Part shown: piece after piece, positions 1 to 64,000 of the stretch | Numbering within the stretch: position 1 is the first letter of the stretch | How the letters are laid out: every line of letters begins with the position of its first letter | Origin: Candidatus Helarchaeota archaeon | GTDB taxonomy: Archaea; Asgardarchaeota; Lokiarchaeia; Helarchaeales; RDOG01 | DNA: 64,000 nucleotides | Direction: 5' to 3' | Assembly (NCBI GenBank): GCA_029838215.1 | Contig: JALGVI010000018.1 | Location: forward strand, 1 to 64,000 | The notes under the pieces: generated by a model | Told to the model about the DNA's origin: nothing | Database searches by the model: none | The model's input: the letters and a program-made list of their open reading frames with translations, nothing else | Position numbers and translations under genes: made by a program

Positions 1-180
1 GGTTTGTTTAAAAATAGGTTATGGGGATTTTGGCTGGGTGTTTCGAGCCTGATCATTACCATGATATTAGACATGTGGCTCTTGCCTGTCGGTGCATTTG
101 AAATCTTTGCATGCATAATACTGCTGATGATCTTGACCATTGGATATTGTGGAGAAAAGCCAATTATTAATACAGAATGA
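1..180 (+). CDS. 3' end of a membrane protein (partial, runs off the window)
   Basis: Frame 1 is open from base 1 to TGA at 178-180. It reads GLFKNRLWGFWLGVSSLIITMILDMWLLPVGAFEIFACIILLMILTIGYCGEKPIINTE, with two hydrophobic segments. Confidence 0.6.
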   Translation, partial: GLFKNRLWGFWLGVSSLIITMILDMWLLPVGAFEIFACIILLMILTIGYCGEKPIINTE

Positions 181-228
181 TTTGAAACCATTTGAAGTTT
201 ATAATCGATTTAAACCACGTATTTTTTC

Positions 229-1082
229 CTATTTTCGATTGATTTTCTTTTCTTTAGCGAGTATTTCAATTATTTTTGGAGTTATGTAGTCGGTCACGTC
301 GACACGTGCGCCTCCCATTGTTGTAATGACGAGCTTTCCATTACAATATTCGTCAGCACAGTTTTTAATGACATCCACTAATCTCGGAAAGAAATCCCTA
401 GTTAATCCTCTATCTCCATAATCTCCAATGCATGTATCATGACCTAGAATGTGGAAAATCATGCTTGGCTTGAAGGCTTCAACACGTTGGACGAATTCGT
501 TTTCCACTCGGTCAATGTAGAAATCGTCACCTGCTCGATAACCCGTACTCACGCAAATTTTTGTCCCGTTGTCTTCCACGCGATCCCAGCTACAGAAACA
601 GACGTGAAGAACATGGCACGCGTCCCGTCTCCGTGATGACTATCCGTATCAATGATGGCAATCTTGCCGTTGAAACCGCATTCATTTCTCAAGTAATGTA
701 CGGTTGGACCCGTGATTGAAGCATATGTTCCGCCCCAAGCAGATTCAGGTGAAGCATGATGTCCCGCTGCAACCATGAAGTTAAAAGCATTTTTTAATTC
801 ACCTTTAAGAACTTTTTCCGAGGCTTCCATGAATCCGCCTATCGTGATAAGAGCTCCTTCGCAATACCATGCTCGTTCAAGGCTTTCGACATTGTTCGAA
901 TGGACGCGTGAAAGATATTCGATGGGAATTGCTTTGGATTCGAACAACTGAACATTAGGAAGATCCAGAGCCGGCTGCATTGCCTGAGGCATGTCTTCGA
1001 ACTTATCATCAATTATTGGCCACATCTGACCAACTAGCTTTTCATTAAAGAACACGCCTGTAATTCCATTCATTATAATCAC
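229..1082 (-). pseudogene. Histone deacetylase/AcuC-family amidohydrolase, frameshifted near 609-614
   Basis: ORF 549..1082 has AGHHA and IIDTDSHHGDGT. A second frame continues VLHVCFCS...LGHDT...GDRGLT...TMGGA (ORF 229..579). Together the two frames make one HDAC-fold protein. Confidence 0.85.
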
Positions 1083-1087
1083 GTTTT

Positions 1088-2443
1088 CTATTCTATAAAA
1101 ACAGATTTAAGGATTTTTCCGGGTTTTGATTGTTTGAGAATCTGGTCTTCTTCCATTACGATCTTCCCATTAACGATCGTCATGATTGCTTTACCTTGGT
1201 ATTTCCATCCATCGAATGGACTGAATCTTGCTTTTGTTTTAAACCGTGAAGGCGTGATGCAACCAGACGACGACATGTTAATGAGAGTCAAGTCTGCATC
1301 TTTGTTAATATCTATGATGCCTTTATTTTTGAGTCCAAAGAGTTTCGCAGGAATTTCGGTGATCATTTGGATTAATTGCTTAAATTTTAATCTTTTTTCG
1401 TTCACGAGTGTAAGACATAACGGAAGAAACGTTTCAAGACCAACAAGCCCGCTGGGTGCACTTGTGAAATCTCTTTCTTTTTCGCTCTTGGCATGAGGGG
1501 CGTGGTCTGTTGCAAGGATATCAATGATTCCTGAACGAATTCCTTCCCAAAGAGCATCAACGTGCGTTGCTGATCGAAGAGGAGGAAGCATTTTTGCAAT
1601 GGTTCCTTGAATGTTTACTTGATTTTTTAACAAAAGAAGATGGTGTGGCGTGATTTCGCAACTGATTTGTGGTTTTTTAACGTGTTTCAAGAATTCAATT
1701 GCTGGACGAGTGCTCACGTGACAGAAGTGTAATTTTACACGGCTTTCAAGAGCAATGCGTGCGAGTTTCTTGATGACACGTGCTTCAGAATCGGGTTCAT
1801 GAGCCTTAAAATAAGCATCAATGGCAGTCATTCCACCCTCAATGTATTCTTTTTCCAGAATGCTTAAACCCGGTTCTTCGGCGTGAATGCATGCACGAAC
1901 GGGAAGATTCTCAATAAATTGAAAGAATTTCTTGATTTTATCATCATCGGTTTGTTCATAATACGATGTCTTGTCATCCGGGTAAATTTTTACACCAACG
2001 ATGCCATCTTGTAGTAACTCTTTGATAGACTCTAAGTGTTCTGGAAGCCCTACGTGAAAACCAATGTTAATCAATCCCGCTTTTAAGGCGAGTGTCTTTT
2101 TTTTCTTGAGCGTGGTAAGTGTATTTGTTTTTGGTCGTGAATTCGGCATTTCAAGAACCGTTGTCACGCCGCCAGCGATGGCTGCTTGGCTCCCTGACAG
2201 AAAATCTTCCTTGTAACTCAAATCGAGATCGCGAAAGTGGACGTGAGCATCGATAACGCCCGGGATGATAATGGCATCTGATGCATCAACGGTTCTTTCA
2301 GCACTACCAAGTCCACCTCTCTGGACAATTCGCGATATTTTTCCATTTTTGATACCTATATCACGCCTGATGAATTCTCCTGAATGATAAACGGTTCCAT
2401 TGACAATTTTCAAGTCGAGCGAGTCAGAAATCATGTAAATCAC
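1088..2443 (-). CDS. pyrC: Dihydroorotase (amidohydrolase family)
   Basis: Motifs IIPGVIDAHVHFRD, AAIAGGVTTVLEMPN, GVKIY, IHAE, HFCHVST and ATDHAPH. Confidence 0.85.
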   Translation of the reverse strand: MIYMISDSLDLKIVNGTVYHSGEFIRRDIGIKNGKISRIVQRGGLGSAERTVDASDAIIIPGVIDAHVHFRDLDLSYKEDFLSGSQAAIAGGVTTVLEMPNSRPKTNTLTTLKKKKTLALKAGLINIGFHVGLPEHLESIKELLQDGIVGVKIYPDDKTSYYEQTDDDKIKKFFQFIENLPVRACIHAEEPGLSILEKEYIEGGMTAIDAYFKAHEPDSEARVIKKLARIALESRVKLHFCHVSTRPAIEFLKHVKKPQISCEITPHHLLLLKNQVNIQGTIAKMLPPLRSATHVDALWEGIRSGIIDILATDHAPHAKSEKERDFTSAPSGLVGLETFLPLCLTLVNEKRLKFKQLIQMITEIPAKLFGLKNKGIIDINKDADLTLINMSSSGCITPSRFKTKARFSPFDGWKYQGKAIMTIVNGKIVMEEDQILKQSKPGKILKSVFIE

Positions 2444-2484
2444 GAGAATTTATGGCTATGATAAAAATACAATGGCAAGATTTA

Positions 2485-3339
2485 CTAATTAAAATATCTT
2501 GAAAACGTCACGCGAAGAGTATCTTTCATGATTTGGACTTTGACCATGTCAGATTTTGTAACCAGCCCAATTAAGTCCATCGTGCCTTGTTTTACAACGG
2601 GAACGCCGCGCACGCCTTCTTCAATCATTATGCGAGCCGCATCTGCAATACTCGCATTAGGCGTGAGTGTCAGTCCATCTCCTTCAGTATAAATTTTCAT
2701 GAAATCTTCAACGAGAATGTGTCGTAAGCGCTCTTCCTGGTGCTTTTTCTTGACAGAATCTCGAAATTTTGCAAACGCCCTTGCGATCATGCCTTCCGAA
2801 ATAAAACCGACAAGTCTGGGACCTTCACAGACCGGTAAGAACGAAATTTGTTTTTCAAACAGAAGTTTGCGGGCGTGAATCAATCGATCATCAGGTCGAA
2901 CGGTGAAAACATTAGTTGTCATTATCTGTTCGATTGACGAATTCCTGAATTTCAAATTTATTCGTGTTAAAATCGTTTCATCAATCAGACCAATTAGTTC
3001 TCCATTTTTCAAAATGGGGAGACCTGAGGCATTTGTACGGAGCATTATTTCTGCTGCTCTTTCAGTATCAGTATCAGGATCGATGGCTTGAGGAATATCG
3101 CTCTGCACGCTGGAAACACGAATGGAAGATGTCTTGAGCGTGCCTGATTTCTTTGATCCCAACCGATCTGCAAGATCTCTCTCCGTGAGAATTCCCGCAA
3201 GTTCGTTGTTATTCATCGTAAGTAACAAAGAGTTGTTCTGTTTTTCCATCATCTCAATGGCGTCCACGATAAGACGGTCCTTATCAATTGAAACTTTTCT
3301 CAAATCAGTTTCCATTATTTCTGATACTTTCATTTTCAT
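2485..3339 (-). CDS. CBS-domain protein (two CBS pairs)
   Basis: Repeated CBS patterns: VSEIME, LAGILTERDL, IEQIMTTNVFTV, LVGFISEGMI, LIGLVTKSDM. Confidence 0.9.
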   Translation of the reverse strand: MKMKVSEIMETDLRKVSIDKDRLIVDAIEMMEKQNNSLLLTMNNNELAGILTERDLADRLGSKKSGTLKTSSIRVSSVQSDIPQAIDPDTDTERAAEIMLRTNASGLPILKNGELIGLIDETILTRINLKFRNSSIEQIMTTNVFTVRPDDRLIHARKLLFEKQISFLPVCEGPRLVGFISEGMIARAFAKFRDSVKKKHQEERLRHILVEDFMKIYTEGDGLTLTPNASIADAARIMIEEGVRGVPVVKQGTMDLIGLVTKSDMVKVQIMKDTLRVTFSRYFN

Positions 3340-3388
3340 CTCATACCATGAATTGTCTTTTTAAATATTTGAAAAAACTGAGTCATTT

Positions 3389-3925
3389 TCATAATTGAAG
3401 ACAAGATTTGCATAAAAACTCGCCATCTTCACTTTCATGTAAGTGTTCAGTCCACTCATTGCAGCGGGCACAATATCCCGAGAAGCTATCCGCTAAAAAT
3501 TCGTCCGAACAGACTTCAATCGAGAGAATTTCTAGAAGATCCGGACTTACCTTCAATATGTCCGAATAACTAATCATGCCCATGGAACGAAATGAATCAT
3601 CAATTACAACCAAGCGCTTGACGTTACCCCTTATCATTTTTTGCATTGCATCCACTAAAGGAGCATCTGGGCGAATTGTAAGCATCGGTGAAGTCATTAT
3701 GTCCTTGCACGTTACTTTCTGAGGGTCTTTTTTTAACGCCACGATACGCTGAACGATATCGCGCTCCGTGATAATACCAATTGGACGACCTTCTTCTTCA
3801 ATAGTCACACTACTAATATTTTTATCACTCATCAACTTTGCCGCTTCAAGCACGGTTGCCGTTGGATCAAGCCAATACACATCGTGGCTTTGCACTTCTT
3901 TTACTGATAATTTCGGCATTTTCAT
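3389..3925 (-). CDS. CBS-pair protein with C-terminal Zn finger
   Basis: PIGIITERDIV and MGMISYSDIL, followed by CARC...CKSC. Confidence 0.9.
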   Translation of the reverse strand: MKMPKLSVKEVQSHDVYWLDPTATVLEAAKLMSDKNISSVTIEEEGRPIGIITERDIVQRIVALKKDPQKVTCKDIMTSPMLTIRPDAPLVDAMQKMIRGNVKRLVVIDDSFRSMGMISYSDILKVSPDLLEILSIEVCSDEFLADSFSGYCARCNEWTEHLHESEDGEFLCKSCLQL

Positions 3926-4353
3926 CTCATTCCATCAGTTCATTCTCTATAAGGAATTTTATTTGAAAAGAATATTATCTTGCCACTTGAACCAAAAAAA
4001 AATTCCAACCCTGTATTTAAAGGCCAAAAACTCAGTCATGTTAATTCATTTTGTTTTTTTTTCAAGTCGGAAACTCCGTCAAAACTAATAAGATTGATCG
4101 TTTAAATATTTTCAGTAAGAGAAATTATCTCTGCAATTTGGAGCCATGGATGATTACTACTCGGCAAAAAAAGCCCGTGCATGTAAATAAACGATCAAAT
4201 AAACATGGATGTCAATTTCATGACTCGTCAATAATAAAACAAATAAGATTCTAAATAATCCATACGTTACAGAAAAAATAAAAGATCTGCACGTGCATGA
4301 ATCTTGTTGTAAAGCGAAAAAATATTCAAAATGATAAGAAAGAAGGAATTAAC

Positions 4354-5601
4354 ATGTCCCGAGCCACGTATTCTCCAACGAAAGATGAATTGAAAGGAAA
4401 ATCCGTTGTTCTTCTATATTCAGGTGGATTGGACACGAGCGTGATGCTGAAATGGATTCAAGAGGAATACTCTTGTGAATTGATCTCGCTTACATGTGAT
4501 GTTGGACAACCCGGGAAGAACTTTAAACAGGTTGAAGAAAAAGCTCATAAGTTGAACGTGAAAAAGCATTTTACACTTGATCTAAAAGAAGAATTTGTTA
4601 ATGAATATGTATTTCCTGCCTTAAAGGCGAATGCCCTGTATGAAGGCTCATATCCCTTGCATTCTGCATTATCGAGACCACTCTTGGCAAGGCACGCCAT
4701 CACAATTGCAGAAAAAGAGAATGCAGTAGCCATATCTCATGGATGTACGGGGAAGGGAAATGATCAGGTTCGCATCAACATAACCGCATATTCCTTAAAT
4801 CCTGCAATTAAAATCATACAACCCATCGTGGAATGGGGAATGCTACGAGATCAGGAAGAGGTATATGCACGAAAACATGAAATACCCATCCCTGAAAAGT
4901 CAAAATATTCCATTGATGAAAATCTTTGGGGACGTTCCATCGAATGTTCTGATTTAGAGTTTCCGGACCAAGAACCACCTGAAGATGCGTATGAGTGGAC
5001 AACAAATCCCGTCGATGCGCCTGATACGCCCGAATACGTCGAAATAAAGTTCAAAAAAGGAATTCCCGTAGCACTTAACGGAGAAGAGATGGGAGGCGTA
5101 AAATTAATCGAGACAATTAACAAGGTAGCAGGAAAACACGGCGTGGGTCGGATTGATCACCTGGAAGATCGAATCGTCGGAATGAAATCGCGCGAAATAT
5201 ACGAATCCCCTGGTGCCACAGTCTTGATAATGGCACATAAAGACCTCGAAAAAGCCATTTGCACGGCACAAGAATTTGCATTCAAACAGCTCATAGATCA
5301 ACAGTGGGCTTATTGTTGCTATGCAGGATTATGGATGAATCCATTCATGGATGACCTCAATGCTTTCATTGACAAGGTGAACGAGCGGGTCACGGGCACC
5401 GTTAGACTCAAGCTTTATAAAGGAAATGCCCTGGTGGTAGGACGAAAATCTGACTGGGCACTTTATGACTATAAACTTGCCACGTATGAAGGCATCTCAA
5501 CCTTTAACGAAAAAGCCTCATACGGGTTCGTAGAGCTTTGGGGCTTACAAACAAAGTTAGCTCAGGCAATCAAAAAAGAAAGAAATAAAAAAGGTGAATG
5601 A
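4354..5601 (+). CDS. argG: Argininosuccinate synthase
   Basis: Motifs VLLYSGGLDTS, SHGCTGKGNDQVR, YSIDENLWGRSIE, GMKSREIYE. The ATG at 4354, after AAGGA, is preferred to the ORF-track start at 4297. Confidence 0.97.
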   Translation: MSRATYSPTKDELKGKSVVLLYSGGLDTSVMLKWIQEEYSCELISLTCDVGQPGKNFKQVEEKAHKLNVKKHFTLDLKEEFVNEYVFPALKANALYEGSYPLHSALSRPLLARHAITIAEKENAVAISHGCTGKGNDQVRINITAYSLNPAIKIIQPIVEWGMLRDQEEVYARKHEIPIPEKSKYSIDENLWGRSIECSDLEFPDQEPPEDAYEWTTNPVDAPDTPEYVEIKFKKGIPVALNGEEMGGVKLIETINKVAGKHGVGRIDHLEDRIVGMKSREIYESPGATVLIMAHKDLEKAICTAQEFAFKQLIDQQWAYCCYAGLWMNPFMDDLNAFIDKVNERVTGTVRLKLYKGNALVVGRKSDWALYDYKLATYEGISTFNEKASYGFVELWGLQTKLAQAIKKERNKKGE

Positions 5602-5602
5602 A

Positions 5603-7282
5603 TTATTTCTGCTCTAATTTTTCTTTTTCTTTATCACGTAGGATTCTTCTGAGAATTTTTCCCACGCCGCTTTTCGGTAGCATTCCAACAAACTCCACGA
5701 TACGCGGATATTTATAAGCAGCCATGTTTTCTTTAGCCCACTCAACGATCTCTTCCTCGGAAATCTTGCCCTTGAACTCCTTCTTGATCGTGCAGAATGC
5801 CTTGATATTTTCTCCTTTTTCGGGATCAGGGATGCCAATGACCGTGCATTCTTGAATTGCGGGATGTTCATATAAGATTTCTTCGACTTCACGCGGATAC
5901 ACGCTATGTCCCTTGTACTTGATTAAATCCTTCACGCGATCCACCAGATATATGTAACCCTCTTCATCAAGTCGAGCAAAATCTCCCGTTCTGAGCCATT
6001 TATAACCACCTGCTTCAAAAAAAACATCTCTTGTTTCTTCAGGACGATTATGGTATCTCATCATGACTTGAGGACCGGCAACGACGAGCTCTCCTGTCTC
6101 TCCAATTGGCAAGAATTCGAGTTTTTCATTAACGATTCCAACCAACGTGTTTGCAATGGGATGCCCACAACTGAATGGTTTTTTCTTAGCCCACGGAGGC
6201 GAATTCGTCACCACTGGACTTGCTTCTGATAAGCCATATCCCTCACCCATTGCAAATCCTGTCTTTTCTTGCCACTCCTTTGCTAGCTCTTCAGGCAGAG
6301 CACCTGCACCCACATTTGAATACTTTAGACTCGAAAAATCAACATCCTTGCTCATTGGATGATTTAGCAGGTTGATAAACATGGTCGTCACGCCGAGCAT
6401 CATGTTGGCTTTTTCGTTCTGTATCGCGTGAAGAACCTGTTCGATGTTGAAAGTGGGAAAAACGAAAGACTTTGCTCCGATTAAGGGACTCTGCGCTAAC
6501 TCGCAAGTTTGTCCATAAATATGATACCAAGGCAATACTGAAATGGCAATTAATTTCCCTTTTATGTATTTTTCCTGTGCATAATCGGCAATTTCTTTGA
6601 TTTGATAAATATTTGCGATGATATTATGATGCGAAAGACATGCTCCCTTCGGCAATCCCGTCGTTCCGCCCGTGTATTGAATGACCGCGATATCATTTTT
6701 TGGATCAATCTCAACTCTAGGAATTGGTATTGATTCAGGGTTTTCTCTCATGATGGTGTTATAATGAATGATCTTGTCATCTTCCGCCTGTTTGGGAACC
6801 TCGCCCTGGATATTTACTAAAATTACTTTTTTTAACTGAATTTTGTCTTTGATTTTCTTGTATTGACGAAAAAAGCGATCGAGCATTACTAATAATCTTG
6901 CTCCTGAATCCGCAACCTGATAAGCTAGTTCTCGTGCCTTAAATAATGGTGAAATGGCGGTCAAAGTTGCTCCAATGGATAATGTTGCAAAATAAGCAAT
7001 GGAAAAATGAGGCGAATTTGGAAGCCATAGAGCGACCACGTCTCCTTTCTTCACCCCTAACTTGAGAAGTCCATTTGCAAAACGATTTGTCAAATCGGCG
7101 AGCTCTTTATAGGTGAATTGCCGAGGACCATATACCATGGCAACACGGTCACCAAATTGTTCCGAGCCAACTTCGAAAAGGTCTCTCAATGATTTATCTT
7201 CTGGAATGTCTATTTCAAGCGAAATTCCCGGAGGAAGGTAATCCTTCCAATATTTATTCTTAATATAATCAGGTAAGTCCAA
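5603..7282 (-). CDS. Long-chain fatty acid--CoA ligase (AMP-binding family)
   Basis: Motifs IQYTGGTTGLPKG, GEGYGLSEASP, WLRTGDFARLDEEGYIYLVDRVKD, PKSGVGKILRR. Confidence 0.93.
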   Translation of the reverse strand: MDLPDYIKNKYWKDYLPPGISLEIDIPEDKSLRDLFEVGSEQFGDRVAMVYGPRQFTYKELADLTNRFANGLLKLGVKKGDVVALWLPNSPHFSIAYFATLSIGATLTAISPLFKARELAYQVADSGARLLVMLDRFFRQYKKIKDKIQLKKVILVNIQGEVPKQAEDDKIIHYNTIMRENPESIPIPRVEIDPKNDIAVIQYTGGTTGLPKGACLSHHNIIANIYQIKEIADYAQEKYIKGKLIAISVLPWYHIYGQTCELAQSPLIGAKSFVFPTFNIEQVLHAIQNEKANMMLGVTTMFINLLNHPMSKDVDFSSLKYSNVGAGALPEELAKEWQEKTGFAMGEGYGLSEASPVVTNSPPWAKKKPFSCGHPIANTLVGIVNEKLEFLPIGETGELVVAGPQVMMRYHNRPEETRDVFFEAGGYKWLRTGDFARLDEEGYIYLVDRVKDLIKYKGHSVYPREVEEILYEHPAIQECTVIGIPDPEKGENIKAFCTIKKEFKGKISEEEIVEWAKENMAAYKYPRIVEFVGMLPKSGVGKILRRILRDKEKEKLEQK

Positions 7283-7412
7283 GTCAAACTCCTCACGTGA
7301 AATTGGTTATTTAAGTATGTGGACTTGCAGATATTTAACTTGAATTGTTTTTTTAAAACGGCTAAGAATTTAGAAAAAGAAGAAATTTCAAAGAGAAATG
7401 AAATGCATGAGA

Positions 7413-7793
7413 TTAAATCATCAAAATTTCGCCGATCATTTTAGAGTAATCTCGAAGCACGCTTACCGTCAAGCCCAAATCCGTGGCAGCCGTACCTGCT
7501 CCTATCATCAAAAATCCTAATCCGGCACAACTAACTATGGTAAACCCGTTTGAGCCGCGCACGACGATTTCCCATAACTCCCCTTGATTCATTTGATTTA
7601 CGCACATCTCTCCCATGTTCAAAATTGCTGCTACCATGGCAGAAAGTAAATCCGGATCAATATTCATCCGACTAAAATATGCAATGCGTCTACCTTCTTT
7701 AGTGATTAGTGCCAACGTGTGAAGATCAACTTCGGTTGCCACGCGTTGAAGAATAACCGTGATTTTCCTCTCTATTTCCTTCATGTCGCTCAT
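7413..7793 (-). CDS. Roadblock/LC7 (MglB/LAMTOR-like) domain protein
   Basis: 126 aa with the roadblock pattern LALITKEGRRI...DPDLLSAMVAAILNMGE...GELWEIVVRGSNG. Confidence 0.85.
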   Translation of the reverse strand: MSDMKEIERKITVILQRVATEVDLHTLALITKEGRRIAYFSRMNIDPDLLSAMVAAILNMGEMCVNQMNQGELWEIVVRGSNGFTIVSCAGLGFLMIGAGTAATDLGLTVSVLRDYSKMIGEILMI

Positions 7794-8248
7794 TCGTTAA
7801 TCCTTCCACAGAATTCCTTTTTATGCAAATAGTCACGCTCACCTAAATATATATTTTATTTCATTTGAGTTACAAGATACAAATAAGAAAATGATCCATT
7901 ATATATTTCCTATTTTTCTATCACGATTACATGATTTCTATTGTTGAAAATTCCTTTTATGAGTAAAAAGTAGAAAACTCAGGATTAGGGAGTGGGATCA
8001 GCCCCATTGGTAAGCCAGTTTAAATCGAATCGGACAAAAACTAAGTATTCATGATAAAGAAATTCAGTCTTTTTCCATTCCATTACTCATATCATAAATT
8101 ATAATCTCGATTTTTTAAAAAAACACCGATGATTCACCTCTTGGAATGGAATTGCTTAAATTTTAAGAGCATTTTAATAACTTCGACGTAAACAAATATA
8201 TCTTTGAATGAAATAGTATCATCACTCATGATGATCTGGTGAGTCAAA

Positions 8249-9658
8249 ATGGTTTTGGAAAAGCTCAGCCAAGGACTTAGCAATGTCGTGCGAAAAATAA
8301 AGGGTCTTCCCGTTATTGATAAGATTGCGATTCAAAAAATATCAAATGAATTACAAAGAGCTCTAATTGAATCTGACGTAAACATTGAGCTGACCCTGGC
8401 ATTGACTGATCGAATACAAAAAAGAATATACAAGGTAGACATTCCGCCCGGACTTTCTCCTGAAAAATACTTGATAAAGATAATCTACGAAGAATTAACG
8501 AATTTCCTTGGCGAGCGTGCATATGATCTAAACCTGACTCCGGGTAAATTGAACAAAATCCTGCTCATCGGCATCCAAGGTTCGGGAAAGACCACGACTG
8601 CGGGGAAGTTATCCCGATTTCTCTCAAAGAAGGGATATAAGATGGGCTTGATTTGCGCCGATACTTATCGTCCGGGTGCTCACGACCAATTAAAACAAAT
8701 TTCCGAGAAGCTTGAAAACATAAAATTTTATGGTGAGCCGGAAAACAAAAACGCCATCAAGATCGTTAAAAACGGGCTGAATGCTCTGAAAAAAGAAAAG
8801 TTAGATGTTGTAATAATCGATTCAGCAGGTCGCCACAAAGATGAAGAAGATCTGATGAAAGAAATGAGACTATTGGCGAAACAAATCCAGCCCGATGAGA
8901 TCATTCTCGTCATTGATGGAACGATCGGTCAGCAATGTGCTTCACAAGCTTTCAATTTTAATAATCAACTCAAGTCCATTCAACAAATTGGTTCGATCAT
9001 CGTTACTAAACTTGATGGTTCGGCACGTGGTGGTGGTGCTCTTTCAGCAGTGGCTGCCACGGGGGCTCCCATCAAGTTCATCGGCACGGGGGAAAAACTC
9101 GAAGAACTCGAAAAATTTAATCCGAAGAATTTCGTGGGACGCCTTCTGGGCATGCCCGATCTTGAAACTTTTCTTGAAAAGGTCAAAGAAGCGGAACTCA
9201 CGCCTTCGAAAGATATGAAACAACGCCTCATGTCCGGTAAATTCACGCTCTTAGACATGTACGAACAGATGAAATCCATCCGAAAGATGGGTCCAATCAG
9301 CAAGATGCTTGAAATGTTCGGTCTTGGTGGACAGCTTCCACCTGATTTTAAAAATTTGGCTGAAGGACAGATGGATCGGATGAAGTACATCCTTGAATCA
9401 ATGACTCATAAGGAATTGGAAGAACCGAAAGTTCTTAATTCATCCCGGATCAAGCGAATTGCGCGAGGATCAGGTACCACGGAACGAGAAATAAAGGACA
9501 TGTTGGCTCAATTCAACATGATGAAGAAAATGATCAAAAAATTCGGAAAAGATCGACGCTTCCGCAAAGGTCAAGCTCCCGGCGGCATGCCAGGTTTTCC
9601 GCCCGGTGGAATGCCCGGAATGAAGGCTCCAAAGAAATTCAAGTATAAACGGCTTTAA
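8249..9658 (+). CDS. srp54: Signal recognition particle protein SRP54
   Basis: GIQGSGKTTT, DTYRPGA, DSAGRH, TKLDGSARGGGALS, an M-domain with RIKRIARGSG, and a Gly/Met/Pro-rich tail. Confidence 0.98.
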   Translation: MVLEKLSQGLSNVVRKIKGLPVIDKIAIQKISNELQRALIESDVNIELTLALTDRIQKRIYKVDIPPGLSPEKYLIKIIYEELTNFLGERAYDLNLTPGKLNKILLIGIQGSGKTTTAGKLSRFLSKKGYKMGLICADTYRPGAHDQLKQISEKLENIKFYGEPENKNAIKIVKNGLNALKKEKLDVVIIDSAGRHKDEEDLMKEMRLLAKQIQPDEIILVIDGTIGQQCASQAFNFNNQLKSIQQIGSIIVTKLDGSARGGGALSAVAATGAPIKFIGTGEKLEELEKFNPKNFVGRLLGMPDLETFLEKVKEAELTPSKDMKQRLMSGKFTLLDMYEQMKSIRKMGPISKMLEMFGLGGQLPPDFKNLAEGQMDRMKYILESMTHKELEEPKVLNSSRIKRIARGSGTTEREIKDMLAQFNMMKKMIKKFGKDRRFRKGQAPGGMPGFPPGGMPGMKAPKKFKYKRL

Positions 9659-9681
9659 ATTATAAAAACGAAATGAAACTT

Positions 9682-10476
9682 TCAATCCGAGACGCTAGAT
9701 GCTTTTTTTGCCTGTAACGATGAAAGAAATTTAATGTCTTTTTTCCATTTTTCTGCGAAATACATTATTTTACCTGTTATGGTTGGCCATTTGATTTCAT
9801 CCGCAGATTCTCCATTAAATACTTTCAATTCGCTGAGTTTATCCAAATATAATTCAATCTCACGCGGAATCAGGTCATTTATACCGCTTAAATCCACTTT
9901 CAACTGGTCATTTTCCTTCTCAACCTTCTCATCTTCACAAAATTGACAAATCATGCATTTATCAACGCGGTTTTTCACGAGATTTTGCAAAACCAGTTGA
10001 AGGATTAGATTTCTCTCACTTTCTTTCATGCCGAATTTAAGCTTTCGCGCAAAAAAAGCAGTTCGACAAAGGTAAGATGGAAAAATACAGAAGTTACGGA
10101 CAACCCAGAATGAATTCGTGACCGGTAGCATCGGTAACTCGTGTGCCAAAGAATAAAAAACTTCTTTTCCTTTTTTCATTTTCTGTAATACTTTTTCCTT
10201 CGTGAGCTGATTTAAGTAAAGGCTGATTGTACTCCTAGAAATGTCCATGAAAAACTTTTGAAACTGTTCTTCAATCTGATTAGTGGTTACACTTCTCACG
10301 CCATTTTCATTAAGCCATAGAAAAAGCCCTAAGATCTTGTGTTTTTGGAGCTCACCCACTCGCCTTGAAGAACTTCCGCATGGCTGTTTCCACCACACGC
10401 TATTCAACGTGGGAATGTTATTTTCCTTGATAACGTCTCGCAGGAGTTTTAAATCGCAATAAATTTCTATACTCAT
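9682..10476 (-). CDS. Winged-helix DNA-binding protein (ArsR-like HTH), function unknown
   Basis: DISRSTISLYLNQLTKEKVLQKMKKGKEVFYSL fits a wHTH. ATG at 10476 preferred. Confidence 0.6.
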   Translation of the reverse strand: MSIEIYCDLKLLRDVIKENNIPTLNSVWWKQPCGSSSRRVGELQKHKILGLFLWLNENGVRSVTTNQIEEQFQKFFMDISRSTISLYLNQLTKEKVLQKMKKGKEVFYSLAHELPMLPVTNSFWVVRNFCIFPSYLCRTAFFARKLKFGMKESERNLILQLVLQNLVKNRVDKCMICQFCEDEKVEKENDQLKVDLSGINDLIPREIELYLDKLSELKVFNGESADEIKWPTITGKIMYFAEKWKKDIKFLSSLQAKKASSVSD

Positions 10477-10604
10477 TTTCTGCCTACCGATCCAAGCATT
10501 AATCACGATCGAAAGCTTTAATCGTAAGACTCGGAGCCTTTAATTACTAACATGGAAGTTATTTTCTGATCTTATCAAAAGCTTCTTCTAACGATTAAAT
10601 TCTT

Positions 10605-11669
10605 TTGGTGTCTTTTTTGTATCGGCAAGTTATCTTATTTGATGAATCTCACGAAGAACTCTTGAAATTGGATCGCATAAAGAAAGATAAAGACTGGGAT
10701 TCTTGGACTCGCCTTAAAGAATTTTTAACTTCTTTACCATGCAGAATTATTCAAAATAGAAAAGCCCCGATCTCTGATGAGTTATTGGAAAACGTTGATG
10801 TTTTGATATTCGGTTGTCCGAGAGTTCCTTTTAACCAAGATGAAATCAAGACGATCATTAATTTCGTAAAAAACGGCGGTTCTTTATTCGTGATGAATAA
10901 TTATGGTGGAGACTTGCGAAATAACAATAATCTTTCTAAAGTCCTTCAAGAATTTGGAATGGCGTTCAGAAATGATCAAGTTTTCGACCCTGAGCATAAC
11001 ATTCACGGATATAAATATGGGCTTGTCATCCAAAACTTTAACAATTCGCCGTTACTATTTAACATTGATGAGTTTTATTATTTAATTGGTTGCTCGCTCA
11101 AGGTTTTCGGCAATGCAAGAGTCATTGCTTCTTCAAGTACGGCTTCCTATCACAAGCTCTATGATTCTAATCAGAAATGGACTCGCGGCGAAGAAACTCA
11201 CTTACCGGTTCTTGCCACCAGCGAGTTGGAAAATGGCGGTCGTATTGTCGCCATTGGAGAGTTTAATCTCTTTTCTGATGACGATTTTGGATTGATAATG
11301 CCATCGAACAAGATGCTATTTAAAAACATCCTTTCATGGTTGCTGGAACCTAAAATGAAGATTGAAGAACGGCTCGACATGCTCAATCTCAAGATGGTCG
11401 AGGTCACGCGAGAAATCTCTAATATTAAACGGATATTGCGTCTCGGAACCGTCGAAAAAAACGGGACACGAAAGCTATATTCGAAAGATCAACTTGCGAT
11501 AAAAGTTACAAAATTGGAAAAGGCATTAGAAGATGATTCGGAAGAAATTCGCGAAATTGAGAAGACCTATTATCAAAAACGAGTGAAATATGAATTTTAT
11601 GCCATCTTAATCAGCATAATTTCCATTGTAGCCGTGTTTATTAGCATTTTAATATCCATTTTATTTTAA
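10605..11669 (+). CDS. GIFT (GldG/IFT52-like, DUF4350-type) domain protein with coiled coil and C-terminal membrane anchor
   Basis: DELLENVDVLIFGCPRVPFNQDEIKTIINFVKNGGSLFVM...NLSKVLQEFGMAFRND, then GGRIVAIGEFNLFSDD...NKMLFKNILSWL, a heptad-rich segment, and a final hydrophobic helix. Confidence 0.7.
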   Translation: MVSFLYRQVILFDESHEELLKLDRIKKDKDWDSWTRLKEFLTSLPCRIIQNRKAPISDELLENVDVLIFGCPRVPFNQDEIKTIINFVKNGGSLFVMNNYGGDLRNNNNLSKVLQEFGMAFRNDQVFDPEHNIHGYKYGLVIQNFNNSPLLFNIDEFYYLIGCSLKVFGNARVIASSSTASYHKLYDSNQKWTRGEETHLPVLATSELENGGRIVAIGEFNLFSDDDFGLIMPSNKMLFKNILSWLLEPKMKIEERLDMLNLKMVEVTREISNIKRILRLGTVEKNGTRKLYSKDQLAIKVTKLEKALEDDSEEIREIEKTYYQKRVKYEFYAILISIISIVAVFISILISILF

Positions 11670-11999
11670 TTCTTCTTGCAATTCCTTTAGAAATTCGTTT
11701 CCCTTCTTTTTTAACTCGTCCCAGACGCGTGCAATTTCATCATTATAAGCACCATTTTTGTAACACTCGTTTTGAAGTTCCAAAAATTTCATCAAGTCAC
11801 CCAAAATAGGAGATGATATCAACGTCATTCTTTCTGATGGCACGCTTACTTCAAGAATAATTGAATCTTGTACTGTTTCTGGAATGCCCAAAACATTTTT
11901 TAACAAAATTTGTCCCGAAGTACTCTGAGCAAAAAGGACATCTTCCGCTACATCACGTATTTCTTTCTTATCAATCAACTTGACTTTGAATTCGCACAT
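11661..11999 (-). CDS. CooT-family nickel-binding protein with C-terminal helical extension
   Basis: N-terminal MCE, then VAEDV...LLKNVLG...IILEV...ERMTL, followed by about 48 extra residues. Confidence 0.7.
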   Translation of the reverse strand: MCEFKVKLIDKKEIRDVAEDVLFAQSTSGQILLKNVLGIPETVQDSIILEVSVPSERMTLISSPILGDLMKFLELQNECYKNGAYNDEIARVWDELKKKGNEFLKELQEELK

Positions 12000-12075
12000 T
12001 CTAATAATCTCCTGTGTTTCACACGTTACTTAGTAATTAGAGAGAATTTATTTAAATTTCTTCGACAATTGTTCC

Positions 12076-13071
12076 TTGATGTTTTGGAAAATGCTTCCTG
12101 CCGTTTTTTTATTCATGACATTTTCTTTTTGCGGATCGTTGCCTTATTGTTTATTGAGTCAAACGAACATGACTTCATCTATTCCCGATTTCACTCAAGA
12201 ATTAAGCTCACAACACGTAATGGACATAATTGAAAATTTATCCAGCCATGCCACTCGCAAGACAGGAACGAGTGGTTGTAATTCCTCCGCTTATTACATT
12301 CAATCATGGTTGCAAAACAATACCTCCTCTACGGTGAGCCTGCAATATTTCTCTTATGAATCTGAAGTTTCAATGAATGTCTTGGCTTCAGTCGGAGATA
12401 TCGGTCCGAGAATAATTATTTGCGCGCATTATGATTCCATTTCATACTCTGAGGTTGCTCCAGGTGCCAACGATGATGCAAGTGGCATTGCTGCCGCATT
12501 GGAAGCATTCCGACTCTTGTCCAATCATTCTTCTGAATTAAACTATCAAATCATTTTTGCCGCTTTTGCGGGAGAAGAACAGGCTCTTTTAGGGTCCCGC
12601 ATTTTCGTTCAAAAACTCCTGCTCGAGCAGCAACCCATAATGGCGGTCATAAACATCGACACGGTCGGTTACGGCTTTTTCCAATCTCTATACTCGAACT
12701 TGGCTTCTTTATGGCTCGCAGACATTCTAATGGAGGGTGCCTTTTCTTTTCAATTACCTTGCGTGAAAAGCATCATCGGCTATCCTGAAAACAGTGCTGG
12801 AGATCACCAAAGCTTTTGGAACGTGAACATCCCTGCTGTCTTAATATACGAACACGGTCCCCAATATCCATTTTTCCACGGCGAACAAGACACAATTGAT
12901 AAGGTGAATTTTGACCTTGTCAAGCAGGCAGCCTTGATATCATCAATTGGAATATATTTGTTAAATTCCCGTGGCTCCATATCAATTTCTCCCATTTTAA
13001 TGTTTTTCGTCATGCTTCCAACCATCACGCTTGCAGGTGTTTTCTTTTTCATTTCAACTAAAAAACTATAG
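12076..13071 (+). CDS. M28-family metallopeptidase, secreted and membrane-anchored
   Basis: Motifs ICAHYDS, APGANDDASG, AGEEQALLGS, INIDTVG, GDHQSF, FHGEQDT. N-terminal signal and C-terminal TM helix. Confidence 0.92.
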   Translation: MMFWKMLPAVFLFMTFSFCGSLPYCLLSQTNMTSSIPDFTQELSSQHVMDIIENLSSHATRKTGTSGCNSSAYYIQSWLQNNTSSTVSLQYFSYESEVSMNVLASVGDIGPRIIICAHYDSISYSEVAPGANDDASGIAAALEAFRLLSNHSSELNYQIIFAAFAGEEQALLGSRIFVQKLLLEQQPIMAVINIDTVGYGFFQSLYSNLASLWLADILMEGAFSFQLPCVKSIIGYPENSAGDHQSFWNVNIPAVLIYEHGPQYPFFHGEQDTIDKVNFDLVKQAALISSIGIYLLNSRGSISISPILMFFVMLPTITLAGVFFFISTKKL

Positions 13072-13286
13072 AATCCTCCCAATTTTCATTTGTGCTTGTA
13101 TCTTTTTTCTATTGATTGCTAGTTATATTCCTATTATTTCAGCAAGTCAGATAAAATCGACAACGCACGATATCAACGGTTATTATCCATCTGAATGGGA
13201 ATGGTAATATTATTATATCATCTCCTTTTTTTTAACGTGGAATAAATGTAAACACACAAATAACTTTTGAATTAGAAAAGAACGTT

Positions 13287-14114
13287 TTGGTGTCATTTTT
13301 GAAAACCCGCACAAAATCAATCGTAAAGCTGTTCTTACTTTTTTCAATTATATTTGTATTATTATCCGTGTTTCTCTCTTCTAATGCGTTCCTTTGTGAA
13401 GCCATCCCAAACAAGGATTTACTATCATATCACGTGGCTTCTTCCGATCCCGAAACTAAAAAATACGTTGAATATGAATTTGGAATAACAGACTTAAATA
13501 CTTCTGGAATATTTGCCAATTTCACGCGTAAAAACACGACAGGCGATCTTGAAATTGTTCAAGATTACAAAATAGGACACGTCCTTAGTGGAGAAAAAGA
13601 GATGCAAGATTTCGAACAATTTTGGGAAGATTTACTTTCCTTTCATTTTCTATATTTCATTCAGGTCGTTGATTGGAGAATATTTCAGGATTATATCTGT
13701 GTTTTCTTTTATCAAAGCTCTCCGTGGGAATCTATAAGTTATAATTCAAAAACAATCACAAAACTACATGATGATGTAATTTGGCATCAGAATGGTTTTA
13801 GAGCAATAAAATGGTTCAAAATCTGTTATTCTGCATCGAAAATCGGAACAAATACAAGTAGTGAAATTCATCTGGAATTTGTTTTTGATTTAAATGGAGT
13901 ACTTCTTCACCTGAAGAACACGACATTTAATTATAATGTTGAAAGTTATCGATCGACTCTTATAGGAACGGTACAAACAGATTATTATCTTATTTCTACG
14001 ACATTACCATTATCTATTGGGTTTCCAATAGAAATTTGTTTTGCAATATTTGTTTTCTGTTTTATTGGGCTCATCATGATTTCGATTTATTCATTTAAAA
14101 AACGGAAGCAGTGA
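13287..14114 (+). CDS. Hypothetical exported protein with signal peptide and C-terminal TM anchor
   Basis: Hydrophobic N-terminus and a C-terminal helix ending KKRKQ. Lies directly upstream of ABC genes. Confidence 0.7.
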   Translation: MVSFLKTRTKSIVKLFLLFSIIFVLLSVFLSSNAFLCEAIPNKDLLSYHVASSDPETKKYVEYEFGITDLNTSGIFANFTRKNTTGDLEIVQDYKIGHVLSGEKEMQDFEQFWEDLLSFHFLYFIQVVDWRIFQDYICVFFYQSSPWESISYNSKTITKLHDDVIWHQNGFRAIKWFKICYSASKIGTNTSSEIHLEFVFDLNGVLLHLKNTTFNYNVESYRSTLIGTVQTDYYLISTTLPLSIGFPIEICFAIFVFCFIGLIMISIYSFKKRKQ

Positions 14115-14121
14115 TTTTGAC

Positions 14122-15039
14122 ATGGCCATTGTCTTCAAAGAATTGACAAAAAACTACGGCAGGATTCAAGCGGTAAGGAGGCTTAAAGGTACTGTAAATA
14201 AGGGAATTGTTGGATTTTTGGGTCCAAATGGAGCAGGAAAGACAACCACGTTTAAAATGATAATGGGACTCATTCATCCAAGCTCGGGAAGTGCAGAGAT
14301 TTTTGGTCATGATATCATTAAGGAAAGTATTTTATCAAGAAAGAATGTCGGGTTTCTTCCTGAGAGAAGTTTCTTATTTTTGGATAAAACCTGTTGGGAT
14401 TTTTTGAAATACTCGGGAAAGCTAGCAGGGATCGCCGGACTGGACTTGAACCTTTGCATCAAGGATGCTCTAGATTCCGTAGGGATTGTTAAAAAATGGT
14501 GGAAGAAAAGACTTAAGGTATTTTCAGCAGGTATGAGACAGCGAGTTGGCTTGGCAGCCACTATCATAAATCCTCATAATAGATTGATAATTCTTGATGA
14601 ACCCACGGCAAATCTCGATCCAATAGGACGTCAAGAAGTCCTTGATAAGATAAAAGCATTGAATAAGTCGAAGGATTTGAATGTTTTCATGTCATCCCAT
14701 ATCTTATCGGAAATAGAACAGGTTTGTAGTGAAATATTAATAATTCACGAAGGAGAAATCGTTTTATCGGGAAAAATCAGTGAATTATCGAAGTATTTCT
14801 GCAAAGATCAACTTAAAATCAAAATTAGCAATAATGAACTGTTTCTAAAAGAGTTGGAAAAGGAGTTAAATTTTACCGTAGAAGAAAACGATGATTTCTT
14901 GTTAATAAAAACAGAAAACGTAAGCCTTCTCCGCCAAATTAGCTCGAAAATTGTCAATAGGTGCGGATTGGAAATCCTGCACATGGAAGAAGTCTCTTTG
15001 AATTTGAATGAATTATTCAAAAAAATCGTGAAAAAATAA
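14122..15039 (+). CDS. ABC exporter ATP-binding subunit
   Basis: GPNGAGKTT, FSAGMRQR, IILDEPT, SSHIL. Confidence 0.95.
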   Translation: MAIVFKELTKNYGRIQAVRRLKGTVNKGIVGFLGPNGAGKTTTFKMIMGLIHPSSGSAEIFGHDIIKESILSRKNVGFLPERSFLFLDKTCWDFLKYSGKLAGIAGLDLNLCIKDALDSVGIVKKWWKKRLKVFSAGMRQRVGLAATIINPHNRLIILDEPTANLDPIGRQEVLDKIKALNKSKDLNVFMSSHILSEIEQVCSEILIIHEGEIVLSGKISELSKYFCKDQLKIKISNNELFLKELEKELNFTVEENDDFLLIKTENVSLLRQISSKIVNRCGLEILHMEEVSLNLNELFKKIVKK

Positions 15040-15044
15040 GAGAA

Positions 15045-15959
15045 GTGAAAAGTATGTCTGGCAATTTCGAATTCAAGTTTCATCTAGTCTTTTTTGAAGA
15101 ATTTTCCAGCAGGATTAAGAAAGTAACGTTTTTAATACCCGTTGTATTATTCATTATCATTCCTCTAATTCTTCAGTTTTCCATAATGCCCGCAATAACG
15201 ATCTTATCCGATTTTATATTAGGACTAAAAATGGTCTTCTCATTCATTGGTTTCACGTATTTAATTGGGATTGCAATACCAATATTTGTTCTACTTGAGA
15301 GTGTTTCATTTTTTTCACGTTTGATCAGTAATGGAACGATGCAGATATTGGTTGCAAAACCGATAAAACGGTGGGAAATATTCGCTGGTAAATTTCTGGA
15401 CTTTTTTTCGGTATTATTTGCTTGTTTTTTTAGCTATCTACTAATTCAGACAATATCACTCGCCTTTCTTAGCAGTTTTTGCATTCAGCTTTTTTTGGGA
15501 ATAACTTATATTTTCTTTCAAATCTGGATAACTGTATTTATTTTTGCGATTGTACTTTATAGCATGATGACAATGATTGATATTTTGGCATCTTCACCTA
15601 TTAAAAGTTTTATAATTAACATGATCTTTTTTCTAATTTATCCATTAGTGTTGGTCCCGCTAATAATTACATCAATGGAGACAATGATAATCTCAAATTT
15701 GAGTTTTAATCGATCTATAATCATTCCTTTTATTGATTTGCTTTATCTTTTTTGCATTCAGTACCATCCTTATACGATATTATATCATTCACTCAATTAT
15801 TGGATGGTTCAAACAGATCTATTTGGTTTGAGCTCAAATTTCCAACGATTGCTCTATCCCGGATCATTTCAATTCTCATGTTATCTTCTATTGACGATGC
15901 TTATTTGTGCAAATACAATTAGCTTACTTATTTTTTCCAGAAAAGACTTGAATGATTGA
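15045..15959 (+). CDS. ABC-2-type permease
   Basis: About six TM segments, ISNGTMQILVAKPIKRWEIFAGKF, and a C-terminal FSRKDL. Confidence 0.85.
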   Translation: MKSMSGNFEFKFHLVFFEEFSSRIKKVTFLIPVVLFIIIPLILQFSIMPAITILSDFILGLKMVFSFIGFTYLIGIAIPIFVLLESVSFFSRLISNGTMQILVAKPIKRWEIFAGKFLDFFSVLFACFFSYLLIQTISLAFLSSFCIQLFLGITYIFFQIWITVFIFAIVLYSMMTMIDILASSPIKSFIINMIFFLIYPLVLVPLIITSMETMIISNLSFNRSIIIPFIDLLYLFCIQYHPYTILYHSLNYWMVQTDLFGLSSNFQRLLYPGSFQFSCYLLLTMLICANTISLLIFSRKDLND

Positions 15960-15960
15960 T

Positions 15961-17559
15961 TCATACTTCTTCTTCTCCTCCCTTGAAGAATCGTTTTACA
16001 AATTCAATTCCATCTTTTATCGTATCTCCAAGATTGCTTCTTTTTTCTGCAGCAGGGTCAAAAAGATCGATGATTCCACTGATCAGGATTTCACGAGCCG
16101 TATCAGCCATGTTGACTAATAGTTTTCTCCGTTCGTCTTTATCTATCAGGCTTAAAAACTCTAGAAATGCGTTATTTTGGGTGATTTTATTGGCAGTCCA
16201 TGACTGCACGCGAGCCGAGCTGAAATAAGCCATGACAATAATGATGACAAAAATGAGCGTGAAAAATGCTAACCACGTGGTATATTGGCTTGAATTCATC
16301 ATCCCGAAATTTAGGAGGGGGATGGGAACGTAAAAATAAATGACAATGAACGGGCTCAGGTTTTGATAAAAGAAATAAAACGTACCTAGAAATATTGCAA
16401 GGAACCAACTCATCAAGGCATCTCTTCTTCGAAAGAACTTCTTTTGAATCGAGCGCATGGATTTTTGCTTAGATTTCTTTTTTGGTCTTGTCGGCTTGCT
16501 TTCGTCGTCCTCAATGTTAATGATTATCACGTCTTCGTCGTCTTTTTTACTGTAAAATGCTTCTTCCTGCTTTCGTTTTTCCAAGAATATTCGTTTTAAT
16601 CCATCCAGTTCTTCTTTTTCGAAGATCTCATGCCTTGTAATCATTTTATTTTTAGGATTAATTGCCTGTGCAAGCGCTATTATCACTACTGCTGTCAGTG
16701 CCATTATTGTAACAAGAGTGATTACATCAATGGAGAAGAAAAACAAGAAAAATAAAAGATAGACAAGAAGGTAACATGAAACTACTGAAAAAGAAAAGAA
16801 ATCAAAGGACTTGTATTTATGATACCATGATTTATTAAGCGTGATGAGTAAAATCATGAAATATGTAATTAAACCGATTACGCCTAACGCCAAAAATTCT
16901 ACGAATCCTGATGTGAGATACCTAAAAAATATGTAAAGCGGAAAGAAGATTGATATTAGAGCAATTGTCTGAATCTCTTTTTGAAACATGATTTTATTGT
17001 TTGGTTTTCCCATTGAGGATACTCTTGCTATCCAAGACACTTGAAATTCATGGATTATTAGATAGAAACCCATTACAACAAGTCCGATTGAAATTATTAC
17101 CATAGGGGTAATAATAAAAATGAATTGCAAGGTAATGAGATTTGGGATTACTGATGAAGCGAATAGGATGATGGCAAAGCTCAAAAAGCTGAGAATATAA
17201 AAAAATGCGTTTCTGACACGGCTTGAAGGTGTCAAGAGGCTTATAAATCCCGTGAAAATCAAGGAGAATAAAACACCCAAGAAAAAGCAATTTGTAATGT
17301 GAAATGAAATCCCTATTGGAGTGAAAATTAGAAAACTTGAGATGATGATTAATGAAATGCTAAGGATAACGGCAAAAGTATAACCTAAATACCTTGTAAA
17401 AAGAACTTTGAGACCATCCAAGAAATGTTCTTTCAAATAAACATCTAAGGCTCTTTCAAAAAAAGGAACACGGTCCTTTTCTTCGAGAAGATCATTTTTT
17501 CCCACGGTAAATCCATCCTGTAAAACGTAGATATCTACATAGATATCTACAAGCTTCAT
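15961..17559 (-). CDS. Hypothetical polytopic membrane protein with a charged cytoplasmic loop
   Basis: About 11 hydrophobic segments and an acidic/basic loop (KKDDEDVII...KPTRPKKKSK). ATG at 17559 preferred to TTG at 17580. Confidence 0.75.
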   Translation of the reverse strand: MKLVDIYVDIYVLQDGFTVGKNDLLEEKDRVPFFERALDVYLKEHFLDGLKVLFTRYLGYTFAVILSISLIIISSFLIFTPIGISFHITNCFFLGVLFSLIFTGFISLLTPSSRVRNAFFYILSFLSFAIILFASSVIPNLITLQFIFIITPMVIISIGLVVMGFYLIIHEFQVSWIARVSSMGKPNNKIMFQKEIQTIALISIFFPLYIFFRYLTSGFVEFLALGVIGLITYFMILLITLNKSWYHKYKSFDFFSFSVVSCYLLVYLLFFLFFFSIDVITLVTIMALTAVVIIALAQAINPKNKMITRHEIFEKEELDGLKRIFLEKRKQEEAFYSKKDDEDVIIINIEDDESKPTRPKKKSKQKSMRSIQKKFFRRRDALMSWFLAIFLGTFYFFYQNLSPFIVIYFYVPIPLLNFGMMNSSQYTTWLAFFTLIFVIIIVMAYFSSARVQSWTANKITQNNAFLEFLSLIDKDERRKLLVNMADTAREILISGIIDLFDPAAEKRSNLGDTIKDGIEFVKRFFKGGEEEV

Positions 17560-17857
17560 ATTTAAAATTATTGTGTCCAAAACTCGGGTTTAATCCCTGA
17601 AACGCGGCAATTGAAACAATATACGTGAGTTATAGATAAGAATCTCCTAAAATTACGAATGAATGGGGATAATTCTCTGAATCCGTGGAAATTGGATGAA
17701 AATCTAGGCGGTTTCACGAAGGATCTTGTTGTTGGTTATTGAATTTTGTTAAATTCGTGGAGGATTTAATCATGCTTCTTTGATGAAAAAATTTAAGTTA
17801 GAAAAATAGGTGGTGAAATTAAAAACTACTTCTCATTAAGTAAGTAGGTGTTTCATC

Positions 17858-18646
17858 ATGTCAGCCATCCTGAGTGTAGATAATGTCTCGATTAACGTGG
17901 AAAATCAAAGGATAATTGAGCGTCTTAATCTTCACGTGCCCGAAGGTGAAAGCTATATCTTATTCGGACCGAATGGTTCCGGAAAATCCACATTTCTCAA
18001 TGCCATCATGGGAGATCCGGGCTATGTTGTCTCTGAAGGCGACATCAAGTTTCGGGGTAAATCCATCGTGAATCTTGAAATGGATGAACGTGCGAGACTT
18101 GGAATCACTCTCAGTTATCAAAATCCCCCTGAGATTCAAGGCATTAAACTGAAAGATCTGCTGAAATTATGCTTGGGTAAGGACAGTAAAGATGATTTTT
18201 CAGAAGAAGAAATGAAATACATCGAACGATTTCGCTTGAAAGAATTTCTTGATCGGGATATTAACATGGGTTTTTCTGGTGGTGAACGCAAGAGATCTGA
18301 AATTCTTCAAATCATGTTTCTAAAGCCAAAGCTCTTGCTCCTTGATGAACCCGATAGTGGTGTGGATGTTGAAAGCCTGAAATTGATCTCGAAGGAATTA
18401 GACGCATATCTTAAAAAAACAAAATCCTCAGCAATTATCGTAACTCATCGCGGTGATATTCTTAAATACATATCAGTACAGAAAGCAGTCGTGCTTTTAG
18501 AAAATACCATGTATTGCTTTAGCAGTCCGGAAAATGTATACAAACAGATCCGTGAATTGGGGTATCGTGGTTGCATTGAATGCGATCATAAAATAAAATG
18601 CGAAAGAACGAATATTTTTTGCAAGGAGACAGACAACGTTGCCTGA
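17858..18646 (+). CDS. sufC: Fe-S assembly ATPase SufC (minimal SUF/SMS type, C-terminal Cys motif)
   Basis: GPNGSGKST, FSGGERKRSE, LLDEPDSGVD, and C-terminal CIEC...C. Confidence 0.93.
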   Translation: MSAILSVDNVSINVENQRIIERLNLHVPEGESYILFGPNGSGKSTFLNAIMGDPGYVVSEGDIKFRGKSIVNLEMDERARLGITLSYQNPPEIQGIKLKDLLKLCLGKDSKDDFSEEEMKYIERFRLKEFLDRDINMGFSGGERKRSEILQIMFLKPKLLLLDEPDSGVDVESLKLISKELDAYLKKTKSSAIIVTHRGDILKYISVQKAVVLLENTMYCFSSPENVYKQIRELGYRGCIECDHKIKCERTNIFCKETDNVA

Positions 18647-19760
18647 AAAAATCTCAAAACTTCAGGAACTTCCTCATGAAATCCTAGAAGCCGCCTATAA
18701 AACTGGTATAGACGGCGAAACGAAAGGACGGGCAGGAACATTTTTCCACCTGGACCAGTCTACGGTATATTCGAAAATCAATGAAACATTTGAAAACAAA
18801 TTAGAGATGATGGATCTAAAAGATGCTCTGGCCAAATATGAGTGGCTAAAGAATTATCAATGGAACCTCGTGGACCCCGATAAAGATGCATTCACGCAGA
18901 AAGTTTCTGATGAATATGGTGGTGGGTATTTTATTCGAATACTTCCACACGCCGAAATCGTGTTTCCCTTGCAATCGTGCTTATTTGTCCAAAAGAAAAA
19001 TTTTGAGCAACGCGTTCATAACATAATCATTGCCGAAGAAGGTAGTAAGTGCCATATCATCACGGGATGTGTCATGCATCCTCACGCAGGGTCTGGTTCA
19101 CACTTGGGAATTTCAGAAATTTACGTGAGAAAAAATGCAGAACTTAACTTCACGATGATCCATAATTGGACACCTGAAACCTTCGTTCGACCTCGGAGTG
19201 CCACGCTAGTCGAAGATGGCGGCAAATACGTGTCAAACTACATCTCATTAGAACCCGTAAAGGACGTGCAGATGTACCCTGCCGTGACATGCGAGGGCAA
19301 CAATTCAATTGCGAGCTTAAATAGCATCATTTATGCTCATAAAGGCTCTCATCTGGATATTGGTTCAAAAATAATTCTAAAGGGAAAAAATAGCAATGGC
19401 GAAGTGATGTCAAGGGTACTTGCAAAAGAAAGCTCTTCCGTGATTGCTCGTGGATACATTGCAGGTAATGGTGATGGCTCAAAGGGTCATCTTGAGTGCC
19501 GGGGACTCCTAATGGACGATGAATCTCAGATAATGTCGATACCTGAATTGCTGGCAACCCGGAAGAACATCGACTTGACTCATGAAGCCGCCGTTGGCAA
19601 GATCGCCGATAAAGAAATCACGTATTTAATGTCACGACGACTCTCACGAGATGAAGCTGTTTCTTTAATCATTCGTGGATTCCTAAATGTTGGAATACTT
19701 GGACTGCCTCAAGAATTAAATGCAGAGATTCAAAAAATAGTCGATACTGTCATCGAATAA
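18639..19760 (+). CDS. sufB: Fe-S assembly scaffold, SufB/SufD family
   Basis: PLQSC...QRVHNIIIAEEGS, KGHLECRGLL, SIPEL...THEAAVGKI, YLMSRRLS. Confidence 0.92.
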   Translation: MPEKISKLQELPHEILEAAYKTGIDGETKGRAGTFFHLDQSTVYSKINETFENKLEMMDLKDALAKYEWLKNYQWNLVDPDKDAFTQKVSDEYGGGYFIRILPHAEIVFPLQSCLFVQKKNFEQRVHNIIIAEEGSKCHIITGCVMHPHAGSGSHLGISEIYVRKNAELNFTMIHNWTPETFVRPRSATLVEDGGKYVSNYISLEPVKDVQMYPAVTCEGNNSIASLNSIIYAHKGSHLDIGSKIILKGKNSNGEVMSRVLAKESSSVIARGYIAGNGDGSKGHLECRGLLMDDESQIMSIPELLATRKNIDLTHEAAVGKIADKEITYLMSRRLSRDEAVSLIIRGFLNVGILGLPQELNAEIQKIVDTVIE

Positions 19761-19904
19761 ATTTTTCTTCTCTTTTTCAAGTCGAATTTATTATTAAACG
19801 TGCCCTTTTCGGATTTTTGATCGGTTCAGTCCTTGAGCTCATTTTTTATTCCGTATATTTATATTCATCAGATAAATATGCTTTAATGAAGCTCATTCTA
19901 ATCG

Positions 19905-20132
19905 GTGAAACGAATGAAAAGATGGTGTCCGTTTTGTGAATCCCTTTCATCAAAAAAAGTCGGACAGGGTTATTGTGAAAGATGCAGGCAGGATATGTCT
20001 ATTTTTCATTGTGATAAATGCGGCAAAACATTTTATTCTTGTAATCATGAACATGAGAAGTATGTCATCTGGGATTCCCCTAGCTCGAAGCGCTCGCAGG
20101 AGCCATCAAACTCCGCTGGCTCATTCGAATGA
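19905..20132 (+). CDS. Small Cys-rich Zn-binding protein
   Basis: 75 aa with CPFC, CERC, CDKC and CNH. Confidence 0.6.
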   Translation: MKRMKRWCPFCESLSSKKVGQGYCERCRQDMSIFHCDKCGKTFYSCNHEHEKYVIWDSPSSKRSQEPSNSAGSFE

Positions 20133-20217
20133 ACAAGTAAGATTTGAAATTGATGGAAATTTCCTAGTTAAGTTTTTTTAGTCGTCTTCGTACAATATTT
20201 ATGGATGACGGAAAATT

Positions 20218-20485
20218 GTTTCTCAGATCGAGGACTGATGCAGCTGCAGCAATGACCATCAGAGCAAACTGAGAAACACACCTGACAGGAGTAACTCTTA
20301 AATTCCATTAAAATGGGCTCTCCTTAAGGAAAGAGGTACCTCCTCCCTATGATAGCGAGTCAGCTTACCCAAATGGAAGACAGGTTACTCACAAAAAAAC
20401 TGGCAAAAACCCTGCATTCGAGAGAACTTGATTGAGAGACTGGTTTGACCAATCAATGAGATCAAGCGTTAGTGCTTGGGGCACA
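20218..20485 (+). ncRNA. Three-hairpin H/ACA pseudouridylation guide RNA
   Basis: Three consecutive stem-internal loop-stem hairpins, each followed by ACA (20278-80, 20391-93, 20483-85). Hairpin 3 has a K-turn. The hairpin 1 pocket (AUCGAGG / GCAAA) matches archaeal 23S UUUGC-UA-CCUCGAU. Confidence 0.85.
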
Positions 20486-20491
20486 GCCAGT

Positions 20492-21343
20492 TTAATCCTT
20501 TTTTACTAAAATATCGAGAACAACGTGATACACGTGGGGTTTAAAACTTTTCACGCGAACGACTTTCAGCAGTTCAATTTCTCGGTTGTAATCATCTGCA
20601 ACTTGTTGAACCGAGTGAAATAAGGGATTTTCCTCATCAGTATCGCTTAATAAACCTTCATAATGGATGAAAGCATCACCCTCCGTGAGAACTTGAAAAG
20701 CAACGGGCAGTGCATCTTTGGGCGCGGGGAGAATTCCCATTATAACGCGATCGGCGATATTACCAATCTTTGGAGCTTCAATCTTGCAATCTCCAAGAAT
20801 TGGCGTTATTTTATCGTCTAATTTGTTTAATTTGATGTTTCTCTTTAAATAATAGTAGGATGTCGGATTGATTTCAAATGCATAGACTTGCTCGGGATTC
20901 GCAAACCGGGCGATGTTCAAACTGAAATACCCTATTCCTGCAAAAAAATCAAAAACTATTTCACCATCTCGTACCAATTCGGGGATTCTTCTGCGCTCAT
21001 TTATATTTCCCTTGCTAAACATGATTTTTGCACAATCAAATTCATATATCGTGCCATGCTCCTTGTGTTGCGTCTCTGTTGAATCACCGATTAATAATTC
21101 CACTTGTGGCATGCGGTGTTGTCCCGTGATTTCCCCCACGTTTAAACAAACTGTCTTGCAATTCGAAATTAATTTTTTAACTTGGCTTGCAATGGCTTGT
21201 TTTTTTACCCATAATTTCTTATCTAAGTTTAAAATCACGACAGAGCCCACTTGTTGGTAGCCCTTCGGAAGGATAGACAATTCATCTTGAGCTAGAACAT
21301 TTCGTAGATTCTGACGAAGTTTTTCCCGGAATGTTTGCTTCAT
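20492..21343 (-). CDS. Trm5/Taw2 (TYW2) family SAM-dependent tRNA-modifying enzyme
   Basis: HKEHGTIYEFDCAKIMFSKGN...ER, VFDFFAGIGYFSL, FEINP, ADRVIMG. Confidence 0.88.
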   Translation of the reverse strand: MKQTFREKLRQNLRNVLAQDELSILPKGYQQVGSVVILNLDKKLWVKKQAIASQVKKLISNCKTVCLNVGEITGQHRMPQVELLIGDSTETQHKEHGTIYEFDCAKIMFSKGNINERRRIPELVRDGEIVFDFFAGIGYFSLNIARFANPEQVYAFEINPTSYYYLKRNIKLNKLDDKITPILGDCKIEAPKIGNIADRVIMGILPAPKDALPVAFQVLTEGDAFIHYEGLLSDTDEENPLFHSVQQVADDYNREIELLKVVRVKSFKPHVYHVVLDILVKKD

Positions 21344-21825
21344 TTGTGAAGAAGCCTTCCTCTAACATCTATTTCCTTCTTCCGAACTCGCGTGGAAGAT
21401 ATCGGCTTGCCATCTTCTGCAAGGACCATGTCGACTTCGATGAATTTTAATGGAAAAAGATTTCGTTTTTTCCGAATCGCATTGATTTTTTCTTCCATGT
21501 GGCTGGTTTCCTTGCTAACAACTATCGCTTCAAGCCCTGCATCCTCTATTGCGGGTCCAAAAGCATCGGTTAACATTACTATTTCGAATCGTTCGTCATA
21601 ACCCTGCGATTTCAAGTAATTTATCATGTTTTCCTTTCTGATCTCAAATGATGGTATGAGATGCTTTAATTTTTTAGAAACGAGCATTTCATCGCTGGTC
21701 AAGCCAATCATTACACGCTCACTTTGTTCAAAAGCAATGCGGATCAGGGTCTGATGTCCTTGATGAAGGTCTGCGAAGGTTCCCGAACAACCAACTAATT
21801 TAAATTTTGGCGAGGTTAACACCAA
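21340..21825 (-). CDS. coaD: Archaeal phosphopantetheine adenylyltransferase
   Basis: SGTFADLHQGH, IGLTSD, DAFGPA, AIVVSKET, ISSTRVR. Confidence 0.9.
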   Translation of the reverse strand: MVLTSPKFKLVGCSGTFADLHQGHQTLIRIAFEQSERVMIGLTSDEMLVSKKLKHLIPSFEIRKENMINYLKSQGYDERFEIVMLTDAFGPAIEDAGLEAIVVSKETSHMEEKINAIRKKRNLFPLKFIEVDMVLAEDGKPISSTRVRKKEIDVRGRLLHK

Positions 21826-22980
21826 CTACGTGCTTGATTCAGATGGAACTGATGTTGGACGGAGTTTTGTTTTCAGGGGTTTTTCTAATTTTGTATCAAA
21901 AATCCTAAATACGATGAGACTTGACCCGCATTTATTGCACTTTTCGTCTTCAATTTTGTAAATGTAGTCGCCCTCCTTGAACTCGCGGATTTGGCTGAAA
22001 TTACATTCTGTATTCTCACAATGTACCTGAACTTGTGTTTCATGCTCAATTTTGCGTTTTATGACCTTACTTTTAATTTTAGGAGGCTTTTCTGCATGTT
22101 TTTTCTTTTGAAGGACTTCGACGACTTGCTTTATCATTAATGGTGCACCGCATTTCTCACAAGTCTCCTGAAGCTGTTTCATCATGTAATCGCCTTCCTG
22201 AAATTCTCGAGTTGTTTCAAAACTGCAATGTTTTTCGCTCGTACAAGCAAGGACCGTTCTTGAAACTCTTTGATGTTTCGGTTTTTTAATCGGAATTGAT
22301 TTTATCTTTGCGTATTTCGCCTCTTTTTTGACCAATGGTTCTGATTCTTTTAAAATGTGATCCGAAATTTCGAGAATCTTCATTTGTTGTCCGCATTGTG
22401 AACAGGTTTGCTCCACGGGCTTGAAAATATAGTCCGATTCTTCATGTGCACGTGAAATTTTTTCATCACATTCGTGGTTTAAGCAACCAATTACGGTTTC
22501 GGTTCGGTATTTTTTCCGTTGCTTGAATTTTCCAACACGAAATTTTTCATAATCGGGAGGTTTTGGGGGCTTTTTTAAGGGAGTATGAACGATTGCGGAA
22601 ATGTAATAAGGTTGATTGCATTGAATACATGTTTCATCTAATTCCTTGAAAACGTGATCGCCTTTTTTGAAATCCCTGATGATGATTTCTTCGCAAGAAG
22701 ATGGTGAACTGCATTTCAAAATTGAAAATGTTTCTCGCTTGATTACCAATTTTCTTGTTCCGAGAAACGACATCACGAATATCCCTGCCATCATGAGAAT
22801 AAAACCAACTGATAGCAAGGCTCCTGAAATAATAGCGCTAATTTCTTGAGGGATGCCAAAAAATTGTGTTGGATTCAGGTAAAAAGAAAGCAAGAGCATG
22901 ATTGCTCCTGTAACGACGATTATGAAACCGATCGTTTGAAAAAGTTTTGAAGCCTTTGTTAGTTCGCCTTCTTCGCTCAT
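21826..22980 (-). CDS. Membrane-anchored protein with four tandem Cys4 (Zn-ribbon-like) repeats
   Basis: Two N-terminal TM helices, then four units of C-x4/5-C...R[DEA][FH]..[GS]D[YH]..K....CxxC. Confidence 0.8.
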   Translation of the reverse strand: MSEEGELTKASKLFQTIGFIIVVTGAIMLLLSFYLNPTQFFGIPQEISAIISGALLSVGFILMMAGIFVMSFLGTRKLVIKRETFSILKCSSPSSCEEIIIRDFKKGDHVFKELDETCIQCNQPYYISAIVHTPLKKPPKPPDYEKFRVGKFKQRKKYRTETVIGCLNHECDEKISRAHEESDYIFKPVEQTCSQCGQQMKILEISDHILKESEPLVKKEAKYAKIKSIPIKKPKHQRVSRTVLACTSEKHCSFETTREFQEGDYMMKQLQETCEKCGAPLMIKQVVEVLQKKKHAEKPPKIKSKVIKRKIEHETQVQVHCENTECNFSQIREFKEGDYIYKIEDEKCNKCGSSLIVFRIFDTKLEKPLKTKLRPTSVPSESST

Positions 22981-24128
22981 GAACCCACACCAATGGTGTT
23001 ACCGACTCCACAGATTATGATGGAATCTCCTTCTTTTGTCCGTTTAATGATGCCTTCTTTTATTAATTCTATCGCAACAGGAACTGCGTCAGCTATCTCT
23101 TTTTTCATTGGACCGTAAGCATCTTCTTCTGATTCTTTAATGACGTATCCATCCATGGGTATCTTGTACTTCGTGCCACCCTCTTCAATCTTGAACTTTT
23201 CTACACCAGGTCCGCCAATAACTGCTCCCACGCCTTCTATTACATCGCCTGTTTTCTCACCTTCAAGCTTTAAGCCCGCATCAACCATGAAAAGTCTCGA
23301 AATCTTACCTTCATGTTCATCGAGTAGTTTCTTAATGGCTTCACCAGGCTTGCCAACGGTACCACCGGGACCTCTTGCCCTTATTAAATAGGCATGACGT
23401 CCTTCAATGTCTATTTCCGCAATATCGGTATCTTCAACATAATCTTTTATGATTTTGGAATTTGAATCCTTATATTGATGGAAAAATGAAGCAGTAACGA
23501 GCGGTCCAATGCCATCTCCAATGGGTTTTCCAACCGAAAAAGCCTTTAATGCTTCCATGATGGCATTAGCAATTTTCATAATGAGGGCAAGTTGCATTTG
23601 GATCTGCATGATGACCATGATTGAATTAGTTTTTTTCCCTAAGATGTAATAATGCCGCACGATCCTGTAAATCAAGTTGAGAGAAACGGCTGCTTCTAGC
23701 GTGCTCTCAATATTTTCTCGTTCCACGCGGCTAGCTTTCGGTGCAATATTTAAAACGTGACTCCGGAACCGGTTCTGGCGCATGTCCAACACGCGTTCTA
23801 AACGCCAAACCACGCCAGCAGGATCTAAACTTACAGGCTGTACCATGAAGAATTCTAAAAGATCTCCAACTGCTGCACGTGGATGAATTTCGGGAATGCT
23901 GAATTTTTGAATGAGGTTAATTACTATCTCACGTCCCTCATGAGCAAGAGTCTGCAATTTTCCCACGGCTCCTTGAATGGCACGTAAATACGTGTAACTC
24001 TGAATTTTGGTCCCGTAGAACAAAAATGCAATGAAAAACACGTAAAAGCCAATTTGAAAAATCAAATTGATAACTGACATTACTGGGTCTGTCGTTCCCG
24101 TAGATGGTAGAAACAAAACATCTAGCAT
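22977..24128 (-). CDS. DUF1512-family protein
   Basis: N-terminal TM, FMVQPVSLDPAGVV, GKPIGDGIGPLV, GPGGTVGKPGEA, MVDAGLKLEGEKTG, CGVGNTIGV. Confidence 0.85.
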   Translation of the reverse strand: MLDVLFLPSTGTTDPVMSVINLIFQIGFYVFFIAFLFYGTKIQSYTYLRAIQGAVGKLQTLAHEGREIVINLIQKFSIPEIHPRAAVGDLLEFFMVQPVSLDPAGVVWRLERVLDMRQNRFRSHVLNIAPKASRVERENIESTLEAAVSLNLIYRIVRHYYILGKKTNSIMVIMQIQMQLALIMKIANAIMEALKAFSVGKPIGDGIGPLVTASFFHQYKDSNSKIIKDYVEDTDIAEIDIEGRHAYLIRARGPGGTVGKPGEAIKKLLDEHEGKISRLFMVDAGLKLEGEKTGDVIEGVGAVIGGPGVEKFKIEEGGTKYKIPMDGYVIKESEEDAYGPMKKEIADAVPVAIELIKEGIIKRTKEGDSIIICGVGNTIGVGS

Positions 24129-24583
24129 GTTAATCACTTAATTCTAATATCATTCCTTATATTATTCATAAATAATGAATTTGGTTCTTTCCTATCATTT
24201 CCGATAAAAATTCTGTTCATCCAAAAATTGCTAGGAGTGAACTTGATCTAATCATTCAATAAGATTCGTCCTTAAATACTTATCTTTTCAGGTTAGTCCT
24301 TCGTGATGTTAAACTTGCTCATTCTTCTCTTACCACGCGGTCAATTTCCTACGTGTATATTAGGTCCGTTCCAAGGAAACTCGGGATTTTTTTCGGTGGC
24401 ATGAATTGATTGATATTCCTGCTTCAATTTTAATTTAATGGAACGATTCTTTGATTATCAACCGTTAAATTTCAGTTAATGAAAAATTTAAAAATTGTTA
24501 TGTCGTTAAATCATTATCGTTAAAGGAATGTTAAACACTACTTTAACAGAAGATATTGCTATGTTACCGAGCCGGGCGCCGAA

Positions 24584-24706
24584 TTAAGCCTGGACGCGGT
24601 CTTGATGGTATTGTTGTGGGCGACCCAACGAGAAGTCTTGATGGCTGTCCTTTCGGGGACGGTCATAGGTCCTGGGAACCATCCGTTCTCATCCCGAACA
24701 CGGTAA
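24584..24706 (+). rRNA. rrf: Circularly permuted 5S rRNA (3' half precedes 5' half; precursor about 24562-24725)
   Basis: The 3' part (UUAAGCCUGGAC...GGCUGUCC) comes first, then U-UUCG-G, then the 5' part (GGACGGUCAUAG...CAUCCCGAACACGG). The complementary flanks form a BHB motif. Confidence 0.92.
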
Positions 24707-24804
24707 AGCGCGGCTCGGCATCTAACACAATTCAAGCATTGCATCATTTTGTTTTTTCTCAACTATAAATCTTCATTTCACCAATTATTCCGCGCTTTTT
24801 ATGT

Positions 24805-25008
24805 TCATTTTTCCGTGAGGATCTTCTTAAAGCATCGAGCACACGTGAACTTGTTGTCGTGAATAAAAGTATTCATTTCATTCAACGTCCACAATTCACA
24901 AACGTGACACTTAGCACGAAATCTGGCAAAACTCAAGTATCGCTCTATTCTAATGGTACCATACGGGGTATCCAACGTGTAAGATCGTTTCACTCTAGGC
25001 ATCTTCAT
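24805..25008 (-). CDS. Small Zn-finger protein
   Basis: 67 aa with CHVC...CARC. Confidence 0.6.
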   Translation of the reverse strand: MKMPRVKRSYTLDTPYGTIRIERYLSFARFRAKCHVCELWTLNEMNTFIHDNKFTCARCFKKILTEK

Positions 25009-25023
25009 TCAATTTTATCAATT

Positions 25024-25518
25024 TCATCCTAAAATATATCCCAACTTTTTGACAAGGTTTCTTCGTGCTTCTCGTTGAACATCGTTTTCTATTGAATCAA
25101 CTGCCTGTCCATCCACGACTCCGATGATCGCATTTCCCAAGGAAGTTTTTCCGATTATCACTTGAATTGGGTTGGCGGATGCAACGTAAATTCCACAAAC
25201 TCCGGAAACATTACGTAGCGTGGGAAGGACATTCACGGGAAATGCGTCATTCATAAAAGTCACAAAAACATGAGAGGCACCAATCTGTTGAGCACTAATG
25301 GAAGCCAATTTTCCCAAACGCTCATCATTTGCATTAAATCGAACCAATTTTGGTTCCGCTTCATTCATTGCCACGGCAACTTTAATGCCGGGAACCGCGG
25401 TCAATAAGTCCCGAAAGATATTATCGACAGTATAGATCGAAAAATTGGCTTGACCAATTATTACTTGATCTCGTGGTTCTTTTTCAATATTAATGACTTC
25501 AAACTTGATTTCGGACAT
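25024..25518 (-). CDS. Adenosine-specific kinase family protein (former DUF355)
   Basis: VIIGQANF...AVAMNEA...VRFNAND...IGASHVFV...FPVNVL...IYVASANP...IIGVVDG. Confidence 0.85.
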   Translation of the reverse strand: MSEIKFEVINIEKEPRDQVIIGQANFSIYTVDNIFRDLLTAVPGIKVAVAMNEAEPKLVRFNANDERLGKLASISAQQIGASHVFVTFMNDAFPVNVLPTLRNVSGVCGIYVASANPIQVIIGKTSLGNAIIGVVDGQAVDSIENDVQREARRNLVKKLGYILG

Positions 25519-25832
25519 GATTCATCTCCTCTTTCTCATTCTCGACTATTCTTTATAGAATCATCGACAAGTACAAGTTAAAAATCTGACTTTTAAGCTT
25601 TCTCAATGCAAGAGCGAAAATCAGTTCACGACTTGACCGATTGCTTGCAAACATAAAAAAAGATCAGGAAAACAAATTGGTTTAAATCGTTTCTACATGG
25701 ATTGCAAAGCTTTCGTAGTTCTTTGGCATCGATCTGATCAAGAACCTTTTCGTCCCAATACATGTTTACATTCTTGAAACGCGAAGCTCAAAAACATGAG
25801 TAACATCCTGATACATGTTCAGTTCTTCTTGG

Positions 25833-27812
25833 TTAGTAATAGAATGGTATTAATCGGAGAGCGTGTGCGAAAATCCCTCCTATTAGAAGAGCGAAACCAA
25901 TTTCAACTAACGTTATGATAAATGCTTTTTTATAGCCGTGTTCTCGAACGAGTACTGCGATTGTAGCGATACAAGGAATGTAAAACATGGCAACGAGACA
26001 AAGCGTGATCGCCTGTATGGGAGTTAAAAATGTTGATGCCGGAAGAAGGATTGCCAACTGAACTAAAATTAGTTCTTTCCGCAAGGCGCCTAAAATTAGC
26101 AAGAAACCAACTTCAATGGGAAGACCTAACCAAAGAACCGTGAGGGGACTGAAAAAGAAATCTATGATTGGCAAAATCGAAAAAATTTCCAAGATCTTCA
26201 CGACAACACCACTTATTATTATGTAAGGAAATGCAATGTAGATGAAATCCTTGGCTCGGAACCACGTTTGCTTGAGAACTACTCGGGCAGATGGTCTTCT
26301 ATAAGAGTGCATCTCCATTATGAGTCCTGAAGGTTCTCCAGGGATCGCCTTGAATGCAATTCTTCCGAAAAGAAAAACTATGAGAAGGTTAAAGAGATAA
26401 ATGAATGCCGCCCATCCAAAACCAAATAGACCATACGGACCAAGAAGCCCAAGCACCACCACGCTTACAGCCGCGCACGGCACCATCGAAGCTACAAATG
26501 CCGAAAGCAGTCGTTCCCGATGAGTCTCCATTATTCTGCAGCCGAGGCACCCCGTGACATTACACCCATATCCGAGGATCATTGGAATGAATGCTTTTCC
26601 GTGTAAGCCCACGCGATGCATTAGGTTATCCATTAGAAAAGCAATTCTCGTGAGGTAACCGGAATCCTCTAAGATCGCCAAGATGATGAAGAAAGGCACG
26701 ACATACGGAAGCACGATCGTGATGCCACCAAGAAGACCTTCAATTGCAGCCCAAATCAAATCGCCGGTTACCGTGAACGGAACGGTAAAAGAAGGTGCTG
26801 CACTTATTGCACTGGCTGTCAAGAATTCAATTGTAGGTTGTATTCCCACGAAGATATAGTCATCGAAGATGGAAGAGATGACATCTCCAAGCATGAAGAT
26901 CGTGAGAAATGTTGCCCCGACAACGAGAATCATGAAAAGGAAACCCCAGACGGGATGTGTTGTTAGTTGCTCGAATTTTTTCATGATGGATTGTCTCTCG
27001 GGTTTCTGAATCGTGATTACGGCGTGAGCAATTCGATTTATCATTGTATATTTCTCAGAAGTCATGACGAGTGCATATGGTTCCCCGTGTATTGCCTCAA
27101 GTTCTTGCGTGTGTGGAACAATTCTTTCCAGAATTTCTGGATTCGTATTTTGCAATTCTTTTATGATTTCAGAATCATTTTCGAGAATTTTAATGGCTAT
27201 CCAGCGAGTGGGGTACTTCAAATCAACATCCTTAACCAAATTTGAAACGTGGTTTACCTCTCTTTCAATTTCCTTCCCGAATTTTATTATCGGTGGCATG
27301 ACGGGATGTTCTTTAATTTCAATAATTTTATTCACGAGCTCGGTAACCCCCTCTCCAGTTCGGGCGACAGTTTCAATAACGGGAATGCCCAAGACATCCT
27401 CAAGCTTCTTCGTATCTATTTTTATTCCTTTTTTCTTTGCAACATCCATTAAATTTAACACGAGAATGAGGGGGCGTCCCAATTCCAACAATTGAAGCGT
27501 AAAAAAGAGATTTCTTTCTAAAACAGACGCGTCAACGACATTTATGACAATATCCGGTTGTTCTAAAGCGATGTACTCCCGCGATACGATCTCTTCCAAG
27601 GAATATGTTGAAAGGGAATAAATACCCGGCAAGTCAATCATCTCAATTCTATAATCCTTGAATATAAAATGACCTTCTGCTTTTGTAACGGTTTTTCCGG
27701 GCCAATTCCCAATGATCTGAGACATTCCCGTAAGCTGATTAAAAATTAGACTCTTTCCCACGTTAGCATTGCCTGCCAAGGCTACTTTTATCCGCTTATA
27801 CTCTTTCTCCAT
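25833..27812 (-). CDS. feoB: Ferrous iron transporter FeoB
   Basis: GNANVGKS, GNWPGKTV, DLPGIYSL, a membrane domain with LEDSGY, GYGCNV and FYIPCIAT. Confidence 0.97.
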   Translation of the reverse strand: MEKEYKRIKVALAGNANVGKSLIFNQLTGMSQIIGNWPGKTVTKAEGHFIFKDYRIEMIDLPGIYSLSTYSLEEIVSREYIALEQPDIVINVVDASVLERNLFFTLQLLELGRPLILVLNLMDVAKKKGIKIDTKKLEDVLGIPVIETVARTGEGVTELVNKIIEIKEHPVMPPIIKFGKEIEREVNHVSNLVKDVDLKYPTRWIAIKILENDSEIIKELQNTNPEILERIVPHTQELEAIHGEPYALVMTSEKYTMINRIAHAVITIQKPERQSIMKKFEQLTTHPVWGFLFMILVVGATFLTIFMLGDVISSIFDDYIFVGIQPTIEFLTASAISAAPSFTVPFTVTGDLIWAAIEGLLGGITIVLPYVVPFFIILAILEDSGYLTRIAFLMDNLMHRVGLHGKAFIPMILGYGCNVTGCLGCRIMETHRERLLSAFVASMVPCAAVSVVVLGLLGPYGLFGFGWAAFIYLFNLLIVFLFGRIAFKAIPGEPSGLIMEMHSYRRPSARVVLKQTWFRAKDFIYIAFPYIIISGVVVKILEIFSILPIIDFFFSPLTVLWLGLPIEVGFLLILGALRKELILVQLAILLPASTFLTPIQAITLCLVAMFYIPCIATIAVLVREHGYKKAFIITLVEIGFALLIGGIFAHALRLIPFYY

Positions 27813-28536
27813 TCGGTTCAACTTCGATCATGACTTTATTGGCAATTGCATGTCCTAATACATAGTGCGTATCTCTCACGAAAATTTCAAGGGCGCCACC
27901 AAACGGACTCGTCCGAACAACAGAAACCGGAGTGCCCTTTGTGAGTCCTAAATGAGTCAATCGTTGTGTCTTGCGCCATCCACAGTGAATTTCATGAACT
28001 TTACCTTCTTCACCCGGTTTCAACCATGTTAGAGGGATAATTCTTTTACCCGTAATTTTATTTGCAATGAATATTCTCTTTAAGAGAGGACCCCAACCTC
28101 GACGCCCTCTATGACGAGCAAGATGATTGAGCTCGTGCATGGGATTCACTGCCTTCTTTCCGTGTCTTTTTCGCGATGATGTCATGAACTGTTCTAGTTT
28201 TGTTGCCATTTCATCCGACACGTAATGTTCCAGTTTTTCTGATTCCTCATGTGCTTTTTCTTTATCATAATGCAGGAAATATTTGAGGAAGTCTTCAAAC
28301 AATTCATGCTTTTGGTATATCTTTTTTGCAAGTTTCAATCCTTTTTCCGTGAGCTTTATGCCTTTATCATCTCTAACGATGAGTTCTTTTTTTATGAGTA
28401 GATCCACCACGTCTAAAATTTCATCGCTAATGTTTTCTTTATCCAACATTTTAATATAATCTTCTATTTTAACGTAATCATCCTGTCCCAAGATATATAT
28501 CACTTTGATGTAGTTTTCTATCGTTTCCTGTTCCAT
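27796..28536 (-). CDS. DtxR/MntR-family metal-dependent regulator with C-terminal FeoA domain
   Basis: ENYIKVIY, LTEKG...IYQKHELFEDFL, SEKLEHYVS, and FeoA-like RLTHLGLTKGTPV...PFGGALEI. Confidence 0.88.
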   Translation of the reverse strand: MEQETIENYIKVIYILGQDDYVKIEDYIKMLDKENISDEILDVVDLLIKKELIVRDDKGIKLTEKGLKLAKKIYQKHELFEDFLKYFLHYDKEKAHEESEKLEHYVSDEMATKLEQFMTSSRKRHGKKAVNPMHELNHLARHRGRRGWGPLLKRIFIANKITGKRIIPLTWLKPGEEGKVHEIHCGWRKTQRLTHLGLTKGTPVSVVRTSPFGGALEIFVRDTHYVLGHAIANKVMIEVEPNGERV

Positions 28537-28648
28537 TGTAACACCAAATGAATGATCAATCTCAATTTCGCATCGGAAAAATTAGGGACGCCTAACTTTA
28601 TAAATTTTAGGTTCACCTAATTTATAACCACTCAAAAAATTAATATAA

Positions 28649-28921
28649 TTATCCCCCGCCAAGAGATCGCAAGATATGGATTTCATCACCATCTTTAAGA
28701 TGCTTTTGAAGCTCTTCTGGCAATTCAATCCTATTACCATTCAATAATATTACTGGACTTCCTTCATTGCTGGTAAGCATGTGAATTAAACTCAAACCAA
28801 CACGTTTTTCAACCTTTTTCAGAAGATCCTTAACGGTTGAACCGTTTTTTAGCCTGATGTTGAGATCTTTCTTTAGGAATTTATTCATGAACCGACCATG
28901 AGTTGCCACGATGATCTTCAT
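28649..28921 (-). CDS. MoaD/ThiS ubiquitin-like sulfur carrier
   Basis: ILLNG...LKDGDEIHIL, ending in GGG. Downstream of aor. Confidence 0.88.
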   Translation of the reverse strand: MKIIVATHGRFMNKFLKKDLNIRLKNGSTVKDLLKKVEKRVGLSLIHMLTSNEGSPVILLNGNRIELPEELQKHLKDGDEIHILRSLGGG

Positions 28922-28935
28922 CTGTTCAAAATCAC

Positions 28936-30903
28936 CTAATTTGAATATAAATCCTCCACGACATCATCGAGTTTCAGGTCATGTAATTTTTGTTTGGACG
29001 GTTTTCCATCTTTCAAATTCCAGTCCATCGCATCATAAAATTCCTTGACCATCGTGTCCAAATCTATGGTCTTGCCCTTACTTGCACCTGCATCTAATGG
29101 TGGGATTCCCTTTGCTCGATCGGGTAACTTAAAATCCGATGGCTTCAAGCCATCTCGGACATTAAATGCTTGACGTAGATTCTGAATCCGCTCCCCTATT
29201 TCCACTAATTCCTCAAATGTGAAATCCCAACCTGTAACTGCCTTCATGGCATCAAAAAGAGGATACGGTCCGAGATAATTACAGAAGTAGCAAAGACCTA
29301 AGGCATTTAACATTGATTGAGCGAGTCTCGAATAAAGTGCTTGCATTTCACCCTTTCCTTCATACTTCCATCGTTTAGTTTTCGTTTCCTTTACATTCTC
29401 AAGGAATGGATACGAAAGTCCCATGTCTTGCAAACCGATTCCGCCTGCCGTATGTCGTCCTGGTGTTGGATCGGTCACGTATGTCGTACCGAAGCTGGGA
29501 CTGAGTCTAGAATCGTGCATTGGTAATTCTTGACCGTGAACGTGAATGGCATATTTTTCTGATCCTTTTCCAATTACCTCCGACGCTTTTCTGACACCAT
29601 TAGCTAAAACATCACCAAATCCTTCCCTTCTGGCAATCTTGTTCAATATTTGGAGAATGGCTTCGGAATTACCCCACGTTAAATCAATTCCATCGATATC
29701 TTCCTTCGTTAAAATGCCGTTTTCGTAACATTCCATGGCAAAAGCTATCACGGATCCTGCTGAGATCGTATCAAGACCGAAAGAATTGCAGATATGATTT
29801 GCTTCAATTATCGAGTCGAGGTCATCATTGAGAAGTAGGCTTCCAAAAGAAGAGAGTGTTTCGTATTCTGGACGATGGACTTCTTTACTTCCAACCTCAA
29901 GAACTGCACTGCATGGCAAGACGCAGTGTGCGCAGCCGAATTTCTTTTTTACATATTTATCCATATTTTCTCCAGTTAATTTACTGGATTTGGTTTTCAT
30001 GGGAAAATCGCGTGAACCAACACCCGCCCAATTCTTTGTAGGTGAATCACCTAGTTGACATGAAATTGCTGTGAAAACAGATGTTCCGTGCGCGCCCCAC
30101 ATTTCCTTTAAAGTCCCGTAATCAATTGACGTTATTATTCCTCGTTTATACATGGACGGAAGAAAAGGACCGAAAACTTTCAACACGATTTTGTAAAAGA
30201 GATTTGGTTTTCGTTTAAGCCGTTTTACATATTGTTTTTTAAGTTCTTTTAAGTCCTCAGGATGTGCAATTGAGATCTCTTGATTTCCGGTAACTACTAC
30301 GGCCTTTAGTTTTTTTGATCCCATCACAGCTCCCAAACCGCTACGAGCAGCAGCTCTTCCGTGATCATTTATGATGGCGGCAATGAGCGAGAGTTTTTCT
30401 CCGGAAGGACCGATAGAAGCCACCGTGATTTTTTTATTTTTAAATTCTTTCTCCAAGGTGTCATCTGTTTCATGAGTAGTTTTTCCCCAAAGATGACTTG
30501 CGTCCCGAATTTCCGCTTTACCATTTTCTATCAGTAGATATACCGGCTTGTCTGATTTTCCTCTAATAAAGACAGCATCAAAACCCGCTTTCTTAAGTCC
30601 CAAGCCAAAATACCCTCCCGAATTCGCATCTCCCCATGTTTCAGTTAATGGGGATTTTCCAACAACTGAATATCTTCCAGAATAGGCAAGTCCAGAACCG
30701 GTCAACAATCCGGTGACAAACCCAAGAACGGCCTCAGGTCCTAATGGATCTGTCTTTGCAGGCACGTTGCTGTAAATATATCGCACTCCAATTCCGATTC
30801 CGCCTAGAAAATTACGATAAAAAATTTCATCTGGTTTTTCTATTTTTATTATATTGGTGGAGAGATCGACTTCCAAAAATTTACCCATGAAACCGCCTGA
30901 CAT
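28936..30903 (-). CDS. aor: Tungsten-type aldehyde:ferredoxin oxidoreductase
   Basis: KSPLT...ANSGG, AARSGLGAVMGSKKLKA, CAHCVLPC, PEYET, GLDTISAG, LGLCYFC. ATG at 30903 preferred. Confidence 0.93.
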   Translation of the reverse strand: MSGGFMGKFLEVDLSTNIIKIEKPDEIFYRNFLGGIGIGVRYIYSNVPAKTDPLGPEAVLGFVTGLLTGSGLAYSGRYSVVGKSPLTETWGDANSGGYFGLGLKKAGFDAVFIRGKSDKPVYLLIENGKAEIRDASHLWGKTTHETDDTLEKEFKNKKITVASIGPSGEKLSLIAAIINDHGRAAARSGLGAVMGSKKLKAVVVTGNQEISIAHPEDLKELKKQYVKRLKRKPNLFYKIVLKVFGPFLPSMYKRGIITSIDYGTLKEMWGAHGTSVFTAISCQLGDSPTKNWAGVGSRDFPMKTKSSKLTGENMDKYVKKKFGCAHCVLPCSAVLEVGSKEVHRPEYETLSSFGSLLLNDDLDSIIEANHICNSFGLDTISAGSVIAFAMECYENGILTKEDIDGIDLTWGNSEAILQILNKIARREGFGDVLANGVRKASEVIGKGSEKYAIHVHGQELPMHDSRLSPSFGTTYVTDPTPGRHTAGGIGLQDMGLSYPFLENVKETKTKRWKYEGKGEMQALYSRLAQSMLNALGLCYFCNYLGPYPLFDAMKAVTGWDFTFEELVEIGERIQNLRQAFNVRDGLKPSDFKLPDRAKGIPPLDAGASKGKTIDLDTMVKEFYDAMDWNLKDGKPSKQKLHDLKLDDVVEDLYSN

Positions 30904-31339
30904 GTAATTTTGCTCCTCTATAAATTCTTCGTGTCCAATACATAACATGAATTGATGATAATTTATATTTTTTCAATTATTGTATTTTATCTCAGTGTTA
31001 TATTTCCTATGTTTTAAAATACCTTTAAAAAAATTCATGTATTGTTTTTAATTAATGATTTATTCATGATTTCAAAACAACATCAAGGCGGAGAAATTCC
31101 TTCAATGAAGAGGCATCAGATTTTTTTTAAAATAGTTCCTTATTTTTTTCATTTTAAAGGTAAATCTTGCCGTTATATCTTCCATTCAACCCTGGTCTTG
31201 CTTTTTTCATGGAATTGCTTGCCAACGTCTATGATTAGAACGATGGCTTCATTTTCTGATACTTGCTTTAGTAACTCATAGCAAAGATTTTTGTAGAAAT
31301 TCTTGCTTGTTTAATCAAAATCTCAGGACTTGAAAGTAC

Positions 31340-31720
31340 ATGTCTGATTTCTTTTCTCTCCTCGTTCCATTTTTGGATGTCACGTTGAGCATTGTTAAAA
31401 TGGTAAAACAAGGCGATCTTGCAATGAAAAATAAGTGTTCAACTGAATACATGGACGCAGCAGCGATCTGCATGATGCATCCCAACTTAATAAAACGCTT
31501 GGGAATGAAAGAAGGGAATGTCGAACTTCAAACGGATCATGGACGTGTGGTTCTAAAAGCGACCTCGAATCCCGAAGAAGAAGTTCCTGAAGATCTCGTA
31601 TTGGTGCCATATGGACCTTGGGCTCAAGAACTAACGAATACGTCCAAAGATGGATTGATCATGAAGAATTTGAAGGCAAAGATTCGCACGTCGAAGGAAG
31701 AAATTCAGAAATATTGGTGA
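31340..31720 (+). CDS. FwdD-like molybdopterin-dinucleotide-binding domain protein (divergent)
   Basis: ICMMHP...LG...V.L.T.HG.VVL...VPYGPWA. The canonical TGRT..QG reads VKMVKQG. Confidence 0.75.
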   Translation: MSDFFSLLVPFLDVTLSIVKMVKQGDLAMKNKCSTEYMDAAAICMMHPNLIKRLGMKEGNVELQTDHGRVVLKATSNPEEEVPEDLVLVPYGPWAQELTNTSKDGLIMKNLKAKIRTSKEEIQKYW

Positions 31721-31732
31721 GGCGGATTCCGG

Positions 31733-32209
31733 ATGAGTCCATTGACGACCTTTCAAATCTACAAATTACTTCCTAAGACAAATTGCAAGAAATGTGGTGA
31801 ATCTACTTGCATGTCTTTTGCAATGAAACTCTTGAATCGGACTCAAGAACTTCAAAATTGCACTCCCCTGTATGATGAACCTCAATACGAAAAAAACCGA
31901 AACGCGTTAGAAGAACTTTTTGCTCCAATGCTTCGAAGTGAAATACATCCTTCGGGCGTGTCGATAGATCCTGACTTATGCACGGGTTGTGGAAACTGCG
32001 TCACGGCTTGCCCTCCGAATATTCGAGCAGTACCTGAGTGTGGTAAAGGAATTGGACCCAATTCTGAAGATGTTATCTTCAAGATCGATAATGGCAAAGT
32101 GAAAGTCCTAAAATTAGACAGATGCCGTCGGTATGAACCCCCTAAAACGGCTTGTCGCATCTGTGAAACATATTGCTATTCTAAAGCAATTACAATCGTG
32201 GGGACATGA
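31733..32209 (+). CDS. Fe-S protein: N-terminal CxxC-x4-C FeS module fused to an FwdG-like 2x[4Fe-4S] ferredoxin
   Basis: LPKTNCKKCGESTC, CTGCGNCVTACP, and C...CRICETYC. Confidence 0.8.
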   Translation: MSPLTTFQIYKLLPKTNCKKCGESTCMSFAMKLLNRTQELQNCTPLYDEPQYEKNRNALEELFAPMLRSEIHPSGVSIDPDLCTGCGNCVTACPPNIRAVPECGKGIGPNSEDVIFKIDNGKVKVLKLDRCRRYEPPKTACRICETYCYSKAITIVGT

Positions 32210-33474
32210 GAATGGGTGATCTTAAAAAAATTATATGCGTGGGTTGTTCGCTTCTATGCGATGACATCATGATTGAATTAAAGGATAAAGAATTGGAACA
32301 TGTATATCATGCTTGTAGTAAGGGATATTATTATTTAAAATCTCTAAACGACTCAAAACGCCACTTAAAGTCTCAACTCAAAGATGGTAATGAATACAAG
32401 GATCTTGAAATCCAAGATGCCATTTCAAAAGCCGCGGAAATGATAAAAAGTTCCAAGCACGTCCTGATCTATGGACTAAATAATTCTTCTAATGAAGCAA
32501 TCGGAACAGCCATTGTACTTGCAGACAAGATAGGGGGTTCTATAGACAGTTCTGCAACATATTATAAAGGAATGGCCATTCAACAAATCCTGTCGAAAAA
32601 ATTGCCCGTGGCTAATTTCAAGGACATCATGGATAAAGGCGATACAATTCTTTTTTGGGGAACGAATCCCAGCAGTTCCCATCTGCGTCTTCTAAGTAAA
32701 TATGTCGTTCTAACTCGTGGTGAACTCACGCAGAAGGGAAAAGAAGATCGTAATGTCGCATTAATTGACATTTTTAAGACACAAATGCGACGCCTTTCAG
32801 ACATCTTCTTGCGTGTTAATCCCGGTGAGGATGACCAATTACTCCAAGCATTGATAGACCTGATCGATGGGAAACCTCTACAAGCAGAAAAAATTGCAGG
32901 AATCCCGAAATCTGAAGTTGAAGACCTTACTAGCACGTTAAAAAGAATTGATTTCGGAGCAATCTTTTTTGGTTCAGGGTTATTTAATTCAAATCTACAA
33001 AACATCTCATCATTAATTACTCTTGTAAACAAGCTAAATTCCGATACAACAAAAATCTCAATGATTCCCACTGCAGTTCTGACAAATACCGTGGGTTTTT
33101 GTAAGATAATGCTTGACAAGACAGGATCGGTGAATTACGATTTTGATACAAAATCTCCTAAATCTTTGATAGAAGAGGTAGGTAACGGGAACGTGGACTT
33201 GCTCATTTTAGTTAATTCCGATCCATTCGAACATCTTCCCGCATCAATTACAGAAAAACTCAAAGAGATCCCCATCATTTCATTAACAACTCACCCCGAT
33301 CTCTCCACGAAACATGCTGAATTAATCATTCCAATCTCATTGTTTGGTCTTGAACACGGTGGAACCCTGAATCGAATGGATTTCACGGAGATTAACGTGC
33401 AAGGTTGTCTGGAGCCGCCCGAAAAAGTATGGTCGGAAGAAAAGATATTAAAAGAAATCATGAACAAGCTTTAA
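32206..33474 (+). CDS. FwdB-like protein lacking Mo/W-ligand residues
   Basis: CVGCSLLCDDI...HAC, WGTNPSSSHLR, GEDDQLL, FFGSG, SDPFEHLP, GTLNRMD. The active-site VCHG reads YYKG. Confidence 0.85.
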   Translation: MRMGDLKKIICVGCSLLCDDIMIELKDKELEHVYHACSKGYYYLKSLNDSKRHLKSQLKDGNEYKDLEIQDAISKAAEMIKSSKHVLIYGLNNSSNEAIGTAIVLADKIGGSIDSSATYYKGMAIQQILSKKLPVANFKDIMDKGDTILFWGTNPSSSHLRLLSKYVVLTRGELTQKGKEDRNVALIDIFKTQMRRLSDIFLRVNPGEDDQLLQALIDLIDGKPLQAEKIAGIPKSEVEDLTSTLKRIDFGAIFFGSGLFNSNLQNISSLITLVNKLNSDTTKISMIPTAVLTNTVGFCKIMLDKTGSVNYDFDTKSPKSLIEEVGNGNVDLLILVNSDPFEHLPASITEKLKEIPIISLTTHPDLSTKHAELIIPISLFGLEHGGTLNRMDFTEINVQGCLEPPEKVWSEEKILKEIMNKL

Positions 33475-33508
33475 TCACACAGTTACATCCCTTTTCGTTT
33501 TCCTCCAG

Positions 33509-34138
33509 GTGGTTTTGATCACGATCTCCAAAAAAAAGTTACAAATTCTTCTTCAAGGGTTAAAACCACACTCCGTCCCTGATATAAAGCTTGAACAATA
33601 TCCCTTAGATGCAAACACGACAGCCGAAATAATTTACATTGCTGGCTTCCTTAACAATGACATCGTTGATAAAAAAATAATCGATCTTGGTTGTGGAAAT
33701 GGGCAACTGGGGCTCGCTGCTTCTCTTTTTGGAGCAAAGCAAGTCATCGGAATCGAAATAGATCCCGCTGCAATTGCAGTCGCTAAAGAAAATCAGGAAA
33801 TACTTGGCGTGGAAAATATCGAATTCATGCTGAAAGACATTCACGACATTGCCATCACGGGTGATACGGTCCTGCAGAACCCACCATTTGGCGTGCAGGT
33901 TCGTGGTAAAGATATGGAATTTCTCAAAAAAGCATTTCAAATCGCTCCGGTTATTTATTCCCTCCATAAACGAAGCATCAAGAATAGACAATTTATCATG
34001 CAGGTCATTGAGCGTGCAAGCCGCTCGGTTCGTGGCATTTTTGAACTCGATTTCAATATCCCGCATTTATATGAATTTCACGCCAAGAAATCCAAGAAAG
34101 TTCAAGCAGACTTGTGGAGAATCACCACTTCTTCCTGA
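33509..34138 (+). CDS. METTL5-family N6-adenine RNA methyltransferase
   Basis: LEQYP, DLGCGNG, IEIDP, NPPFG, IYSLHK, HLYEFH. Confidence 0.9.
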   Translation: MVLITISKKKLQILLQGLKPHSVPDIKLEQYPLDANTTAEIIYIAGFLNNDIVDKKIIDLGCGNGQLGLAASLFGAKQVIGIEIDPAAIAVAKENQEILGVENIEFMLKDIHDIAITGDTVLQNPPFGVQVRGKDMEFLKKAFQIAPVIYSLHKRSIKNRQFIMQVIERASRSVRGIFELDFNIPHLYEFHAKKSKKVQADLWRITTSS

Positions 34139-34296
34139 TTTTGAATGATATCCTAACCAGAATTATCCTCATCTTCTCTCTCTTTCTCGCCAAAATTATC
34201 ATATTTGTCAATCTTTTGATAATCCGATAAGACTATAAGATGGTAGTTGTATTTTCTTTATGTACTTAGATCTGAACTCGCGGAGAATCCGAGAGC

Positions 34297-34710
34297 ATGA
34301 AAGACATAGAAGAAATTTGGATAATAAACTCGAGCGGAATCCCCGTTTTTAACGTGCAAACGGCTTCGGACTTGGATCCCATTCTGGTTGCGGGTTTTTT
34401 ATCATCACTTGAAACATACGTTAAGTCGATGGGCGATAAGAAAATAAACTCTATTTCTCTGGGAGAATCGAAAATAATCTTAAAGCACGGAAATCACGGA
34501 TTTCTATTCATATCAAGAAGTAAAAGAAATGCAAAAGAAAAAAAGATCATGAAAAGCCTTGATCTAATCGAAAAGGAATTTTTCAAGAAGTATGAACACA
34601 TTCTAGAAAAATGGAGCGGTGATACAGAAGTTTTCGAAGATTTTATTTCAGATATTGATAGAATTTTTAAAACTTCTGCAGAAACGAAAGCAAAAGAATC
34701 CCTGTGGTAA
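34297..34710 (+). CDS. Longin-like domain protein (Asgard type)
   Basis: IWIINSSGIPVF...DPILVAGFLSSLETYVKSM...F..KY...L.KWSGDTEVFEDF. Confidence 0.75.
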   Translation: MKDIEEIWIINSSGIPVFNVQTASDLDPILVAGFLSSLETYVKSMGDKKINSISLGESKIILKHGNHGFLFISRSKRNAKEKKIMKSLDLIEKEFFKKYEHILEKWSGDTEVFEDFISDIDRIFKTSAETKAKESLW

Positions 34711-34840
34711 GCCATTAGGAGAATTTGTATTTCTTATTTTTAAAGCCCTCAAAAAAGTTTTTAGTCTCAACTTGTACAAGTTTTACTTGAATCAATTTCC
34801 CAATACATGATTGATATAGCGTTTTTAGAGGTATTCAAAA

Positions 34841-35395
34841 ATGAGCAAGAAAGCCCCTTCAGAATCAGATGAGAAACCAATAAAATTCCTTTTAATGGGA
34901 TTGGATAATAGCGGCAAAACCTCAATAGCACTTTGTTTGAAGAAAAGTACAAATCTACTAAGTTACTGTCGGCTTAAACCCACGCCGGGTGTGAACGTGG
35001 TGAATATCCTAGAAGGCGACCGGAAATTTGCGTTATGGGATCTTGGTGGTCAGGAGCGATATAGGATTGAGTACCTTGAAAATCTAAACAAGTATACAAA
35101 AGAAGTAGACAAAATCCTATTCGTGATTGACGTGCAGGATATCGAAAGATACGGGCTTGCATTGGATTATCTAAAAAATGTTGTTGATTTTATTATATCA
35201 AATAGAATTCCTGTTGAACTTTCAGTATTCTTGCATAAATTTGATCCAAATCTGGAAGAGCTTGGAGATTTCTCCCCTGAGAAAATCACCGAAAATTTGA
35301 TTAATAAAATAAATGAAATCATCCCGGCAGATCTTTCATGTAAAATTTTCAAGACGTGTATTTATTCGATTTTTCAAAAAACATTGCTTTCCTAA
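34841..35395 (+). CDS. Small GTPase, Arf/Rag-like
   Basis: G1 GLDNSGKT, G2 PT, G3 WDLGGQ, G4 LHKFD, G5 KTCI. Confidence 0.9.
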   Translation: MSKKAPSESDEKPIKFLLMGLDNSGKTSIALCLKKSTNLLSYCRLKPTPGVNVVNILEGDRKFALWDLGGQERYRIEYLENLNKYTKEVDKILFVIDVQDIERYGLALDYLKNVVDFIISNRIPVELSVFLHKFDPNLEELGDFSPEKITENLINKINEIIPADLSCKIFKTCIYSIFQKTLLS

Positions 35396-35424
35396 GCGAT
35401 TCGGCAGAAACAGAGGACACTTCT

Positions 35425-35862
35425 ATGAAAAATGTAAGAAGCGTTTTGATTCTTGACGAGAAGGGAAAAGAACTATTTTTTCAACAACATGGACCGCAGG
35501 GCTCTACCGATGTAAATACGACGTTATTCACCAATCTCATAAATGCCCTTCAAATGTTCGTTAAGGATATTGGTGAAAAACACCTTGAACGGCTGGAGTT
35601 GGATGATTATAAAGTATTTATAGCACGAAATGAAAATTTAAGGCTGTCTTTCATAGTCCAGACGGAAATTAACATAAAAGATAAGAAAATGTTCAAATTA
35701 TTAGGACAAATTGAAAAAGTTTTCTTGAAGAAATATGGAAAATACTTGAAATCACCCGAAAAAATCCGAATGCATATCTTGGGATCGTTCAAGAAGGATC
35801 TCGATAAGATCTTGGGTCAAGACATCGAAAAACGCGTCGGGAACTTTCTAGATTCCCTCTAA
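35425..35862 (+). CDS. Longin-like domain protein
   Basis: VLILDEKGKELFF...LFTNLINALQMFVKDIG...L.QI...FLKKY. ATG at 35425 preferred to the overlapping start at 35356. Confidence 0.72.
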   Translation: MKNVRSVLILDEKGKELFFQQHGPQGSTDVNTTLFTNLINALQMFVKDIGEKHLERLELDDYKVFIARNENLRLSFIVQTEINIKDKKMFKLLGQIEKVFLKKYGKYLKSPEKIRMHILGSFKKDLDKILGQDIEKRVGNFLDSL

Positions 35863-35979
35863 TTCTTGGAAAAAAAAAGCGTTTTCGATAAGGAATCGAT
35901 GAGAAATAAAAATAAATTATTTTTACATCTCATGCATGTATTTTTAAGATCATGGATTTAGACAAATTGAGGAAATAAA

Positions 35980-37899
35980 ATGAAACTACTCGAACCACTC
36001 CAAATCAAGAATATACGATTAAAAAACCGTGTTGTTTTACCACCCGCAGACACGAATTTTGCAGACACTAAGGGAAATGTCACGCAAAAAAGTTTGGATT
36101 ATTATGAATTGCGAGCAAGAGGGGGAGTAGGTCTCATTTATATTGAAGGCACCTACATTGACACTGCGGGAAAAGGCACGCTGAACATGCTTGGCATTTA
36201 TGACGATGCCAAAATAGAAGGATTATCGAAACTCAGTTCAGTCATTAAAAACCATGGTGCGTCGGTAATCATACAAATGTTTCATGCGGGTGCTCAAGCA
36301 TCACGACTCATAACCGGACAACAACCCGTTACAGCTTCCGACGTTCCTTGTAAGTTAATAGGCGAAACGCCACGCTCTCTATCTATTGGCGAAATAAAGA
36401 AAATCGTTAAAATTTATGGTGAAAGTGCCATTCGGGCGAAAAAAGCAGGATTTGATGGCGTGGAGATTCATGCCGCTCACGGTTACCTCTTAAACCAATT
36501 CTTATCACCTCGAACAAACAAACGCACCGATGAATATGGTGGAACTCTCGAAAATAGGATGAGATTTCTCCTAGAAGTATTCGATGAAACACGAAAGCAA
36601 GTGGGAAATGAATTCCTCATATCGGTTCGGTTGAATGGGAGCGACTACGTGCCGGGTGGGCTGGAAATCGAAGAGACCGTGAAGATAGCGAAACGAATGG
36701 AAGAAAAAGGTGCAGATATTATCAGCATAACGGGAGGTATTTACGACGATCCTGGATATCACATCATCCCATATATGAATGCCCCGCGGGGAACTCACGT
36801 GAAATTCGCCGCATCTGTTAAGAAAGTGCTGAAAAACGTTCCCGTAATTGCAGTAGGGCGGATCAATAATCCTGAAATGGCTGAGTCTATCTTACAGAAA
36901 AATCAAGCAGATCTAATAGCAATGGCTCGTGCTCTGATAGCAGATCCATTTTTCGTGCAAAAGATCGAAACAAATAAAGAAAAAACAATCATCCGATGCA
37001 TTGCTTGTAACAATTGCGCAAATAATTTGCTTCTTCAATCTGAAATCAGTTGTGCCGTGAACCCAAACCTGTTTAAAGCAGAAAATGATATCGAAACCGC
37101 AGGAGAAAAGAAAAAGATATTGGTTGTCGGAGCTGGTCCTGCAGGACTTGAAGCCGCAAAAATCGCAAGGTTAAGAGGGCACGACGTGGTTGTTATCGAG
37201 AAGGAACCTCAGATCGGAGGAGCGCTTAACATTGCAAGCGTGGCACCGGGAAAGGAAGAAATAAAATCCCTAAACGAATATTTTAATTTCATTTTACCAG
37301 AACTTGGCATTGAATTGCGATTAAACACGCCCCTTTCATTGGATTTAGTTAAAGAAGTCAACCCAGATACCCTTATTGTAGCAACCGGAACCGTCCCACT
37401 CATTCCGGATATTCCTGGATTAAATGAAGTTCCATACAAATTATATTCTGACGTGCTATCGTCACGAGATTTGCCTAAAGGACAAAATATTGCCATCATC
37501 GGAGGAGGAATGGTGGGAATCGAAGTTGCAGAACTTTTATCCAGTAAAGGCAAGCAAATCACAATTATCGAGCAAATGAAAAAACTGGGTTCCAACATTA
37601 TCCAAATGGTAAGTATTGTCACGATACCTCATGTCACGGAAAATCCTGCAATAAAAATTCATTTATCTACAAAAGTGAAGGAAATATCAGGTAATACACT
37701 TCATTGCATGACGAAGGATCAACCAATTACAATAGATTTCGATGATTTGGTAATTGCCACGGGTGTGAAACCACATCAACCTGTTTCTGATGAAATAAAG
37801 GAAATCGTATCAAACGTTAAAGTCATTGGAGATGCAGCAAAGCCAAAAAAGATTGCTGATGCCGTTCAGAAAGCATATAAGGTCGGATTGAAACTTTAA
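35980..37899 (+). CDS. NADH:flavin oxidoreductase (OYE barrel + FeS + FAD; 2,4-dienoyl-CoA reductase/BaiH-like)
   Basis: GFDGVEIHAAHGYLLNQFLSP, DEYGG.LENR, CIACNNC...CAVNP, VVGAGPAGLEAA. Confidence 0.92.
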   Translation: MKLLEPLQIKNIRLKNRVVLPPADTNFADTKGNVTQKSLDYYELRARGGVGLIYIEGTYIDTAGKGTLNMLGIYDDAKIEGLSKLSSVIKNHGASVIIQMFHAGAQASRLITGQQPVTASDVPCKLIGETPRSLSIGEIKKIVKIYGESAIRAKKAGFDGVEIHAAHGYLLNQFLSPRTNKRTDEYGGTLENRMRFLLEVFDETRKQVGNEFLISVRLNGSDYVPGGLEIEETVKIAKRMEEKGADIISITGGIYDDPGYHIIPYMNAPRGTHVKFAASVKKVLKNVPVIAVGRINNPEMAESILQKNQADLIAMARALIADPFFVQKIETNKEKTIIRCIACNNCANNLLLQSEISCAVNPNLFKAENDIETAGEKKKILVVGAGPAGLEAAKIARLRGHDVVVIEKEPQIGGALNIASVAPGKEEIKSLNEYFNFILPELGIELRLNTPLSLDLVKEVNPDTLIVATGTVPLIPDIPGLNEVPYKLYSDVLSSRDLPKGQNIAIIGGGMVGIEVAELLSSKGKQITIIEQMKKLGSNIIQMVSIVTIPHVTENPAIKIHLSTKVKEISGNTLHCMTKDQPITIDFDDLVIATGVKPHQPVSDEIKEIVSNVKVIGDAAKPKKIADAVQKAYKVGLKL

Positions 37900-38306
37900 T
37901 CCCTTTCTTTTTTAATGACTTCATCCATGCTTCTCAACGCAATTGCCAAATCACTTGATTCTGCAATCATTGAGCTGATAAGAATCGTTTCAAGGATTTC
38001 ATCATTCGTTGCTCCCAGTGCGAGCGCATCCTCCACGTGCACTTTTATGCAATGCGTGCATTTTTGACTCACGGCTGCAGATAATGCAATTAACTCTTTC
38101 ATTTTTGGGGGTATCGTTGATTTTCGGGATCGCATCACGGAGTTGTTTTTTACAAAAAGACCAACAATGCGCTCGGGATGTTCCTTGAGAACCCGATAAA
38201 TATAAGGTACTGAACCATAAAGTTTTTCCAAACGTGATAAAATGTCATCGACATGGTTTTCCAAATCACGGATTTTTTGCTTCAATATTTTCTCTTCAGT
38301 CATCAT
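37896..38306 (-). CDS. Carboxymuconolactone decarboxylase/AhpD-family protein
   Basis: KMKELIALSAAVSQKCTHCIKVH...A...GAT..EI.E. Confidence 0.88.
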   Translation of the reverse strand: MMTEEKILKQKIRDLENHVDDILSRLEKLYGSVPYIYRVLKEHPERIVGLFVKNNSVMRSRKSTIPPKMKELIALSAAVSQKCTHCIKVHVEDALALGATNDEILETILISSMIAESSDLAIALRSMDEVIKKERD

Positions 38307-38503
38307 ATATCTTTCCTTTTCGCTCTTATTATCATGTAATGAAATTGAATTTTAATCCATTTAATTCTTGTAGTGAAACTCCTTAAAAGATTTTCATCCC
38401 CTTCGTTCATTTTCAACAATTTAAATGATAAGTCAGAAAAGAAACAAGTACGAGAATAAACTTTTTTATCTCGTCGATTCATATTAATCAAGATTCATTT
38501 GAG

Positions 38504-40057
38504 GTGAATTTTATGACCGAATCTCTTTCTCATTCGGATTTAATGGCTGCTCTTGAGGGTATTGTCGGTAATCGGGCAGTAAATGATTCAGATCATGCAC
38601 GATGGACTTATGCTCTTTCAGAAGCGTGGTCTACTGTTAGTCCCGGATTGACAAATGATCTGGTGCTTGATCTGGGACCGCCTGACGTGATCGTCAAGCC
38701 AAAGACGACAGAACACGTCGTTGAAATCGTGAAACTCGCAAATAAATATAAGATTCCGATCATTCCAAGGGGTGGAGGAACGGGAAATGCATCGGGTTCA
38801 GCGGCTCTCACGAGCGGTGGCATCATGTTAGACATGTTGGACATGAATAAATTTTTGAAGTATGACCCGGTGTCTCGAGCATGTCGCTTCCAAGCAGGAA
38901 TTAGTTGGGGTGCGTTGTGCCGAGAGTTGAAAAAATTGGGTTTAACGCCGGGTTTCATGGGGCCTCATGGAATCTATGGAGCTGTAGTTGGTGGTGGAAT
39001 ATCCTTGGATTCAACGGGAATACAGGGCACCAAATACGGACAGGAGAATGAAAACGTCCAGAACCTACAAGTCGTCCTTCCTAATGGAGAAGTTATCGAA
39101 ACGGGATCGCTAGCGAACAAGAGAACGGAGTGGTATTTTCGATATTGTAATGGTCCCGACCTTGCAGGTTTATTCATGGGTGCTTGCGGAGCATTTGGCG
39201 TTATCACGGAAGTAACTCTACGGACTTATCCAATTCCCGAACACTCCGCAGACATTCTATACCTGTTCCCGAGTGAAATGGATCAGTGTAAGGCATTATC
39301 GGAGATGGATTCTTATGAACTCATGAGTGACTATTTTGGACTGGCACAGGGCTTTCAATATACCATCATTGAGAACGTGTTCAACCTCCCGCCCGGCAAG
39401 ACCCAGAAAGGACCTGCCTTAATTTATACTTCTTCATATGATCCCGTCATCCTCGAACGGAAGACCTTGATGATGGATAAAATTGCGGAAAAATACAAGG
39501 CGATCAAATTTTCAGGAGATCCCGGTGCATTGGGACTCAGTTGTCACGATACTGATGAGATGCTCGGTGGCGCAATTTGCAAGTGGATGGGAGGCATGAT
39601 GCATAAAACGTGTTCGGTTCTACCTCTACTTGAATGCCCAAAACTGAATGAATGGCATTATAAATTTTTTGCCACTCAACGGGTGCAAGACTTATTGACA
39701 GAAACAGGTCTTGGAAATAAAGCTTGGAGCATTCAATATCCCGGAGGATGTCGTCATGGATACGTCTTGCACATGTCAATGTTTCATACTGATGCCACGT
39801 CACGGGACATGCGCACGACAGCTTATAAGTTATGGCATGAAATCTTAAAGGCGAAGATTGAACTGGGCACGTCTCCATATTGGGTTGGAAAGGATGCATT
39901 CTTGCCCCATCTCTGCCACGAAATGAATCCCGTCTATTTGAATTTACTTCACAAGCTTAAAGAATTTTTTGATCCCAACAACATCATGAATCCAGGTGCT
40001 CTTGGTTTGGGACTAGGAGAGAAGTTTCCATGGAAAAATAAAGGTGTATTTAAATGA
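38504..40057 (+). CDS. FAD-linked oxidoreductase (GlcD/D-lactate dehydrogenase-like)
   Basis: PDVIVKP, IIPRGGGT, GACGAFGVITEVTL, and C-terminal FDPNNIMNPG. Confidence 0.9.
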   Translation: MNFMTESLSHSDLMAALEGIVGNRAVNDSDHARWTYALSEAWSTVSPGLTNDLVLDLGPPDVIVKPKTTEHVVEIVKLANKYKIPIIPRGGGTGNASGSAALTSGGIMLDMLDMNKFLKYDPVSRACRFQAGISWGALCRELKKLGLTPGFMGPHGIYGAVVGGGISLDSTGIQGTKYGQENENVQNLQVVLPNGEVIETGSLANKRTEWYFRYCNGPDLAGLFMGACGAFGVITEVTLRTYPIPEHSADILYLFPSEMDQCKALSEMDSYELMSDYFGLAQGFQYTIIENVFNLPPGKTQKGPALIYTSSYDPVILERKTLMMDKIAEKYKAIKFSGDPGALGLSCHDTDEMLGGAICKWMGGMMHKTCSVLPLLECPKLNEWHYKFFATQRVQDLLTETGLGNKAWSIQYPGGCRHGYVLHMSMFHTDATSRDMRTTAYKLWHEILKAKIELGTSPYWVGKDAFLPHLCHEMNPVYLNLLHKLKEFFDPNNIMNPGALGLGLGEKFPWKNKGVFK

Positions 40058-41286
40058 GTCAATTCAAATTGGAAGATTTTAAAAAGGAAGTTTGGTATTG
40101 TGGCTGTTGCAGCATGTGCCGCGATACCCAAAGCAAGGGAATTGCTAAAAAACACGCTTGGATTGGTGTCTGTCCTGTCTATGATGTTCTCCGTTTCGAT
40201 CATTATACGTCTCGTGGCAGAAACAGCATAGCCAAGTACTTGCTTGAAGAAGTCATTGAATATAATACTGACTTGGCTGACGATGTCATATTTCGTTGTC
40301 TTGGATGCAAGGCATGTGAAGAAATATGCACGCCAACACTCCTTCCCGGTATGAAACCACTCGAGAACATGAAGATCGTGCGTGCCATGCGTCAAGATTG
40401 TTACGCGCGTGGACTGGTTCCAGAAAATCTCAAGGAAACTTTGGCAAAAATCATGGATAATGAAATAGGGAATCCATTTGGATTAGAACGGACGGAACGA
40501 ATGGACTGGGCAGAAGAATTAGACCTTCCAAAAAAGGCAGATATTCTTTATTATGCGGGATGTGCCGCCAGTTATCAAAATCAAAACACGCCTGAAGCTG
40601 TAATCAAGATAATGCGGGCTGCTGGAGACGAGGTGGCATATTTAGGGAATGACGAGCTGTGTTGCGGACAACAGCTTTTTTGGATTGGAGATTTTGAAAA
40701 TGCCCGAAAAAATGCAGAGGAACTAGTAAAGCGAATCCAAGATACTGGAGCAAAAAAGGTGATTTTTTCCTGTGCTGGATGTTTTAATACATTTAAGAAT
40801 GATTATAAAGAATTGGGAATCACGATCCCATTCAAGTTAGAGCACGTGGCAAAGTATCTCGGCTCGGCATTAAAGAAACTTGATATTAAAAATGAGATAA
40901 AGGAACAGGTCACGTATCACGATCCCTGTCATTTAGGTCGGCACGGCGGAGACTACAAGAGTCCAAGGAAGATTCTCAAGAAATTGGGCGTTGAATTGGT
41001 TGAAATGGAACGGAATAAGGCATTTGCTTATTGTTGCGGCGCAGGTTCAGGCGGAACGTGCTTGATTAATTACCCAGACTTGAATAAGGAGATTCGCTCC
41101 AGAAGAATAAAGGAAGCGGAAGCAACAGGCGCCAAGGTTCTCGTTTCACCGTGCCCAATGTGCATCAAAAACCTACGGGATGCAGCCCAAGAAAATGGCG
41201 TGGACATGGAATTTTATGACTTGCCAAATCTCGTTGCAGAAAAAGCAGGTCTTAAATCAGACGTGTACGATTCATGGAAAGGATAA
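40054..41286 (+). CDS. HdrD/GlcF-like Fe-S protein with CCG domains
   Basis: CGCCSMC, CLGCKACEEIC, ELCCG, SCAGC, YHDPCHL, CCGAG, SPCPMC. Confidence 0.92.
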   Translation: MSQFKLEDFKKEVWYCGCCSMCRDTQSKGIAKKHAWIGVCPVYDVLRFDHYTSRGRNSIAKYLLEEVIEYNTDLADDVIFRCLGCKACEEICTPTLLPGMKPLENMKIVRAMRQDCYARGLVPENLKETLAKIMDNEIGNPFGLERTERMDWAEELDLPKKADILYYAGCAASYQNQNTPEAVIKIMRAAGDEVAYLGNDELCCGQQLFWIGDFENARKNAEELVKRIQDTGAKKVIFSCAGCFNTFKNDYKELGITIPFKLEHVAKYLGSALKKLDIKNEIKEQVTYHDPCHLGRHGGDYKSPRKILKKLGVELVEMERNKAFAYCCGAGSGGTCLINYPDLNKEIRSRRIKEAEATGAKVLVSPCPMCIKNLRDAAQENGVDMEFYDLPNLVAEKAGLKSDVYDSWKG

Positions 41287-41340
41287 TCCGAACACATCAA
41301 AAAAATTTTTTCTTTTTTCAACAAATAGGAGGCAATATTA

Positions 41341-41520
41341 ATGCCATTGATTGAAGTGACAAGTTTTAATCTTTCAGCAGATGTAAAACGTAAGTTAGTA
41401 AATGGTTTAGCTGAAAAAGCATCAGAGATCACGGGAAAACCGTTGGAATATTTTACGGTTGTCATTCGTGAAGTATCAGGTCCCGAAGCCTGGGGACACC
41501 GAGGCAAATGTCTCGGTTAA
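41341..41520 (+). CDS. 4-oxalocrotonate tautomerase-family protein (59 aa, not in the ORF track)
   Basis: MPLIEVTSFNLSADVKRKLVNGLAEKASEITGKPLEYFTVVIREVSGPEAWGHRGKCLG*. It has Pro1 after Met removal and an AGGAGG SD upstream. Confidence 0.88.
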   Translation: MPLIEVTSFNLSADVKRKLVNGLAEKASEITGKPLEYFTVVIREVSGPEAWGHRGKCLG

Positions 41521-41532
41521 AAACCCTTTTTT

Positions 41533-41892
41533 TTATGATTTCACGACTTGAACGAATGTTTTTCCATCTTTTTCGATTAATTTAACCCAGTTTATGTCTC
41601 TAAAAAACGTTAAAAGGACTTTAAATTCATGTGCCTTCAGGTTCAGAGTTTTCATTAGATCCTCAGGAGTTTTTTCAGATATTGCGATTGTTTCATAAAA
41701 ATTCTTGCTTTGAGGAGGAATTCTTTTTAGAAGTTCTTCGCGTGAGAGAGAGCTTGCAAGTTTTTCAATGTTTTCAAGGCAATAATGCACGTCACATTCT
41801 TGCATGTAGCAATCATCACAAATATAAACCCCATTAATTTCGTAGATATAGCGAGGATCTGTTTTTCGCCCGCATTGAGAACAAAGATTCAT
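41533..41892 (-). CDS. Hypothetical protein with N-terminal treble-clef-like Zn finger and possible C-terminal wHTH
   Basis: CSQC...CDDC, then helical segments and a final beta hairpin (WVKLIEKDGKTFV). Confidence 0.6.
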   Translation of the reverse strand: MNLCSQCGRKTDPRYIYEINGVYICDDCYMQECDVHYCLENIEKLASSLSREELLKRIPPQSKNFYETIAISEKTPEDLMKTLNLKAHEFKVLLTFFRDINWVKLIEKDGKTFVQVVKS

Positions 41893-41950
41893 GAGATCAA
41901 GATTCCAAATTAAGAAATAAAATTGCCGTAGGACAAGTCAAAAGGACTAT

Positions 41951-43780
41951 TTACAAGACCAAAGACGAATATTCATCTAATGGGAGAACCTCAAATTCAC
42001 AGTGAGGATCACCTTTTGTAATGCACTTTGTTTCTTCACAAATTAGTTTTTTCTTTGTAATGAATTCCAAGATTCCTGCAAAGACACCAGAAGATATAAA
42101 ATCCTTCCCTGATTGTTGTTGTTTGAAGTTTGGCGGAGGATTGATTCCATTATTTGGTTTGGCCGTGCCAATTAGAGGATTTTTCACTATGACTTTTAGG
42201 TAGCCCCGTTCGAGGTCAAGTTCCTTGATTTCGGCTATGCCCCATCCTCTTGAACCCACGATTTGCATGTAGACTCTGAGAATTGATGCTCCTGTCAGGT
42301 TATATTTCGCAGTAAGGATTTGACAAAATTGCAAAGCCATTCGTTCTCCTGCATGGTATAATATTTCTTTTGCTTTTTCAAATCCCACGATGTCTTCAGC
42401 AGACTCCACGATGTGCAGGAGGGTTCCGCGCGGCATGAGTAGCACGCGAGTCCCGAAAAGACTTAACGTGCCATCCCGTTCAAAACTCAATTCGTCCTTG
42501 ATTTTCATCATGTCCGTGCTGAGAGGAGCAAGATCCTTGCTGGGAGATCCAATAAATTCGCAATATTCATCTTTAGTCGAAATGCATTTACTTTCAAAAA
42601 ACTCCCATGGCTCACCCGTGATGAATTCCGTGAGACGTGCCATGAAACCCGCAATATGAGAATGGATGGAATTAATGCACTCAAAATTAAAAAGTCCTTG
42701 TGCCTCTACGATTACAACGCCTTTTTCCAAATCCATCTTTTTGAAATTAATATTTCCAAGACCGAGATTTACCGCATGATTAATTACCATCCGGGCGATC
42801 TCGTTAGAGTCTAACTCGAATAGGTTTTGATAATGCATTATGAAAATTTCAGCCATGTTCCTTCCTGATTCATAAGTCATTTGCTTGTACTCGGTGTAAT
42901 CAATCCGATCGTGAAGATTTCTATATAAATCCAGAAAAGTTTCTTCAGGAAGGATGAAATGACGCTTTCCAAAAAGCTCAATTTTTCCATCGGCAGTCAT
43001 TGACAAGGATTTCTTCAAGAGCGTGAAATTATTGATGAGGTCGGCCTGCATAACAATTTCCGTTTTGGAAAATTCATAAGGAACTTCCATTGACAGTATT
43101 TTCTCGCCAAAAAAACGGTTTTTCATGACACGAAGATGAGGAACGAGAATGGCGGAAATCTCCTTGACGCTCAGATGAATGACGGTTTCAACCATGTTTT
43201 CCAGTGATGCAACGAACTGGGGCGATAATGCCTTCCTATCGACATAGAATAGACCTAAATCCCTATTTTTTTTCAAGAGAAAGAAGAACTCGCGAAGAAG
43301 TCGCAAAACCTTCTCTTCCGATCCAATCGTGATGACCATGTTTGTAATGTCGTCAACGATCCATCTAACATTTTGCACCTGTTCAAACCGTTCTCGCGTC
43401 ATTTCAACCAGATATCTTAACTTGGAAATATCGGTGGGATTTTCAAGGGATGTGACCTCTTTGATGGGAGGAACATCGGGATAGGTAACTGTTCCATAGC
43501 AATCAATTACTACTAGCTTTTCGTTTTTTATTGCATCTTGCATTTCGGGTGTCGTGAAGAGTTTCAATACGTGGTGAGCAGGAAAACCATAATCTATCAA
43601 GATCACGCGTGAATCCGAAGATCGTTTAATTGCTTCTCTAGCGAAATAATCCGAAAAATTAGAGAATTGTGTACTTGAATGTTCTGAAACCATCAAGATT
43701 GCGCTTCCAGGTGTTATACCCCCTCCTAAAAGAGCATCTAAAGTTAAAATTCCAAATTTTTCCTGTCTAATATTATTCAT
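41951..43780 (-). CDS. Degenerate KaiC/RecA-fold domain fused to two V4R domains
   Basis: TLDALLGGGITPGS with no Walker A lysine, WIVDDIT, ENMVETVIHL. Two V4R units end in ESKCISTKDEYCEF and ETKCITKGDPHCEF. Confidence 0.8.
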   Translation of the reverse strand: MNNIRQEKFGILTLDALLGGGITPGSAILMVSEHSSTQFSNFSDYFAREAIKRSSDSRVILIDYGFPAHHVLKLFTTPEMQDAIKNEKLVVIDCYGTVTYPDVPPIKEVTSLENPTDISKLRYLVEMTRERFEQVQNVRWIVDDITNMVITIGSEEKVLRLLREFFFLLKKNRDLGLFYVDRKALSPQFVASLENMVETVIHLSVKEISAILVPHLRVMKNRFFGEKILSMEVPYEFSKTEIVMQADLINNFTLLKKSLSMTADGKIELFGKRHFILPEETFLDLYRNLHDRIDYTEYKQMTYESGRNMAEIFIMHYQNLFELDSNEIARMVINHAVNLGLGNINFKKMDLEKGVVIVEAQGLFNFECINSIHSHIAGFMARLTEFITGEPWEFFESKCISTKDEYCEFIGSPSKDLAPLSTDMMKIKDELSFERDGTLSLFGTRVLLMPRGTLLHIVESAEDIVGFEKAKEILYHAGERMALQFCQILTAKYNLTGASILRVYMQIVGSRGWGIAEIKELDLERGYLKVIVKNPLIGTAKPNNGINPPPNFKQQQSGKDFISSGVFAGILEFITKKKLICEETKCITKGDPHCEFEVLPLDEYSSLVL

Positions 43781-44135
43781 CTCAGGATTCTCCCCTCAGG
43801 TTCAGCCACATGAACAGTTTTTATTCGATTTCAAGCTTTATCATGGTGAAAAAATAATTTCAAATAAGTAATGAAAAAAATATTTTTATTAAGAAAATAA
43901 TTCGAATCATGATTTTTAAGATTTTTCGCAATAAAAAACGAATTTATCAAAAAAACCGCAATTTATTTAATGGAAATCTAAGAATCTTGTGAACTTATCA
44001 ACTCGAAAATCTTGAAAAAATCAATTTTATTTATTTTGATTCATATTCATTTTTAAGAAGAAAACATATCTTTCGTTTTTCTTTTCAGAAATCGTGTTTT
44101 CGGACATGGAACAACTCATCAAGAGATTTGAGGAA

Positions 44136-45471
44136 ATGCATATGGTTAAACCGATTAAAATCAAGAAGATCAATTCTAGATGGATATTAGATAGCCGTGG
44201 GAATCCTACGATTGAGTCAGAGGTTCACGTTGAGAATTCTCCAATAATTGGGCGCGCTGCCGTTCCTTCCGGTGCATCTACAGGTGAGCACGAAGCACTC
44301 GAACTACGAGACGGAGGAAATCCCTTTAGAGGAAAAGGCGTGAAAAAAGCAATACAAAACGTGCTGAAGATAATTCAGCCAAAATTACTTGGTCAAGATG
44401 CCGGTGAACAGGAAACCATTGACAAGATCATGCTAGAACTTGATGGAACTGAAAATAAATCAAAATTGGGAGCAAACGCAATATTATCTGTTTCACTTGC
44501 CTGTACACGAGTTGCCGCAGCATCTCGAAACGTGCCCCTTTATCAATACATTTACCAATTGAGTCATAAAAAAGAAAGGAAAGACTTACTCTTACCCGTC
44601 CCGATGTCAAACGTCATAAATGGAGGCAAGCACGCAGGCGGGGATCTTGCCATTCAAGAGTTCATGATTCTCCCTGTTGGTGGAAAAAATTATCCTGATG
44701 CCATCCGCATGCTTACAGAAACTTATCACAACTTATCACGAATTAAAACAAACCATTTCTAAACGATACGGACATGGCTCCGTTAACATTGGAGATGAAG
44801 GGGGATTTGCCCCGGCAATACAAGGCACGAAAGACGCTTTAAATCTATTGATGGATGCCATTTCAAATGCAGGTTACTCTCCAGGAAAAGATTTCATGAT
44901 TGCGATGGATGCCGCGGCGAGCGAATTTTTCGAAAAAGGCAAGTATCTCACGGACGGAAAACAACTTTCACCCGATGAAATGGTTGATTTCTACGTGGAT
45001 ATTATAAAAAGCTATCCCATTTTGTCTCTCGAAGATCCCTTCGATGAGAATGATTTCGAGACTTTTGCAAAACTCACGAAACAAATAGGGGATAAATGCC
45101 TGATTGTTGGGGACGACTTATTCGTGACTAACGTGACGAGAATTAAGAAAGGTTTCGAAATGGGTGCTGCAAATGCACTATTGTTAAAAGTAAATCAGAT
45201 TGGAACCTTGACTGAAAGCATTCAAGCATGTCAATATACATATTCACAGGGAAATGCTGTGATTGTCTCGCATCGCTCGGGTGAAACCGAAGATACTTTC
45301 ATAGCTGACTTAAGCGTGGGACTTTGCACGGGACTTATCAAAACTGGTGCACCCTGCCGAACAGACCGAGCCTGTAAATACAACCAATTATTGAGAATAA
45401 ATGAAGAGTTAGGAGCAAAAGCAAGTTACCCGGGAATGGATATTAAATCAAAATGGAAGCAATTCCAATAA
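44136..45471 (+). pseudogene. eno: Enolase interrupted by a 10-bp tandem duplication (or assembly error)
   Basis: [26 protein letters not shown], then GDEGGFAP, LLKVNQIG, SHRSGETED in the next frame. Removing one AACTTATCAC restores the frame. Confidence 0.93.
44720..44739 (+). repeat. Perfect 10-bp tandem duplication AACTTATCAC x2
   Basis: Read directly from the sequence. It causes the eno frameshift. Confidence 0.97.
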
Positions 45472-45502
45472 TTCTTTTTTGTGAGAAAGGAGAGAGGATA
45501 TC

Positions 45503-45873
45503 TTGCAAATCTGGAATGGAAACATTTCCGTGCGAAGTAGAAAGAAGTAAGATAAAAAATGGACACGTGCTAATATTCTCCAAGCACACGACTTGTGGAA
45601 TTCTCATTCAAGAAGCAGAAAGAGGATTGAACGTAGACATATTAACGAGAATCGAAAAATTGATACCAAAAGGCACGGGATATAAACATGATCGAATCGA
45701 TAATAATGCAGATAGCCACATAAAGACTTGTCTCATTGGAGTATCAAGAATAATTCCATTAATAAATGGGATCTTGCAGCTTGGAACGTGGCAGTCCTTA
45801 TTTTTAGCTGAATTCGATGGTCCTAGAGCGAGAAAAAGCGAGAAAAATCATCGTGCAAGTAATGGGAGAATGA
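45503..45873 (+). pseudogene. yjbQ: YjbQ-family protein with two lesions
   Basis: HTTCG, NADSHIK and LGTWQ...EFDGPR are present. The N-terminus (TTG 45503, MQIWNGNISVRS) is out of frame, and the C-terminus is restored by removing a 10-bp duplication. Confidence 0.82.
45828..45847 (+). repeat. Perfect 10-bp tandem duplication GCGAGAAAAA x2
   Basis: Read directly from the sequence. Removing one copy gives GPRARKIIVQVMGE*. Confidence 0.97.
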
Positions 45874-45926
45874 TTCTTCACCACGATGCGGATCCCATTA
45901 AAATCTAACGAGTTTCAAAAAAATGA

Positions 45927-45957
45927 GCCGAACCAGTTCGGCAAATATATTTTTTTG
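45927..45957 (+). terminator. Possible terminator hairpin
   Basis: GCCGAA-CCAG-TTCGGC followed by an A/T run ending in a T tract, after yjbQ. Confidence 0.35.
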
Positions 45958-46011
45958 TATTAACAAGCTTAAGATCACTTGATATTCAATTATTTCTTGG
46001 AATGAATTACA

Positions 46012-46899
46012 ATGTTAAGAGATATCATCCGCATTGATGAAGAAAAATGCACGGGCTGTGGCGAATGCATACCGAATTGCCCTGAAGGAGCCATTCAACT
46101 AATCGATGGAAAGGCTCGTTTGGTAAGTGAATTATTTTGCGATGGACTTGGAGCCTGTATTGGCTTCTGCCCATTTGGAGCAATCTCCGTCGAGAAAAGA
46201 GAAGCCGAAAAATATGATGAACGAAAAGTCATGGTAAACATCATCAAGGGCGGCGAAAATGTCATAAAAGCTCACTTAATCCATTTAAGAGACCACGGCG
46301 AGAATGAACTATACGACCAAGCCATAGAAGTCCTAAAAGAAAAAGGAATGGATATTCCGGATATCGATGATTCAAGTTCACGACAAGAACAAACTCCTGC
46401 AAGTCAGGAATCTGAAGTCAAGGAAATTCAATTCACCTGTCCCGGAGCAAGAATGATGGACCTTCGTGATGAAATGACCGCTGAAAGTGAACCTGAAAGT
46501 GAACCCACGGCTGAAACTCGAGATCTAAAATCTGAGTTGAAAACGTGGCCCATCCAGCTAAAACTCCTGAATCCAAATGCACCCTACCTGAAAAATGCAG
46601 ACTTGGTCATAGCATCGGATTGCGTGCCGTTTGCCTATCCCAATTTTCACGAACGATTCCTAAAAGGGAAAGTTCTCTTGATTTTATGCCCAAAATTAGA
46701 CTCAAATATAGAAGCATACGTGGATAAACTTGCAGAGATCTTGAAAAATCAAAATATAAAATCAATAACGATCGTGCACATGGAAGTCGCATGCTGTTTC
46801 GGCATAAAATTCATCATGAATTCGGCTTTGAAGAAGGCAGGAAAAAATGCGGATATTACCTCGTATAAAATATCCATCTATGGCGATATTCTTCAATAG
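46012..46899 (+). CDS. 2x[4Fe-4S] ferredoxin-domain protein with conserved C-terminal Cys domain
   Basis: CTGCGECIPNCP, CDGLGACIGFCP, CPG, WPIQL, ASDC, CPKLD, MEVACC. Confidence 0.9.
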   Translation: MLRDIIRIDEEKCTGCGECIPNCPEGAIQLIDGKARLVSELFCDGLGACIGFCPFGAISVEKREAEKYDERKVMVNIIKGGENVIKAHLIHLRDHGENELYDQAIEVLKEKGMDIPDIDDSSSRQEQTPASQESEVKEIQFTCPGARMMDLRDEMTAESEPESEPTAETRDLKSELKTWPIQLKLLNPNAPYLKNADLVIASDCVPFAYPNFHERFLKGKVLLILCPKLDSNIEAYVDKLAEILKNQNIKSITIVHMEVACCFGIKFIMNSALKKAGKNADITSYKISIYGDILQ

Positions 46900-46996
46900 C
46901 ATCATCCGACTACATTAATTTTTATTATTGCAGGACTTATCAACTCGAGCACATAAAATTACACAGGAAACGAATACTAAACGTATTTCAATAAAA

Positions 46997-47782
46997 TCAG
47001 AGAGGAAGGATTAATCCACAGAAAATAGAAGCTCCGATGAAAATCCCGAAGCAAATTAAAAAGTTCTTTCCTTCTAAATTTTTAAATTGCATGACGATGA
47101 GAATTGAGCATAGTATCCAACCGACGAGATAAAATCTAGGAAAAAATGGGAAAAAAGGAATCGGATTTCCAAGACCTTGAAGAAAGGGGAACTTTTCATC
47201 AAACCAATTTTTCACTGGAAAGACCCAATGAATTTCATGAAAGCTTTTTGTAATCCAGTAAAGTAAATCTTCATTAACAGAAAAAAGAGGTACTGAAATC
47301 ATCGCCAGGGCTCCAGACCCCCGTGATGCAAGAAGAACGATACTAATATTTAAAATTGTCATGAAAATCCAATAAAAATATTTGTTGGGAAATAATGCCG
47401 ATATTTTAAACCAGTCATTCCAGGTGGCATCAAAGAAAATATACTCAAGAATTCCATAAATAATTGCAAAACTCGTGGTTGCAATCAATCCGTATTTCAA
47501 ATATTCTGGCTTGATCCACCGGTTTTCTAAATAAATTCCAATTATAATAGCACCACCACAGAAAAGAATCAAGCCTGAAAGAACCAAAAAGGAGTACCAA
47601 GCAAATATAATGATGATAACTCCCGTTAAAATTAAAACAATGGCACATTTATATTGTAATTTCAATTCTTTAATGCGCTCTTCAATTCCATTATGCTCTA
47701 TCATTTTATTTTCCATTCTTAAATGACCTTTTCCCATCGTTTTTGTGATCTTACCTTGGTCAAAATACCCTATTATCGTCAA
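46997..47782 (-). CDS. Hypothetical membrane protein
   Basis: Several hydrophobic helices. No family recognised, start uncertain. Confidence 0.7.
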   Translation of the reverse strand: MTIIGYFDQGKITKTMGKGHLRMENKMIEHNGIEERIKELKLQYKCAIVLILTGVIIIIFAWYSFLVLSGLILFCGGAIIIGIYLENRWIKPEYLKYGLIATTSFAIIYGILEYIFFDATWNDWFKISALFPNKYFYWIFMTILNISIVLLASRGSGALAMISVPLFSVNEDLLYWITKSFHEIHWVFPVKNWFDEKFPFLQGLGNPIPFFPFFPRFYLVGWILCSILIVMQFKNLEGKNFLICFGIFIGASIFCGLILPL

Positions 47783-47962
47783 GTTATGTTAAATAATATG
47801 ATCCGTTAAATTAATCGAATATCACACTGTCATAGTCGCAATCAATGCCAAGTTCTTAAAAGTTGAAAAATGAATCCCCAATTTTTTATCTTCAGCTCAC
47901 TTTTTTTATGTTGATAAAGATTCTTAAAAGTGAGTTGGAATTGTTTTCTAAAACACGGATGA

Positions 47963-48187
47963 TTGAATGCAATGAGCGAGTTATCTGAAGACGAGAAATT
48001 TCTCTTGAACGTGATAAGGGATAATGGAAACAAGATATCTTATAAGGAACTGAATAATATTTGTTCGGAAAAGTTTGAAGGTGTCAGGTTGGTCCTTAAA
48101 AAACTAAAAAGTTCGGGTTTTGTAAATTTTGAAGGAATTATTCCATCGTTTAGTTCTGAAATCGAATTAAACAAGGATTCTTTTTAG
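47963..48187 (+). CDS. Small winged-helix protein
   Basis: LSEDEKFLLNVI...ISYKEL...GVRLVLKKLKSSGFV. Confidence 0.65.
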   Translation: MNAMSELSEDEKFLLNVIRDNGNKISYKELNNICSEKFEGVRLVLKKLKSSGFVNFEGIIPSFSSEIELNKDSF

Positions 48188-48464
48188 TTTTTACCATTTT
48201 CACGGAGAATTTTTTACCTTTTTTTTTAAATGAATCCAGATTGTCAAGATATTTCTCATGCCTTGCAATTTTTAGCAGGGATTGTATAAATAAGCCCGAT
48301 GCAAGGATCAATCCCATCCTGATATCGCACTGATCTTGGATAAAACATTTAAGAACGAATAAACATTGAAACTAAACTAAATTTGACAAGGAAATTGTTC
48401 ACCGTTTGAGGGAACTAGTTCCGTTCATCATGTTATAAATTGGATCATCAAGGTAGTGTGTATC

Positions 48465-49496
48465 ATGGGACATCGGAAATTTGTTGGCCCCCGACACGGA
48501 AGCTTGAGTTACAGGCCACGAAAGCGCGCGCAGCATCACAATGGACGTATGCGTTGGACGTATCTAAAAAGATGGAAAGACGAAGATACGAGTGCTAAAC
48601 CGCGAATATTGGGATTTGCTGGATATAAAGCGGGCATGACACACGTTATTTACGTGGAGAATAATAAAAATAGTCCGTTTTTAGGTTTGGAAGTTGTCAA
48701 AGCAGTAACGATTGTAGACTGTCCTCCAATGATTTTATGTGGAATTAAGGGATACAAAGAAACGACTGACGGGCTACAAACTGTAACAGAAGTTTGGGCA
48801 GGAGAGTTGAATGAAGATTTAAAAAGGCTCTTTCCGTTTCCTAAAGATTATGATTTAGATAAAAAAATCAAGGAATTTGAAGAAAAATCCGATGAATGTT
48901 CTCAATTTCGAGTTCTAATGCACACTCAACCTCGATTGGCAGCGCCTTCAAAAAAGAAACCCGAACTCATGGAGATCCCTGTATGGGGTGGAAGCAAAGA
49001 AGAAAAAATCAAGTTTCTCAAGGATCAACTTGGAAAGGAAATTCGCGTGGGAGATATATATCAAGCAGGAGATCATTTGGACATTGCATCCATTACAAAG
49101 GGGAAGGGTTTCCAAGGACCTGTCAAGAGATTCGGAATAAAAATCTTAACCCGTAAAACGAGAGGTACAAAACGTGGTGTAGGATCGATTGGTCCGTGGA
49201 AGCCTGCTCGTGTCATGTATACAGTTCCTCGTGCAGGACAAATGGGTTATCATCATCGCATTGAATATAATAAACGCATTCTAAAAATCGGAAACGATCC
49301 AAAGGAAGTCATTCCTGCAGGAGGATTTCTCAAGTACGGAGTGATCAGGGGTGATTATCTGATAATGGAAGGAACAATTCCCGGTCCACGGAAGCGGCTC
49401 ATAAAAATGCGACACGGTATAAGAACAAAAAAACTGGGAGAACGTGAATTACCGGACATTCAGTTCATTTCATTACAAAGCAAACAAGGAAAATAG
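48465..49496 (+). CDS. rpl3: 50S ribosomal protein uL3
   Basis: PRHGSL..RPRKRA, GFAGYKAGMTH, TKGKGFQGPVKRFG, AGQMGYHHR. Confidence 0.98.
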   Translation: MGHRKFVGPRHGSLSYRPRKRAQHHNGRMRWTYLKRWKDEDTSAKPRILGFAGYKAGMTHVIYVENNKNSPFLGLEVVKAVTIVDCPPMILCGIKGYKETTDGLQTVTEVWAGELNEDLKRLFPFPKDYDLDKKIKEFEEKSDECSQFRVLMHTQPRLAAPSKKKPELMEIPVWGGSKEEKIKFLKDQLGKEIRVGDIYQAGDHLDIASITKGKGFQGPVKRFGIKILTRKTRGTKRGVGSIGPWKPARVMYTVPRAGQMGYHHRIEYNKRILKIGNDPKEVIPAGGFLKYGVIRGDYLIMEGTIPGPRKRLIKMRHGIRTKKLGERELPDIQFISLQSKQGK

Positions 49497-49504
49497 GAGA
49501 TAGA

Positions 49505-50290
49505 ATGATGGAGAAAAAAGCTGCTGTTTTTGATTTGACAGGCAAAAAAGTCAAAGATATTGCCCTTCCGAGCATCTTTAACACGCAATATAGACCTTGG
49601 GTTATTAGGCGGGCAGTCATTGCAAGCCAAGCAAATAGAAAACAACCACAAGGTCGAGATCCAATGGCGGGGAGGCGTACGAGTGCAGAATCGCGCGGTC
49701 CCGGACATGGCATTTCTCGCGTCCCACGTGTAAAAGGCACGGGCACGAGTCGAGCAGGAGCAGGAGCATTCATTCCTGGCTCTGTGGGTGGTCGATTAGC
49801 ATTTCCTCCAAAAGCAGAAAAGGTAATCAAGGAAAAAATAAATAAAAAGGAACGTCGTTTGGCAATTGCTTCCGCCATCGCTTCGACAGGAAACTTGGAA
49901 CTTGTAAAACTACGTGGACATAAAATGGAAGAAAATGTTAACGTCCCGATCATCGTGGAAGATGAATTGGAAAGTCTTACGAAGACCAAAGAAATTAAAG
50001 AGGTTCTTGAACAACTCGGTTTGGAACCAGATTTAGAACGTGCTGCAAGAAAAAAGGTTCGAGCGGGCAAGGGAAAGATGCGTGGACGGAAATATAAACG
50101 TAGAAGAAGCGTGCTTATTGTTACGGGAGGAAACTCGCAAGCATATGTAGCCGCTCGCAACATCCCGGGTGTTGATATTAAAGCAGTAACCAATCTTTCT
50201 GCAGAGGATTTAGCTCCAGGAACTCATGCTGGACGCTTGACCGTCTATACTGAAAGTGCCATTAAAAAACTCGAAAACTTATTTTCGTGA
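49505..50290 (+). CDS. rpl4: 50S ribosomal protein uL4
   Basis: QPQGRDPMAG.RTSAES, GGRLAFPP, RAGKGKMRGR, LAPGTHAGRLT. Confidence 0.98.
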   Translation: MMEKKAAVFDLTGKKVKDIALPSIFNTQYRPWVIRRAVIASQANRKQPQGRDPMAGRRTSAESRGPGHGISRVPRVKGTGTSRAGAGAFIPGSVGGRLAFPPKAEKVIKEKINKKERRLAIASAIASTGNLELVKLRGHKMEENVNVPIIVEDELESLTKTKEIKEVLEQLGLEPDLERAARKKVRAGKGKMRGRKYKRRRSVLIVTGGNSQAYVAARNIPGVDIKAVTNLSAEDLAPGTHAGRLTVYTESAIKKLENLFS

Positions 50291-50312
50291 GTTCATCCAC
50301 AAATCATTTCTT

Positions 50313-51539
50313 TCATTTCTCTGCCTGAGCATTCCGCTTAAGAATGTCTTTTAAAAAACTTTGACCATTTTCTAATTTAATTCCAAAATATTCTGCAATT
50401 GTTTGACCAATGTCGCCAAAGGTTTCACGAACGCCTAAGTCCACGTTTGGTCTAACGTGTTTTCCGAGAACGAAAATGGGAATGTATTCTCTGGTGTGAT
50501 CGGTTGAAGAGGTAATCGTTGGATCACAACCGTGATCTGCAGTAATGAATAAAATGTCATCGTTGTTCAATGCCGCAAGAATTTTGGGAATGTGATTATC
50601 AAACTCTTTTAAAGCCCAATAAAAGCCCTTGGGATTATTTCTATGACCATACAGCATGTCAAAATCGATTAAATTAATGATGATGAGACCATCAGGATGT
50701 TTTTCCAGTTCTGCAAGAAGATGATGGATTCCTTCAATGTTATTTTCCATTGGAATTTCTTTTGTAATGCCTCGGTGGCTAAAAATATCGGATATTTTAC
50801 CTATGGCAATGACTTCCTTTTTTCGTTTCTTCAACTTGTCCAAAAGTGTCTTTTTTGGAGGCTCCAAAGGATAATCACGCCGTCCAACCGTACGCACGAA
50901 TTGCCCATCCCTTCCAATAAACGGTCGTGCAATAACCCTGCCAATTGCATGTTTTCCCTTCAGCATTTTTCGTGCCTTTTTACACATTTCGTACAAGTCA
51001 TCTAACGGAATGACTTCTTCGTGAGCAGCAATTTGGAAAACACTATCAGCAGAAGTGTAAACAATCGGTCTTCCTGTTTCAACGTGTTTCTTTCCTAATT
51101 CTTGAATTATTTGGGTTCCAGATGCCGGAAGACCGTTCCCAAGCGTTTCCATTCCAATTGTTTTTTCGAATTTTTCCATTATTTGACGTGGAATTCCTTC
51201 GGTATAAACAGGATAAGGGTTCTTCAATAATACTCCTGTCATCTCAAAGTGTCCACCCACGGTGTCTTTCCCGGGATTTTTTGAAGCGCATTTGCCATAT
51301 GCACCAAGTGGTTTTTTAACGGGAGGAACACCAGGGATTTCATCAAGGATTCCCAAGCCCATCTTCTCAAAATTTTTAAGCTTGATGTCCCCATCCATGT
51401 ACTCTGCTACGTGTTTGATGGTATTGCTCTCAACGCCATCTCCGTCATATTTTGGTGAATCAGGGAGTGCTCCAATACCACACCCGTCAAGGATGATTAA
51501 TACGATAGTCATTAAGGAATCACTCGTCCAATCAAACAC
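50313..51539 (-). CDS. deoB: Phosphopentomutase (bacterial DeoB type)
   Basis: ILDGCGIG, GKDT..GHFE, YTSADSVFQIAAHE, NLIDFDMLYGHRNN, TADHGCDPT, DHTREY. The start may be ATG 51512. Confidence 0.95.
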   Translation of the reverse strand: MFDWTSDSLMTIVLIILDGCGIGALPDSPKYDGDGVESNTIKHVAEYMDGDIKLKNFEKMGLGILDEIPGVPPVKKPLGAYGKCASKNPGKDTVGGHFEMTGVLLKNPYPVYTEGIPRQIMEKFEKTIGMETLGNGLPASGTQIIQELGKKHVETGRPIVYTSADSVFQIAAHEEVIPLDDLYEMCKKARKMLKGKHAIGRVIARPFIGRDGQFVRTVGRRDYPLEPPKKTLLDKLKKRKKEVIAIGKISDIFSHRGITKEIPMENNIEGIHHLLAELEKHPDGLIIINLIDFDMLYGHRNNPKGFYWALKEFDNHIPKILAALNNDDILFITADHGCDPTITSSTDHTREYIPIFVLGKHVRPNVDLGVRETFGDIGQTIAEYFGIKLENGQSFLKDILKRNAQAEK

Positions 51540-51928
51540 GAATCTTGATCATTTTTCCATTTAACGTCTAAAACAAGCAAGTTATTACGTTTTTTCATGG
51601 TAGGTTGTATAAATATTTTCAGTTTGGAAATTTAAATTTTGATGATCCATTTCTCCAAGTCAAGCATGTCGAAAACGAAACAACCTACTTGAAGTACATA
51701 AAAAATTTGAACGTGATCGACTAGCGTGGACCATTATTTTCTGAATCAAAATTTGTTTTCATCATTTCTTTTCGTGAACATCAAAAAAACTACCGCGTCT
51801 ATTTGAGATCTCTTAAATTTTCTTCTTAACATTTAGTTGATTTATTTAATTCGTAACATGCAAGAATTATAAATTGATTTTGATGATTAGAATAAAGCAT
51901 ACAAAACCAATTTCAAAAGGAATTTGAA

Positions 51929-52309
51929 ATGGCGAAAAAGACAGGCAAGCAATTGATAACAAAGGGATATAAATATATTGCCGCAAGAGATACAGAAAAG
52001 GCGATTCGCACATTTGTAAAGTTAATCAAGGGATCAAGTAACCAGAAATTGAAGATGTTTGGATTTCTGGGATTAGGCGATGTCCTTAGGGTGATTCACG
52101 AAATAGAACGCGCTGAAAAAATGTATGAAAAAGCCATGATTTTGGCGGAGATTCAAGAGAACACGAAAATGATTCAGCATCTTGACGAACGAATCGAAAC
52201 CGGGTACATCTTCAAAAAAGATCCAAATTTAAATCCCGTTCAAATTGAGTTTTTCATGAGGTCAATCATTAAACTATTATCGACCTTGGGCAAGGATGAT
52301 TGGTTTTAA
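51929..52309 (+). CDS. Small TPR-like helical protein
   Basis: A...F..LI...GFLGLGDVL....E.E.A...YEKA. Confidence 0.6.
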   Translation: MAKKTGKQLITKGYKYIAARDTEKAIRTFVKLIKGSSNQKLKMFGFLGLGDVLRVIHEIERAEKMYEKAMILAEIQENTKMIQHLDERIETGYIFKKDPNLNPVQIEFFMRSIIKLLSTLGKDDWF

Positions 52310-52328
52310 AAAATAAAGGCGCATTAAA

Positions 52329-54272
52329 GTGACATTCAAGAACGTGATAATGCTTAAACCGCAAGGAGCAGCGGGATTAGGTATAATTGTTGGTGCACTC
52401 ATCCCGCATGCGTGTGAATATTTGGCAGGAGCAATTGAAAAACAAGTCGATAAAGTAGAAGTTATCGACCGCGATTATGATCATTTTTCGGATAAATGGT
52501 ATCTAAAATTTCTTAAGAAATTCAAACCCGATGTTATTGGAATTTCCATAGAAGCCACGGAACATAATGATGGTCTTCGCTTGGCCCGATTATCTAAAAA
52601 ATTCAATTCCGACATAAAAATAATCGTTGGGGGCTTTCAACCAACTGCCATTCCTGAGGAATTTTTAAGGCAAAAAAGCGTGGATATCGTCGTTCGAGGT
52701 GAAGGGGAAGAAACATTACGCGAGCTCATATCAAAAGAAAGTGCAAAAAATGTTCTTGGTTCTTCCTTTAAGGAAGATGGACAATTCATTCATAATCCCG
52801 ATCGTCCACTCATTGAAAATCTCGATGTCTTGCCTTTTCCCGCACGACATTTAAGAAGATACGATTATCATTTTTCATGGGCATTAAAAAAAGCCGCGGA
52901 TCAAGTTTCATGGAGCCGAGGTTGTTGGGGAAAGTGCACGTTTTGCAATGAGCCTCGAATGAGCCGAAGCAGAATACGTCACAGATCTCCAGAAAACATC
53001 ATTAAAGAATTGCAATCCATCACTGCACTACACGAGTATAAACCCATCCACATACTAATTTCAGACCCAAATATAATGGGGAGAACTGAAGAAGACGCAA
53101 GATGGATAGAACGTCTTTCAGATTTAATCATTGACTTTCAAAAGGACAAGCGCGTTGACATTTCATTTAATGCTATGGTACGCTGTGATGCCGTGGCACG
53201 ACATCCCGAAATAATGAAAAAGATGATTCAAGCGAATATTGCAAGATTTTGCATGGGAATTGAGTCAAATGATCCCGAAGACTTCAAAAAAACATTAAAA
53301 GGTTCGCTTAGTCATGATATCCAATATAAAGCCATACACACGATTCGACAATACGGTGGACAAGCAGGAGGAACCTTTGTCATTGGCTTACCTTGGCATA
53401 AAAAGGAAGAAATGATCAAGCTACCCTTATATGCAAAAGAACTCGAATTGATGTATTCGGCATACGGGATTGCCACGCCGTTTCCCGGGTCTGATTTCTA
53501 CGATGAAATGAAGCAAAAAGGCTTGATATACGAAAAAAATTGGAGCTATTACGACGAAATGCACGGAACGTTCAAGATTGACGGAATAAAAAAGGGGGAA
53601 ATGGAAGTCCTGAATGCCATTTGCTTGGGACGGTTCTACACGCCCGACACGCTCTTGGATCAAATGAAAATAGAGCGAATTCGAATTGGCAAGGATAAGA
53701 TCCATATTTTAGATTTCGTCAGTAGTCGAACTAATGGCATGTTTTTTATGGCTCATGGAGGATTGGGATTACGGAAGCGTGAATTCTTGCGGGACTCCAA
53801 GTATTTCTTCCAAGCACAGGCTCTTGATGGAGAGATGATACGAAAACGCACTAGCATTTCAATAAAAAAAGGCGGATTGAAAGCAAGTGAGATTCTCGAG
53901 ATGCGTAACCTGCTCAGAGCAATGGGAAATCAGAAGGTTCAGATTACAATAACAAATTTTGGACGTCCCCTAACCAGCTACATATTGAAGTCAAATAATT
54001 ATGAAATGGAATACATTGAAACGGTTCTGGGAATGTTAAAAGACTCAATAACAGCCCAATTTTTCATTGACATTAACGATTTAACCATAAACACGCTTGA
54101 GGGAATTCTCCTGTTCTTTTATCGGGTTCTCTTGAAACCGTTCTATCATTTTGAAAAAGGCATTATTTCAACGATTAAAAGATGGGCTTACCAAGGGCGC
54201 ATGATCATTGCCACGGCTCTCTTGGGGATTGAATTCCTTAAAAGAAAATGTCTTGGACCTTTTAGAAAATAA
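52329..54272 (+). CDS. Cobalamin-binding radical SAM enzyme with long C-terminal extension
   Basis: B12 domain (PDVIGIS, IIVGGFQPT, DIVVRGEGE), SRGCWGKCTFC, GIES, TPFPGS. Confidence 0.93.
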   Translation: MTFKNVIMLKPQGAAGLGIIVGALIPHACEYLAGAIEKQVDKVEVIDRDYDHFSDKWYLKFLKKFKPDVIGISIEATEHNDGLRLARLSKKFNSDIKIIVGGFQPTAIPEEFLRQKSVDIVVRGEGEETLRELISKESAKNVLGSSFKEDGQFIHNPDRPLIENLDVLPFPARHLRRYDYHFSWALKKAADQVSWSRGCWGKCTFCNEPRMSRSRIRHRSPENIIKELQSITALHEYKPIHILISDPNIMGRTEEDARWIERLSDLIIDFQKDKRVDISFNAMVRCDAVARHPEIMKKMIQANIARFCMGIESNDPEDFKKTLKGSLSHDIQYKAIHTIRQYGGQAGGTFVIGLPWHKKEEMIKLPLYAKELELMYSAYGIATPFPGSDFYDEMKQKGLIYEKNWSYYDEMHGTFKIDGIKKGEMEVLNAICLGRFYTPDTLLDQMKIERIRIGKDKIHILDFVSSRTNGMFFMAHGGLGLRKREFLRDSKYFFQAQALDGEMIRKRTSISIKKGGLKASEILEMRNLLRAMGNQKVQITITNFGRPLTSYILKSNNYEMEYIETVLGMLKDSITAQFFIDINDLTINTLEGILLFFYRVLLKPFYHFEKGIISTIKRWAYQGRMIIATALLGIEFLKRKCLGPFRK

Positions 54273-54291
54273 TTCGATTATTTTTAAAATA

Positions 54292-54996
54292 TTAAATGAA
54301 GAATAAGGTCCCGCTAAAGCAGTAAGTGACTAATGTGGTTAAGAAACCGATGATCGTTCCCGATATTAATTGAGGGATAGTGTGTCCTTTCACTTTCCAC
54401 CTAGACCATGCTACAAGCGGCAAGAATAAAAATTCTAAGGCATATAATGGAGACAACCAAAGCATCGTCAAGAAGATGGAAGTAATTGCACAAGTTGCTC
54501 CTGACATGTGCATTGATGTTCGGTATTTAAAGAGCAAGGTGACGACTGCATCAATTAAATAAACAATGATATAGGTAAAAACGTACAGCTTTAATGCAGA
54601 TAGACGGAGATGCATTGACCATTCAAATAAGACATAAAGAAAGAAAAGCCCAACAAGTCCTCCAATACCAGAAATAAATAGAAGCCCCCGATCTTCAGCT
54701 TCGATTCGATAATTTTTTATTTTTCCTTTCCGCTTGATCATCCAACCCGTGATTGAGGCAACAGAAATAAAAGCAACGAAGGGCACGATGTCCAACAAAG
54801 CAATGATTAGCCAATTTAAGACAAGTCGGTCGAAAGTCATGCAAGCAAGAATTTGAAATGCCACTGCGGAAATTATGGTGAGAATGAAGGCAAGTTTTTC
54901 CGCCCGTGTGAATTCTTCACGTGGTTTTTCCATATAAGTATAAGAAAAAATTATTTTTTTAAGGATTCTCAAAGGGGAAGAATTTATTTTGACCAT
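54292..54996 (-). CDS. PAP2-like integral membrane protein
   Basis: About six TM helices, SMHMSG, and WSRWKVKGHTIPQL. Confidence 0.65.
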   Translation of the reverse strand: MVKINSSPLRILKKIIFSYTYMEKPREEFTRAEKLAFILTIISAVAFQILACMTFDRLVLNWLIIALLDIVPFVAFISVASITGWMIKRKGKIKNYRIEAEDRGLLFISGIGGLVGLFFLYVLFEWSMHLRLSALKLYVFTYIIVYLIDAVVTLLFKYRTSMHMSGATCAITSIFLTMLWLSPLYALEFLFLPLVAWSRWKVKGHTIPQLISGTIIGFLTTLVTYCFSGTLFFI

Positions 54997-55961
54997 TGAA
55001 ATCTGGCTTGTTTTCGTTCATTTATGAACCGATCAATTGACAATGCAGCGCGACATCCTTCACCCGTGGCTAAAACGACTTGGCGGAATAGCCGACAATT
55101 CACATCTCCAATCGCATAGACTCCTTTGACAGACGTGGACATATCATCTCTATTTACCTTGATGCATCCGTTATCCGAAATTTCTACTGCTTCATACAAG
55201 AAATCCACTATGGGTTGGTTACCGTGTAAGAACATAAATGCACCCGAAACATTAAGATCACGTTTTTCTCCTGCAGAATTAACAATTTTTATTCCTTCCA
55301 TTGTGAAGTCGCCCAATGCTTCAATCATTCTACTATCAAGGCTCAATTCTACATTCGGATGTTCCTTAATGATCTTTTCTTCCTCAGGAGTTAGCGATTT
55401 TGCAGAAGTCACGAGATAGACTTTTCTCGCAAATCTCGTGACAACATCTAATTCTTCGAGTATTTCCTTTAAATTTCCAACCATCGCCACGTCTTTTTCC
55501 TTATAGAAGAAAGCATCACACGTAGCACAATAACTGATTCCTTTTCCAATTAAACTTTCTTCGCCTTTAAGAGAAGCCTTCCGACCCATGGATCCCGTAG
55601 CAATAATGACCGTTTTGCCAGAATAAGTATTGTCGGGGGTATAGACTTCTTTTATATCTTTTGAAAAATCTACTCCCATGACTTGTTCATGCACGAATTT
55701 TGCACCAAATCCTTGTGCCTGTTCTCGCATTATATTGAGCAATTCCAAGCCGGAGATGGGACCTGGAACGCCAGGATAATTCTCTATTCGGCTTGTTAGT
55801 CCCAAAGCACCTGCATTTGGATTCTTATCGATAACAATCGTTTTTAATTTAAATCTAGCCGTATATAGTGCAGCACTACAACCAGCAGGGCCTCCACCTA
55901 TGATAATCACGTCAAAAATGTTCTGGTCATCTTTGTCCTTTCTAACTTCACTACACACCAC
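54984..55961 (-). CDS. trxB: Thioredoxin-disulfide reductase
   Basis: IIGGGPAG, IENYPG, GISYCATCD, YAIGDV. Confidence 0.93.
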   Translation of the reverse strand: MVCSEVRKDKDDQNIFDVIIIGGGPAGCSAALYTARFKLKTIVIDKNPNAGALGLTSRIENYPGVPGPISGLELLNIMREQAQGFGAKFVHEQVMGVDFSKDIKEVYTPDNTYSGKTVIIATGSMGRKASLKGEESLIGKGISYCATCDAFFYKEKDVAMVGNLKEILEELDVVTRFARKVYLVTSAKSLTPEEEKIIKEHPNVELSLDSRMIEALGDFTMEGIKIVNSAGEKRDLNVSGAFMFLHGNQPIVDFLYEAVEISDNGCIKVNRDDMSTSVKGVYAIGDVNCRLFRQVVLATGEGCRAALSIDRFINERKQARFQWSK

Positions 55962-56147
55962 GAATCACCATTTAGTCGCCATTCGCAATTTGTTCAAAAT
56001 CTTTATTTAAAAATATTTAACCAATCAAAATTATATTAGAAATGAGTTTAAATAACATTGAAAAATCATTTAGAAAATTGCTCGATTAATAAAATATGGA
56101 AAATCGTTATGAGTGATTAGCATTCACAAATTCTGGCGAGGAGTCCA

Positions 56148-56894
56148 ATGGAGAAAAAAATAAATCCTGAAGACACGACTGATCTGTTCAAAATGATTGA
56201 AATCGTTGATAAAAAAAAGCCACAACCACTTGAAGAAATTGTATTGAAATTAAGAAAGGAAAATAAGGAATTAACGACGGAACTTCAAGAAAAAGCTAAA
56301 AGGCTAAAGGAATACAAGGCAGAACTGAAGGAATTGGAAAAAACAAATAAGAAGCAGTTAGAAACAATATACGATTTAATACGATTTGTTGATGAGCTCA
56401 AAAAGGAACGAGAAACGTTACTTGGAGAACAGTGCAAGGAAGAGATAAAGGAGGAACAAAAAAAGAGCGTTATTAGTCAAAAGATTGAAAGAAGTGATGA
56501 TCCCGAGGCTGTAATGAGGTTGCTTGATAAAATAGATGAACAATCTCGAGAGATTCCTTCTGTAGAAAACATATCAGGAAAACTGGGTAATCAAATTTTC
56601 GAACTCAAGAAAAAATTGAAGAAGGTTGAAACTGAAAAAGAAAAAACTGAACAGGCTTTAAATGAATACATCAAGAAATTACAAGAAGATATCGAAAAAT
56701 TAGAGGTCGATAGAACGAAGTTAGTCGATAACTTCAACGATCAAATTAAAACGATGCAGCAAGAAGTCAAGGAGTTAGAAGAAACTAGAACCAAACACGA
56801 AAATTATTTGAAAACATACGAAGAACAACTCAAAAATAACGAAATTGAGATAAAAGACTTGAAAAAGCAATTGAAAGAAGCCACGAAAAAATGA
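56148..56894 (+). CDS. Long coiled-coil protein
   Basis: 248 aa, E/K/L-rich, with continuous heptads. Confidence 0.8.
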   Translation: MEKKINPEDTTDLFKMIEIVDKKKPQPLEEIVLKLRKENKELTTELQEKAKRLKEYKAELKELEKTNKKQLETIYDLIRFVDELKKERETLLGEQCKEEIKEEQKKSVISQKIERSDDPEAVMRLLDKIDEQSREIPSVENISGKLGNQIFELKKKLKKVETEKEKTEQALNEYIKKLQEDIEKLEVDRTKLVDNFNDQIKTMQQEVKELEETRTKHENYLKTYEEQLKNNEIEIKDLKKQLKEATKK

Positions 56895-56945
56895 GCCGTT
56901 TATTACGGATTTAATCATTTTTATATAAATAAAACTTGGTGAGAG

Positions 56946-57473
56946 ATGTTGAGCGAAACAGAACCTGATGTTGTCTTAAAATTATCACTGGTTGGAGATT
57001 TTGCGGTCGGAAAGACCAGTTTCATAAATAGAGTTTTGGATGATACTTTCGTTAGCAATTACAACCCAACAATCGGTGCCACGATATCCGATCGCATGAT
57101 TAGATTTAAGGATAAATTAATCAAGTTACTATTATGGGATAGCACGGGGCAAGTTGCCTTTCGCACGCTCACGAAGAATTTTCTTAAAGATACTGACTTA
57201 GCCATTTTATTATATGACGTCACGAGAAGGGATACGTTTGAAAGTTCTCAATACTGGCACGATGCCATTACAGACGAAATACAAGCGAAAATTCCCTGTA
57301 TTTTAGTTGGGAACAAAATTGACTTGGAGAATGAGAGAAAAGTCAGTTCCGAAGAGGGAAAGGCACTTGCAGAAAAATTAGACATTCCTTGGATGGAAAT
57401 TTCGGTAAAAGATAATATAAATCTAATTAAGACTTTGATCGTTCTTTTCTCGGAATATGAAAAGATGCAATAA
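56946..57473 (+). CDS. Rab-like small GTPase
   Basis: GDFAVGKT, PTIG, WDSTGQ, LLYDVT, GNKID, EISVK. No C-terminal Cys tail. Confidence 0.92.
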   Translation: MLSETEPDVVLKLSLVGDFAVGKTSFINRVLDDTFVSNYNPTIGATISDRMIRFKDKLIKLLLWDSTGQVAFRTLTKNFLKDTDLAILLYDVTRRDTFESSQYWHDAITDEIQAKIPCILVGNKIDLENERKVSSEEGKALAEKLDIPWMEISVKDNINLIKTLIVLFSEYEKMQ

Positions 57474-57548
57474 ATTCTTTTCAATCATTAATGGGATGTA
57501 AAGATCTTTTTAGAAAAATAAGATAAGAATTAAAGAAAAAAATTGAAA

Positions 57549-59183
57549 TCATGCTGCAGATTTTTGTTTTTCAAGCTCTTCCTGCTCGATTTTCTTGAAG
57601 AAGTTGACGACTTCATCAGGATCTCCGACAATTCGTAGCTTACCGTCTTTCATGAGAGCCGCCCGATCACATACTGCAAGAATGAAATCAATGTCGTGAG
57701 AAATTATCAAGTATGACTGTTGCAAGTTATCGCGAGCCGCCTTGATGGATTTGACGATTGTCATGCGAGTTAATGGATCTGCGGTTCCCGTAGGTTCATC
57801 CAAGACGACGATCTTGGGTTCTTGAATTAGCACTCGTGCGATTGCTACTCTGTGGCGCTCGCCTTCACTCACATTATCGGGATATTTATAGATCAGTGAA
57901 TCCATTTCCTTATTGGTGAAATTCACTGCTCGCAATGCATCGTATGCCTTCTTGGTCTTATACTCATCAGCCATGGGTTGTTCAATAGCACCCGTGAGGT
58001 TCTCCAAGATCGTCAGATGTGGATAGAGGCAATATTCTTGATGGAGCATTCCCATGTATTTTGTTGCCCTGCCTCTTTCTTCGGGACCATCAACGGACAT
58101 GTCAACCCATTCATCACCGATCTTGACGATTATTTTACCATAGGATATTTTCTTCTCACCCATCATCATGCTGACGAGAGAAGTCTTTCCGGATCCCGAT
58201 ACGCCAACAAGTCCGAAGATTTCACCTTCATTAATATGAAATGTTATGTGATTTACGGCTTTCACAATGCCGCGATCATGCGTGTAATAAGTTTTCTGGA
58301 CATCTTCGACCTTGATTAATTCCTTATCAAGCTTCCGTCGTTCAATGATGACTTCTCCCATTCGATCCATGAAGTCTTTGGCACATTTTGCAGGGTCCCC
58401 TTTGGAAACGATTTCACCATCTTCGAGGAGAATGGCTTCTTCTGAAAGTTCTACGACAGCTTCGGGCCAATGGGATGTGACCAAGAGGGTTAACCCTTCA
58501 TCTTTCACGGCTTGTTTCATGACATCATGAACAGCTACTGCTGTCAAAGGATCAAGAGTTCCAGAAGGTTCATCTGCAATGAAGAGAAGAGGATCTCGTG
58601 CGAGACACATTGCAAACACGGCGCGCTGTTTTTCGCCACCGCTTAGATCACGTGCTAAATGGCTTTCACGATGCCCTAGCCGAACCATGTCGATGAGGTT
58701 TGCTGCTTTATTTTCAAGTTCCTTTTCGGGAAAATTGATTTTTTTCAGCACGTTTTTAAGATTTTCAAGGACTGAAATTTCACCGTAGATGCCAAACGTC
58801 CGCTGGAACATGATGGAAATTCTATTGTAAAGAGCGTAAGCCAGAGGTGTAGATTTTTCACGTTCTTCCCAATAATCAACTTCTTTCGCCACGAGATTAG
58901 TGGCACAACGTGGACATTCCTGTCCTACCTTGCTTGGATAATCAACATGCCAACAATTCTCACATACAGCTATATTGTAGATGATTTTTCCTCGAGTAGG
59001 CTTGTAGTCCTTTGTGCCGCGAATCGCATTCATCAAGACGCTCTTACCTGAGCCCGATTTACCAAGAATGCCAAAACTTTTTCCTTCCATTATTGAGAAC
59101 GAAATATCTTTGATTGATGGTTCTCCACGAACAAATTCCTTTGTAACATTATCTACAATTAGAAAAGGTTTTTTCTCTACCAT
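57549..59183 (-). CDS. atwA: Methyl-coenzyme M reductase system component A2 (dual-ATPase ABC protein)
   Basis: GKSGSGKS, Zn motif CENC...CPRC, IMFQRTF, LSGGEKQR, DEPSGTLD. The second domain has GVSGSGKT, SEGERHR and DEPTGT. Confidence 0.93.
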   Translation of the reverse strand: MVEKKPFLIVDNVTKEFVRGEPSIKDISFSIMEGKSFGILGKSGSGKSVLMNAIRGTKDYKPTRGKIIYNIAVCENCWHVDYPSKVGQECPRCATNLVAKEVDYWEEREKSTPLAYALYNRISIMFQRTFGIYGEISVLENLKNVLKKINFPEKELENKAANLIDMVRLGHRESHLARDLSGGEKQRAVFAMCLARDPLLFIADEPSGTLDPLTAVAVHDVMKQAVKDEGLTLLVTSHWPEAVVELSEEAILLEDGEIVSKGDPAKCAKDFMDRMGEVIIERRKLDKELIKVEDVQKTYYTHDRGIVKAVNHITFHINEGEIFGLVGVSGSGKTSLVSMMMGEKKISYGKIIVKIGDEWVDMSVDGPEERGRATKYMGMLHQEYCLYPHLTILENLTGAIEQPMADEYKTKKAYDALRAVNFTNKEMDSLIYKYPDNVSEGERHRVAIARVLIQEPKIVVLDEPTGTADPLTRMTIVKSIKAARDNLQQSYLIISHDIDFILAVCDRAALMKDGKLRIVGDPDEVVNFFKKIEQEELEKQKSAA

Positions 59184-59195
59184 ATCAAGACCTCC

Positions 59196-59696
59196 TTATG
59201 GGAATCCCACAGGCCAAAATTTCGGTCTGTCCTCCTTTGTTTTCGAGATCTCCTTACCCTGAGCAACTTCAAGAATATCACCTTCATCAAGCAAGGCGAT
59301 CATATTCCCATAGATTTCTGCTCGCCCTAAAAAGGCAGATAGCGTGAAATCTTGTGTTCCTAAAAGGAATTTTGCCAAATCGTAATAGTCAAATCGAAAG
59401 ATCAAATGCGGTTCTACATCAGGAATTTCTGGCGTTACAGAGGTGGGACTTATCATGAAGCTCAGTCTCTCGATTGTTTTCTTTTTAGGATGAACTATCT
59501 CAAGAAGAATGAGACGATGTGGTATCATGCTAGCAATTTTAACGGCATCAGGCGTGATGATGGCCTGATCAAGCATGTAATCCATGAAGAGCATGAGTCC
59601 AGCAGGTTCCGTATCAGACTTTTGTCTGATCCAAGAAATGTCATGCCACCATTTATCCTTGAATTCGTCTTCGTACCATGCTTTCTCTTCACTCAT
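59196..59696 (-). CDS. SCP2 (sterol carrier protein 2)-like lipid-binding protein
   Basis: PHLIFRFDYYDLAKFLLGTQDFTLSAFLGRAEIYGN resembles the SCP2 C-terminal pattern pD.t.....df..l..G.......af..G...i.Gd. Confidence 0.6.
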   Translation of the reverse strand: MSEEKAWYEDEFKDKWWHDISWIRQKSDTEPAGLMLFMDYMLDQAIITPDAVKIASMIPHRLILLEIVHPKKKTIERLSFMISPTSVTPEIPDVEPHLIFRFDYYDLAKFLLGTQDFTLSAFLGRAEIYGNMIALLDEGDILEVAQGKEISKTKEDRPKFWPVGFP

Positions 59697-61459
59697 TCTT
59701 TGACCTCCTCTGCACCTTTTATTAAAGATTCTTTTGGATTCTTAAAATTAAACGTGAGACTTGGATCGGCAAATGCGGCTTTTACGAATGGAGATATGAC
59801 CCATGGATCTCCACGCCCCAATGCAGCACAATAAGCAAGGCTAACCTTGGCGGGTGCATATCCAAATGTTTTTGCATTATAAGGGTTGCGTAGACCCTGT
59901 AATTCCGCTAAACCACCTTCTTCGAGTCGTAATGAGCATGAAGCTGCCATGTCAATATGAGCTGGCATGTCAAATCCACTAGTTCCAGTTCTAAGCCACC
60001 CTTCACGAATGAGAATCCCGCGAGTATATGCAAGACCCCAATCTCCTACTTTTGAGCTTCCGGTAAGAAGAGCTGCAACATTTCCACCGAGACATGACAA
60101 CATGAATGTCAGTTGATTCCCTGAGAAATATTCTGTCACGGTATTATACTTTTCAATTCGTTCCATCGCCGTAATGACGACGTTCTCGATGACCCATCGA
60201 ATGGATTTCCACATGCTCGGAACTAGATGCTTTTGCTTTGATAGAATTCGCGTGAAGAACTTGTGAATGATTTCGTTGTACATTGCCATGAATTCTTCAT
60301 ACGCATCGCCGATGATCAAGCTCATTAGAAATTGGGTGCCAAATCCGATACTGCCCAGTTTTTCTTGATCTAGCCAGAATTGCTCCGTCAAAACAGGAAC
60401 GATAACGCCGAGACAACCAATTGTATTTTCGAGGTATTTCTGTGAGAGTTCTTGGTCTTGAGCTATTTCAAGGAATGGTTTTGCAGGAAGCTCAGCATCA
60501 CCTTGGCAAATATCTGCAAAAATACCATATGGAATGTTACCGATCTGGTTTGTTTCACCTGCAAGCAATATTCGCTCTTGTTTTTTTACGGTGTTTGCTA
60601 ATTCTGCTAAAGTGCTCGTTGTAGACATGCGATAAGTTGATTGAAGAGCAAGACAAGCCTGCATTCCTGACCAGATGGGAGCAATACCTCGAAGAATAGA
60701 AGGTGTTCTTGCCACGACATAAATGTTATCTCCCAGAGCTTCTTTGATTTTTATGGCCCTGCTTTCATGAAAGTTCTTATCAATATCTATTATGAATCTT
60801 GGATCTACCATTTCCTTTACTTCATCGGCACCGGTTAGAACCTTTACGTAACCATCTTTTGTCAATCTTGGATTAATTTCGTCCAACTTATCAAGTAGGG
60901 AAGCTCCCCCTCCAATATTATGAGAGTAAGTCCGGAGAAATTCATTAACGGTAGTTGGAGTGACTTCTTTGTTTGCACGTATTTGTACGACGTGATGAGG
61001 AATGTCCAAGTTGTAGATGGATGTTCGAAGAACATCATTGTAAAGATCCATTAAGGCTTTATTATTGATAATATTGAGTTGGTCTGGTTCAATCTCAGCA
61101 CCAGTTCCTGAGATAATTCCACGAACCATCTGGTCTTGACCGATAGGAGATCCAACTGCTCGATTATATCCCGGGATTTTCCGTTCAATGGCGATTTGAA
61201 TTCCTGCTTCTTGGAATTTATTCTTAAGATAACTCTGATGAAAACCCTTCCGCATGTACATTGAGAAATCGGATTCTTCCGTTGGTTCCATGAATTCGTA
61301 CATTTGTTCAAATGTCTGCCACATTTTGGTTTCCTTTTCTAATGGCAAGAAATCACGGAGTTTAGCCACGGCGGCTCGAAGATATTGACTAGCCTTTGCA
61401 GTTTCCTCCATCTTAAGGACATCTGCGGGTAATTTTCCTTTTTTTAATGGTCCTGCCAT
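59693..61459 (-). CDS. mcrA: Highly divergent MCR/ACR alpha subunit homologue
   Basis: RKIPGYNRAVGSPIGQ, EVTP, YVKVLTG, WSGMQ, PYG.FAD.CQ, EEGG, RGDPW..SP.VK.AFADP.L.F.F all align with McrA. Confidence 0.93.
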   Translation of the reverse strand: MAGPLKKGKLPADVLKMEETAKASQYLRAAVAKLRDFLPLEKETKMWQTFEQMYEFMEPTEESDFSMYMRKGFHQSYLKNKFQEAGIQIAIERKIPGYNRAVGSPIGQDQMVRGIISGTGAEIEPDQLNIINNKALMDLYNDVLRTSIYNLDIPHHVVQIRANKEVTPTTVNEFLRTYSHNIGGGASLLDKLDEINPRLTKDGYVKVLTGADEVKEMVDPRFIIDIDKNFHESRAIKIKEALGDNIYVVARTPSILRGIAPIWSGMQACLALQSTYRMSTTSTLAELANTVKKQERILLAGETNQIGNIPYGIFADICQGDAELPAKPFLEIAQDQELSQKYLENTIGCLGVIVPVLTEQFWLDQEKLGSIGFGTQFLMSLIIGDAYEEFMAMYNEIIHKFFTRILSKQKHLVPSMWKSIRWVIENVVITAMERIEKYNTVTEYFSGNQLTFMLSCLGGNVAALLTGSSKVGDWGLAYTRGILIREGWLRTGTSGFDMPAHIDMAASCSLRLEEGGLAELQGLRNPYNAKTFGYAPAKVSLAYCAALGRGDPWVISPFVKAAFADPSLTFNFKNPKESLIKGAEEVKE

Positions 61460-61469
61460 GATTTTTCAC

Positions 61470-62279
61470 CTACTGATCGTTCACTAAATCGGGCTTGAAT
61501 CCTCCAAGTATTCGTAAATAAGAAATTCTTTCAAATAAGATAAATAATTCTGAACGATTTTTGTATATGTTATAATCTCCTCGATACATCACGTTTACTG
61601 CAGCCAAATCTTGCTTGTCCATGCCAAAACCCAAAGAAATGGGTTTGTCTAATGTTTTTGCATCCATGTCTCTAGTATAAAAAATATAGCCCGAGTCAAA
61701 ATCAAGCTTTGAACGACGCCGCGGGTCAAATACAACTTCAACTTCATCGAGGCGGTGGGCATATCCTTTAGGATCAATGGAGCGCAGGGTATTACGAACC
61801 GTATCAAACACCTCGGTTTCTATTAAGGGTTTGACAGCCGCTTCTACATCACGTTCTCTCATTTCAAGAAGAGTCGTATCTGCATTTTCAACTACATCAA
61901 CACCACGGAACCGATTAAAGTACATCCTCTGTCGGAGCACGGGACCAAGCGGAGCCTTCAATGAATCGGTAAAACTCGCAAATTTCATTCGATCTCCTTC
62001 TTCAGCTCCTGGTGTTGGCACGACCAGCTCTTTTATGGGGTCATATTTTTCCATTAGTTCCATGAGTGGTGGATGGATTGAAGAATAAAGACCCCCTGCA
62101 AAACGATGACCTAGTAAAGTAACAACATTATCATCTGGAACGTTTCTAATCTTGACTAAACGCTTCTCGGGATCCATGATCTTCCTTCTACGGGCAGAAC
62201 TTCCATCACTTCCCGGGTAAAATTGACGCGCTGCCTTTTCTTTTGCCTCTACTAATTTTCTACGGTCTGACATTGGCAT
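61470..62279 (-). CDS. mcrG: Divergent MCR/ACR gamma subunit homologue
   Basis: QFYPG, LLGHR, HPPL, GA..GDR, RFRG.D, E.RERD.E, ETEVFD, FD..RR, GGF. Confidence 0.93.
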   Translation of the reverse strand: MPMSDRRKLVEAKEKAARQFYPGSDGSSARRRKIMDPEKRLVKIRNVPDDNVVTLLGHRFAGGLYSSIHPPLMELMEKYDPIKELVVPTPGAEEGDRMKFASFTDSLKAPLGPVLRQRMYFNRFRGVDVVENADTTLLEMRERDVEAAVKPLIETEVFDTVRNTLRSIDPKGYAHRLDEVEVVFDPRRRSKLDFDSGYIFYTRDMDAKTLDKPISLGFGMDKQDLAAVNVMYRGDYNIYKNRSELFILFERISYLRILGGFKPDLVNDQ

Positions 62280-62290
62280 TTTTCTTCACC

Positions 62291-63655
62291 TCAGAGTTTA
62301 ACCTCCTTAGCCGCCTCGGCGACTTTCTTCATTGGTTCTTTAAACAATGGTTCAACTTCTCGAAGACGGAAGAAGACAGAGGACGTGTTGGTGGGCTTTT
62401 TATAAGTCGTTCCCGAGTCTAATGAAATGGCGGCTGCGATACAAGGAGCCATAAATGCAGAGTGGCGAAGGAATTCGCTATCCATTGAATAACTCCCGAT
62501 ATCTCCTTCATCGCCTAAAAGAGAGTGTGTATATAATGCTAGACCTAATCCTGCACCCTGCACTCTTCCAGCATCAGGATCAGGTAACCCTCCTGCTTCA
62601 ATGGAGAGTAGATCACTGAATCCTGAAAAAACAGAAGTAACAGACTGAGCAGCCCGACTTGCCCCTGTATTTACAATTGTAGCCGCTAAAAGTCCAGCAC
62701 AAGAATAAGCATTCCATTTTGCATAATCCTTTGTCTTGTACAGTCTAAAGCCCGAGAATAACTTGCTCGGATATGCTCGTCCATGTCGAACGATGACCTT
62801 ATCTTCAAATCCAAAACGAAGTAAATTTCCAATGACGTCTCCAACGGTTCCATCTTTTGACTCCGAAATAAGATCGTATAACAAGTTATCACCATTAAAA
62901 CCCTGATAAGCCAACCCGAGCAGGTAATACCGTTCAAACCAACCAATGGCATTACCTAATTCGAATTGTGCTGCATGTTCTAAAATGCTCGTAAGAGCAA
63001 TGGCATCAAAAGTTCGCTTATCGGTAAGGGCACAAATATGATTGAATAATGTTGACTTTAAATCAAGACCCATGCTCGCAATTAAGTGAGGAGGTTTCAA
63101 AAGTGTATAGACCGCCCATTCTGAGGAATTATCTAAAGGATACTTACCGAATACGGCGTTCTTAAGAATCCCGCAACCATCAGGATCTGAAATTGGTGTT
63201 ATGTTAAATACTTCGCTAATTGCCTGCATGAGAGCCACGCCGGGCACGCTGGAGACAACGGTCCTAGAACCTGCCTTATTCAACCGATTAGTTGGAATCT
63301 GAACGATCATTACATCGTTGCCCGGCAAGAAACTTACTGATGAATCGTCATTTTCAGTCAATTGGATTTTTTTCTTCACCTTTTCGCCTATGACCTGAGC
63401 CTGTTCCACGATCTCCCAATCACGTGCATGCCACGGCATGAATACGTCCTTCTCTTGCGCAACCGAATGACCAACATTACCTGTTCTTAACGTTTCTTCT
63501 AATCGCTTTAAGTCAATGAAAGTAGTTCGCTTAAAATAATCAATAATTTTTATCATGTAAGGGTTAAGCAGGGGATTTAATGATTCTATGGAAACGTCCT
63601 CAGTAATGCATTTCCCCATATCGTCATAAATGTCAATTTTATCTTCGTATTTCAT
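62291..63655 (-). CDS. mcrB: Divergent MCR/ACR beta subunit homologue
   Basis: DKIDIYDD.G, NPL.NP, ALTSILEH.AQFELGNAIG.FER..LLGLAYQG.N.DNL, WNAY..AG.LAA, PCIAAA..LD.GT. ATG at 63655 preferred. Confidence 0.94.
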   Translation of the reverse strand: MKYEDKIDIYDDMGKCITEDVSIESLNPLLNPYMIKIIDYFKRTTFIDLKRLEETLRTGNVGHSVAQEKDVFMPWHARDWEIVEQAQVIGEKVKKKIQLTENDDSSVSFLPGNDVMIVQIPTNRLNKAGSRTVVSSVPGVALMQAISEVFNITPISDPDGCGILKNAVFGKYPLDNSSEWAVYTLLKPPHLIASMGLDLKSTLFNHICALTDKRTFDAIALTSILEHAAQFELGNAIGWFERYYLLGLAYQGFNGDNLLYDLISESKDGTVGDVIGNLLRFGFEDKVIVRHGRAYPSKLFSGFRLYKTKDYAKWNAYSCAGLLAATIVNTGASRAAQSVTSVFSGFSDLLSIEAGGLPDPDAGRVQGAGLGLALYTHSLLGDEGDIGSYSMDSEFLRHSAFMAPCIAAAISLDSGTTYKKPTNTSSVFFRLREVEPLFKEPMKKVAEAAKEVKL

Positions 63656-63663
63656 TTTACTTC

Positions 63664-63894
63664 TCACTCCTTAATGCCCTTTAAGTACTCATCTCCGCAT
63701 TTTGGACACTCGTATTCCATCACTGCCATGTCAGGAGGACCCCTCCAAAAACAGGAAGGACATTCTATATCATTCGCTTTCTTTTTCATTCGCCAAAGAG
63801 GTGAATGCCCGACAGCACACGATGGACATACAGGGACTTTCGTGAATTCGGCTTCATCGCCTTTGAACCCGCATTTAGTACACTCATATTGCAA
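63664..63894 (-). CDS. Small four-CxxC Zn-ribbon protein heading the mcr-like operon
   Basis: CTKC, CPSC, CPSC, CPKC. TTG start after a GGTGA SD. Confidence 0.85.
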   Translation of the reverse strand: MQYECTKCGFKGDEAEFTKVPVCPSCAVGHSPLWRMKKKANDIECPSCFWRGPPDMAVMEYECPKCGDEYLKGIKE

Positions 63895-63932
63895 TTTTCT
63901 TCACCAATGGATCAGATTTTGATTACACCAAC

Positions 63933-63942
63933 TATTTATAAA
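63933..63942 (-). promoter_or_regulatory. Putative TATA box of the mcr-like operon
   Basis: The minus strand reads TTTATAAATA about 40 nt upstream of the first start codon. Confidence 0.55.
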
Positions 63943-64000
63943 TTTCAGATATAATTATCGATCTTAAATTTGTTTCACAGATGTTTCCATAATACATTTT

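Follow-up and report, generated by a model that had tools for sequence, protein, structure and literature searches.

The window analysed here, a stretch of 64,000 nucleotides from a Helarchaeota contig, contains a guide-RNA gene of approximately 300 nt on the + strand at about 20203-20504. The gene is present in a single copy and lies in a gap of approximately 360 nt flanked by convergent genes, a small zinc-ribbon ORF and a Trm5/Taw2 gene. An oligo-T run at 20499-20504 (+ strand) is a likely archaeal terminator, and the terminal stem of the RNA overlaps the stop codon (20492-20494) of the convergent Trm5/Taw2 gene. Syntenic copies downstream of the Trm5/Taw2 gene were identified in three other Helarchaeales genomes, G001, G002 and G004 (the host genome of the window is G000). 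The T-run 3' of the RNA comprises T6-T9 in G000, G001 and G004 and a short T4 in G002. A preliminary description of this DNA had reported an unannotated three-hairpin archaeal H/ACA guide RNA at 20218-20485. Its stems, pockets and ACA boxes are present, the stems covary among relatives, and the RNA gene itself stands; its limits are wider, with a 5' leader starting at about 20203 and a terminal stem and T-run extending to about 20504. No Rfam family matches the window at its gathering score, and a search of 20000-20700 gave nothing relevant at E values up to 10.

H/ACA motifs are described by a lower stem of at least 7 bp, an internal loop of 5-11 nt per strand and an upper stem (PMC2377435). 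The other criteria applied were a K-turn or K-loop (tandem sheared G.A/A.G pairs plus a bulge of 3 nt) separated from the pocket by 5-6 bp of upper stem, a single-stranded ANA just 3' of the lower stem and 14-15 nt from the pocket top, and bipartite complementarity to a stable RNA that leaves U-N unpaired and totals at least 8-9 bp. Spacings of 17-19 nt are functional in Haloferax with the ACA present (PMC7075261).

Module 1 (20218-20280, + strand) is an H/ACA guide hairpin identified by its sequence, its pairing with the organism's own 23S and its covariation. It consists of a 9-bp lower stem, an internal loop of 8+6 nt and a 6-bp upper stem. P1 is formed by GUUUCUCAG (20218-20226) and CUGAGAAAC (20269-20277), whereas P2 is formed by CUGAUG (20235-20240) and CAUCAG (20257-20262). 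The 5' and 3' guides are AUCGAGGA (20227-20234) and AGCAAA (20263-20268), respectively, a degenerate K-turn lies within 20241-20256, and the ACA is located at 20278-20280. P1, the pocket, P2 and the ACA at 14-15 nt had been described correctly; the ACA follows P2 by exactly 15 nt in all four Helarchaeales copies. P2 is 96.8% paired family-wide, five of its six pairs have changed on both sides, and the covariation score of the module was reached by none of 500 shuffles. The 3' guide duplex comprises only 4 bp.

The guides of module 1 pair with the organism's own 23S at LSU 3014-3027 (UUGC-UU-CCUCGAU) by 4+7 bp, all 11 of them Watson-Crick, leaving UU unpaired (P ~0.001-0.013 against random or shuffled pockets). 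The target site is identical in G001, the sole relative with an assembled 23S, and the guide words UCGAGG and GCAA are retained phylum-wide. The numbering of P. abyssi minus that of E. coli is 92, as obtained from three Pab35 sites (2549, 2672 and 2697), which we take to match the E. coli sites of RluE, RluC and RluB (2457, 2580 and 2605), respectively. Because this offset is constant at these three other sites, P. abyssi 2588 corresponds to E. coli 2496. For the family, module 1 is predicted with good confidence to expose U3018, the equivalent of E. coli 2496, P. abyssi Psi2588 and yeast Psi2865. The odds are lower for the G000 copy because its K-turn is degenerate. The equivalent of E. coli 23S 2496 had already been proposed as the target of hairpin 1, and the 4+7 bp with the organism's own 23S, the conserved guide words and the Pab40 precedent agree with it. 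Pab40 motif 1 makes Psi2588 in P. abyssi, as demonstrated by CMCT mapping and in vitro (PMC2377435). The 23S site had been worded as UUUGC-UA-CCUCGAU, whereas the organism's 23S reads CUUGC-UU-CCUCGAU. A 23S without UUUGC-UN-CCUCGAU had been named as evidence against the proposal, and that string is literally missing; since only the outermost pair is lost, this was not counted as a refutation.

Module 2 (20289-20390, + strand), the middle hairpin, contains helices that covary in 26 sequences. A clamp helix, GAGUAAC (20289-20295)/GUUACUC (20384-20390), encloses the 7-bp P1, UUCCAUU (20303-20309)/AAUGGAA (20372-20378). The conserved ANA, an ACA at 20380-20382, is located inside the lower internal loop. 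The 5' guide AAAAUGGGCU (20310-20319, 10 nt) and the 3' guide UCAGCUUACCCA (20360-20371, 12 nt) flank the 6-bp helix H2, CUCCUU (20320-20325)/UAG(C)GAG (20353-20359), which carries a K-turn composed of AA (20326-20327) opposite UAU-GA (20348-20352). This K-turn consists of G.A plus A.A throughout the family, with A.A at the second sheared position. Over the 26 sequences the clamp, P1 and H2 are 100%, 92% and 80% paired, respectively, 16 pairs have changed on both sides, and 0/500 shuffles reach the observed covariation score. GGGC, AGYCAG and both A's of the ANA are conserved. The preliminary description had named stems and sequences that are indeed present, but it had misread their anatomy: its P1 plus ACA is the clamp helix below the real ANA. 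The ACA at 20391-20393 (+ strand) that it assigned to hairpin 2 is absent from all three Helarchaeales homologues, being replaced by CCU in G001, GUU in G004 and AUG in G002.

The spacing from H2 to the ANA in module 2 is 20 nt, compared with the canonical 14-15 nt, and by hand count it is constant in G000, G001 and L143. The best rRNA match is GGGCUG-UAC-GCCCAUU at LSU 3070-3085 in the A-loop, which pairs by 6+7 bp and leaves UAC unpaired. This site is identical in G001, and the conserved letters of the module coincide with the predicted A-loop pairs; the target score (P = 0.06) is not significant alone. Module 2 probably exposes U3076 of the A-loop, corresponding to E. coli 2554 and yeast Psi2923, although we hold this assignment with only middling confidence. 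The 16S target tentatively suggested for hairpin 2 was not recovered as a site of at least 8 bp, the best fit being the A-loop (U2554). The pocket UCUUAAA/GACAG, which the preliminary description had assigned to this hairpin, had no rRNA target of 8 bp or more; the actual pocket is located higher up in the module.

Module 3 (20397-20493, + strand) lies inside an outer clamp helix and is distinguished by invariant words and covariation. The outer stem pairs AAACUGGC (20397-20404) with GCCAGUUU (20486-20493) and varies from CUGGC/GCCAG to UUGGU/ACCAA. P1, CCCUGC (20410-20415)/GCUUGGG (20474-20480), has 5-6 bp with a U bulge; P2, CUUGAU (20427-20432)/AUCAAG (20461-20466), has 6 bp. The internal loop between them is formed by the 5' guide AUUCGAGAGAA (20416-20426, 11 nt) and the 3' guide CGUUAGU (20467-20473, 7 nt). 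A canonical K-turn is formed by U-GA (20433-20435) opposite AAU-GA-G (20455-20460). The ACA (20483-20485) follows P2 by 16 nt in G000 and by 17-18 nt in relatives. P2, the K-turn and the ACA at 16 nt are thus found as originally described for hairpin 3. In 27 sequences GAGAG, GUUAGU and ACA are invariant, P1 and P2 are 90% and 84% paired, respectively, and 14 pairs have changed on both sides; again, 0/500 shuffles reach the covariation score.

The fit of module 3 to helix 69 is UAAC-UAUAA-CUCUC at LSU 2093, with 4+5 bp and UAUAA unpaired. The partners of UAAC/ACUA and CUCUC in helix 69 are exactly the invariant GUUAGU and GAGAG, and a helix-69-like site arises in 22 of 2000 shuffled rRNAs. Judged from this complementarity, it is fairly likely that module 3 exposes the helix 69 loop, namely U2093 and possibly U2095 (E. 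coli 1915/1917). By analogy with Haloferax sR-h45, the pairing would have an open UNUN-like form. Several other candidates were rejected. The pocket initially drawn for hairpin 3 (CGAGAGAA/CGUU) gave weak matches only, LSU 2943 lies within an insertion absent from G001, and SSU 1403 and SSU 409-430 showed the wrong spacing or were specific to G000.

Compensatory base changes were found in all three modules, and the ANA is conserved in all three, whereas slid controls of the covariation test scored far lower. The check for covariation in Asgard homologues suggested in the preliminary description was positive for each module. A strict hairpin 1 pattern (TCGAGG..GATGA..CAA..ACA) matched 41 of 400 Asgard genomes, compared with one for a reversed-pattern control, and missed G000 itself. 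The matches also show features that the pattern does not require, such as P2 complementarity, an opposite GA and a G before CAA. The same three-module order follows the match in most of the 30 loci fetched. A metagenome scan by Trm5 alignment covered 80 loci and recovered one further copy of the RNA, the other 79 having no motifs downstream; synteny is therefore restricted to Helarchaeales. BLAST of the region against 60 relatives produced chance matches, except for one weak match that later proved to be syntenic. A covariance model (R1) built from the single sequence of hairpin 1 detected no homologue in a genome-wide search; its scores at the syntenic loci were 24, 16 and 10.5 bits, and the resulting alignment was too noisy for reuse. 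No match was obtained in a genome-contig scan with a single-protein query. Two exact patterns detected no copy in Promethearchaeum syntrophicum MK-D1, where the sole match lies in coding sequence, a result that does not amount to absence. A relaxed regular expression run over the host genome gave many chance matches and no second three-module locus.

The 5' leader contains a box-C-like word, GAUGA-C-GGA (20203-20212, + strand), and the linker after module 1 contains CC-U-GA-CAG (20281-20288, + strand), the box-D-like half of a K-turn bracket. Together, the leader word and CC-U-GA (20281-20285) form a box C/D-like K-turn that brackets module 1. Of 30 relatives, 26 combine a leader UGA-N-GGA with a linker ACA-UCC-N-GA, and two more carry a compensatory GAA/UUC. 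The possibility of a conserved small ORF in the leader was rejected because neither its start codon nor its frame is maintained.

This C/D-like K-turn and the several internal GAUGA words could suggest a long box C/D-type methylation guide built on GAUGA and CUGA words. Such a guide is very improbable: neither a D'/C' pair nor 12-nt guide segments located 5' of a D box are present, the GAUGA words all belong to hairpin K-turns 5-7 layers above internal loops, and three conserved ANA boxes are located at the foot of the lower stems. There is just as slight a chance that the region is not an RNA gene at all: the hairpins could be fortuitous structures of a 3' UTR or terminator region, or the minus strand could encode a Cys-rich micro-ORF of 46 aa (20168-20308). 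That strand does contain the ORF, and it folds no less well than the plus strand (z = -3.2 vs -2.4). The four homologues, however, share no ORF in any frame on either strand, and the stems change in a compensatory manner, with no changes in the guide words. The ACA, GA motifs and T-run are strand-specific and conserved on the + strand, and the RNA is phylum-wide, whereas 79 of the 80 metagenomic Trm5 loci have no such motifs downstream.

Two further alternatives accept an H/ACA RNA and question single modules. The more credible one, though still the weaker reading, is that only modules 1 and 3 guide, with the middle domain acting as a structured spacer that binds L7Ae but addresses no target, like the large spacer of sR-h45. 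This would suit the 20-nt spacing from H2 to the ANA and the P value of 0.06, and the pocket can be closed by pairing between the 5' guide UGGG and ACCCA on the 3' strand of the same module. Motif 2 of Pab40 is also aberrant and weakly active, with proposed targets that differ between species (PMC2377435), and the sR-h45 spacer is dispensable (PMC7075261). Nevertheless, the ANA, GGGC and AGYCAG are conserved far beyond the needs of a spacer, and the conserved letters are those of the predicted A-loop pairs. Spacings of up to 19 nt allow pseudouridylation when the ACA is present (PMC7075261), and the proposed target of Afu4 motif 2 corresponds to P. abyssi 2647 (PMC2377435), that is, with the offset of 92, E. 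coli 2555, which adjoins U2554. The other alternative, a functional family in which module 1 of G000 is decaying, with its K-loop lost and Psi at U3018 no longer directed, is unlikely. Of 32 aligned copies, 31 carry the canonical N-GA ... GAU-GA-N; G000, which the strict pattern misses, reads CAG ... AAU-GA-C and offers only G.A plus A.C in place of the canonical tandem sheared G.A/A.G. In vivo in Haloferax, activity is abolished once the sheared G:A pairs are lost (PMC7075261). The 3' guide duplex, here down to 4 bp, was found to be the more important one, and one failed case had 4 bp including two G.U pairs (PMC2377435). Against decay, the 9-bp P1, the 6-bp P2, the two guide words and the ACA spacing of 15 nt are intact, and no second three-module guide was found elsewhere in the genome. 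G.A plus A.C could still form together with an AAU bulge and a C-stem of 2 bp, and K-turns whose second pair differs from G.A/A.G exist.

For a three-module H/ACA RNA, the most likely role would be to guide Cbf5 to uridines of the large rRNA for pseudouridine formation. The genome encodes Cbf5 (DKCLD domain), Nop10, Gar1 and L7Ae, all above the Pfam cut-offs, with L7Ae in two copies. Alongside the structure, conservation and complementarity observed, the gene is presumably transcribed and its product assembled into an RNP that modifies rRNA. Because the known H/ACA system works in this way, L7Ae would bind the K-turns and Cbf5-Nop10-Gar1 would dock on each lower stem plus ANA box. The internal-loop strands would pair with 23S pre-rRNA, placing one unpaired uridine in the active site of Cbf5, where it would be isomerised to pseudouridine. 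The predicted target uridines at LSU 3018, 3076, 2093 and 2095 correspond to C165 coordinates 55618, 55560, 56543 and 56541, respectively, on the minus strand.

The closest known RNAs are Pab40, Pf7, Pho40 and Afu4 (RF00064, HgcG) of Thermococcales and Archaeoglobus, which contain the same three H/ACA motifs in the same order with K-turns or K-loops and ANA boxes (PMC2377435). It is very likely that 20203-20504 encodes the Helarchaeales version of this approximately 300-nt three-module box H/ACA guide RNA. The guides of Pab40 motif 1 are GCGAGG and GCGA, compared with UCGAGG and GCAA in Helarchaeota, where the predicted target is the same helix 89 uridine. Motif 2 is aberrant in both RNAs, and the 20-nt spacing of the Helarchaeota module is unlike that of the Pab40-type RNA. 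Pab40 motif 3, which has been shown experimentally to give U2016 in helix 69 (PMC2377435), likewise has GUUA atop its 3' guide and the helix 69 loop as its target. The 5' guide of Helarchaeota module 3 differs (GAGAGAA vs GGUUAG), as do the unpaired UAUAA and the spacing of 16-18 nt (15 nt in Pab40). The Helarchaeota RNA thus has the HgcG order and the same predicted targets, helix 89 for motif 1 and helix 69 for motif 3, with module 3 presumptively assigned to helix 69 in this comparison. The HgcG model aligns over its full length, below threshold, to Asgard family members at exactly the loci found by the pattern, with 21 bits (E 0.026) at L163 and 23.8 bits (E 1e-4) at G310, where the guide words correspond. 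The gathering score of RF00064, 77 bits, is not reached by these relatives (21-24 bits), and the window has no match.

Haloferax volcanii sR-h45 resembles the predicted action of module 3 in that one hairpin and pocket guides both helix 69 uridines, E. coli 1915 and 1917, with the target unpaired in a UNUN form and the ACA 17 and 19 nt away (PMC7075261). It depends on the ACA and on sheared G:A pairs, and a large structured spacer lies between its hairpins (PMC7075261), as may be the case in the Helarchaeota RNA. sR-h45 has two hairpins, the Helarchaeota RNA three. The other sR-h45 hairpin targets Psi2605, between helices 90 and 93, rather than helix 89.

A clamp helix after each ANA and the C/D-like bracket were noted on the Asgard side alone in the comparison with Pab40. 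It is doubtful whether the Asgard form departs from a plain orthologue far enough to count as an architectural variant of its own. As a variant, a clamp helix 3' of each ANA may fix the box within an internal loop, the C/D-like K-turn of leader and linker may bracket module 1, and modules 2 and 3 may work at ANA spacings of 16-20 nt with open multi-nucleotide target loops. If so, a rigid multi-K-turn scaffold could bring three Cbf5 units together on a single RNA, and the three pseudouridines of the peptidyl transferase centre, A-loop and helix 69 could be introduced during a single encounter. The arrangement could also represent an intermediate on the way to the eukaryotic hairpin-hinge-hairpin form, where an ANA (H box) is placed between helices.

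As a diverged copy of the RNA known from Pyrococcus and Archaeoglobus, the Helarchaeota RNA is real but ordinary, and the current view of H/ACA guide function is unchanged. It adds to Asgard annotation a well-supported non-coding gene that Rfam-based pipelines miss, and the alignments from this analysis could serve as the starting point for a covariance model of the family's Asgard branch. A fused three-site guide for the catalytic core (helix 89 foot, A-loop and helix 69) would be common to Euryarchaeota and Asgard archaea; therefore, RNA guidance of the three pseudouridines probably predates eukaryotes, having been in place in their archaeal ancestor.

The yeast equivalents given here presume that yeast numbering exceeds that of E. 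coli by a constant 369. This offset is consistent with m5C2870, which is marked as conserved in E. coli (PMC8307265 table). Yeast and human share conserved pseudouridine sites at the foot of helix 89 in the peptidyl transferase centre, in the A-loop and in the helix 69 loop (PMC8307265), and in yeast the same three sites are served by snR46 (25S Psi2865), snR10 (Psi2923) and snR191 (Psi2258/2260), respectively (PMC8307265 table). In eukaryotes the guides are individual snoRNAs of the hairpin-hinge-hairpin-tail type, which lack K-turns and bind Nhp2 instead of L7Ae, whereas in Helarchaeota the three guides are fused in a single archaeal-type RNA.

The three-module element on the + strand (about 20203-20504) is a predicted box H/ACA guide RNA, for which transcription, RNP assembly and pseudouridylation are putative. 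It is the predicted Asgard counterpart of Pab40, a known and experimentally studied three-motif H/ACA sRNA, because members of its family align with HgcG (Rfam RF00064), with matching guide words and corresponding target sites. The main interpretation of the preliminary description, an H/ACA guide RNA at 20218-20485, is supported; its anatomy of the middle hairpin has been corrected, and the third hairpin, which it left without a target, is given a proposed one.

The region 20218-20485 lies in an intergenic gap, about 360 nt long, that separates a small zinc-ribbon ORF (19905-20132, + strand) from a convergent Trm5/Taw2-type methyltransferase gene (20492-21343, minus strand). Ordinary-looking genes for a SufC-like ABC ATPase and SufB/D (Fe-S cluster assembly, 17858-19760) are located directly upstream of the zinc-ribbon ORF. 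All stems, loops and ACAs originally named for the region were found in place by sequence inspection. Both strands fold better than shuffled sequences (z = -2.4 on the + strand and -3.2 on the minus strand), so that the strand is not distinguishable by folding energy. An Rfam search of the window gave no match at the gathering score, and relaxing the limit to E = 10 added nothing relevant. A 46-aa Cys-rich micro-ORF on the minus strand (20168-20308, opposite module 1) was rejected as not conserved in the homologues, since the four Helarchaeales copies have no common ORF on either strand.

No homologues were detected in 60 relatives by BLAST or a single-sequence covariance model. By synteny, an alignable RNA of 295-333 nt with a T-run at its end was identified downstream of the Trm5 orthologue in three other Helarchaeales genomes, one (G001) from the same family as the window's own genome and two (G002 and G004) from a second family of the order. 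The third family has another neighbour at that place downstream of Trm5. A strict pattern built on the constant distances within hairpin 1 (TCGAGG, 13-19 nt, GATGA, 9 nt, CAA, 10 nt, ACA) matched 41 genomes among 400 from the phylum, and the reversed control matched 1. The matches share features that the pattern does not demand, namely an upper stem whose strands are complementary and carry many compensatory changes, a GA facing GAUGA and, preceding CAA, a G that does not vary. In most of the 30 fetched loci, the same three-domain RNA as in the window continues after the match. Two exact patterns found no copy in the cultured Promethearchaeum syntrophicum, a result that does not imply absence.

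Covariation was counted on MAFFT alignments, module by module, against 500 shuffles. The upper stem (P2) of module 1 is 96.8% paired, with five of six pairs changed on both sides. The clamp, lower stem (P1) and upper stem (H2) of module 2 are 100%, 92% and 80% paired, respectively (16 pairs changed on both sides), and P1 and P2 of module 3 are 90% and 84% paired (14 such pairs). The score was reached by 0 of 500 shuffles for each module, and pairing dropped to 22-63% when partner columns were slid by 1-3 positions.

Module 1 (20218-20280) has a P1 of 9 bp and a P2 of 6 bp. Its ACA lies exactly 15 nt past P2 in all four Helarchaeales copies, in compliance with the spacing rule of 14-15 nt (PMC2377435). 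The target region in the genome's own 23S rRNA reads GGCUUGC-UU-CCUCGAUGUC and forms 11 Watson-Crick pairs with the pocket (GCAA/UUGC and AUCGAGG/CCUCGAU), leaving UU unpaired at LSU 3018-3019 in the predicted duplex. This score was matched by 1.3% of random and 0.13% of shuffled pockets, and the G001 23S rRNA is identical at the site. Family-wide, the top nucleotide of each pocket strand varies and G-C-A-A and U-C-G-A-G-G are invariant, which fixes the unpaired dinucleotide at the equivalent of E. coli 2496-2497. A canonical K-loop (N-GA, loop, GAU-GA-N) is present in module 1 of the other 31 aligned copies; the window's own copy has CAG ... AAU-GA-C, with G.A plus A.C at best.

In module 2 (20289-20390), GAGUAAC/GUUACUC had been taken as the lower stem and the ACA after it as the box, but G001, G002 and G004 lack that ACA. 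The ANA that is conserved lies in the lower internal loop (ACA, 20380-20382). Since it directly follows UUCCAUU/AAUGGAA, this helix is assigned as the lower stem, and GAGUAAC/GUUACUC is the predicted clamp beneath it. The large loop over the lower stem contains conserved GGGC and AGYCAG, and is topped by a helix of six layers and a K-turn (G.A plus A.A). In the A-loop, GGGCUG-UAC-GCCCAUU is complementary to this large loop over 6+7 bp, which would expose LSU 3076, the equivalent of E. coli 2554. This putative assignment is weaker than those of modules 1 and 3, because 6% of shuffled pockets score as well, the distance to the ANA is 20 nt and the pocket is able to self-close.

Module 3 (20397-20493) has a 6-bp P2 beneath a canonical K-turn (U-GA / AAU-GA-G). 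Its conserved ACA follows P2 by 16 nt here (17-18 nt in the relatives), and immediately 3' of this ACA starts an outer helix that differs between families (CUGGC/GCCAG versus UUGGU/ACCAA). The only invariant loop nucleotides among 27 sequences are GAGAG on the 5' strand and GUUAGU on the 3' strand. From this complementarity, the helix 69 loop, which reads GUAAC-UAUAA-CUCUC in the window's own genome and in G001, is proposed as the target: GAGAG pairs with CUCUC, and GUUA with UAAC or UAGU with ACUA. The real rRNAs contain only one such site, and 22 of 2000 shuffled rRNAs contained one. The open target loop and long ACA spacing resemble SL2 of Haloferax sR-h45, a hairpin that makes the two pseudouridines of helix 69 from a UNUN loop, at spacings of 17 and 19 nt (PMC7075261).

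Module 1 is flanked by a 5' leader (UGA-N-GGA) and, on its 3' side, a linker (ACA-UCC-N-GA), which together make up a box C/D-like K-turn. Of 30 relatives, 26 retain it, and two others show a compensatory change of GGA/UCC to GAA/UUC. In the window, leader GAUGA-C-GGA (20203-20212) and linker CC-U-GA (20281-20285) on the + strand bracket module 1, which would add a fourth predicted L7Ae site. In the larger sister family f4 (loci L136-L162), a UGGG in the leader, some 20 nt 5' of the leader box, can pair with CCCA past the module 2 clamp. This helix would unite the first two modules in a single domain, and is apparently missing in the window's own genome and G001.

Rfam HgcG aligns full-length to two GC-richer members of the family, precisely at the pattern loci, with scores of 21 bits (E = 0.026) and 23.8 bits (E = 1e-4), the gathering score of 77 bits lying far above. 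In the alignment, GCGAGG/GCGA of motif 1 corresponds to UCGAGG/GCAA and UGUUA of motif 3 to CGUUA. P. abyssi 2549, 2672 and 2697 are the E. coli RluE, RluC and RluB sites 2457, 2580 and 2605, respectively, which gives an offset of 92; by this offset, the E. coli equivalents of P. abyssi 2588 and 2647 are 2496 and 2555, the latter adjoining the A-loop uridine. For Pab40, CMCT mapping together with reconstitution assigned Psi2588 to motif 1, reconstitution showed that motif 3 acts on U2016 of helix 69, and the equivalent of P. abyssi 2647 has been proposed as the target of Afu4 motif 2 (PMC2377435). The yeast equivalents are Psi2865 (snR46), Psi2923 (snR10) and Psi2258/2260 (snR191) (PMC8307265). 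The Asgard RNA may differ from Pab40 in its helix after each ANA, its leader-linker K-turn and the long spacings in modules 2 and 3.

The genome encodes Cbf5 with a dyskerin-like DKCLD domain, Nop10, Gar1 and two L7Ae family proteins, all four components being above the Pfam cut-offs. It contains one 16S and one 23S rRNA gene. The latter (contig C165:55169-58635, minus strand) is 3467 nt long, compared with 3159 nt in G001, and contains two insertions absent from G001 (positions 2107-2355 and 2900-2997). The first, of about 249 nt, begins directly past the 3' flank of helix 69, and the second, of about 98 nt, sits within helix 89, the module 1 target following about 20 nt after its end. Adjoining two predicted H/ACA target sites, these insertions could represent either expansion segments or archaeal rRNA introns.

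What the first reader, a model, noticed from the sequence alone, without database searches (positions are those of the whole stretch)
24562..24725. Circularly permuted 5S rRNA gene with a bulge-helix-bulge processing site, predicting a spliced circular 5S
Seen: the 5S 3' half starts at 24584 (UUAAG-CCUGGAC helix II, loop E GUA/GAA, helix IV) and ends in the helix I strand GGCUGUCC (24643-50). U-UUCG-G (24651-56) links it to the native 5' strand GGACGGUC (24657-64), an 8-bp helix I capped by a UUCG tetraloop. The 5' half continues to loop C (CAUCCCGAAC) and ACGGUAA (24706). The flanks pair (CCGAGCCG 24567-74 with CGGCUCGG 24711-18) and form a BHB: central helix GCCG 24578-81 / CGGU 24701-04, with 3-nt bulges AAU 24582-84 and AAA 24705-07, each 3' of the helix. 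Cutting after the second bulge base and ligating gives ...GAACACGG-UA-AUUAAGCC..., a normal-length helix III with its 2-nt bulge and compensatory A-U/U-A pairs. Known: the archaeal tRNA splicing endonuclease and RtcB process BHB motifs, and permuted tRNA genes and a permuted, circular SRP RNA (Thermoproteus) exist. Inference: this 5S matures as a 123-nt covalent circle, possibly reopened at the UUCG loop. I am not aware of a described genomically permuted 5S gene. Standard 5S models would see only two fragments.
Basis: partly seen in the sequence, partly recalled or inferred. Interest (0 to 1): 0.96.

Follow-up and report, generated by a model that had tools for sequence, protein, structure and literature searches.

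The report
Permuted 5S rRNA gene, ring-forming
This Asgard (Helarchaeales) archaeon encodes its only detectable 5S ribosomal RNA back half first, between tRNA-intron-type cut signals, so a normal 5S can form only if the transcript is cut and re-joined, most likely into a 123-nt ring; the same layout occurs in most Asgard lineages sampled and explains why their 5S genes look "missing".

Summary
Window 24567-24718 (+) holds a circularly permuted 5S rRNA gene: 3' half (24584-24650), U-UUCG-G cap closing helix I (24651-56), then 5' half (24657-24706). Leader and trailer pair around it into a bulge-helix-bulge (BHB) motif.

- Rfam's 5S model sees only two sub-threshold halves, and the 94%-complete genome has no colinear 5S.
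- Cutting after the second nucleotide of each bulge and joining gives a 123-nt RNA. It matches a profile of colinear Asgard 5S genes as one full-length hit.
- A covariance model of the permuted precursor hits 89 of 151 sampled Asgard genomes (21 families). These include the closed Heimdallarchaeum genomes, whose authors could not find a 5S gene. 48 other genomes have colinear genes, and no genome has both.
- In 51 of 54 loci the BHB rule restores the colinear length exactly, from three cut registers. The flank helix covaries freely.
- The genome encodes a two-subunit, crenarchaeal-type splicing endonuclease and RtcB.

The permuted gene and its conservation are shown. Cleavage, ligation and the ring are inferred, because no RNA run holds this locus. 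The BHB is relaxed on the exon side.

This scan has flagged the same feature before on other DNA (98 notes in at least 77 genomes). I found no paper describing it.

The parts
24529..24536 (+). Candidate TATA-like box (TGTTAAAC), about 30 nt upstream of the leader helix. It is one of several (C/T)GTTAAA copies in the spacer.
   Evidence: Read from the sequence and inferred only. Relatives carry A/T-rich TATA-like boxes at similar distances. No transcription start data exist.
24567..24577 (+). Leader strand of the outer helix H1 (CCGAGCCG, then G, then GC).
   Evidence: It pairs with 24708-24718 at 10 of 11 positions, with one G.G mismatch. A close relative in a marine-sediment run has a different, fully complementary flank pair. 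Across 53 distinct loci there are 52 different 8-mers, and 64% pair at 7 or more of 8 positions against 2% for mismatched leader and trailer.
24578..24581 (+). Leader strand of the 4-bp central BHB helix (GCCG). It mimics the 5' strand of 5S helix III.
   Evidence: It pairs with CGGU at 24701-04. The central helix is 4 of 4 in 45 of 53 distinct loci and covaries with helix III.
24582..24584 (+). Bulge 1 (AAU). The predicted cut lies between 24583 and 24584.
   Evidence: It follows the canonical BHB geometry. The cut position is inferred from the rule for the archaeal splicing endonuclease and is validated in silico by exact junction restoration.
24584..24650 (+). 5S 3' half: loop B, helix II 3' strand, helices V/IV with loop E (GUA/GAA), and helix I 3' strand.
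   Evidence: RF00001 half hit. nhmmer to a colinear Asgard 5S profile matches HMM positions 44-112. The helices are supported by compensatory changes in alignment A1.
24651..24656 (+). Cap U-UUCG-G that joins the native 3' and 5' ends and closes helix I.
   Evidence: helix I columns 80-87/101-108, with covariation. A 4-nt cap was found in 44 of 58 loci, and 31 of those are UNCG.
24657..24706 (+). 5S 5' half: helix I 5' strand, loop A (CAUAG), helix II 5' strand, helix III and loop C (CCCGAAC), ending in ACGGUA-A.
   Evidence: RF00001 half hit of 22 bits. nhmmer matches HMM positions 5-48.
24701..24704 (+). Exon strand of the central BHB helix (CGGU). It overlaps the 3' strand of helix III (ACGG, 24700-24703).
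24705..24707 (+). Bulge 2 (AAA). The predicted cut lies between 24706 and 24707.
24708..24718 (+). Trailer strand of the outer helix H1 (GC, then G, then CGGCUCGG).
24747..24757 (+). T-rich run (TTTTGTTTTTT), a candidate archaeal terminator about 30 nt after the trailer.
   Evidence: Read from the sequence and inferred. Similar T-runs follow the trailers of relatives.

Best explanation
Window 24567-24718 is the functional 5S rRNA gene of this Helarchaeales genome, and it is encoded in circularly permuted order. It is transcribed on its own from an 886-nt intergenic spacer.

Proposed pathway:
1. In the precursor, leader and trailer pair into an 11-position helix.
2. A 4-nt leader copy of the helix III 5' strand pairs with the helix III 3' strand. 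This presents two 3-nt bulges four base pairs apart, a relaxed BHB.
3. The two-subunit splicing endonuclease (EndA) cuts after the second nucleotide of each bulge (24583|24584 and 24706|24707).
4. RtcB joins the 2',3'-cyclic phosphate end at 24706 to the 5'-OH at 24584.
5. Helix III then re-forms. The product is a 123-nt covalently closed 5S RNA with a native loop B / helix III junction and a UUCG-capped helix I, and the ring itself serves in the 50S subunit.

Shown: the permuted gene, its 5S fold, its conservation, the absence of a colinear copy, the BHB geometry and covariation, exact in-silico restoration, and the presence of the enzyme genes.
Inferred: cleavage, ligation, and that the ring is the mature form.
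For: - Swapped half hits to RF00001 and no hit over threshold in the window or the genome. A whole-genome nhmmer search finds only these two halves.
- The re-joined product gives one hit of 56.1 bits over HMM positions 5-112 of 119 to a profile of 19 colinear Asgard 5S genes. The genomic order gives 26.0 and 13.4 bits in two pieces.
- RNAalifold on 29 precursors recovers helices I, II, III, IV and V. 25 of 29 pairs show compensatory changes.
- Precursor model R1 scores 124 bits here. It hits 89 of 151 phylum genomes in 21 families at 49-144 bits. The 48 genomes with a colinear 5S are in other families, and none has both.
- Named records with the layout include Heimdallarchaeum aukensis and H. 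endolithica (closed genomes, 2 copies each), Odin-, Njord-, Jord-, Hel- and Promethearchaeota.
- The authors of the closed Heimdallarchaeum genomes wrote that 5S genes 'could not be predicted' (PMC8813620).
- The rule 'cut after bulge nt 2' restores exactly the colinear junction length in 51 of 54 loci. The cut falls in three different registers, and it also works at a second permutation point in loop C.
- H1 covaries: 52 different 8-mers, 64% against 2% in the control. A near relative carries compensatory flank changes. Shuffle P is about 1e-5.
- The genome encodes a catalytic EndA (Y/H/K present; best PDB matches are crenarchaeal heterotetramer catalytic subunits), a non-catalytic paralogue, and RtcB.
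- Precedent: the permuted, BHB-processed, circular SRP RNA of Thermoproteus (PMC4731332).
Against: - No RNA data exist for this organism, so neither the junction nor the ring has been observed here.
- The exon-side helix of the BHB is missing (one U-A pair only). Leader pairing must also compete with helix III.
- 8 of 53 distinct loci have only 3 of 4 central pairs. Three f17 loci restore one nucleotide too many.
- A published survey states that archaeal 5S, unlike 16S and 23S, is not processed through circles (PMC12918454), although it did not examine permuted loci.
- The genome is 94% complete, so an unassembled colinear copy cannot be excluded for this genome alone.
- One family in the same class (f5, G017) has an ordinary colinear 5S.
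Confidence: 0.72

Rival explanations
1. The RNA is cut and ligated as above, but the ring is only an intermediate. A second nuclease opens it at or near the helix I cap and yields a conventional linear 5S, as happens for circular pre-16S/23S intermediates and permuted tRNAs.
For: Permuted tRNA genes and circular pre-rRNAs are re-linearised in known systems (PMC4267664 discussion; PMC12918454 background). A few relatives carry long insertions in the cap, such as G029 with about 30 nt, that might be removed.
Against: There is no second BHB or conserved cleavage motif at the cap. The cap is a 4-nt loop directly closing helix I in 44 of 58 loci, and 31 of those are UNCG. This is a signature of a retained structural loop, not of a spacer. 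Helix I pairs covary right up to the loop.
Confidence: 0.1
2. The precursor is trimmed at the flanks, by EndA or another nuclease, but is never ligated. The mature 5S would be a linear, permuted molecule with a capped helix I and a nick between helix III and loop B, comparable to the permuted mitochondrial 5S of brown algae.
For: Permuted 5S rRNAs that stay permuted exist (Valach 2014, PMC4267664). All helices except the 2-bp extension at the junction are intact without ligation.
Against: Without ligation there is no reason for the two cut sites to sum to exactly the colinear length. Yet 51 of 54 loci do so from three registers, and a second permutation point does so too. EndA products held in one helix are the standard RtcB substrate, and RtcB is present. 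The bulge nucleotides retained (AA + G/A/U) rebuild the conserved AAG of loop B.
Confidence: 0.1
3. The locus is a pseudogene, a rearrangement or an assembly artefact, and the true colinear 5S lies in the unassembled 6% of the genome.
For: The genome is a 170-contig MAG at 94% completeness with 6% contamination, and rRNA genes are often missing from MAGs.
Against: The same layout occurs in 89 genomes, including closed chromosomes, with compensatory evolution of every helix and of the flanks. Three independent metagenome assemblies carry it in the same order. No genome combines permuted and colinear genes.
Confidence: 0.02
4. A different BHB register in the window is used: helix GCCGG/UCGGC, central GCGC/GCGC, bulges CGA and GGC. 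It would give a 132-nt product with 9 extra nucleotides at the junction.
For: An exhaustive scan finds this register with a 5-bp outer helix and 4 of 4 central pairs.
Against: The product would break the 5S junction. The register is absent from the same-family relative G001 and from the near relative in run X2, whose flanks differ. Every relative conserves the GCCG-AAU / CGGN-ARA register.
Confidence: 0.02

Closest known systems
Permuted, circularised SRP RNA of Thermoproteus tenax / T. uzoniensis (Plagens et al. 2015, eLife, PMC4731332)
   Same: An essential, universal structured RNA is encoded 3' part first. No canonical gene can be found. The termini are processed at a BHB-type site by the tRNA splicing endonuclease and ligated into a functional circle.
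   Different: It is a different RNA, and it is confined to one genus, whereas this layout covers most of a phylum. In Thermoproteus the circle was shown by RNA-seq, northern blots and in vitro cleavage. Here it is inferred.
Circularly permuted tRNA genes (Cyanidioschyzon merolae, Soma et al. 2007; review PMC3978253)
   Same: The layout is 3' half, short linker, then 5' half. There is a BHB at the junction of the flanks, and expression goes through a circular RNA made by the splicing machinery.
   Different: The tRNA circle is re-opened by RNase P and tRNase Z at the linker. No such signals are seen at the 5S cap. The 5S is an rRNA, not a tRNA.
Circular pre-16S/pre-23S rRNAs and circular or permuted mature 23S in archaea (PMC12918454; Pyrococcus furiosus, PMC7758197)
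   Same: BHB motifs in a processing stem formed by leader and trailer, EndA cleavage, RtcB-type ligation, and an rRNA circle that may be the form present in the ribosome.
   Different: Those genes are colinear, so circularisation joins the native ends. Here the gene is permuted and ligation creates an internal, conserved junction that is needed for the 5S sequence itself. That literature states that 5S is not processed this way.
Permuted mitochondrial 5S rRNA of brown algae and other stramenopiles (Valach et al. 2014, PMC4267664)
   Same: It is a 5S rRNA in which helix I is closed by a hairpin and the ends lie elsewhere. It is missed by standard 5S models.
   Different: It is organellar. The ends lie at the three-way junction, there is no BHB and no re-joining, and the RNA stays permuted. 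Here the halves are truly swapped and the flanks carry splice signals.
Minor circular 5S species in Sulfolobus and Halobacterium (Danan 2012 as cited in PMC12558985)
   Same: These are covalently circular RNAs derived from 5S rRNA in archaea.
   Different: They come from colinear genes, have heterogeneous junctions and low abundance, and were proposed to be degradation-related. They are not needed to make a functional sequence.

Membership tests
5S rRNA (Rfam RF00001) | Three-way junction with helices I-V, supported by covariation | tested here: met
   RNAalifold on 29 permuted precursors recovers helices I, II, III, IV and V. 25 of 29 pairs show compensatory changes.
5S rRNA (Rfam RF00001) | Conserved loop A (CAUAG), loop C (CCCGAAC), loop B (UAAGC) and loop E (GUA/GAA) motifs | tested here: met
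   All are present in the window and are invariant or nearly invariant columns in A1.
5S rRNA (Rfam RF00001) | Colinear order scoring over the curated gathering threshold (38 bits) | tested here: not met
   There are no gathering-level hits. The two halves score 22 and 14.2 bits in swapped order.
5S rRNA (Rfam RF00001) | Full-length match once the halves are re-joined | tested here: met
   nhmmer against a profile of 19 colinear Asgard 5S genes gives one hit of 56.1 bits over HMM positions 5-112 of 119. There is no indel at the junction. cmsearch of RF00001 on the re-joined letters could not be run with these tools.
5S rRNA (Rfam RF00001) | Presence in the large ribosomal subunit | not testable with these tools
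   No RNA or structural data exist for this organism.
Archaeal bulge-helix-bulge (hBHBh') splice motif | Two 3-nt bulges on opposite strands, each 3' of a 4-bp central helix | tested here: met
   GCCG/CGGU with AAU and AAA. The central helix is 4 of 4 in 45 of 53 distinct loci.
Archaeal bulge-helix-bulge (hBHBh') splice motif | Outer helix on the leader/trailer side | tested here: met
   10 of 11 positions pair here. There is strong covariation across loci and in a near relative.
Archaeal bulge-helix-bulge (hBHBh') splice motif | Second outer helix (h') on the other side of the central helix | tested here: not met
   Only U24585-A24700 can pair. Relatives have 0-3 pairs. The motif is therefore a relaxed bulge-helix-loop form.
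Archaeal bulge-helix-bulge (hBHBh') splice motif | Cleavage by the splicing endonuclease | not testable with these tools
   The enzyme genes are present: a catalytic subunit with Y/H/K, a non-catalytic paralogue and RtcB. Two EndA-domain genes occur in nearly all 151 phylum genomes.
Permuted RNA genes expressed through a circle (tRNA, SRP RNA) | 3' part, short linker closing the native terminal helix, 5' part, and no colinear copy | tested here: met
Permuted RNA genes expressed through a circle (tRNA, SRP RNA) | Cut and ligation at the flanks restore the canonical sequence | tested here: met
   In silico, 51 of 54 loci give the exact colinear length, from three cut registers. Loci with the second permutation point do so too.
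Permuted RNA genes expressed through a circle (tRNA, SRP RNA) | RNA reads across the ligation junction / exonuclease resistance | not testable with these tools
   No RNA run holds this stretch.

The most novel reading that the evidence does not exclude
Most Asgard archaea, the closest known prokaryotic relatives of eukaryotes, build their ribosomes with a covalently closed circular 5S rRNA made by the tRNA-splicing machinery from a back-to-front gene. The arrangement is old: 21 of 27 sampled families have it. It has since evolved, with the cut site sliding over three registers, a second permutation point in loop C, added BHB introns in loop C, and at least one lineage with a colinear gene inside a permuted class.
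Probability: 0.55. Interest if true: 0.93.

Novelty: new variant of a known kind. Interest (0 to 1): 0.88.

Why it matters
5S rRNA is universal, and its gene is treated as trivially recognisable.

- The finding shows that standard annotation fails across most of a phylum. It resolves the "missing 5S" of closed Asgard genomes (PMC8813620). It also matters for MAG quality standards that require a 5S gene.
- It makes an essential ribosomal component depend on the tRNA-splicing endonuclease and RtcB.
- It predicts a ribosome with a ring-shaped 5S, contrary to the published statement that archaeal 5S does not pass through circles.
- Because these are the nearest archaeal relatives of eukaryotes, it bears on how rRNA processing was organised before eukaryogenesis.
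- It is directly testable in cultured Lokiarchaeia.

Tried and rejected
- RNA evidence: the look-up of sequencing runs listed no RNA holder for this locus, only four DNA runs with small shares. Expression and the junction could therefore not be tested.
- The weak RF00001 hit at G000:C144:16857-16968 (15.7 bits) is AT-rich noise with no hit to the Asgard 5S profile.
- RNAalifold on rotated, re-joined sequences mixed with colinear ones gave a poor consensus because of ragged ends. I used the genomic-order alignment instead.
- The MFE fold of the precursor gets the BHB right but misfolds the 5S body. I did not use it for the 5S structure.
- The pattern scan of 185,579 species genomes returned 61 stretches. 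Under model R1, 36 are strong permuted 5S loci. Most carry Asgard labels or 'uncultured archaeon'; three carry other submitter labels. 'Thermoproteota' S9B3_HD70 is the contig of G098, a genome of this phylum, and 'Deferrimicrobium' is the G003 sequence. 'Thorarchaeota' QM1B.68 looks like the Heimdall-type sequences.
- The bacterial, Bathyarchaeota and Desulfurococcales hits in that scan are ordinary colinear 5S genes or chance matches. No permuted 5S was found outside Asgard, but the pattern is narrow.
- EndA copy number does not separate permuted from colinear families. Both have two genes.
- The sigma-70 promoter and intrinsic-terminator scan is uninformative for an archaeon.
- The alternative 132-nt BHB register was rejected.

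Full report
**1. Observation**

The sequence at 24562-24725 (+) is exactly as described. In genomic order it reads as follows:
- leader CCGAGCCG-G-GC (24567-77)
- GCCG (24578-81)
- bulge AAU (24582-84)
- a 5S 3' half running from loop B (UAAGCC) through helices II, V and IV and loop E to the helix I strand GGCUGUCC (to 24650)
- U-UUCG-G (24651-56)
- the helix I 5' strand GGACGGUC, loop A CAUAG, helix II, helix III / loop C (CCCGAAC) and ACGG-UAA (to 24706)
- then A-GC-G-CGGCUCGG (to 24718)

Rfam finds no family over threshold anywhere in the window. In E-value mode it reports two RF00001 fragments in swapped order. The 5' half lies at 24655 onward (22 bits) and the 3' half at 24551-24653 (14.2 bits).

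The MFE fold of the 164 nt forms the outer helix, the AAA bulge and the 4-bp GCCG/CGGU helix (z = -2.6). Flank shuffles reach this BHB at this register about once in 100,000 trials.

The locus sits alone in an 886-nt spacer between a DUF1512 gene and an adenosine-kinase-like gene. It is not in an rRNA operon.

**2. It is the genome's 5S**

The assembly (3.62 Mb, 170 contigs, 94% complete) has no RF00001 hit over the cut-off. The only other weak hit, on C144, is noise. A whole-genome nhmmer search with a profile of 19 colinear Asgard 5S genes finds only the two halves in this window.

I applied the archaeal rule (cut after the second bulge nucleotide on each strand) and joined 24706 to 24584. 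This gives a 123-nt sequence. It matches that profile as one hit of 56.1 bits over positions 5-112 of 119. In genomic order it gives two hits of 26.0 and 13.4 bits that split at profile position about 48-52.

The junction reads ...GAACACGG-UA|A-UUAAGCC.... It has the same length as colinear genes.

**3. Conservation**

Among 30 relatives in the same class, only one genome (G017, family f5) has a colinear 5S. The rest show paired sub-threshold half hits. Reading them shows the same layout.

RNAalifold on 29 precursors in genomic order (alignment A1) recovers helices I (capped), II, III, IV and V. 25 of 29 pairs show compensatory changes.

I built a covariance model (R1) from A1. It scores 124 bits on the window. 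It hits 89 of 151 evenly sampled genomes of the phylum at 49-144 bits, in 21 families.

RF00001 finds colinear genes over threshold in 48 other genomes, in families f10, f15, f19, f13, f29 and f5. A 49th hit, in G126, is really a permuted locus. No genome has both kinds.

A pattern scan of 185,579 species genomes, re-scored with R1, names the carriers:
- Candidatus Heimdallarchaeum aukensis and H. endolithica (closed chromosomes, two copies each)
- Odinarchaeota
- Njordarchaeum
- Jordarchaeum / Jordarchaeales
- Helarchaeota Hel_GB_A
- Promethearchaeota / Promethearchaeia

Hel_GB_A is identical to G005, which is in the same order as the window's genome. The window is therefore Helarchaeales.

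Hits outside Asgard in that scan are ordinary colinear 5S genes or chance matches.

Contigs of three unrelated metagenome runs carry the window's gene in the same order at 90-99% identity and without joints. This removes the mis-assembly rival.

**4. The BHB**

I located the motif in 57 loci, of which 53 are distinct.
- The central helix is 4 of 4 in 45 loci and 3 of 4 in 8.
- The outer helix has 52 different 8-mers. It pairs at 7 or more of 8 positions in 64% of loci. Leaders matched with other loci's trailers reach that in only 2% of trials.
- The near relative in run X2 replaces the window's ...GCCGG/...GCGGC flank segments by GUGAU/AUUAC. This keeps the outer helix and removes the G.G mismatch.
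- The leader bulge is AAG, AAA or AAU in 46 of 53 distinct loci. The trailer bulge is AAA, GAA or AGA in 37 of 53.

The leader strand of the central helix is a copy of the helix III 5' strand. The BHB and the mature helix III are therefore alternative pairings of the same exon strand.

The helix expected on the exon side of the motif is missing or only 1-3 bp long. The motif is thus a relaxed bulge-helix-loop form.

By established knowledge, such forms are cut by the heterotetrameric crenarchaeal-type endonuclease but poorly by homotetrameric or homodimeric euryarchaeal enzymes. The genome encodes the following:
- a 190-aa catalytic subunit with the Tyr/His/Lys triad; its best solved relatives are the catalytic subunits 3p1z_B, 3ajv_B, 2cv8_A and 2zyz_B, which I recall as crenarchaeal enzymes because the search output does not name the organisms
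- a 219-aa paralogue lacking the His
- one RtcB

Two EndA-domain genes are the rule across the phylum, in permuted and colinear families alike.

**5. Evidence for ligation and not merely trimming**

I aligned all predicted products to the colinear profile. In 51 of 54 loci with the common permutation point the junction has exactly the colinear length. The cut falls in three different registers relative to 5S numbering: |AGUU in 19 loci, A|GUU in 28 and AG|UU in 7. Only three f17 loci carry one extra nucleotide.

Four Lokiarchaeales genomes analysed in this way (G011, G013, G016, G027) have a second permutation point 5' of loop C (...CCCGGUC|CCAUCCGAA...). G156 shows the same layout but was not analysed. 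There too the same rule restores the exact length.

Two cut sites that move but always sum to the native length are expected if the ends are joined. They are not expected if the ends stay free.

**6. Ring or re-opened?**

The linker between the native ends is a 4-nt loop closing helix I directly in 44 of 58 loci. Of these, 31 are UNCG, and UUCG alone accounts for 23. Helix I covaries up to the loop. No BHB or other conserved signal lies there.

This favours a retained cap, that is a ring. It does not prove it.

**7. Literature**

Seven full-text searches found no paper on a permuted or obligatorily circular archaeal 5S. The relevant papers are these:
- PMC8813620 says 5S genes 'could not be predicted' in the closed Heimdallarchaeum genomes.
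- PMC4731332 describes the permuted circular SRP RNA of Thermoproteus.
- PMC4267664 describes permuted mitochondrial 5S rRNAs that stay permuted, and reviews permuted tRNA genes.
- PMC12558985 reports minor, heterogeneous 5S circles from colinear genes.

This scan's own notebook holds 98 earlier notes of the same feature in at least 77 other genomes. Some claim that environmental RNA contains the re-joined form. I could not test those claims and do not count them as evidence.

**8. Verdict**

- The permuted gene is real and functional (about 0.97).
- EndA/RtcB processing to a re-joined 5S is likely (about 0.8).
- The ring as the mature form is probable (about 0.6-0.7).

It is a new variant of a known kind: a permuted RNA gene rescued by the splicing machinery. 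Here the RNA is a universal rRNA and the arrangement spans most of the Asgard phylum.

Noticed in passing
L011:1418-1634 (G013), L013:1418-1634 (G016), L006:1485-1702 (G027), L018:1479-1726 (G011), L197 (G156): Some Lokiarchaeales have a second permutation point. The gene starts inside loop C (C|CAUCCGAAC...) and ends at ...ACCCGGUC, with the same GCG-CUGG-AAC / CCGG-UCA-CGC BHB. Neighbouring genera use the common point after helix III. Re-joining again restores the exact colinear length.
   Followed up: partly
L193 (G008), L194 (G007), L201 (G009), L026 (G025), L191 (G119, family f25): These loci carry a 30-nt BHB intron inside loop C of the permuted 5S (UCCG-AAN-hairpin-CGGG-AAC). Excision gives the consensus CAUCCGAA|CCCGG. 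These 5S RNAs would therefore need two rounds of splicing-type processing. I know of no described archaeal 5S intron.
   Followed up: partly
L004:1501-1620 and L027:825-944 (G017, family f5, same class as the window): This genome has two ordinary colinear 5S genes (58 bits) inside an otherwise permuted class. The sequence is nearest to the re-joined Lokiarchaeia 5S and shares the A-U/U-A pairs next to helix III with the window. That suggests either a reversion or several independent permutations.
   Followed up: partly
L189 (G044, family f17): A second permuted 5S copy begins about 40 nt after the trailer of the first, so the permuted genes are in tandem. Tandem duplication is the textbook route to circular permutation.
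   Followed up: no
L018 and L197 (helix IV/V), L020 (G019, helix IV/V), L021 (G029, helix I cap): About 30-nt insertions, drawn as extra hairpins, sit in helix IV/V or extend the helix I cap of otherwise typical permuted 5S genes. They could be expansion segments or further introns.
   Followed up: no
window 24463-24549: Repeated (C/T)GTTAAA motifs lie upstream of the leader. The copy at 24529-24536 sits where a TATA box would be expected. In Lokiarchaeales (family f4) the leader also carries a conserved small hairpin between an outer AACCACA/UGUGGUU helix and the 3-bp GCG/CGC helix next to the BHB.
   Followed up: no
L022 (G001), L063-L066 (family f6), L083 (G034): A tRNA-like gene lies directly downstream of the permuted 5S (GGGGUCGUGGUCUA...GGGCUCCAGA...). 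It is interrupted by long inserts, which are probably introns.
   Followed up: no
L120 (DATKTP010000169.1), L170 (JAPDJY010000015.1), L139 (JBHLQZ010000003.1): Contigs labelled Deferrimicrobium (a bacterium), Thermoproteota and Thorarchaeota carry strong Asgard-type permuted 5S genes (113-127 bits). The permuted 5S could serve as a marker for mis-binned or mislabelled contigs.
   Followed up: no
window 24652 and 24635-24643, in runs X1-X3: Near relatives in soil, marine-sediment and rhizosphere metagenomes differ at a few core positions. One is the cap (U24652C in all three). The flanks differ completely but remain complementary.
   Followed up: partly

What the first reader, a model, noticed from the sequence alone, without database searches (positions are those of the whole stretch)
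59693..63655. An intact MCR-family complex that has lost F430, CoM and CoB-binding residues in all three subunits
Seen, by-eye alignment with M. marburgensis numbering. Alpha: PGAAVVQEHM becomes GGGASLLDKL (Ni axial ligand Q147 to L, ~60893). AKHAE becomes VKKQE (methyl-His257 lost). The LPVRRARG loop with R270/methyl-R271 is deleted. FTQY becomes FGTQF (Y333F). RLGFYGYDLQDQCG becomes RTGTSGFDMPAHID (D450 and C452 lost, G445 kept). AMNVGH becomes AKTFGY (N481 lost), and the C-terminal PAGER tail is absent. Beta: SFFSHSIYGGGGPG becomes ALYTHSLLGDEGDIG (Y367L, ~62516, glycine loop made acidic), and H379 is S. Gamma: AGTLSGRQ becomes VVENADTT in a gapless block (CoM-sulfonate R120 to T, ~61875), and VHGHSL becomes PKGYAH. 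Yet all ORFs are full length, tightly spaced, each preceded by an SD, and the structural motifs are conserved. Known: alkane-activating ACRs vary at pocket residues such as alpha 330/333/443/444, but to my knowledge they keep Q147, beta Y367 and gamma R120. Inference: purifying selection on the fold but not the chemistry, meaning a repurposed MCR scaffold (new cofactor or reaction, ligand carrier or sensor, or regulatory partner of an active ACR).
Basis: partly seen in the sequence, partly recalled or inferred. Interest (0 to 1): 0.94.

Follow-up and report, generated by a model that had tools for sequence, protein, structure and literature searches.

The report
Derived MCR-like operon in Asgard archaeon
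An Asgard (Helarchaeales) archaeon carries one intact, selected copy of the methane/alkane enzyme MCR. Its cofactor pocket is rewritten and no longer conserved, and the genome lacks the usual MCR activation genes, so it probably no longer runs the textbook reaction. A 2022 review already flagged part of this.

Summary
**Observation: confirmed.** Examples are alpha Q147L, gamma R120T and beta Y367L.

**The locus.** It is a six-gene operon on the minus strand of a Helarchaeales genome: Zn-ribbon ORF, mcrB, mcrG, mcrA, an SCP2-fold gene and atwA (component A2). It is the only MCR set in that genome.

**Placement.** The alpha subunit is one of the two most changed sequences of an Asgard-only offshoot nested inside the alkyl-CoM reductases (ACRs). 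I call this offshoot the DA clade.

**What is ordinary.** Several "losses" are normal for ACRs: Y333, Y444, N481 and C452.

**What is specific to the DA clade or this sub-lineage:**
- alpha Q147L, R225I, H257K and deletion of the R270/R271 loop
- beta Y367L and H379S
- gamma R120T

**Not decay.** pN/pS is 0.08-0.20 with synonymous sites saturated.

**Pocket constraint.** Pocket segments are strongly conserved in MCRs and canonical ACRs, at 0.3-0.6 of the protein-average entropy. In the DA clade they are 1.2-1.35 times the average.

**Genome content.** Genomes holding only DA-type copies lack McrC, Mmp7 and a bona fide ComDE, but keep A2.

**Prior work.** Lemaire & Wagner (2022) already noted Leu at the axial position and "drastic substitutions" in Helarchaeota/Lokiarchaeota sequences.

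**Verdict.** A new variant of a known kind, probably neofunctionalised. Its chemistry is unknown.

The parts
63664..63894 (-). 76-aa double CxxC (zinc-ribbon or rubredoxin-like) ORF directly upstream of mcrB. TTG start, with its stop overlapping the mcrB SD region.
   Evidence: Sequence read. Homologues lie next to DA-type operons in L085, L086, L087, L092 and L005, and in Bathyarchaeota BA2. It is the only copy in the genome. The JGI gene call gives just 41 aa.
62291..63655 (-). mcrB-like beta subunit, 454 aa from ATG 63655 (the ORF also opens at GTG 63667). Carries F361L, Y367L (62516-62518), H379S and an acidic GDEGD loop.
   Evidence: Pfam MCR_beta_N and MCR_beta at 3.7e-34 and 4.3e-68. 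NCBIfam TIGR03257 scores 348 bits, below its 516 cut-off. PDB alignment, column table, SD.
61470..62279 (-). mcrG-like gamma subunit, 269 aa. Carries R120T (61875-61877), H156K and H158Y.
   Evidence: Pfam MCR_gamma at 1.5e-62. TIGR03259 scores 191 bits against a 172 cut-off. Gapless alignment to 3pot_C, column table.
59693..61459 (-). mcrA-like alpha subunit, 588 aa. Carries Q147L (60893-60895), R225I, H257K, an 8-aa deletion removing R270/R271, Y333F, F443T, Y444S, D450A, C452I, M480K and N481T. It has no PAGER tail.
   Evidence: Pfam MCR_alpha_N at 1.3e-55; the C-terminal domain scores 23 bits, below its cut-off. TIGR03256 scores 274 bits against a 768 cut-off. PDB alignments, clade alignment, column table, tree.
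59196..59696 (-). 166-aa SCP2-fold protein. Its ATG overlaps the mcrA stop (ATGA). It belongs to a family found directly downstream of acrA in ACR operons.
   Evidence: No Pfam or NCBIfam hit. The AF2 model has pLDDT 84. Foldseek top 24 PDB hits are all SCP2 proteins, best E 3.7e-6. VIA-align gives Z 10.1. Homologues sit next to acrA in Syntrophoarchaeum, Bathyarchaeota BA2, Hadarchaeota and Helarchaeota loci, and none was found in the MCR loci fetched.
57549..59183 (-). atwA, MCR component A2 (double ABC ATPase), 544 aa. It is the last gene of the operon.
   Evidence: TIGR03269 scores 674 bits against a 517 cut-off. It is the only A2 in the genome. It has the same position in DA-type loci L085-L088 and L093. 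It is 91% identical to the orthologue in L085, against 79% for alpha.

Best explanation
The operon encodes a neofunctionalised member of the MCR/ACR family. It belongs to an Asgard-only offshoot of the alkyl-CoM reductases, called the DA clade here. The query and its 79%-identical relative P0006 are its most changed members.

**Shown.**
- The alpha, beta and gamma subunits are intact, co-translated and under purifying selection.
- The segments that hold F430, CoM and CoB in MCR and canonical ACR have lost their special conservation.
- The organism lacks the McrC/Mmp7 module, which delivers electrons for Ni(I) activation, and lacks recognisable CoM synthesis.
- The A2 ATPase and an SCP2-fold protein remain welded to the operon.

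**Inferred.**
- The complex still assembles as an MCR-like hexamer whose buried pocket is opened by A2 using ATP.
- It handles a hydrophobic alkyl or lipid ligand handed over by the SCP2-fold protein.
- It does not carry out the canonical methyl/alkyl-S-CoM + CoB-SH chemistry on Ni(I)-F430.

Whether any tetrapyrrole is still bound is open.
For: **Residue changes.**
1. Substitutions were confirmed against solved MCR.
2. Canonical ACRs (Syntrophoarchaeum, BA2, Hadarchaeota, Hel_GB_A) keep alpha Q147, beta Y367, beta H379, gamma R120 and gamma H156. The DA clade changes them in a graded series. Gamma 120 runs R, then K, then T; beta 367 is Y in canonical ACRs and F, G, I or L across the DA subclades.
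3. The tree places the DA clade (16 sequences, SH-aLRT 100) inside the ACRs on a stem of 0.54 substitutions per site. Position 147 switched between Q and L at least 3 times.

**Selection.**
4. Against the 79%-identical orthologue, pN/pS is 0.165 (A), 0.195 (B), 0.134 (G), 0.118 (SCP2) and 0.080 (A2), with pS near 0.8, which is saturated.
5. Entropy of pocket blocks relative to the protein mean, for alpha/beta/gamma: MCR 0.29/0.35/0.53; canonical ACR 0.54/0.40/0.64; DA 1.35/1.19/1.31. Overall divergence is similar across the three groups. Within DA subclades the alpha ratio is still 1.02-1.35.
6. At about 77% A2 identity, alpha is 76% identical in a canonical Helarchaeota pair but 55-59% in DA pairs.

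**Genome content.**
7. The three genomes with only DA-type copies (G000, G004, G005; 93-94% complete) lack McrC and Mmp7. The four others have both, and all seven have A2.
8. ComDE scores 205-227 bits in G001, G002 and G006. G000 has only an 80-bit split TPP decarboxylase inside a lipid-headgroup cluster, and no ComA.

**Operon.**
9. The B-G-A-SCP2-A2 order is kept in L085-L088, and the A-SCP2-A2 part in L093, whose contig starts inside mcrG. The SCP2 fold is supported.
Against: - A2's only known role is activation of Ni-F430 MCR. Its strict retention fits an enzyme that is still F430-dependent.
- F430 is held largely by backbone contacts. G445, W226, M229/Q230 and Q400 are kept here.
- HemB and CfbD are missing in 6 of 7 genomes of the order, including holders of canonical ACRs plus McrC. 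Cofactor scavenging is therefore plausible, and the absence of cfb genes says little.
- The co-occurrence pattern rests on 7 related MAGs. G002 has McrC/Mmp7 but only a DA-type copy was assembled (82% complete).
- High pocket variability could reflect adaptation to different bulky substrates rather than loss of cofactor binding.
- No structure, expression or biochemical data exist for this protein.
Confidence: 0.5

Rival explanations
1. It is still a working F430-dependent alkyl-thiol reductase, an unusual ACR. Leu at position 147 would leave the nickel without a protein axial ligand and retune its redox potential. The remodelled pocket would take a bulky hydrophobic substrate, delivered by the SCP2-fold protein, and perhaps other thiol cofactors. 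F430 would be scavenged, and A2 with unknown electron donors would keep the enzyme active.
For: - A2 is retained, in the operon, and is the most conserved gene.
- The SCP2-fold gene is shared with ACR operons from lineages that include proven alkane oxidisers (Syntrophoarchaeum).
- The active ethyl-CoM reductase already tolerates a non-Gln (Met) axial ligand, and Lemaire & Wagner suggest Leu may tune reactivity.
- G445, Q400, K256 and the WSxMQ motif are kept.
- A new Lys at alpha 480 appears exactly where gamma R120 is lost, in the query and P0006. This may be a relocated positive charge.
- Canonical-ACR holders of the same order also lack HemB/CfbD, so scavenging is the rule there.
- The genome keeps Hdr and H4MPT-pathway genes according to earlier notes (not re-tested).
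Against: - Cofactor-contacting segments of all three subunits evolve at or above the protein average, unlike in canonical ACRs.
- The axial position flips between Q and L at least 3 times.
- The CoM anchor gamma R120, the CoB anchors alpha R225/R270, and both flanking Tyr are gone.
- McrC and Mmp7 are absent from all three DA-only genomes.
- No ComA or bona fide ComDE is present.
Confidence: 0.35
2. It is a decaying relic: an ACR operon that lost its function after the accessory genes were lost and is drifting toward pseudogenes.
For: There are many radical substitutions at formerly invariant sites. Accessory genes are lost. Alpha evolves faster than in canonical ACRs.
Against: - All six ORFs are intact, with SDs and tight coupling.
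- pN/pS is 0.08-0.20 with saturated pS.
- The same operon is kept across lineages that are only 45-60% identical.
- It is the sole MCR-like copy in three 93-94% complete genomes.
- New motifs such as beta GDEGDIG are conserved between 61-79% identical orthologues.
Confidence: 0.04
3. The apparent losses are an artefact of alignment or assembly: a by-eye misalignment, a chimeric MAG or a non-standard genetic code.
For: Some Asgard lineages recode stop codons, a caveat raised in PMC9118554.
Against: - The key blocks are gapless and flanked by invariant anchors.
- The same protein is encoded on contigs from two JGI samples.
- The 105-kb contig carries Asgard-type Arf/Roc GTPases on both sides.
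- All frames are open under table 11.
Confidence: 0.01

Closest known systems
Helarchaeota/Lokiarchaeota MCR homologues discussed by Lemaire & Wagner 2022 (Biochemistry 61:805, PMC9118554), and the 'Hel clusters' of McrA of Zhao & Biddle 2021 (PMC9723726)
   Same: Same Asgard-specific lineage. P0016, from a contig labelled ZHAO22-1, is 48% identical to the query alpha. It has Leu at the axial-ligand position, 'drastic substitutions' at cofactor and coenzyme residues, and the same operon with A2.
   Different: The query and P0006 go further than the members compared here. They add gamma R120T (others have R or K), alpha R225I/V, K instead of Q at position 149, and loss of the PAGER tail. An 8-aa deletion removing R270/R271 is shared only with P0008/P0009. 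Neither the pocket rate shift, nor the co-loss of McrC/Mmp7/ComDE, nor the SCP2-fold gene was found in the papers I could search.
Canonical alkyl-CoM reductases (ACRs) of Ca. Syntrophoarchaeum, Bathyarchaeota BA2, Hadarchaeota and Helarchaeota Hel_GB_A
   Same: The DA clade nests within them. Shared pocket changes relative to MCR are Y333 lost (V or unaligned in ACRs), Y444A/S, N481T/S, C452 to an aliphatic residue and V482A. They also share the SCP2-fold gene downstream of acrA, and A2 is nearby in Helarchaeota loci.
   Different: Canonical ACRs keep alpha Q147, beta Y367, beta H379, gamma R120 and gamma H156, and their pocket is conserved at 0.4-0.6 of the protein mean. In this order their genomes hold McrC and Mmp7. 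They are 32-40% identical to the query alpha.
Ethyl-CoM reductase of Ca. Ethanoperedens thermophilum (PDB 7B1S)
   Same: It is the only solved ACR and is a precedent for a non-Gln axial ligand (Met) in an active enzyme. All three query subunits hit it (E 7.5e-56, 9.5e-64, 1.2e-46).
   Different: Met can still coordinate nickel, while Leu cannot. Per PMC9118554, ECR shows only a few substitutions at the CoM and CoB sites.
Methyl-CoM reductase of Methanothermobacter marburgensis (PDB 1MRO, 3POT, 5A0Y)
   Same: Full-length homology of alpha, beta and gamma (E 9e-67, 3e-93, 4e-51), with the same domain order and many structural motifs.
   Different: The axial Gln, both active-site Tyr, the CoM Arg, the CoB Arg/His anchors and all modified residues except the G445 and Q400 positions are replaced or deleted. 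There is no mcrC or mcrD in the operon or the genome.

Membership tests
MCR/ACR superfamily (homology) | Three homologous subunits alpha, beta and gamma encoded together | tested here: met
   Pfam MCR_beta_N/MCR_beta, MCR_gamma and MCR_alpha_N are all above cut-off. Full-length PDB hits. BGA order with gaps of 10-11 bp.
Coenzyme-B sulfoethylthiotransferase (EC 2.8.4.1) equivalogs, NCBIfam TIGR03256/03257/03259 | Score above the curated equivalog cut-off | tested here: not met
   Alpha scores 274 against 768. Beta scores 348 against 516. Only gamma passes, at 191 against 172.
F430-dependent MCR/ACR | Axial nickel ligand at alpha 147 (Gln, or Met in ECR) | tested here: not met
   Leu189, codon CTT at 60893-60895. 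Position 149 is Q in the other DA subclades but K here.
F430-dependent MCR/ACR | CoM sulfonate anchor gamma Arg120 | tested here: not met
   Thr135 in a gapless block. It is R in all 13 MCR and 9 canonical ACR gamma sequences compared, and K or R in the other DA members.
F430-dependent MCR/ACR | Tyr pair flanking the CoM thiol (alpha Y333, beta Y367) | tested here: not met
   Phe and Leu. Alpha Y333 is also lost in canonical ACRs, but all but one of them keep beta Y367; P0029 has Phe.
F430-dependent MCR/ACR | CoB phosphate/carboxylate anchors alpha R225, K256, H257 and R270 | tested here: not met
   R225I, H257K and R270 deleted. Only K256 is kept.
F430-dependent MCR/ACR | Active-site segments more conserved than the rest of the protein | tested here: not met
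   The entropy ratio is 1.19-1.35 in the DA clade against 0.29-0.64 in MCR and ACR.
F430-dependent MCR/ACR | Actual binding of F430 and Ni(I) chemistry | not testable with these tools
   No F430 ligand is offered for co-folding. The AF2 model of alpha alone was poor, at pLDDT 56.
MCR activation system | Component A2 present | tested here: met
   TIGR03269 scores 674 bits against a 517 cut-off, and the gene is in the operon. A2 is present in 7 of 7 genomes of the order.
MCR activation system | McrC and Mmp7 (carriers of the [8Fe-9S-C] cluster) present | tested here: not met
   There is no PF04609 or PF09886 hit in G000, which is 94% complete, and no phmmer hit with ACR-linked queries. Both are also absent in G004 and G005.
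F430 / CoM supply | cfbC/D, hemB; comA or comDE in the genome | tested here: not met
   There is no Oxidored_nitro, ALAD or ComA hit. NifH-family hits are only 24-28 bits. The sulfopyruvate decarboxylase model scores only 80 bits against a 221 cut-off. Caveat: HemB and CfbD are missing order-wide except in G006.
SCP2 (sterol carrier protein 2) fold, for the 166-aa ORF | Alpha/beta SCP2 fold with a hydrophobic tunnel | tested here: met
   Foldseek probability 1.0 and E 3.7e-6 to SCP2 proteins. VIA-align Z 10.1, rmsd 2.7 Å over 108 residues. The Pfam SCP2 model itself gave no hit. Ligand binding was not tested.

The most novel reading that the evidence does not exclude
The DA-type complexes of Helarchaeales are MCR-fold proteins that no longer use F430, CoM or CoB at all. 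On this reading the ancient methane/alkane enzyme scaffold has been recruited, together with its A2 ATPase and an SCP2-fold carrier, for a different task on hydrophobic molecules. That task could be a new cofactor or reaction, or ATP-gated binding and transfer of alkyl chains or lipids. It would be the first cofactor-independent or re-cofactored branch of the MCR family.
Probability: 0.35. Interest if true: 0.88.

Novelty: new variant of a known kind. Interest (0 to 1): 0.66.

Why it matters
MCR and its alkane-activating relatives are the only known enzymes that make or break the C-H bond of methane and alkanes anaerobically. All characterised members use Ni-F430, CoM and CoB. mcrA genes in Asgard MAGs are routinely read as evidence for alkane oxidation.

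This lineage suggests that reading is unsafe. In three of seven Helarchaeales species genomes the only mcr-like operon has a pocket that is no longer constrained, and the activation and CoM-synthesis genes are missing.

If the complex is still catalytic, it defines a nickel site without a protein axial ligand and probably new thiol partners. If not, it is a repurposed MCR scaffold. Either outcome changes how mcrA-based surveys and models of Asgard metabolism should be interpreted, and it gives structural biologists a defined target.

Tried and rejected
1. **Complex prediction, alpha plus the SCP2-fold protein.** No verdict, with scores 0.11 and 0.00. This counts neither for nor against binding.
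2. **AF2 model of alpha alone, from an 18-sequence alignment.** pLDDT was 56, too poor for fold search or pocket inspection, so it was not used.
3. **The look-up of sequencing runs for the operon.** No run was listed, so there is no information on expression.
4. **NG86/YN00 dN/dS.** dS could not be estimated because synonymous sites are saturated. I report raw pN and pS instead, so pN/pS is only an upper bound on omega. The near-identical strain L004 has too few differences to help.
5. **PF08245 (Mur ligase) as a CfbE proxy.** There was no hit, but the control did not ring for M. acetivorans, so the test is uninformative.
6. **ComA.** Absent, but M. acetivorans also lacks it, so this is weak evidence on its own.
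7. **YcaO.** Absent in all 7 genomes of the order, so it does not discriminate.
8. **Class-level search.** No MCR was found outside the 7 Helarchaeales genomes among 161 Lokiarchaeia-class genomes. The co-occurrence analysis could not be enlarged.
9. **"Regulatory partner of an active ACR".** Rejected for this organism because it has no second MCR/ACR set.
10. **Simple decay and misalignment.** Both rejected; see the rival explanations.

Full report
**1. What is there**

On the minus strand at 57549-63894 lie six co-oriented genes:
- a 76-aa ORF with four CxxC motifs (63664-63894)
- mcrB-like (62291-63655)
- mcrG-like (61470-62279)
- mcrA-like (59693-61459)
- a 166-aa ORF whose ATG overlaps the mcrA stop (59196-59696)
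- atwA, component A2 (57549-59183)

Gaps between the last five genes are 11, 10, -4 and 12 bp, and each start has a GGAG/GGTG-type SD.

Pfam recognises all MCR domains. The NCBIfam equivalog models score far below cut-off for alpha (274 against 768) and beta (348 against 516). A2 passes clearly, at 674 against 517.

The flanks carry Arf/Ras/Roc GTPases, and the best relatives are Helarchaeota/Lokiarchaeota MAG proteins. The genome is 3.6 Mb and 94% complete, and this is its only MCR set.

**2.

HMMER alignments to M. marburgensis MCR I (3POT numbering) give these changes.
- Alpha: Q147L, R225I, H257K, an 8-residue deletion covering R270/R271, Y333F, F443T, Y444S, D450A, C452I, M480K and N481T.
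- Beta: F361L, Y367L, H379S, and GGGG changed to GDEGD.
- Gamma: R120T, H156K and H158Y, in gapless blocks.

**3. Where it belongs**

A tree of 44 alpha sequences places the gene in a 16-sequence clade (SH-aLRT 100, stem 0.54 substitutions per site). This clade nests inside the alkyl-CoM reductases, next to the canonical Helarchaeota, Bathyarchaeota and Hadarchaeota ACRs. I call it the DA clade.

It contains sequences from the Costa Rica Margin Helarchaeota MAGs. Zhao & Biddle 2021 described three Helarchaeota McrA clusters.

Lemaire & Wagner 2022 already wrote that some Helarchaeota/Lokiarchaeota sequences have Leu at the axial-ligand position and "even more drastic substitutions" at cofactor and coenzyme residues. 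The core observation is therefore partly published.

**4. What is ordinary and what is special**

Column tables give three tiers.

| Tier | Residues |
|---|---|
| Already changed in canonical ACRs | Y333, Y444, N481, V482, C452, Q400 |
| Kept by canonical ACRs but changed in the DA clade | alpha Q147, beta F361, beta Y367, beta H379, gamma R120, gamma H156 |
| Extreme state, in the query and its 79% relative P0006 | gamma R120T, alpha R225I/V, K at position 149, no PAGER tail |

The DA changes are graded. Gamma 120 runs R, then K, then T. Beta 367 is Y in canonical ACRs and F, G, I or L across the DA subclades. The 8-aa deletion is shared only with P0008/P0009.

Position 147 switched between Q and L at least three times on the tree.

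**5. Selection**

Against the orthologue in L085, pS is 0.77-0.83, which is saturated. pN is 0.06-0.15, giving pN/pS of 0.08-0.20 for all five genes. This excludes decay.

Constraint has moved, however. Pocket blocks are alpha 141-150, 225-234, 255-259, 320-333, 395-402, 440-453 and 478-484; beta 358-385; gamma 112-122 and 153-160. Their entropy relative to the protein mean is:

| Group | alpha | beta | gamma |
|---|---|---|---|
| MCR | 0.29 | 0.35 | 0.53 |
| Canonical ACR | 0.54 | 0.40 | 0.64 |
| DA clade | 1.35 | 1.19 | 1.31 |

Overall divergence is similar in the three groups. Within DA subclades the alpha ratio stays at 1.02-1.35.

Relative to A2, alpha evolves much faster in DA pairs than in a canonical pair. 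It is 55-59% against 76% identical at about 77% A2 identity.

**6. Genome context**

| Gene or family | G000 result |
|---|---|
| McrC | absent |
| Mmp7 (DUF2113) | absent |
| DUF2102, DUF2112 | no phmmer hit |
| CfbD | absent |
| NifH/CfbC | only 24-28 bit hits, no true homologue |
| HemB | absent |
| ComA | absent |
| ComDE | only an 80-bit split TPP decarboxylase in a lipid-headgroup cluster |

Only seven of the 161 class genomes searched hold MCR, and all seven are in this order.
- G001, G003 and G006 hold canonical ACRs. G002 probably does too, since it carries three A2 copies and an activation cluster. All four have McrC and Mmp7. G001, G002 and G006 also have a strong ComDE hit.
- G000, G004 and G005 hold only a DA-type copy, are 93-94% complete, and have neither McrC nor Mmp7.
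- All seven keep A2.

HemB and CfbD are absent from six of the seven, so tetrapyrrole auxotrophy is order-wide. It is not specific evidence for loss of F430.

**7. The partners**

The 166-aa ORF has no family hit. It folds confidently (pLDDT 84) into an SCP2 fold (Foldseek E 3.7e-6; VIA-align Z 10.1).

Homologues sit directly downstream of acrA in Syntrophoarchaeum, Bathyarchaeota BA2, Hadarchaeota and Helarchaeota loci. None was found in the MCR loci fetched. I found no paper linking SCP2 to ACRs.

This points to a hydrophobic ligand.

**8. Reading**

The complex is functional and selected, but the canonical F430/CoM/CoB site is no longer what selection protects. The genome has also shed the Ni(I)-activation and CoM-supply genes.

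I rate the explanations as follows:
- 0.50: a neofunctionalised MCR scaffold that A2 opens and that handles a hydrophobic ligand passed by the SCP2-fold protein
- 0.35: an atypical but still F430-dependent ACR
- 0.04: decay
- 0.01: artefact

**9. Limits**

- There are no expression data.
- There is no usable structure of alpha, and no verdict on SCP2-alpha binding.
- The co-occurrence rests on seven related MAGs.
- Pocket blocks were defined from MCR knowledge. The canonical ACR clade serves as the internal control for that choice.

Noticed in passing
window 59196-59696 (-); L005, L006, L008, L010, L011, L014, L015, L085-L089: A family of roughly 165-205-aa SCP2-fold proteins lies directly downstream of acrA in ACR operons of Syntrophoarchaeum, Bathyarchaeota, Hadarchaeota and Helarchaeota. 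None was found in the MCR loci fetched. It has no Pfam or NCBIfam model, and no paper in the searchable library links SCP2 to ACRs. It may be a general alkane or alkyl carrier of ACR systems.
   Followed up: partly
window 63664-63894 (-): A 76-aa ORF with four CxxC motifs (two zinc-ribbon or rubredoxin-like knuckle pairs) and a TTG start sits immediately upstream of mcrB. JGI calls it as only 41 aa. Homologues lie beside DA-type operons and in Bathyarchaeota BA2.
   Followed up: partly
window 52329-54272 (+): A 647-aa protein with B12-binding and radical-SAM domains lies about 3.3 kb from the operon. It is of the class that C-methylates MCR residues in methanogens. It was not seen in the neighbourhoods fetched for the other DA-type loci (L085-L088). 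Its role is unknown.
   Followed up: no
G000:C115:4338-5430 (L094:2338-3430, -): A split two-subunit TPP decarboxylase (168 + 198 aa) scores 80 bits to sulfopyruvate decarboxylase and 63 bits to phosphonopyruvate decarboxylase. It sits in a cluster with an archaetidylinositol-phosphate-synthase-like gene and a sugar-phosphate nucleotidyltransferase. This may be a phosphonate or sulfonate lipid-headgroup pathway rather than CoM synthesis.
   Followed up: partly
order-level genome searches (G000-G006): Six of seven Helarchaeales species genomes lack HemB and CfbD, including genomes with canonical ACRs and McrC/Mmp7. The whole order therefore appears to depend on scavenged tetrapyrroles (F430 and B12). 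Only G006 (5.8 Mb, 10 contigs) has both genes.
   Followed up: partly
G002 (C15, C226, C247): This genome has three A2 genes. One is in the DA-type operon, one lies next to McrC/Mmp7, and one contains an in-frame TAA. Only one mcrA was assembled, so further ACR sets are probably missing from the 82%-complete MAG.
   Followed up: no
window 31340-33474: An earlier first-reader note (e1-5531938) reports an fwdD-fwdG-like-fwdB cluster whose FwdB has lost the Mo/W-ligating Cys. If correct, this is a second 'fold kept, chemistry changed' case of a methanogenesis-type enzyme on the same contig. I did not check it.
   Followed up: no
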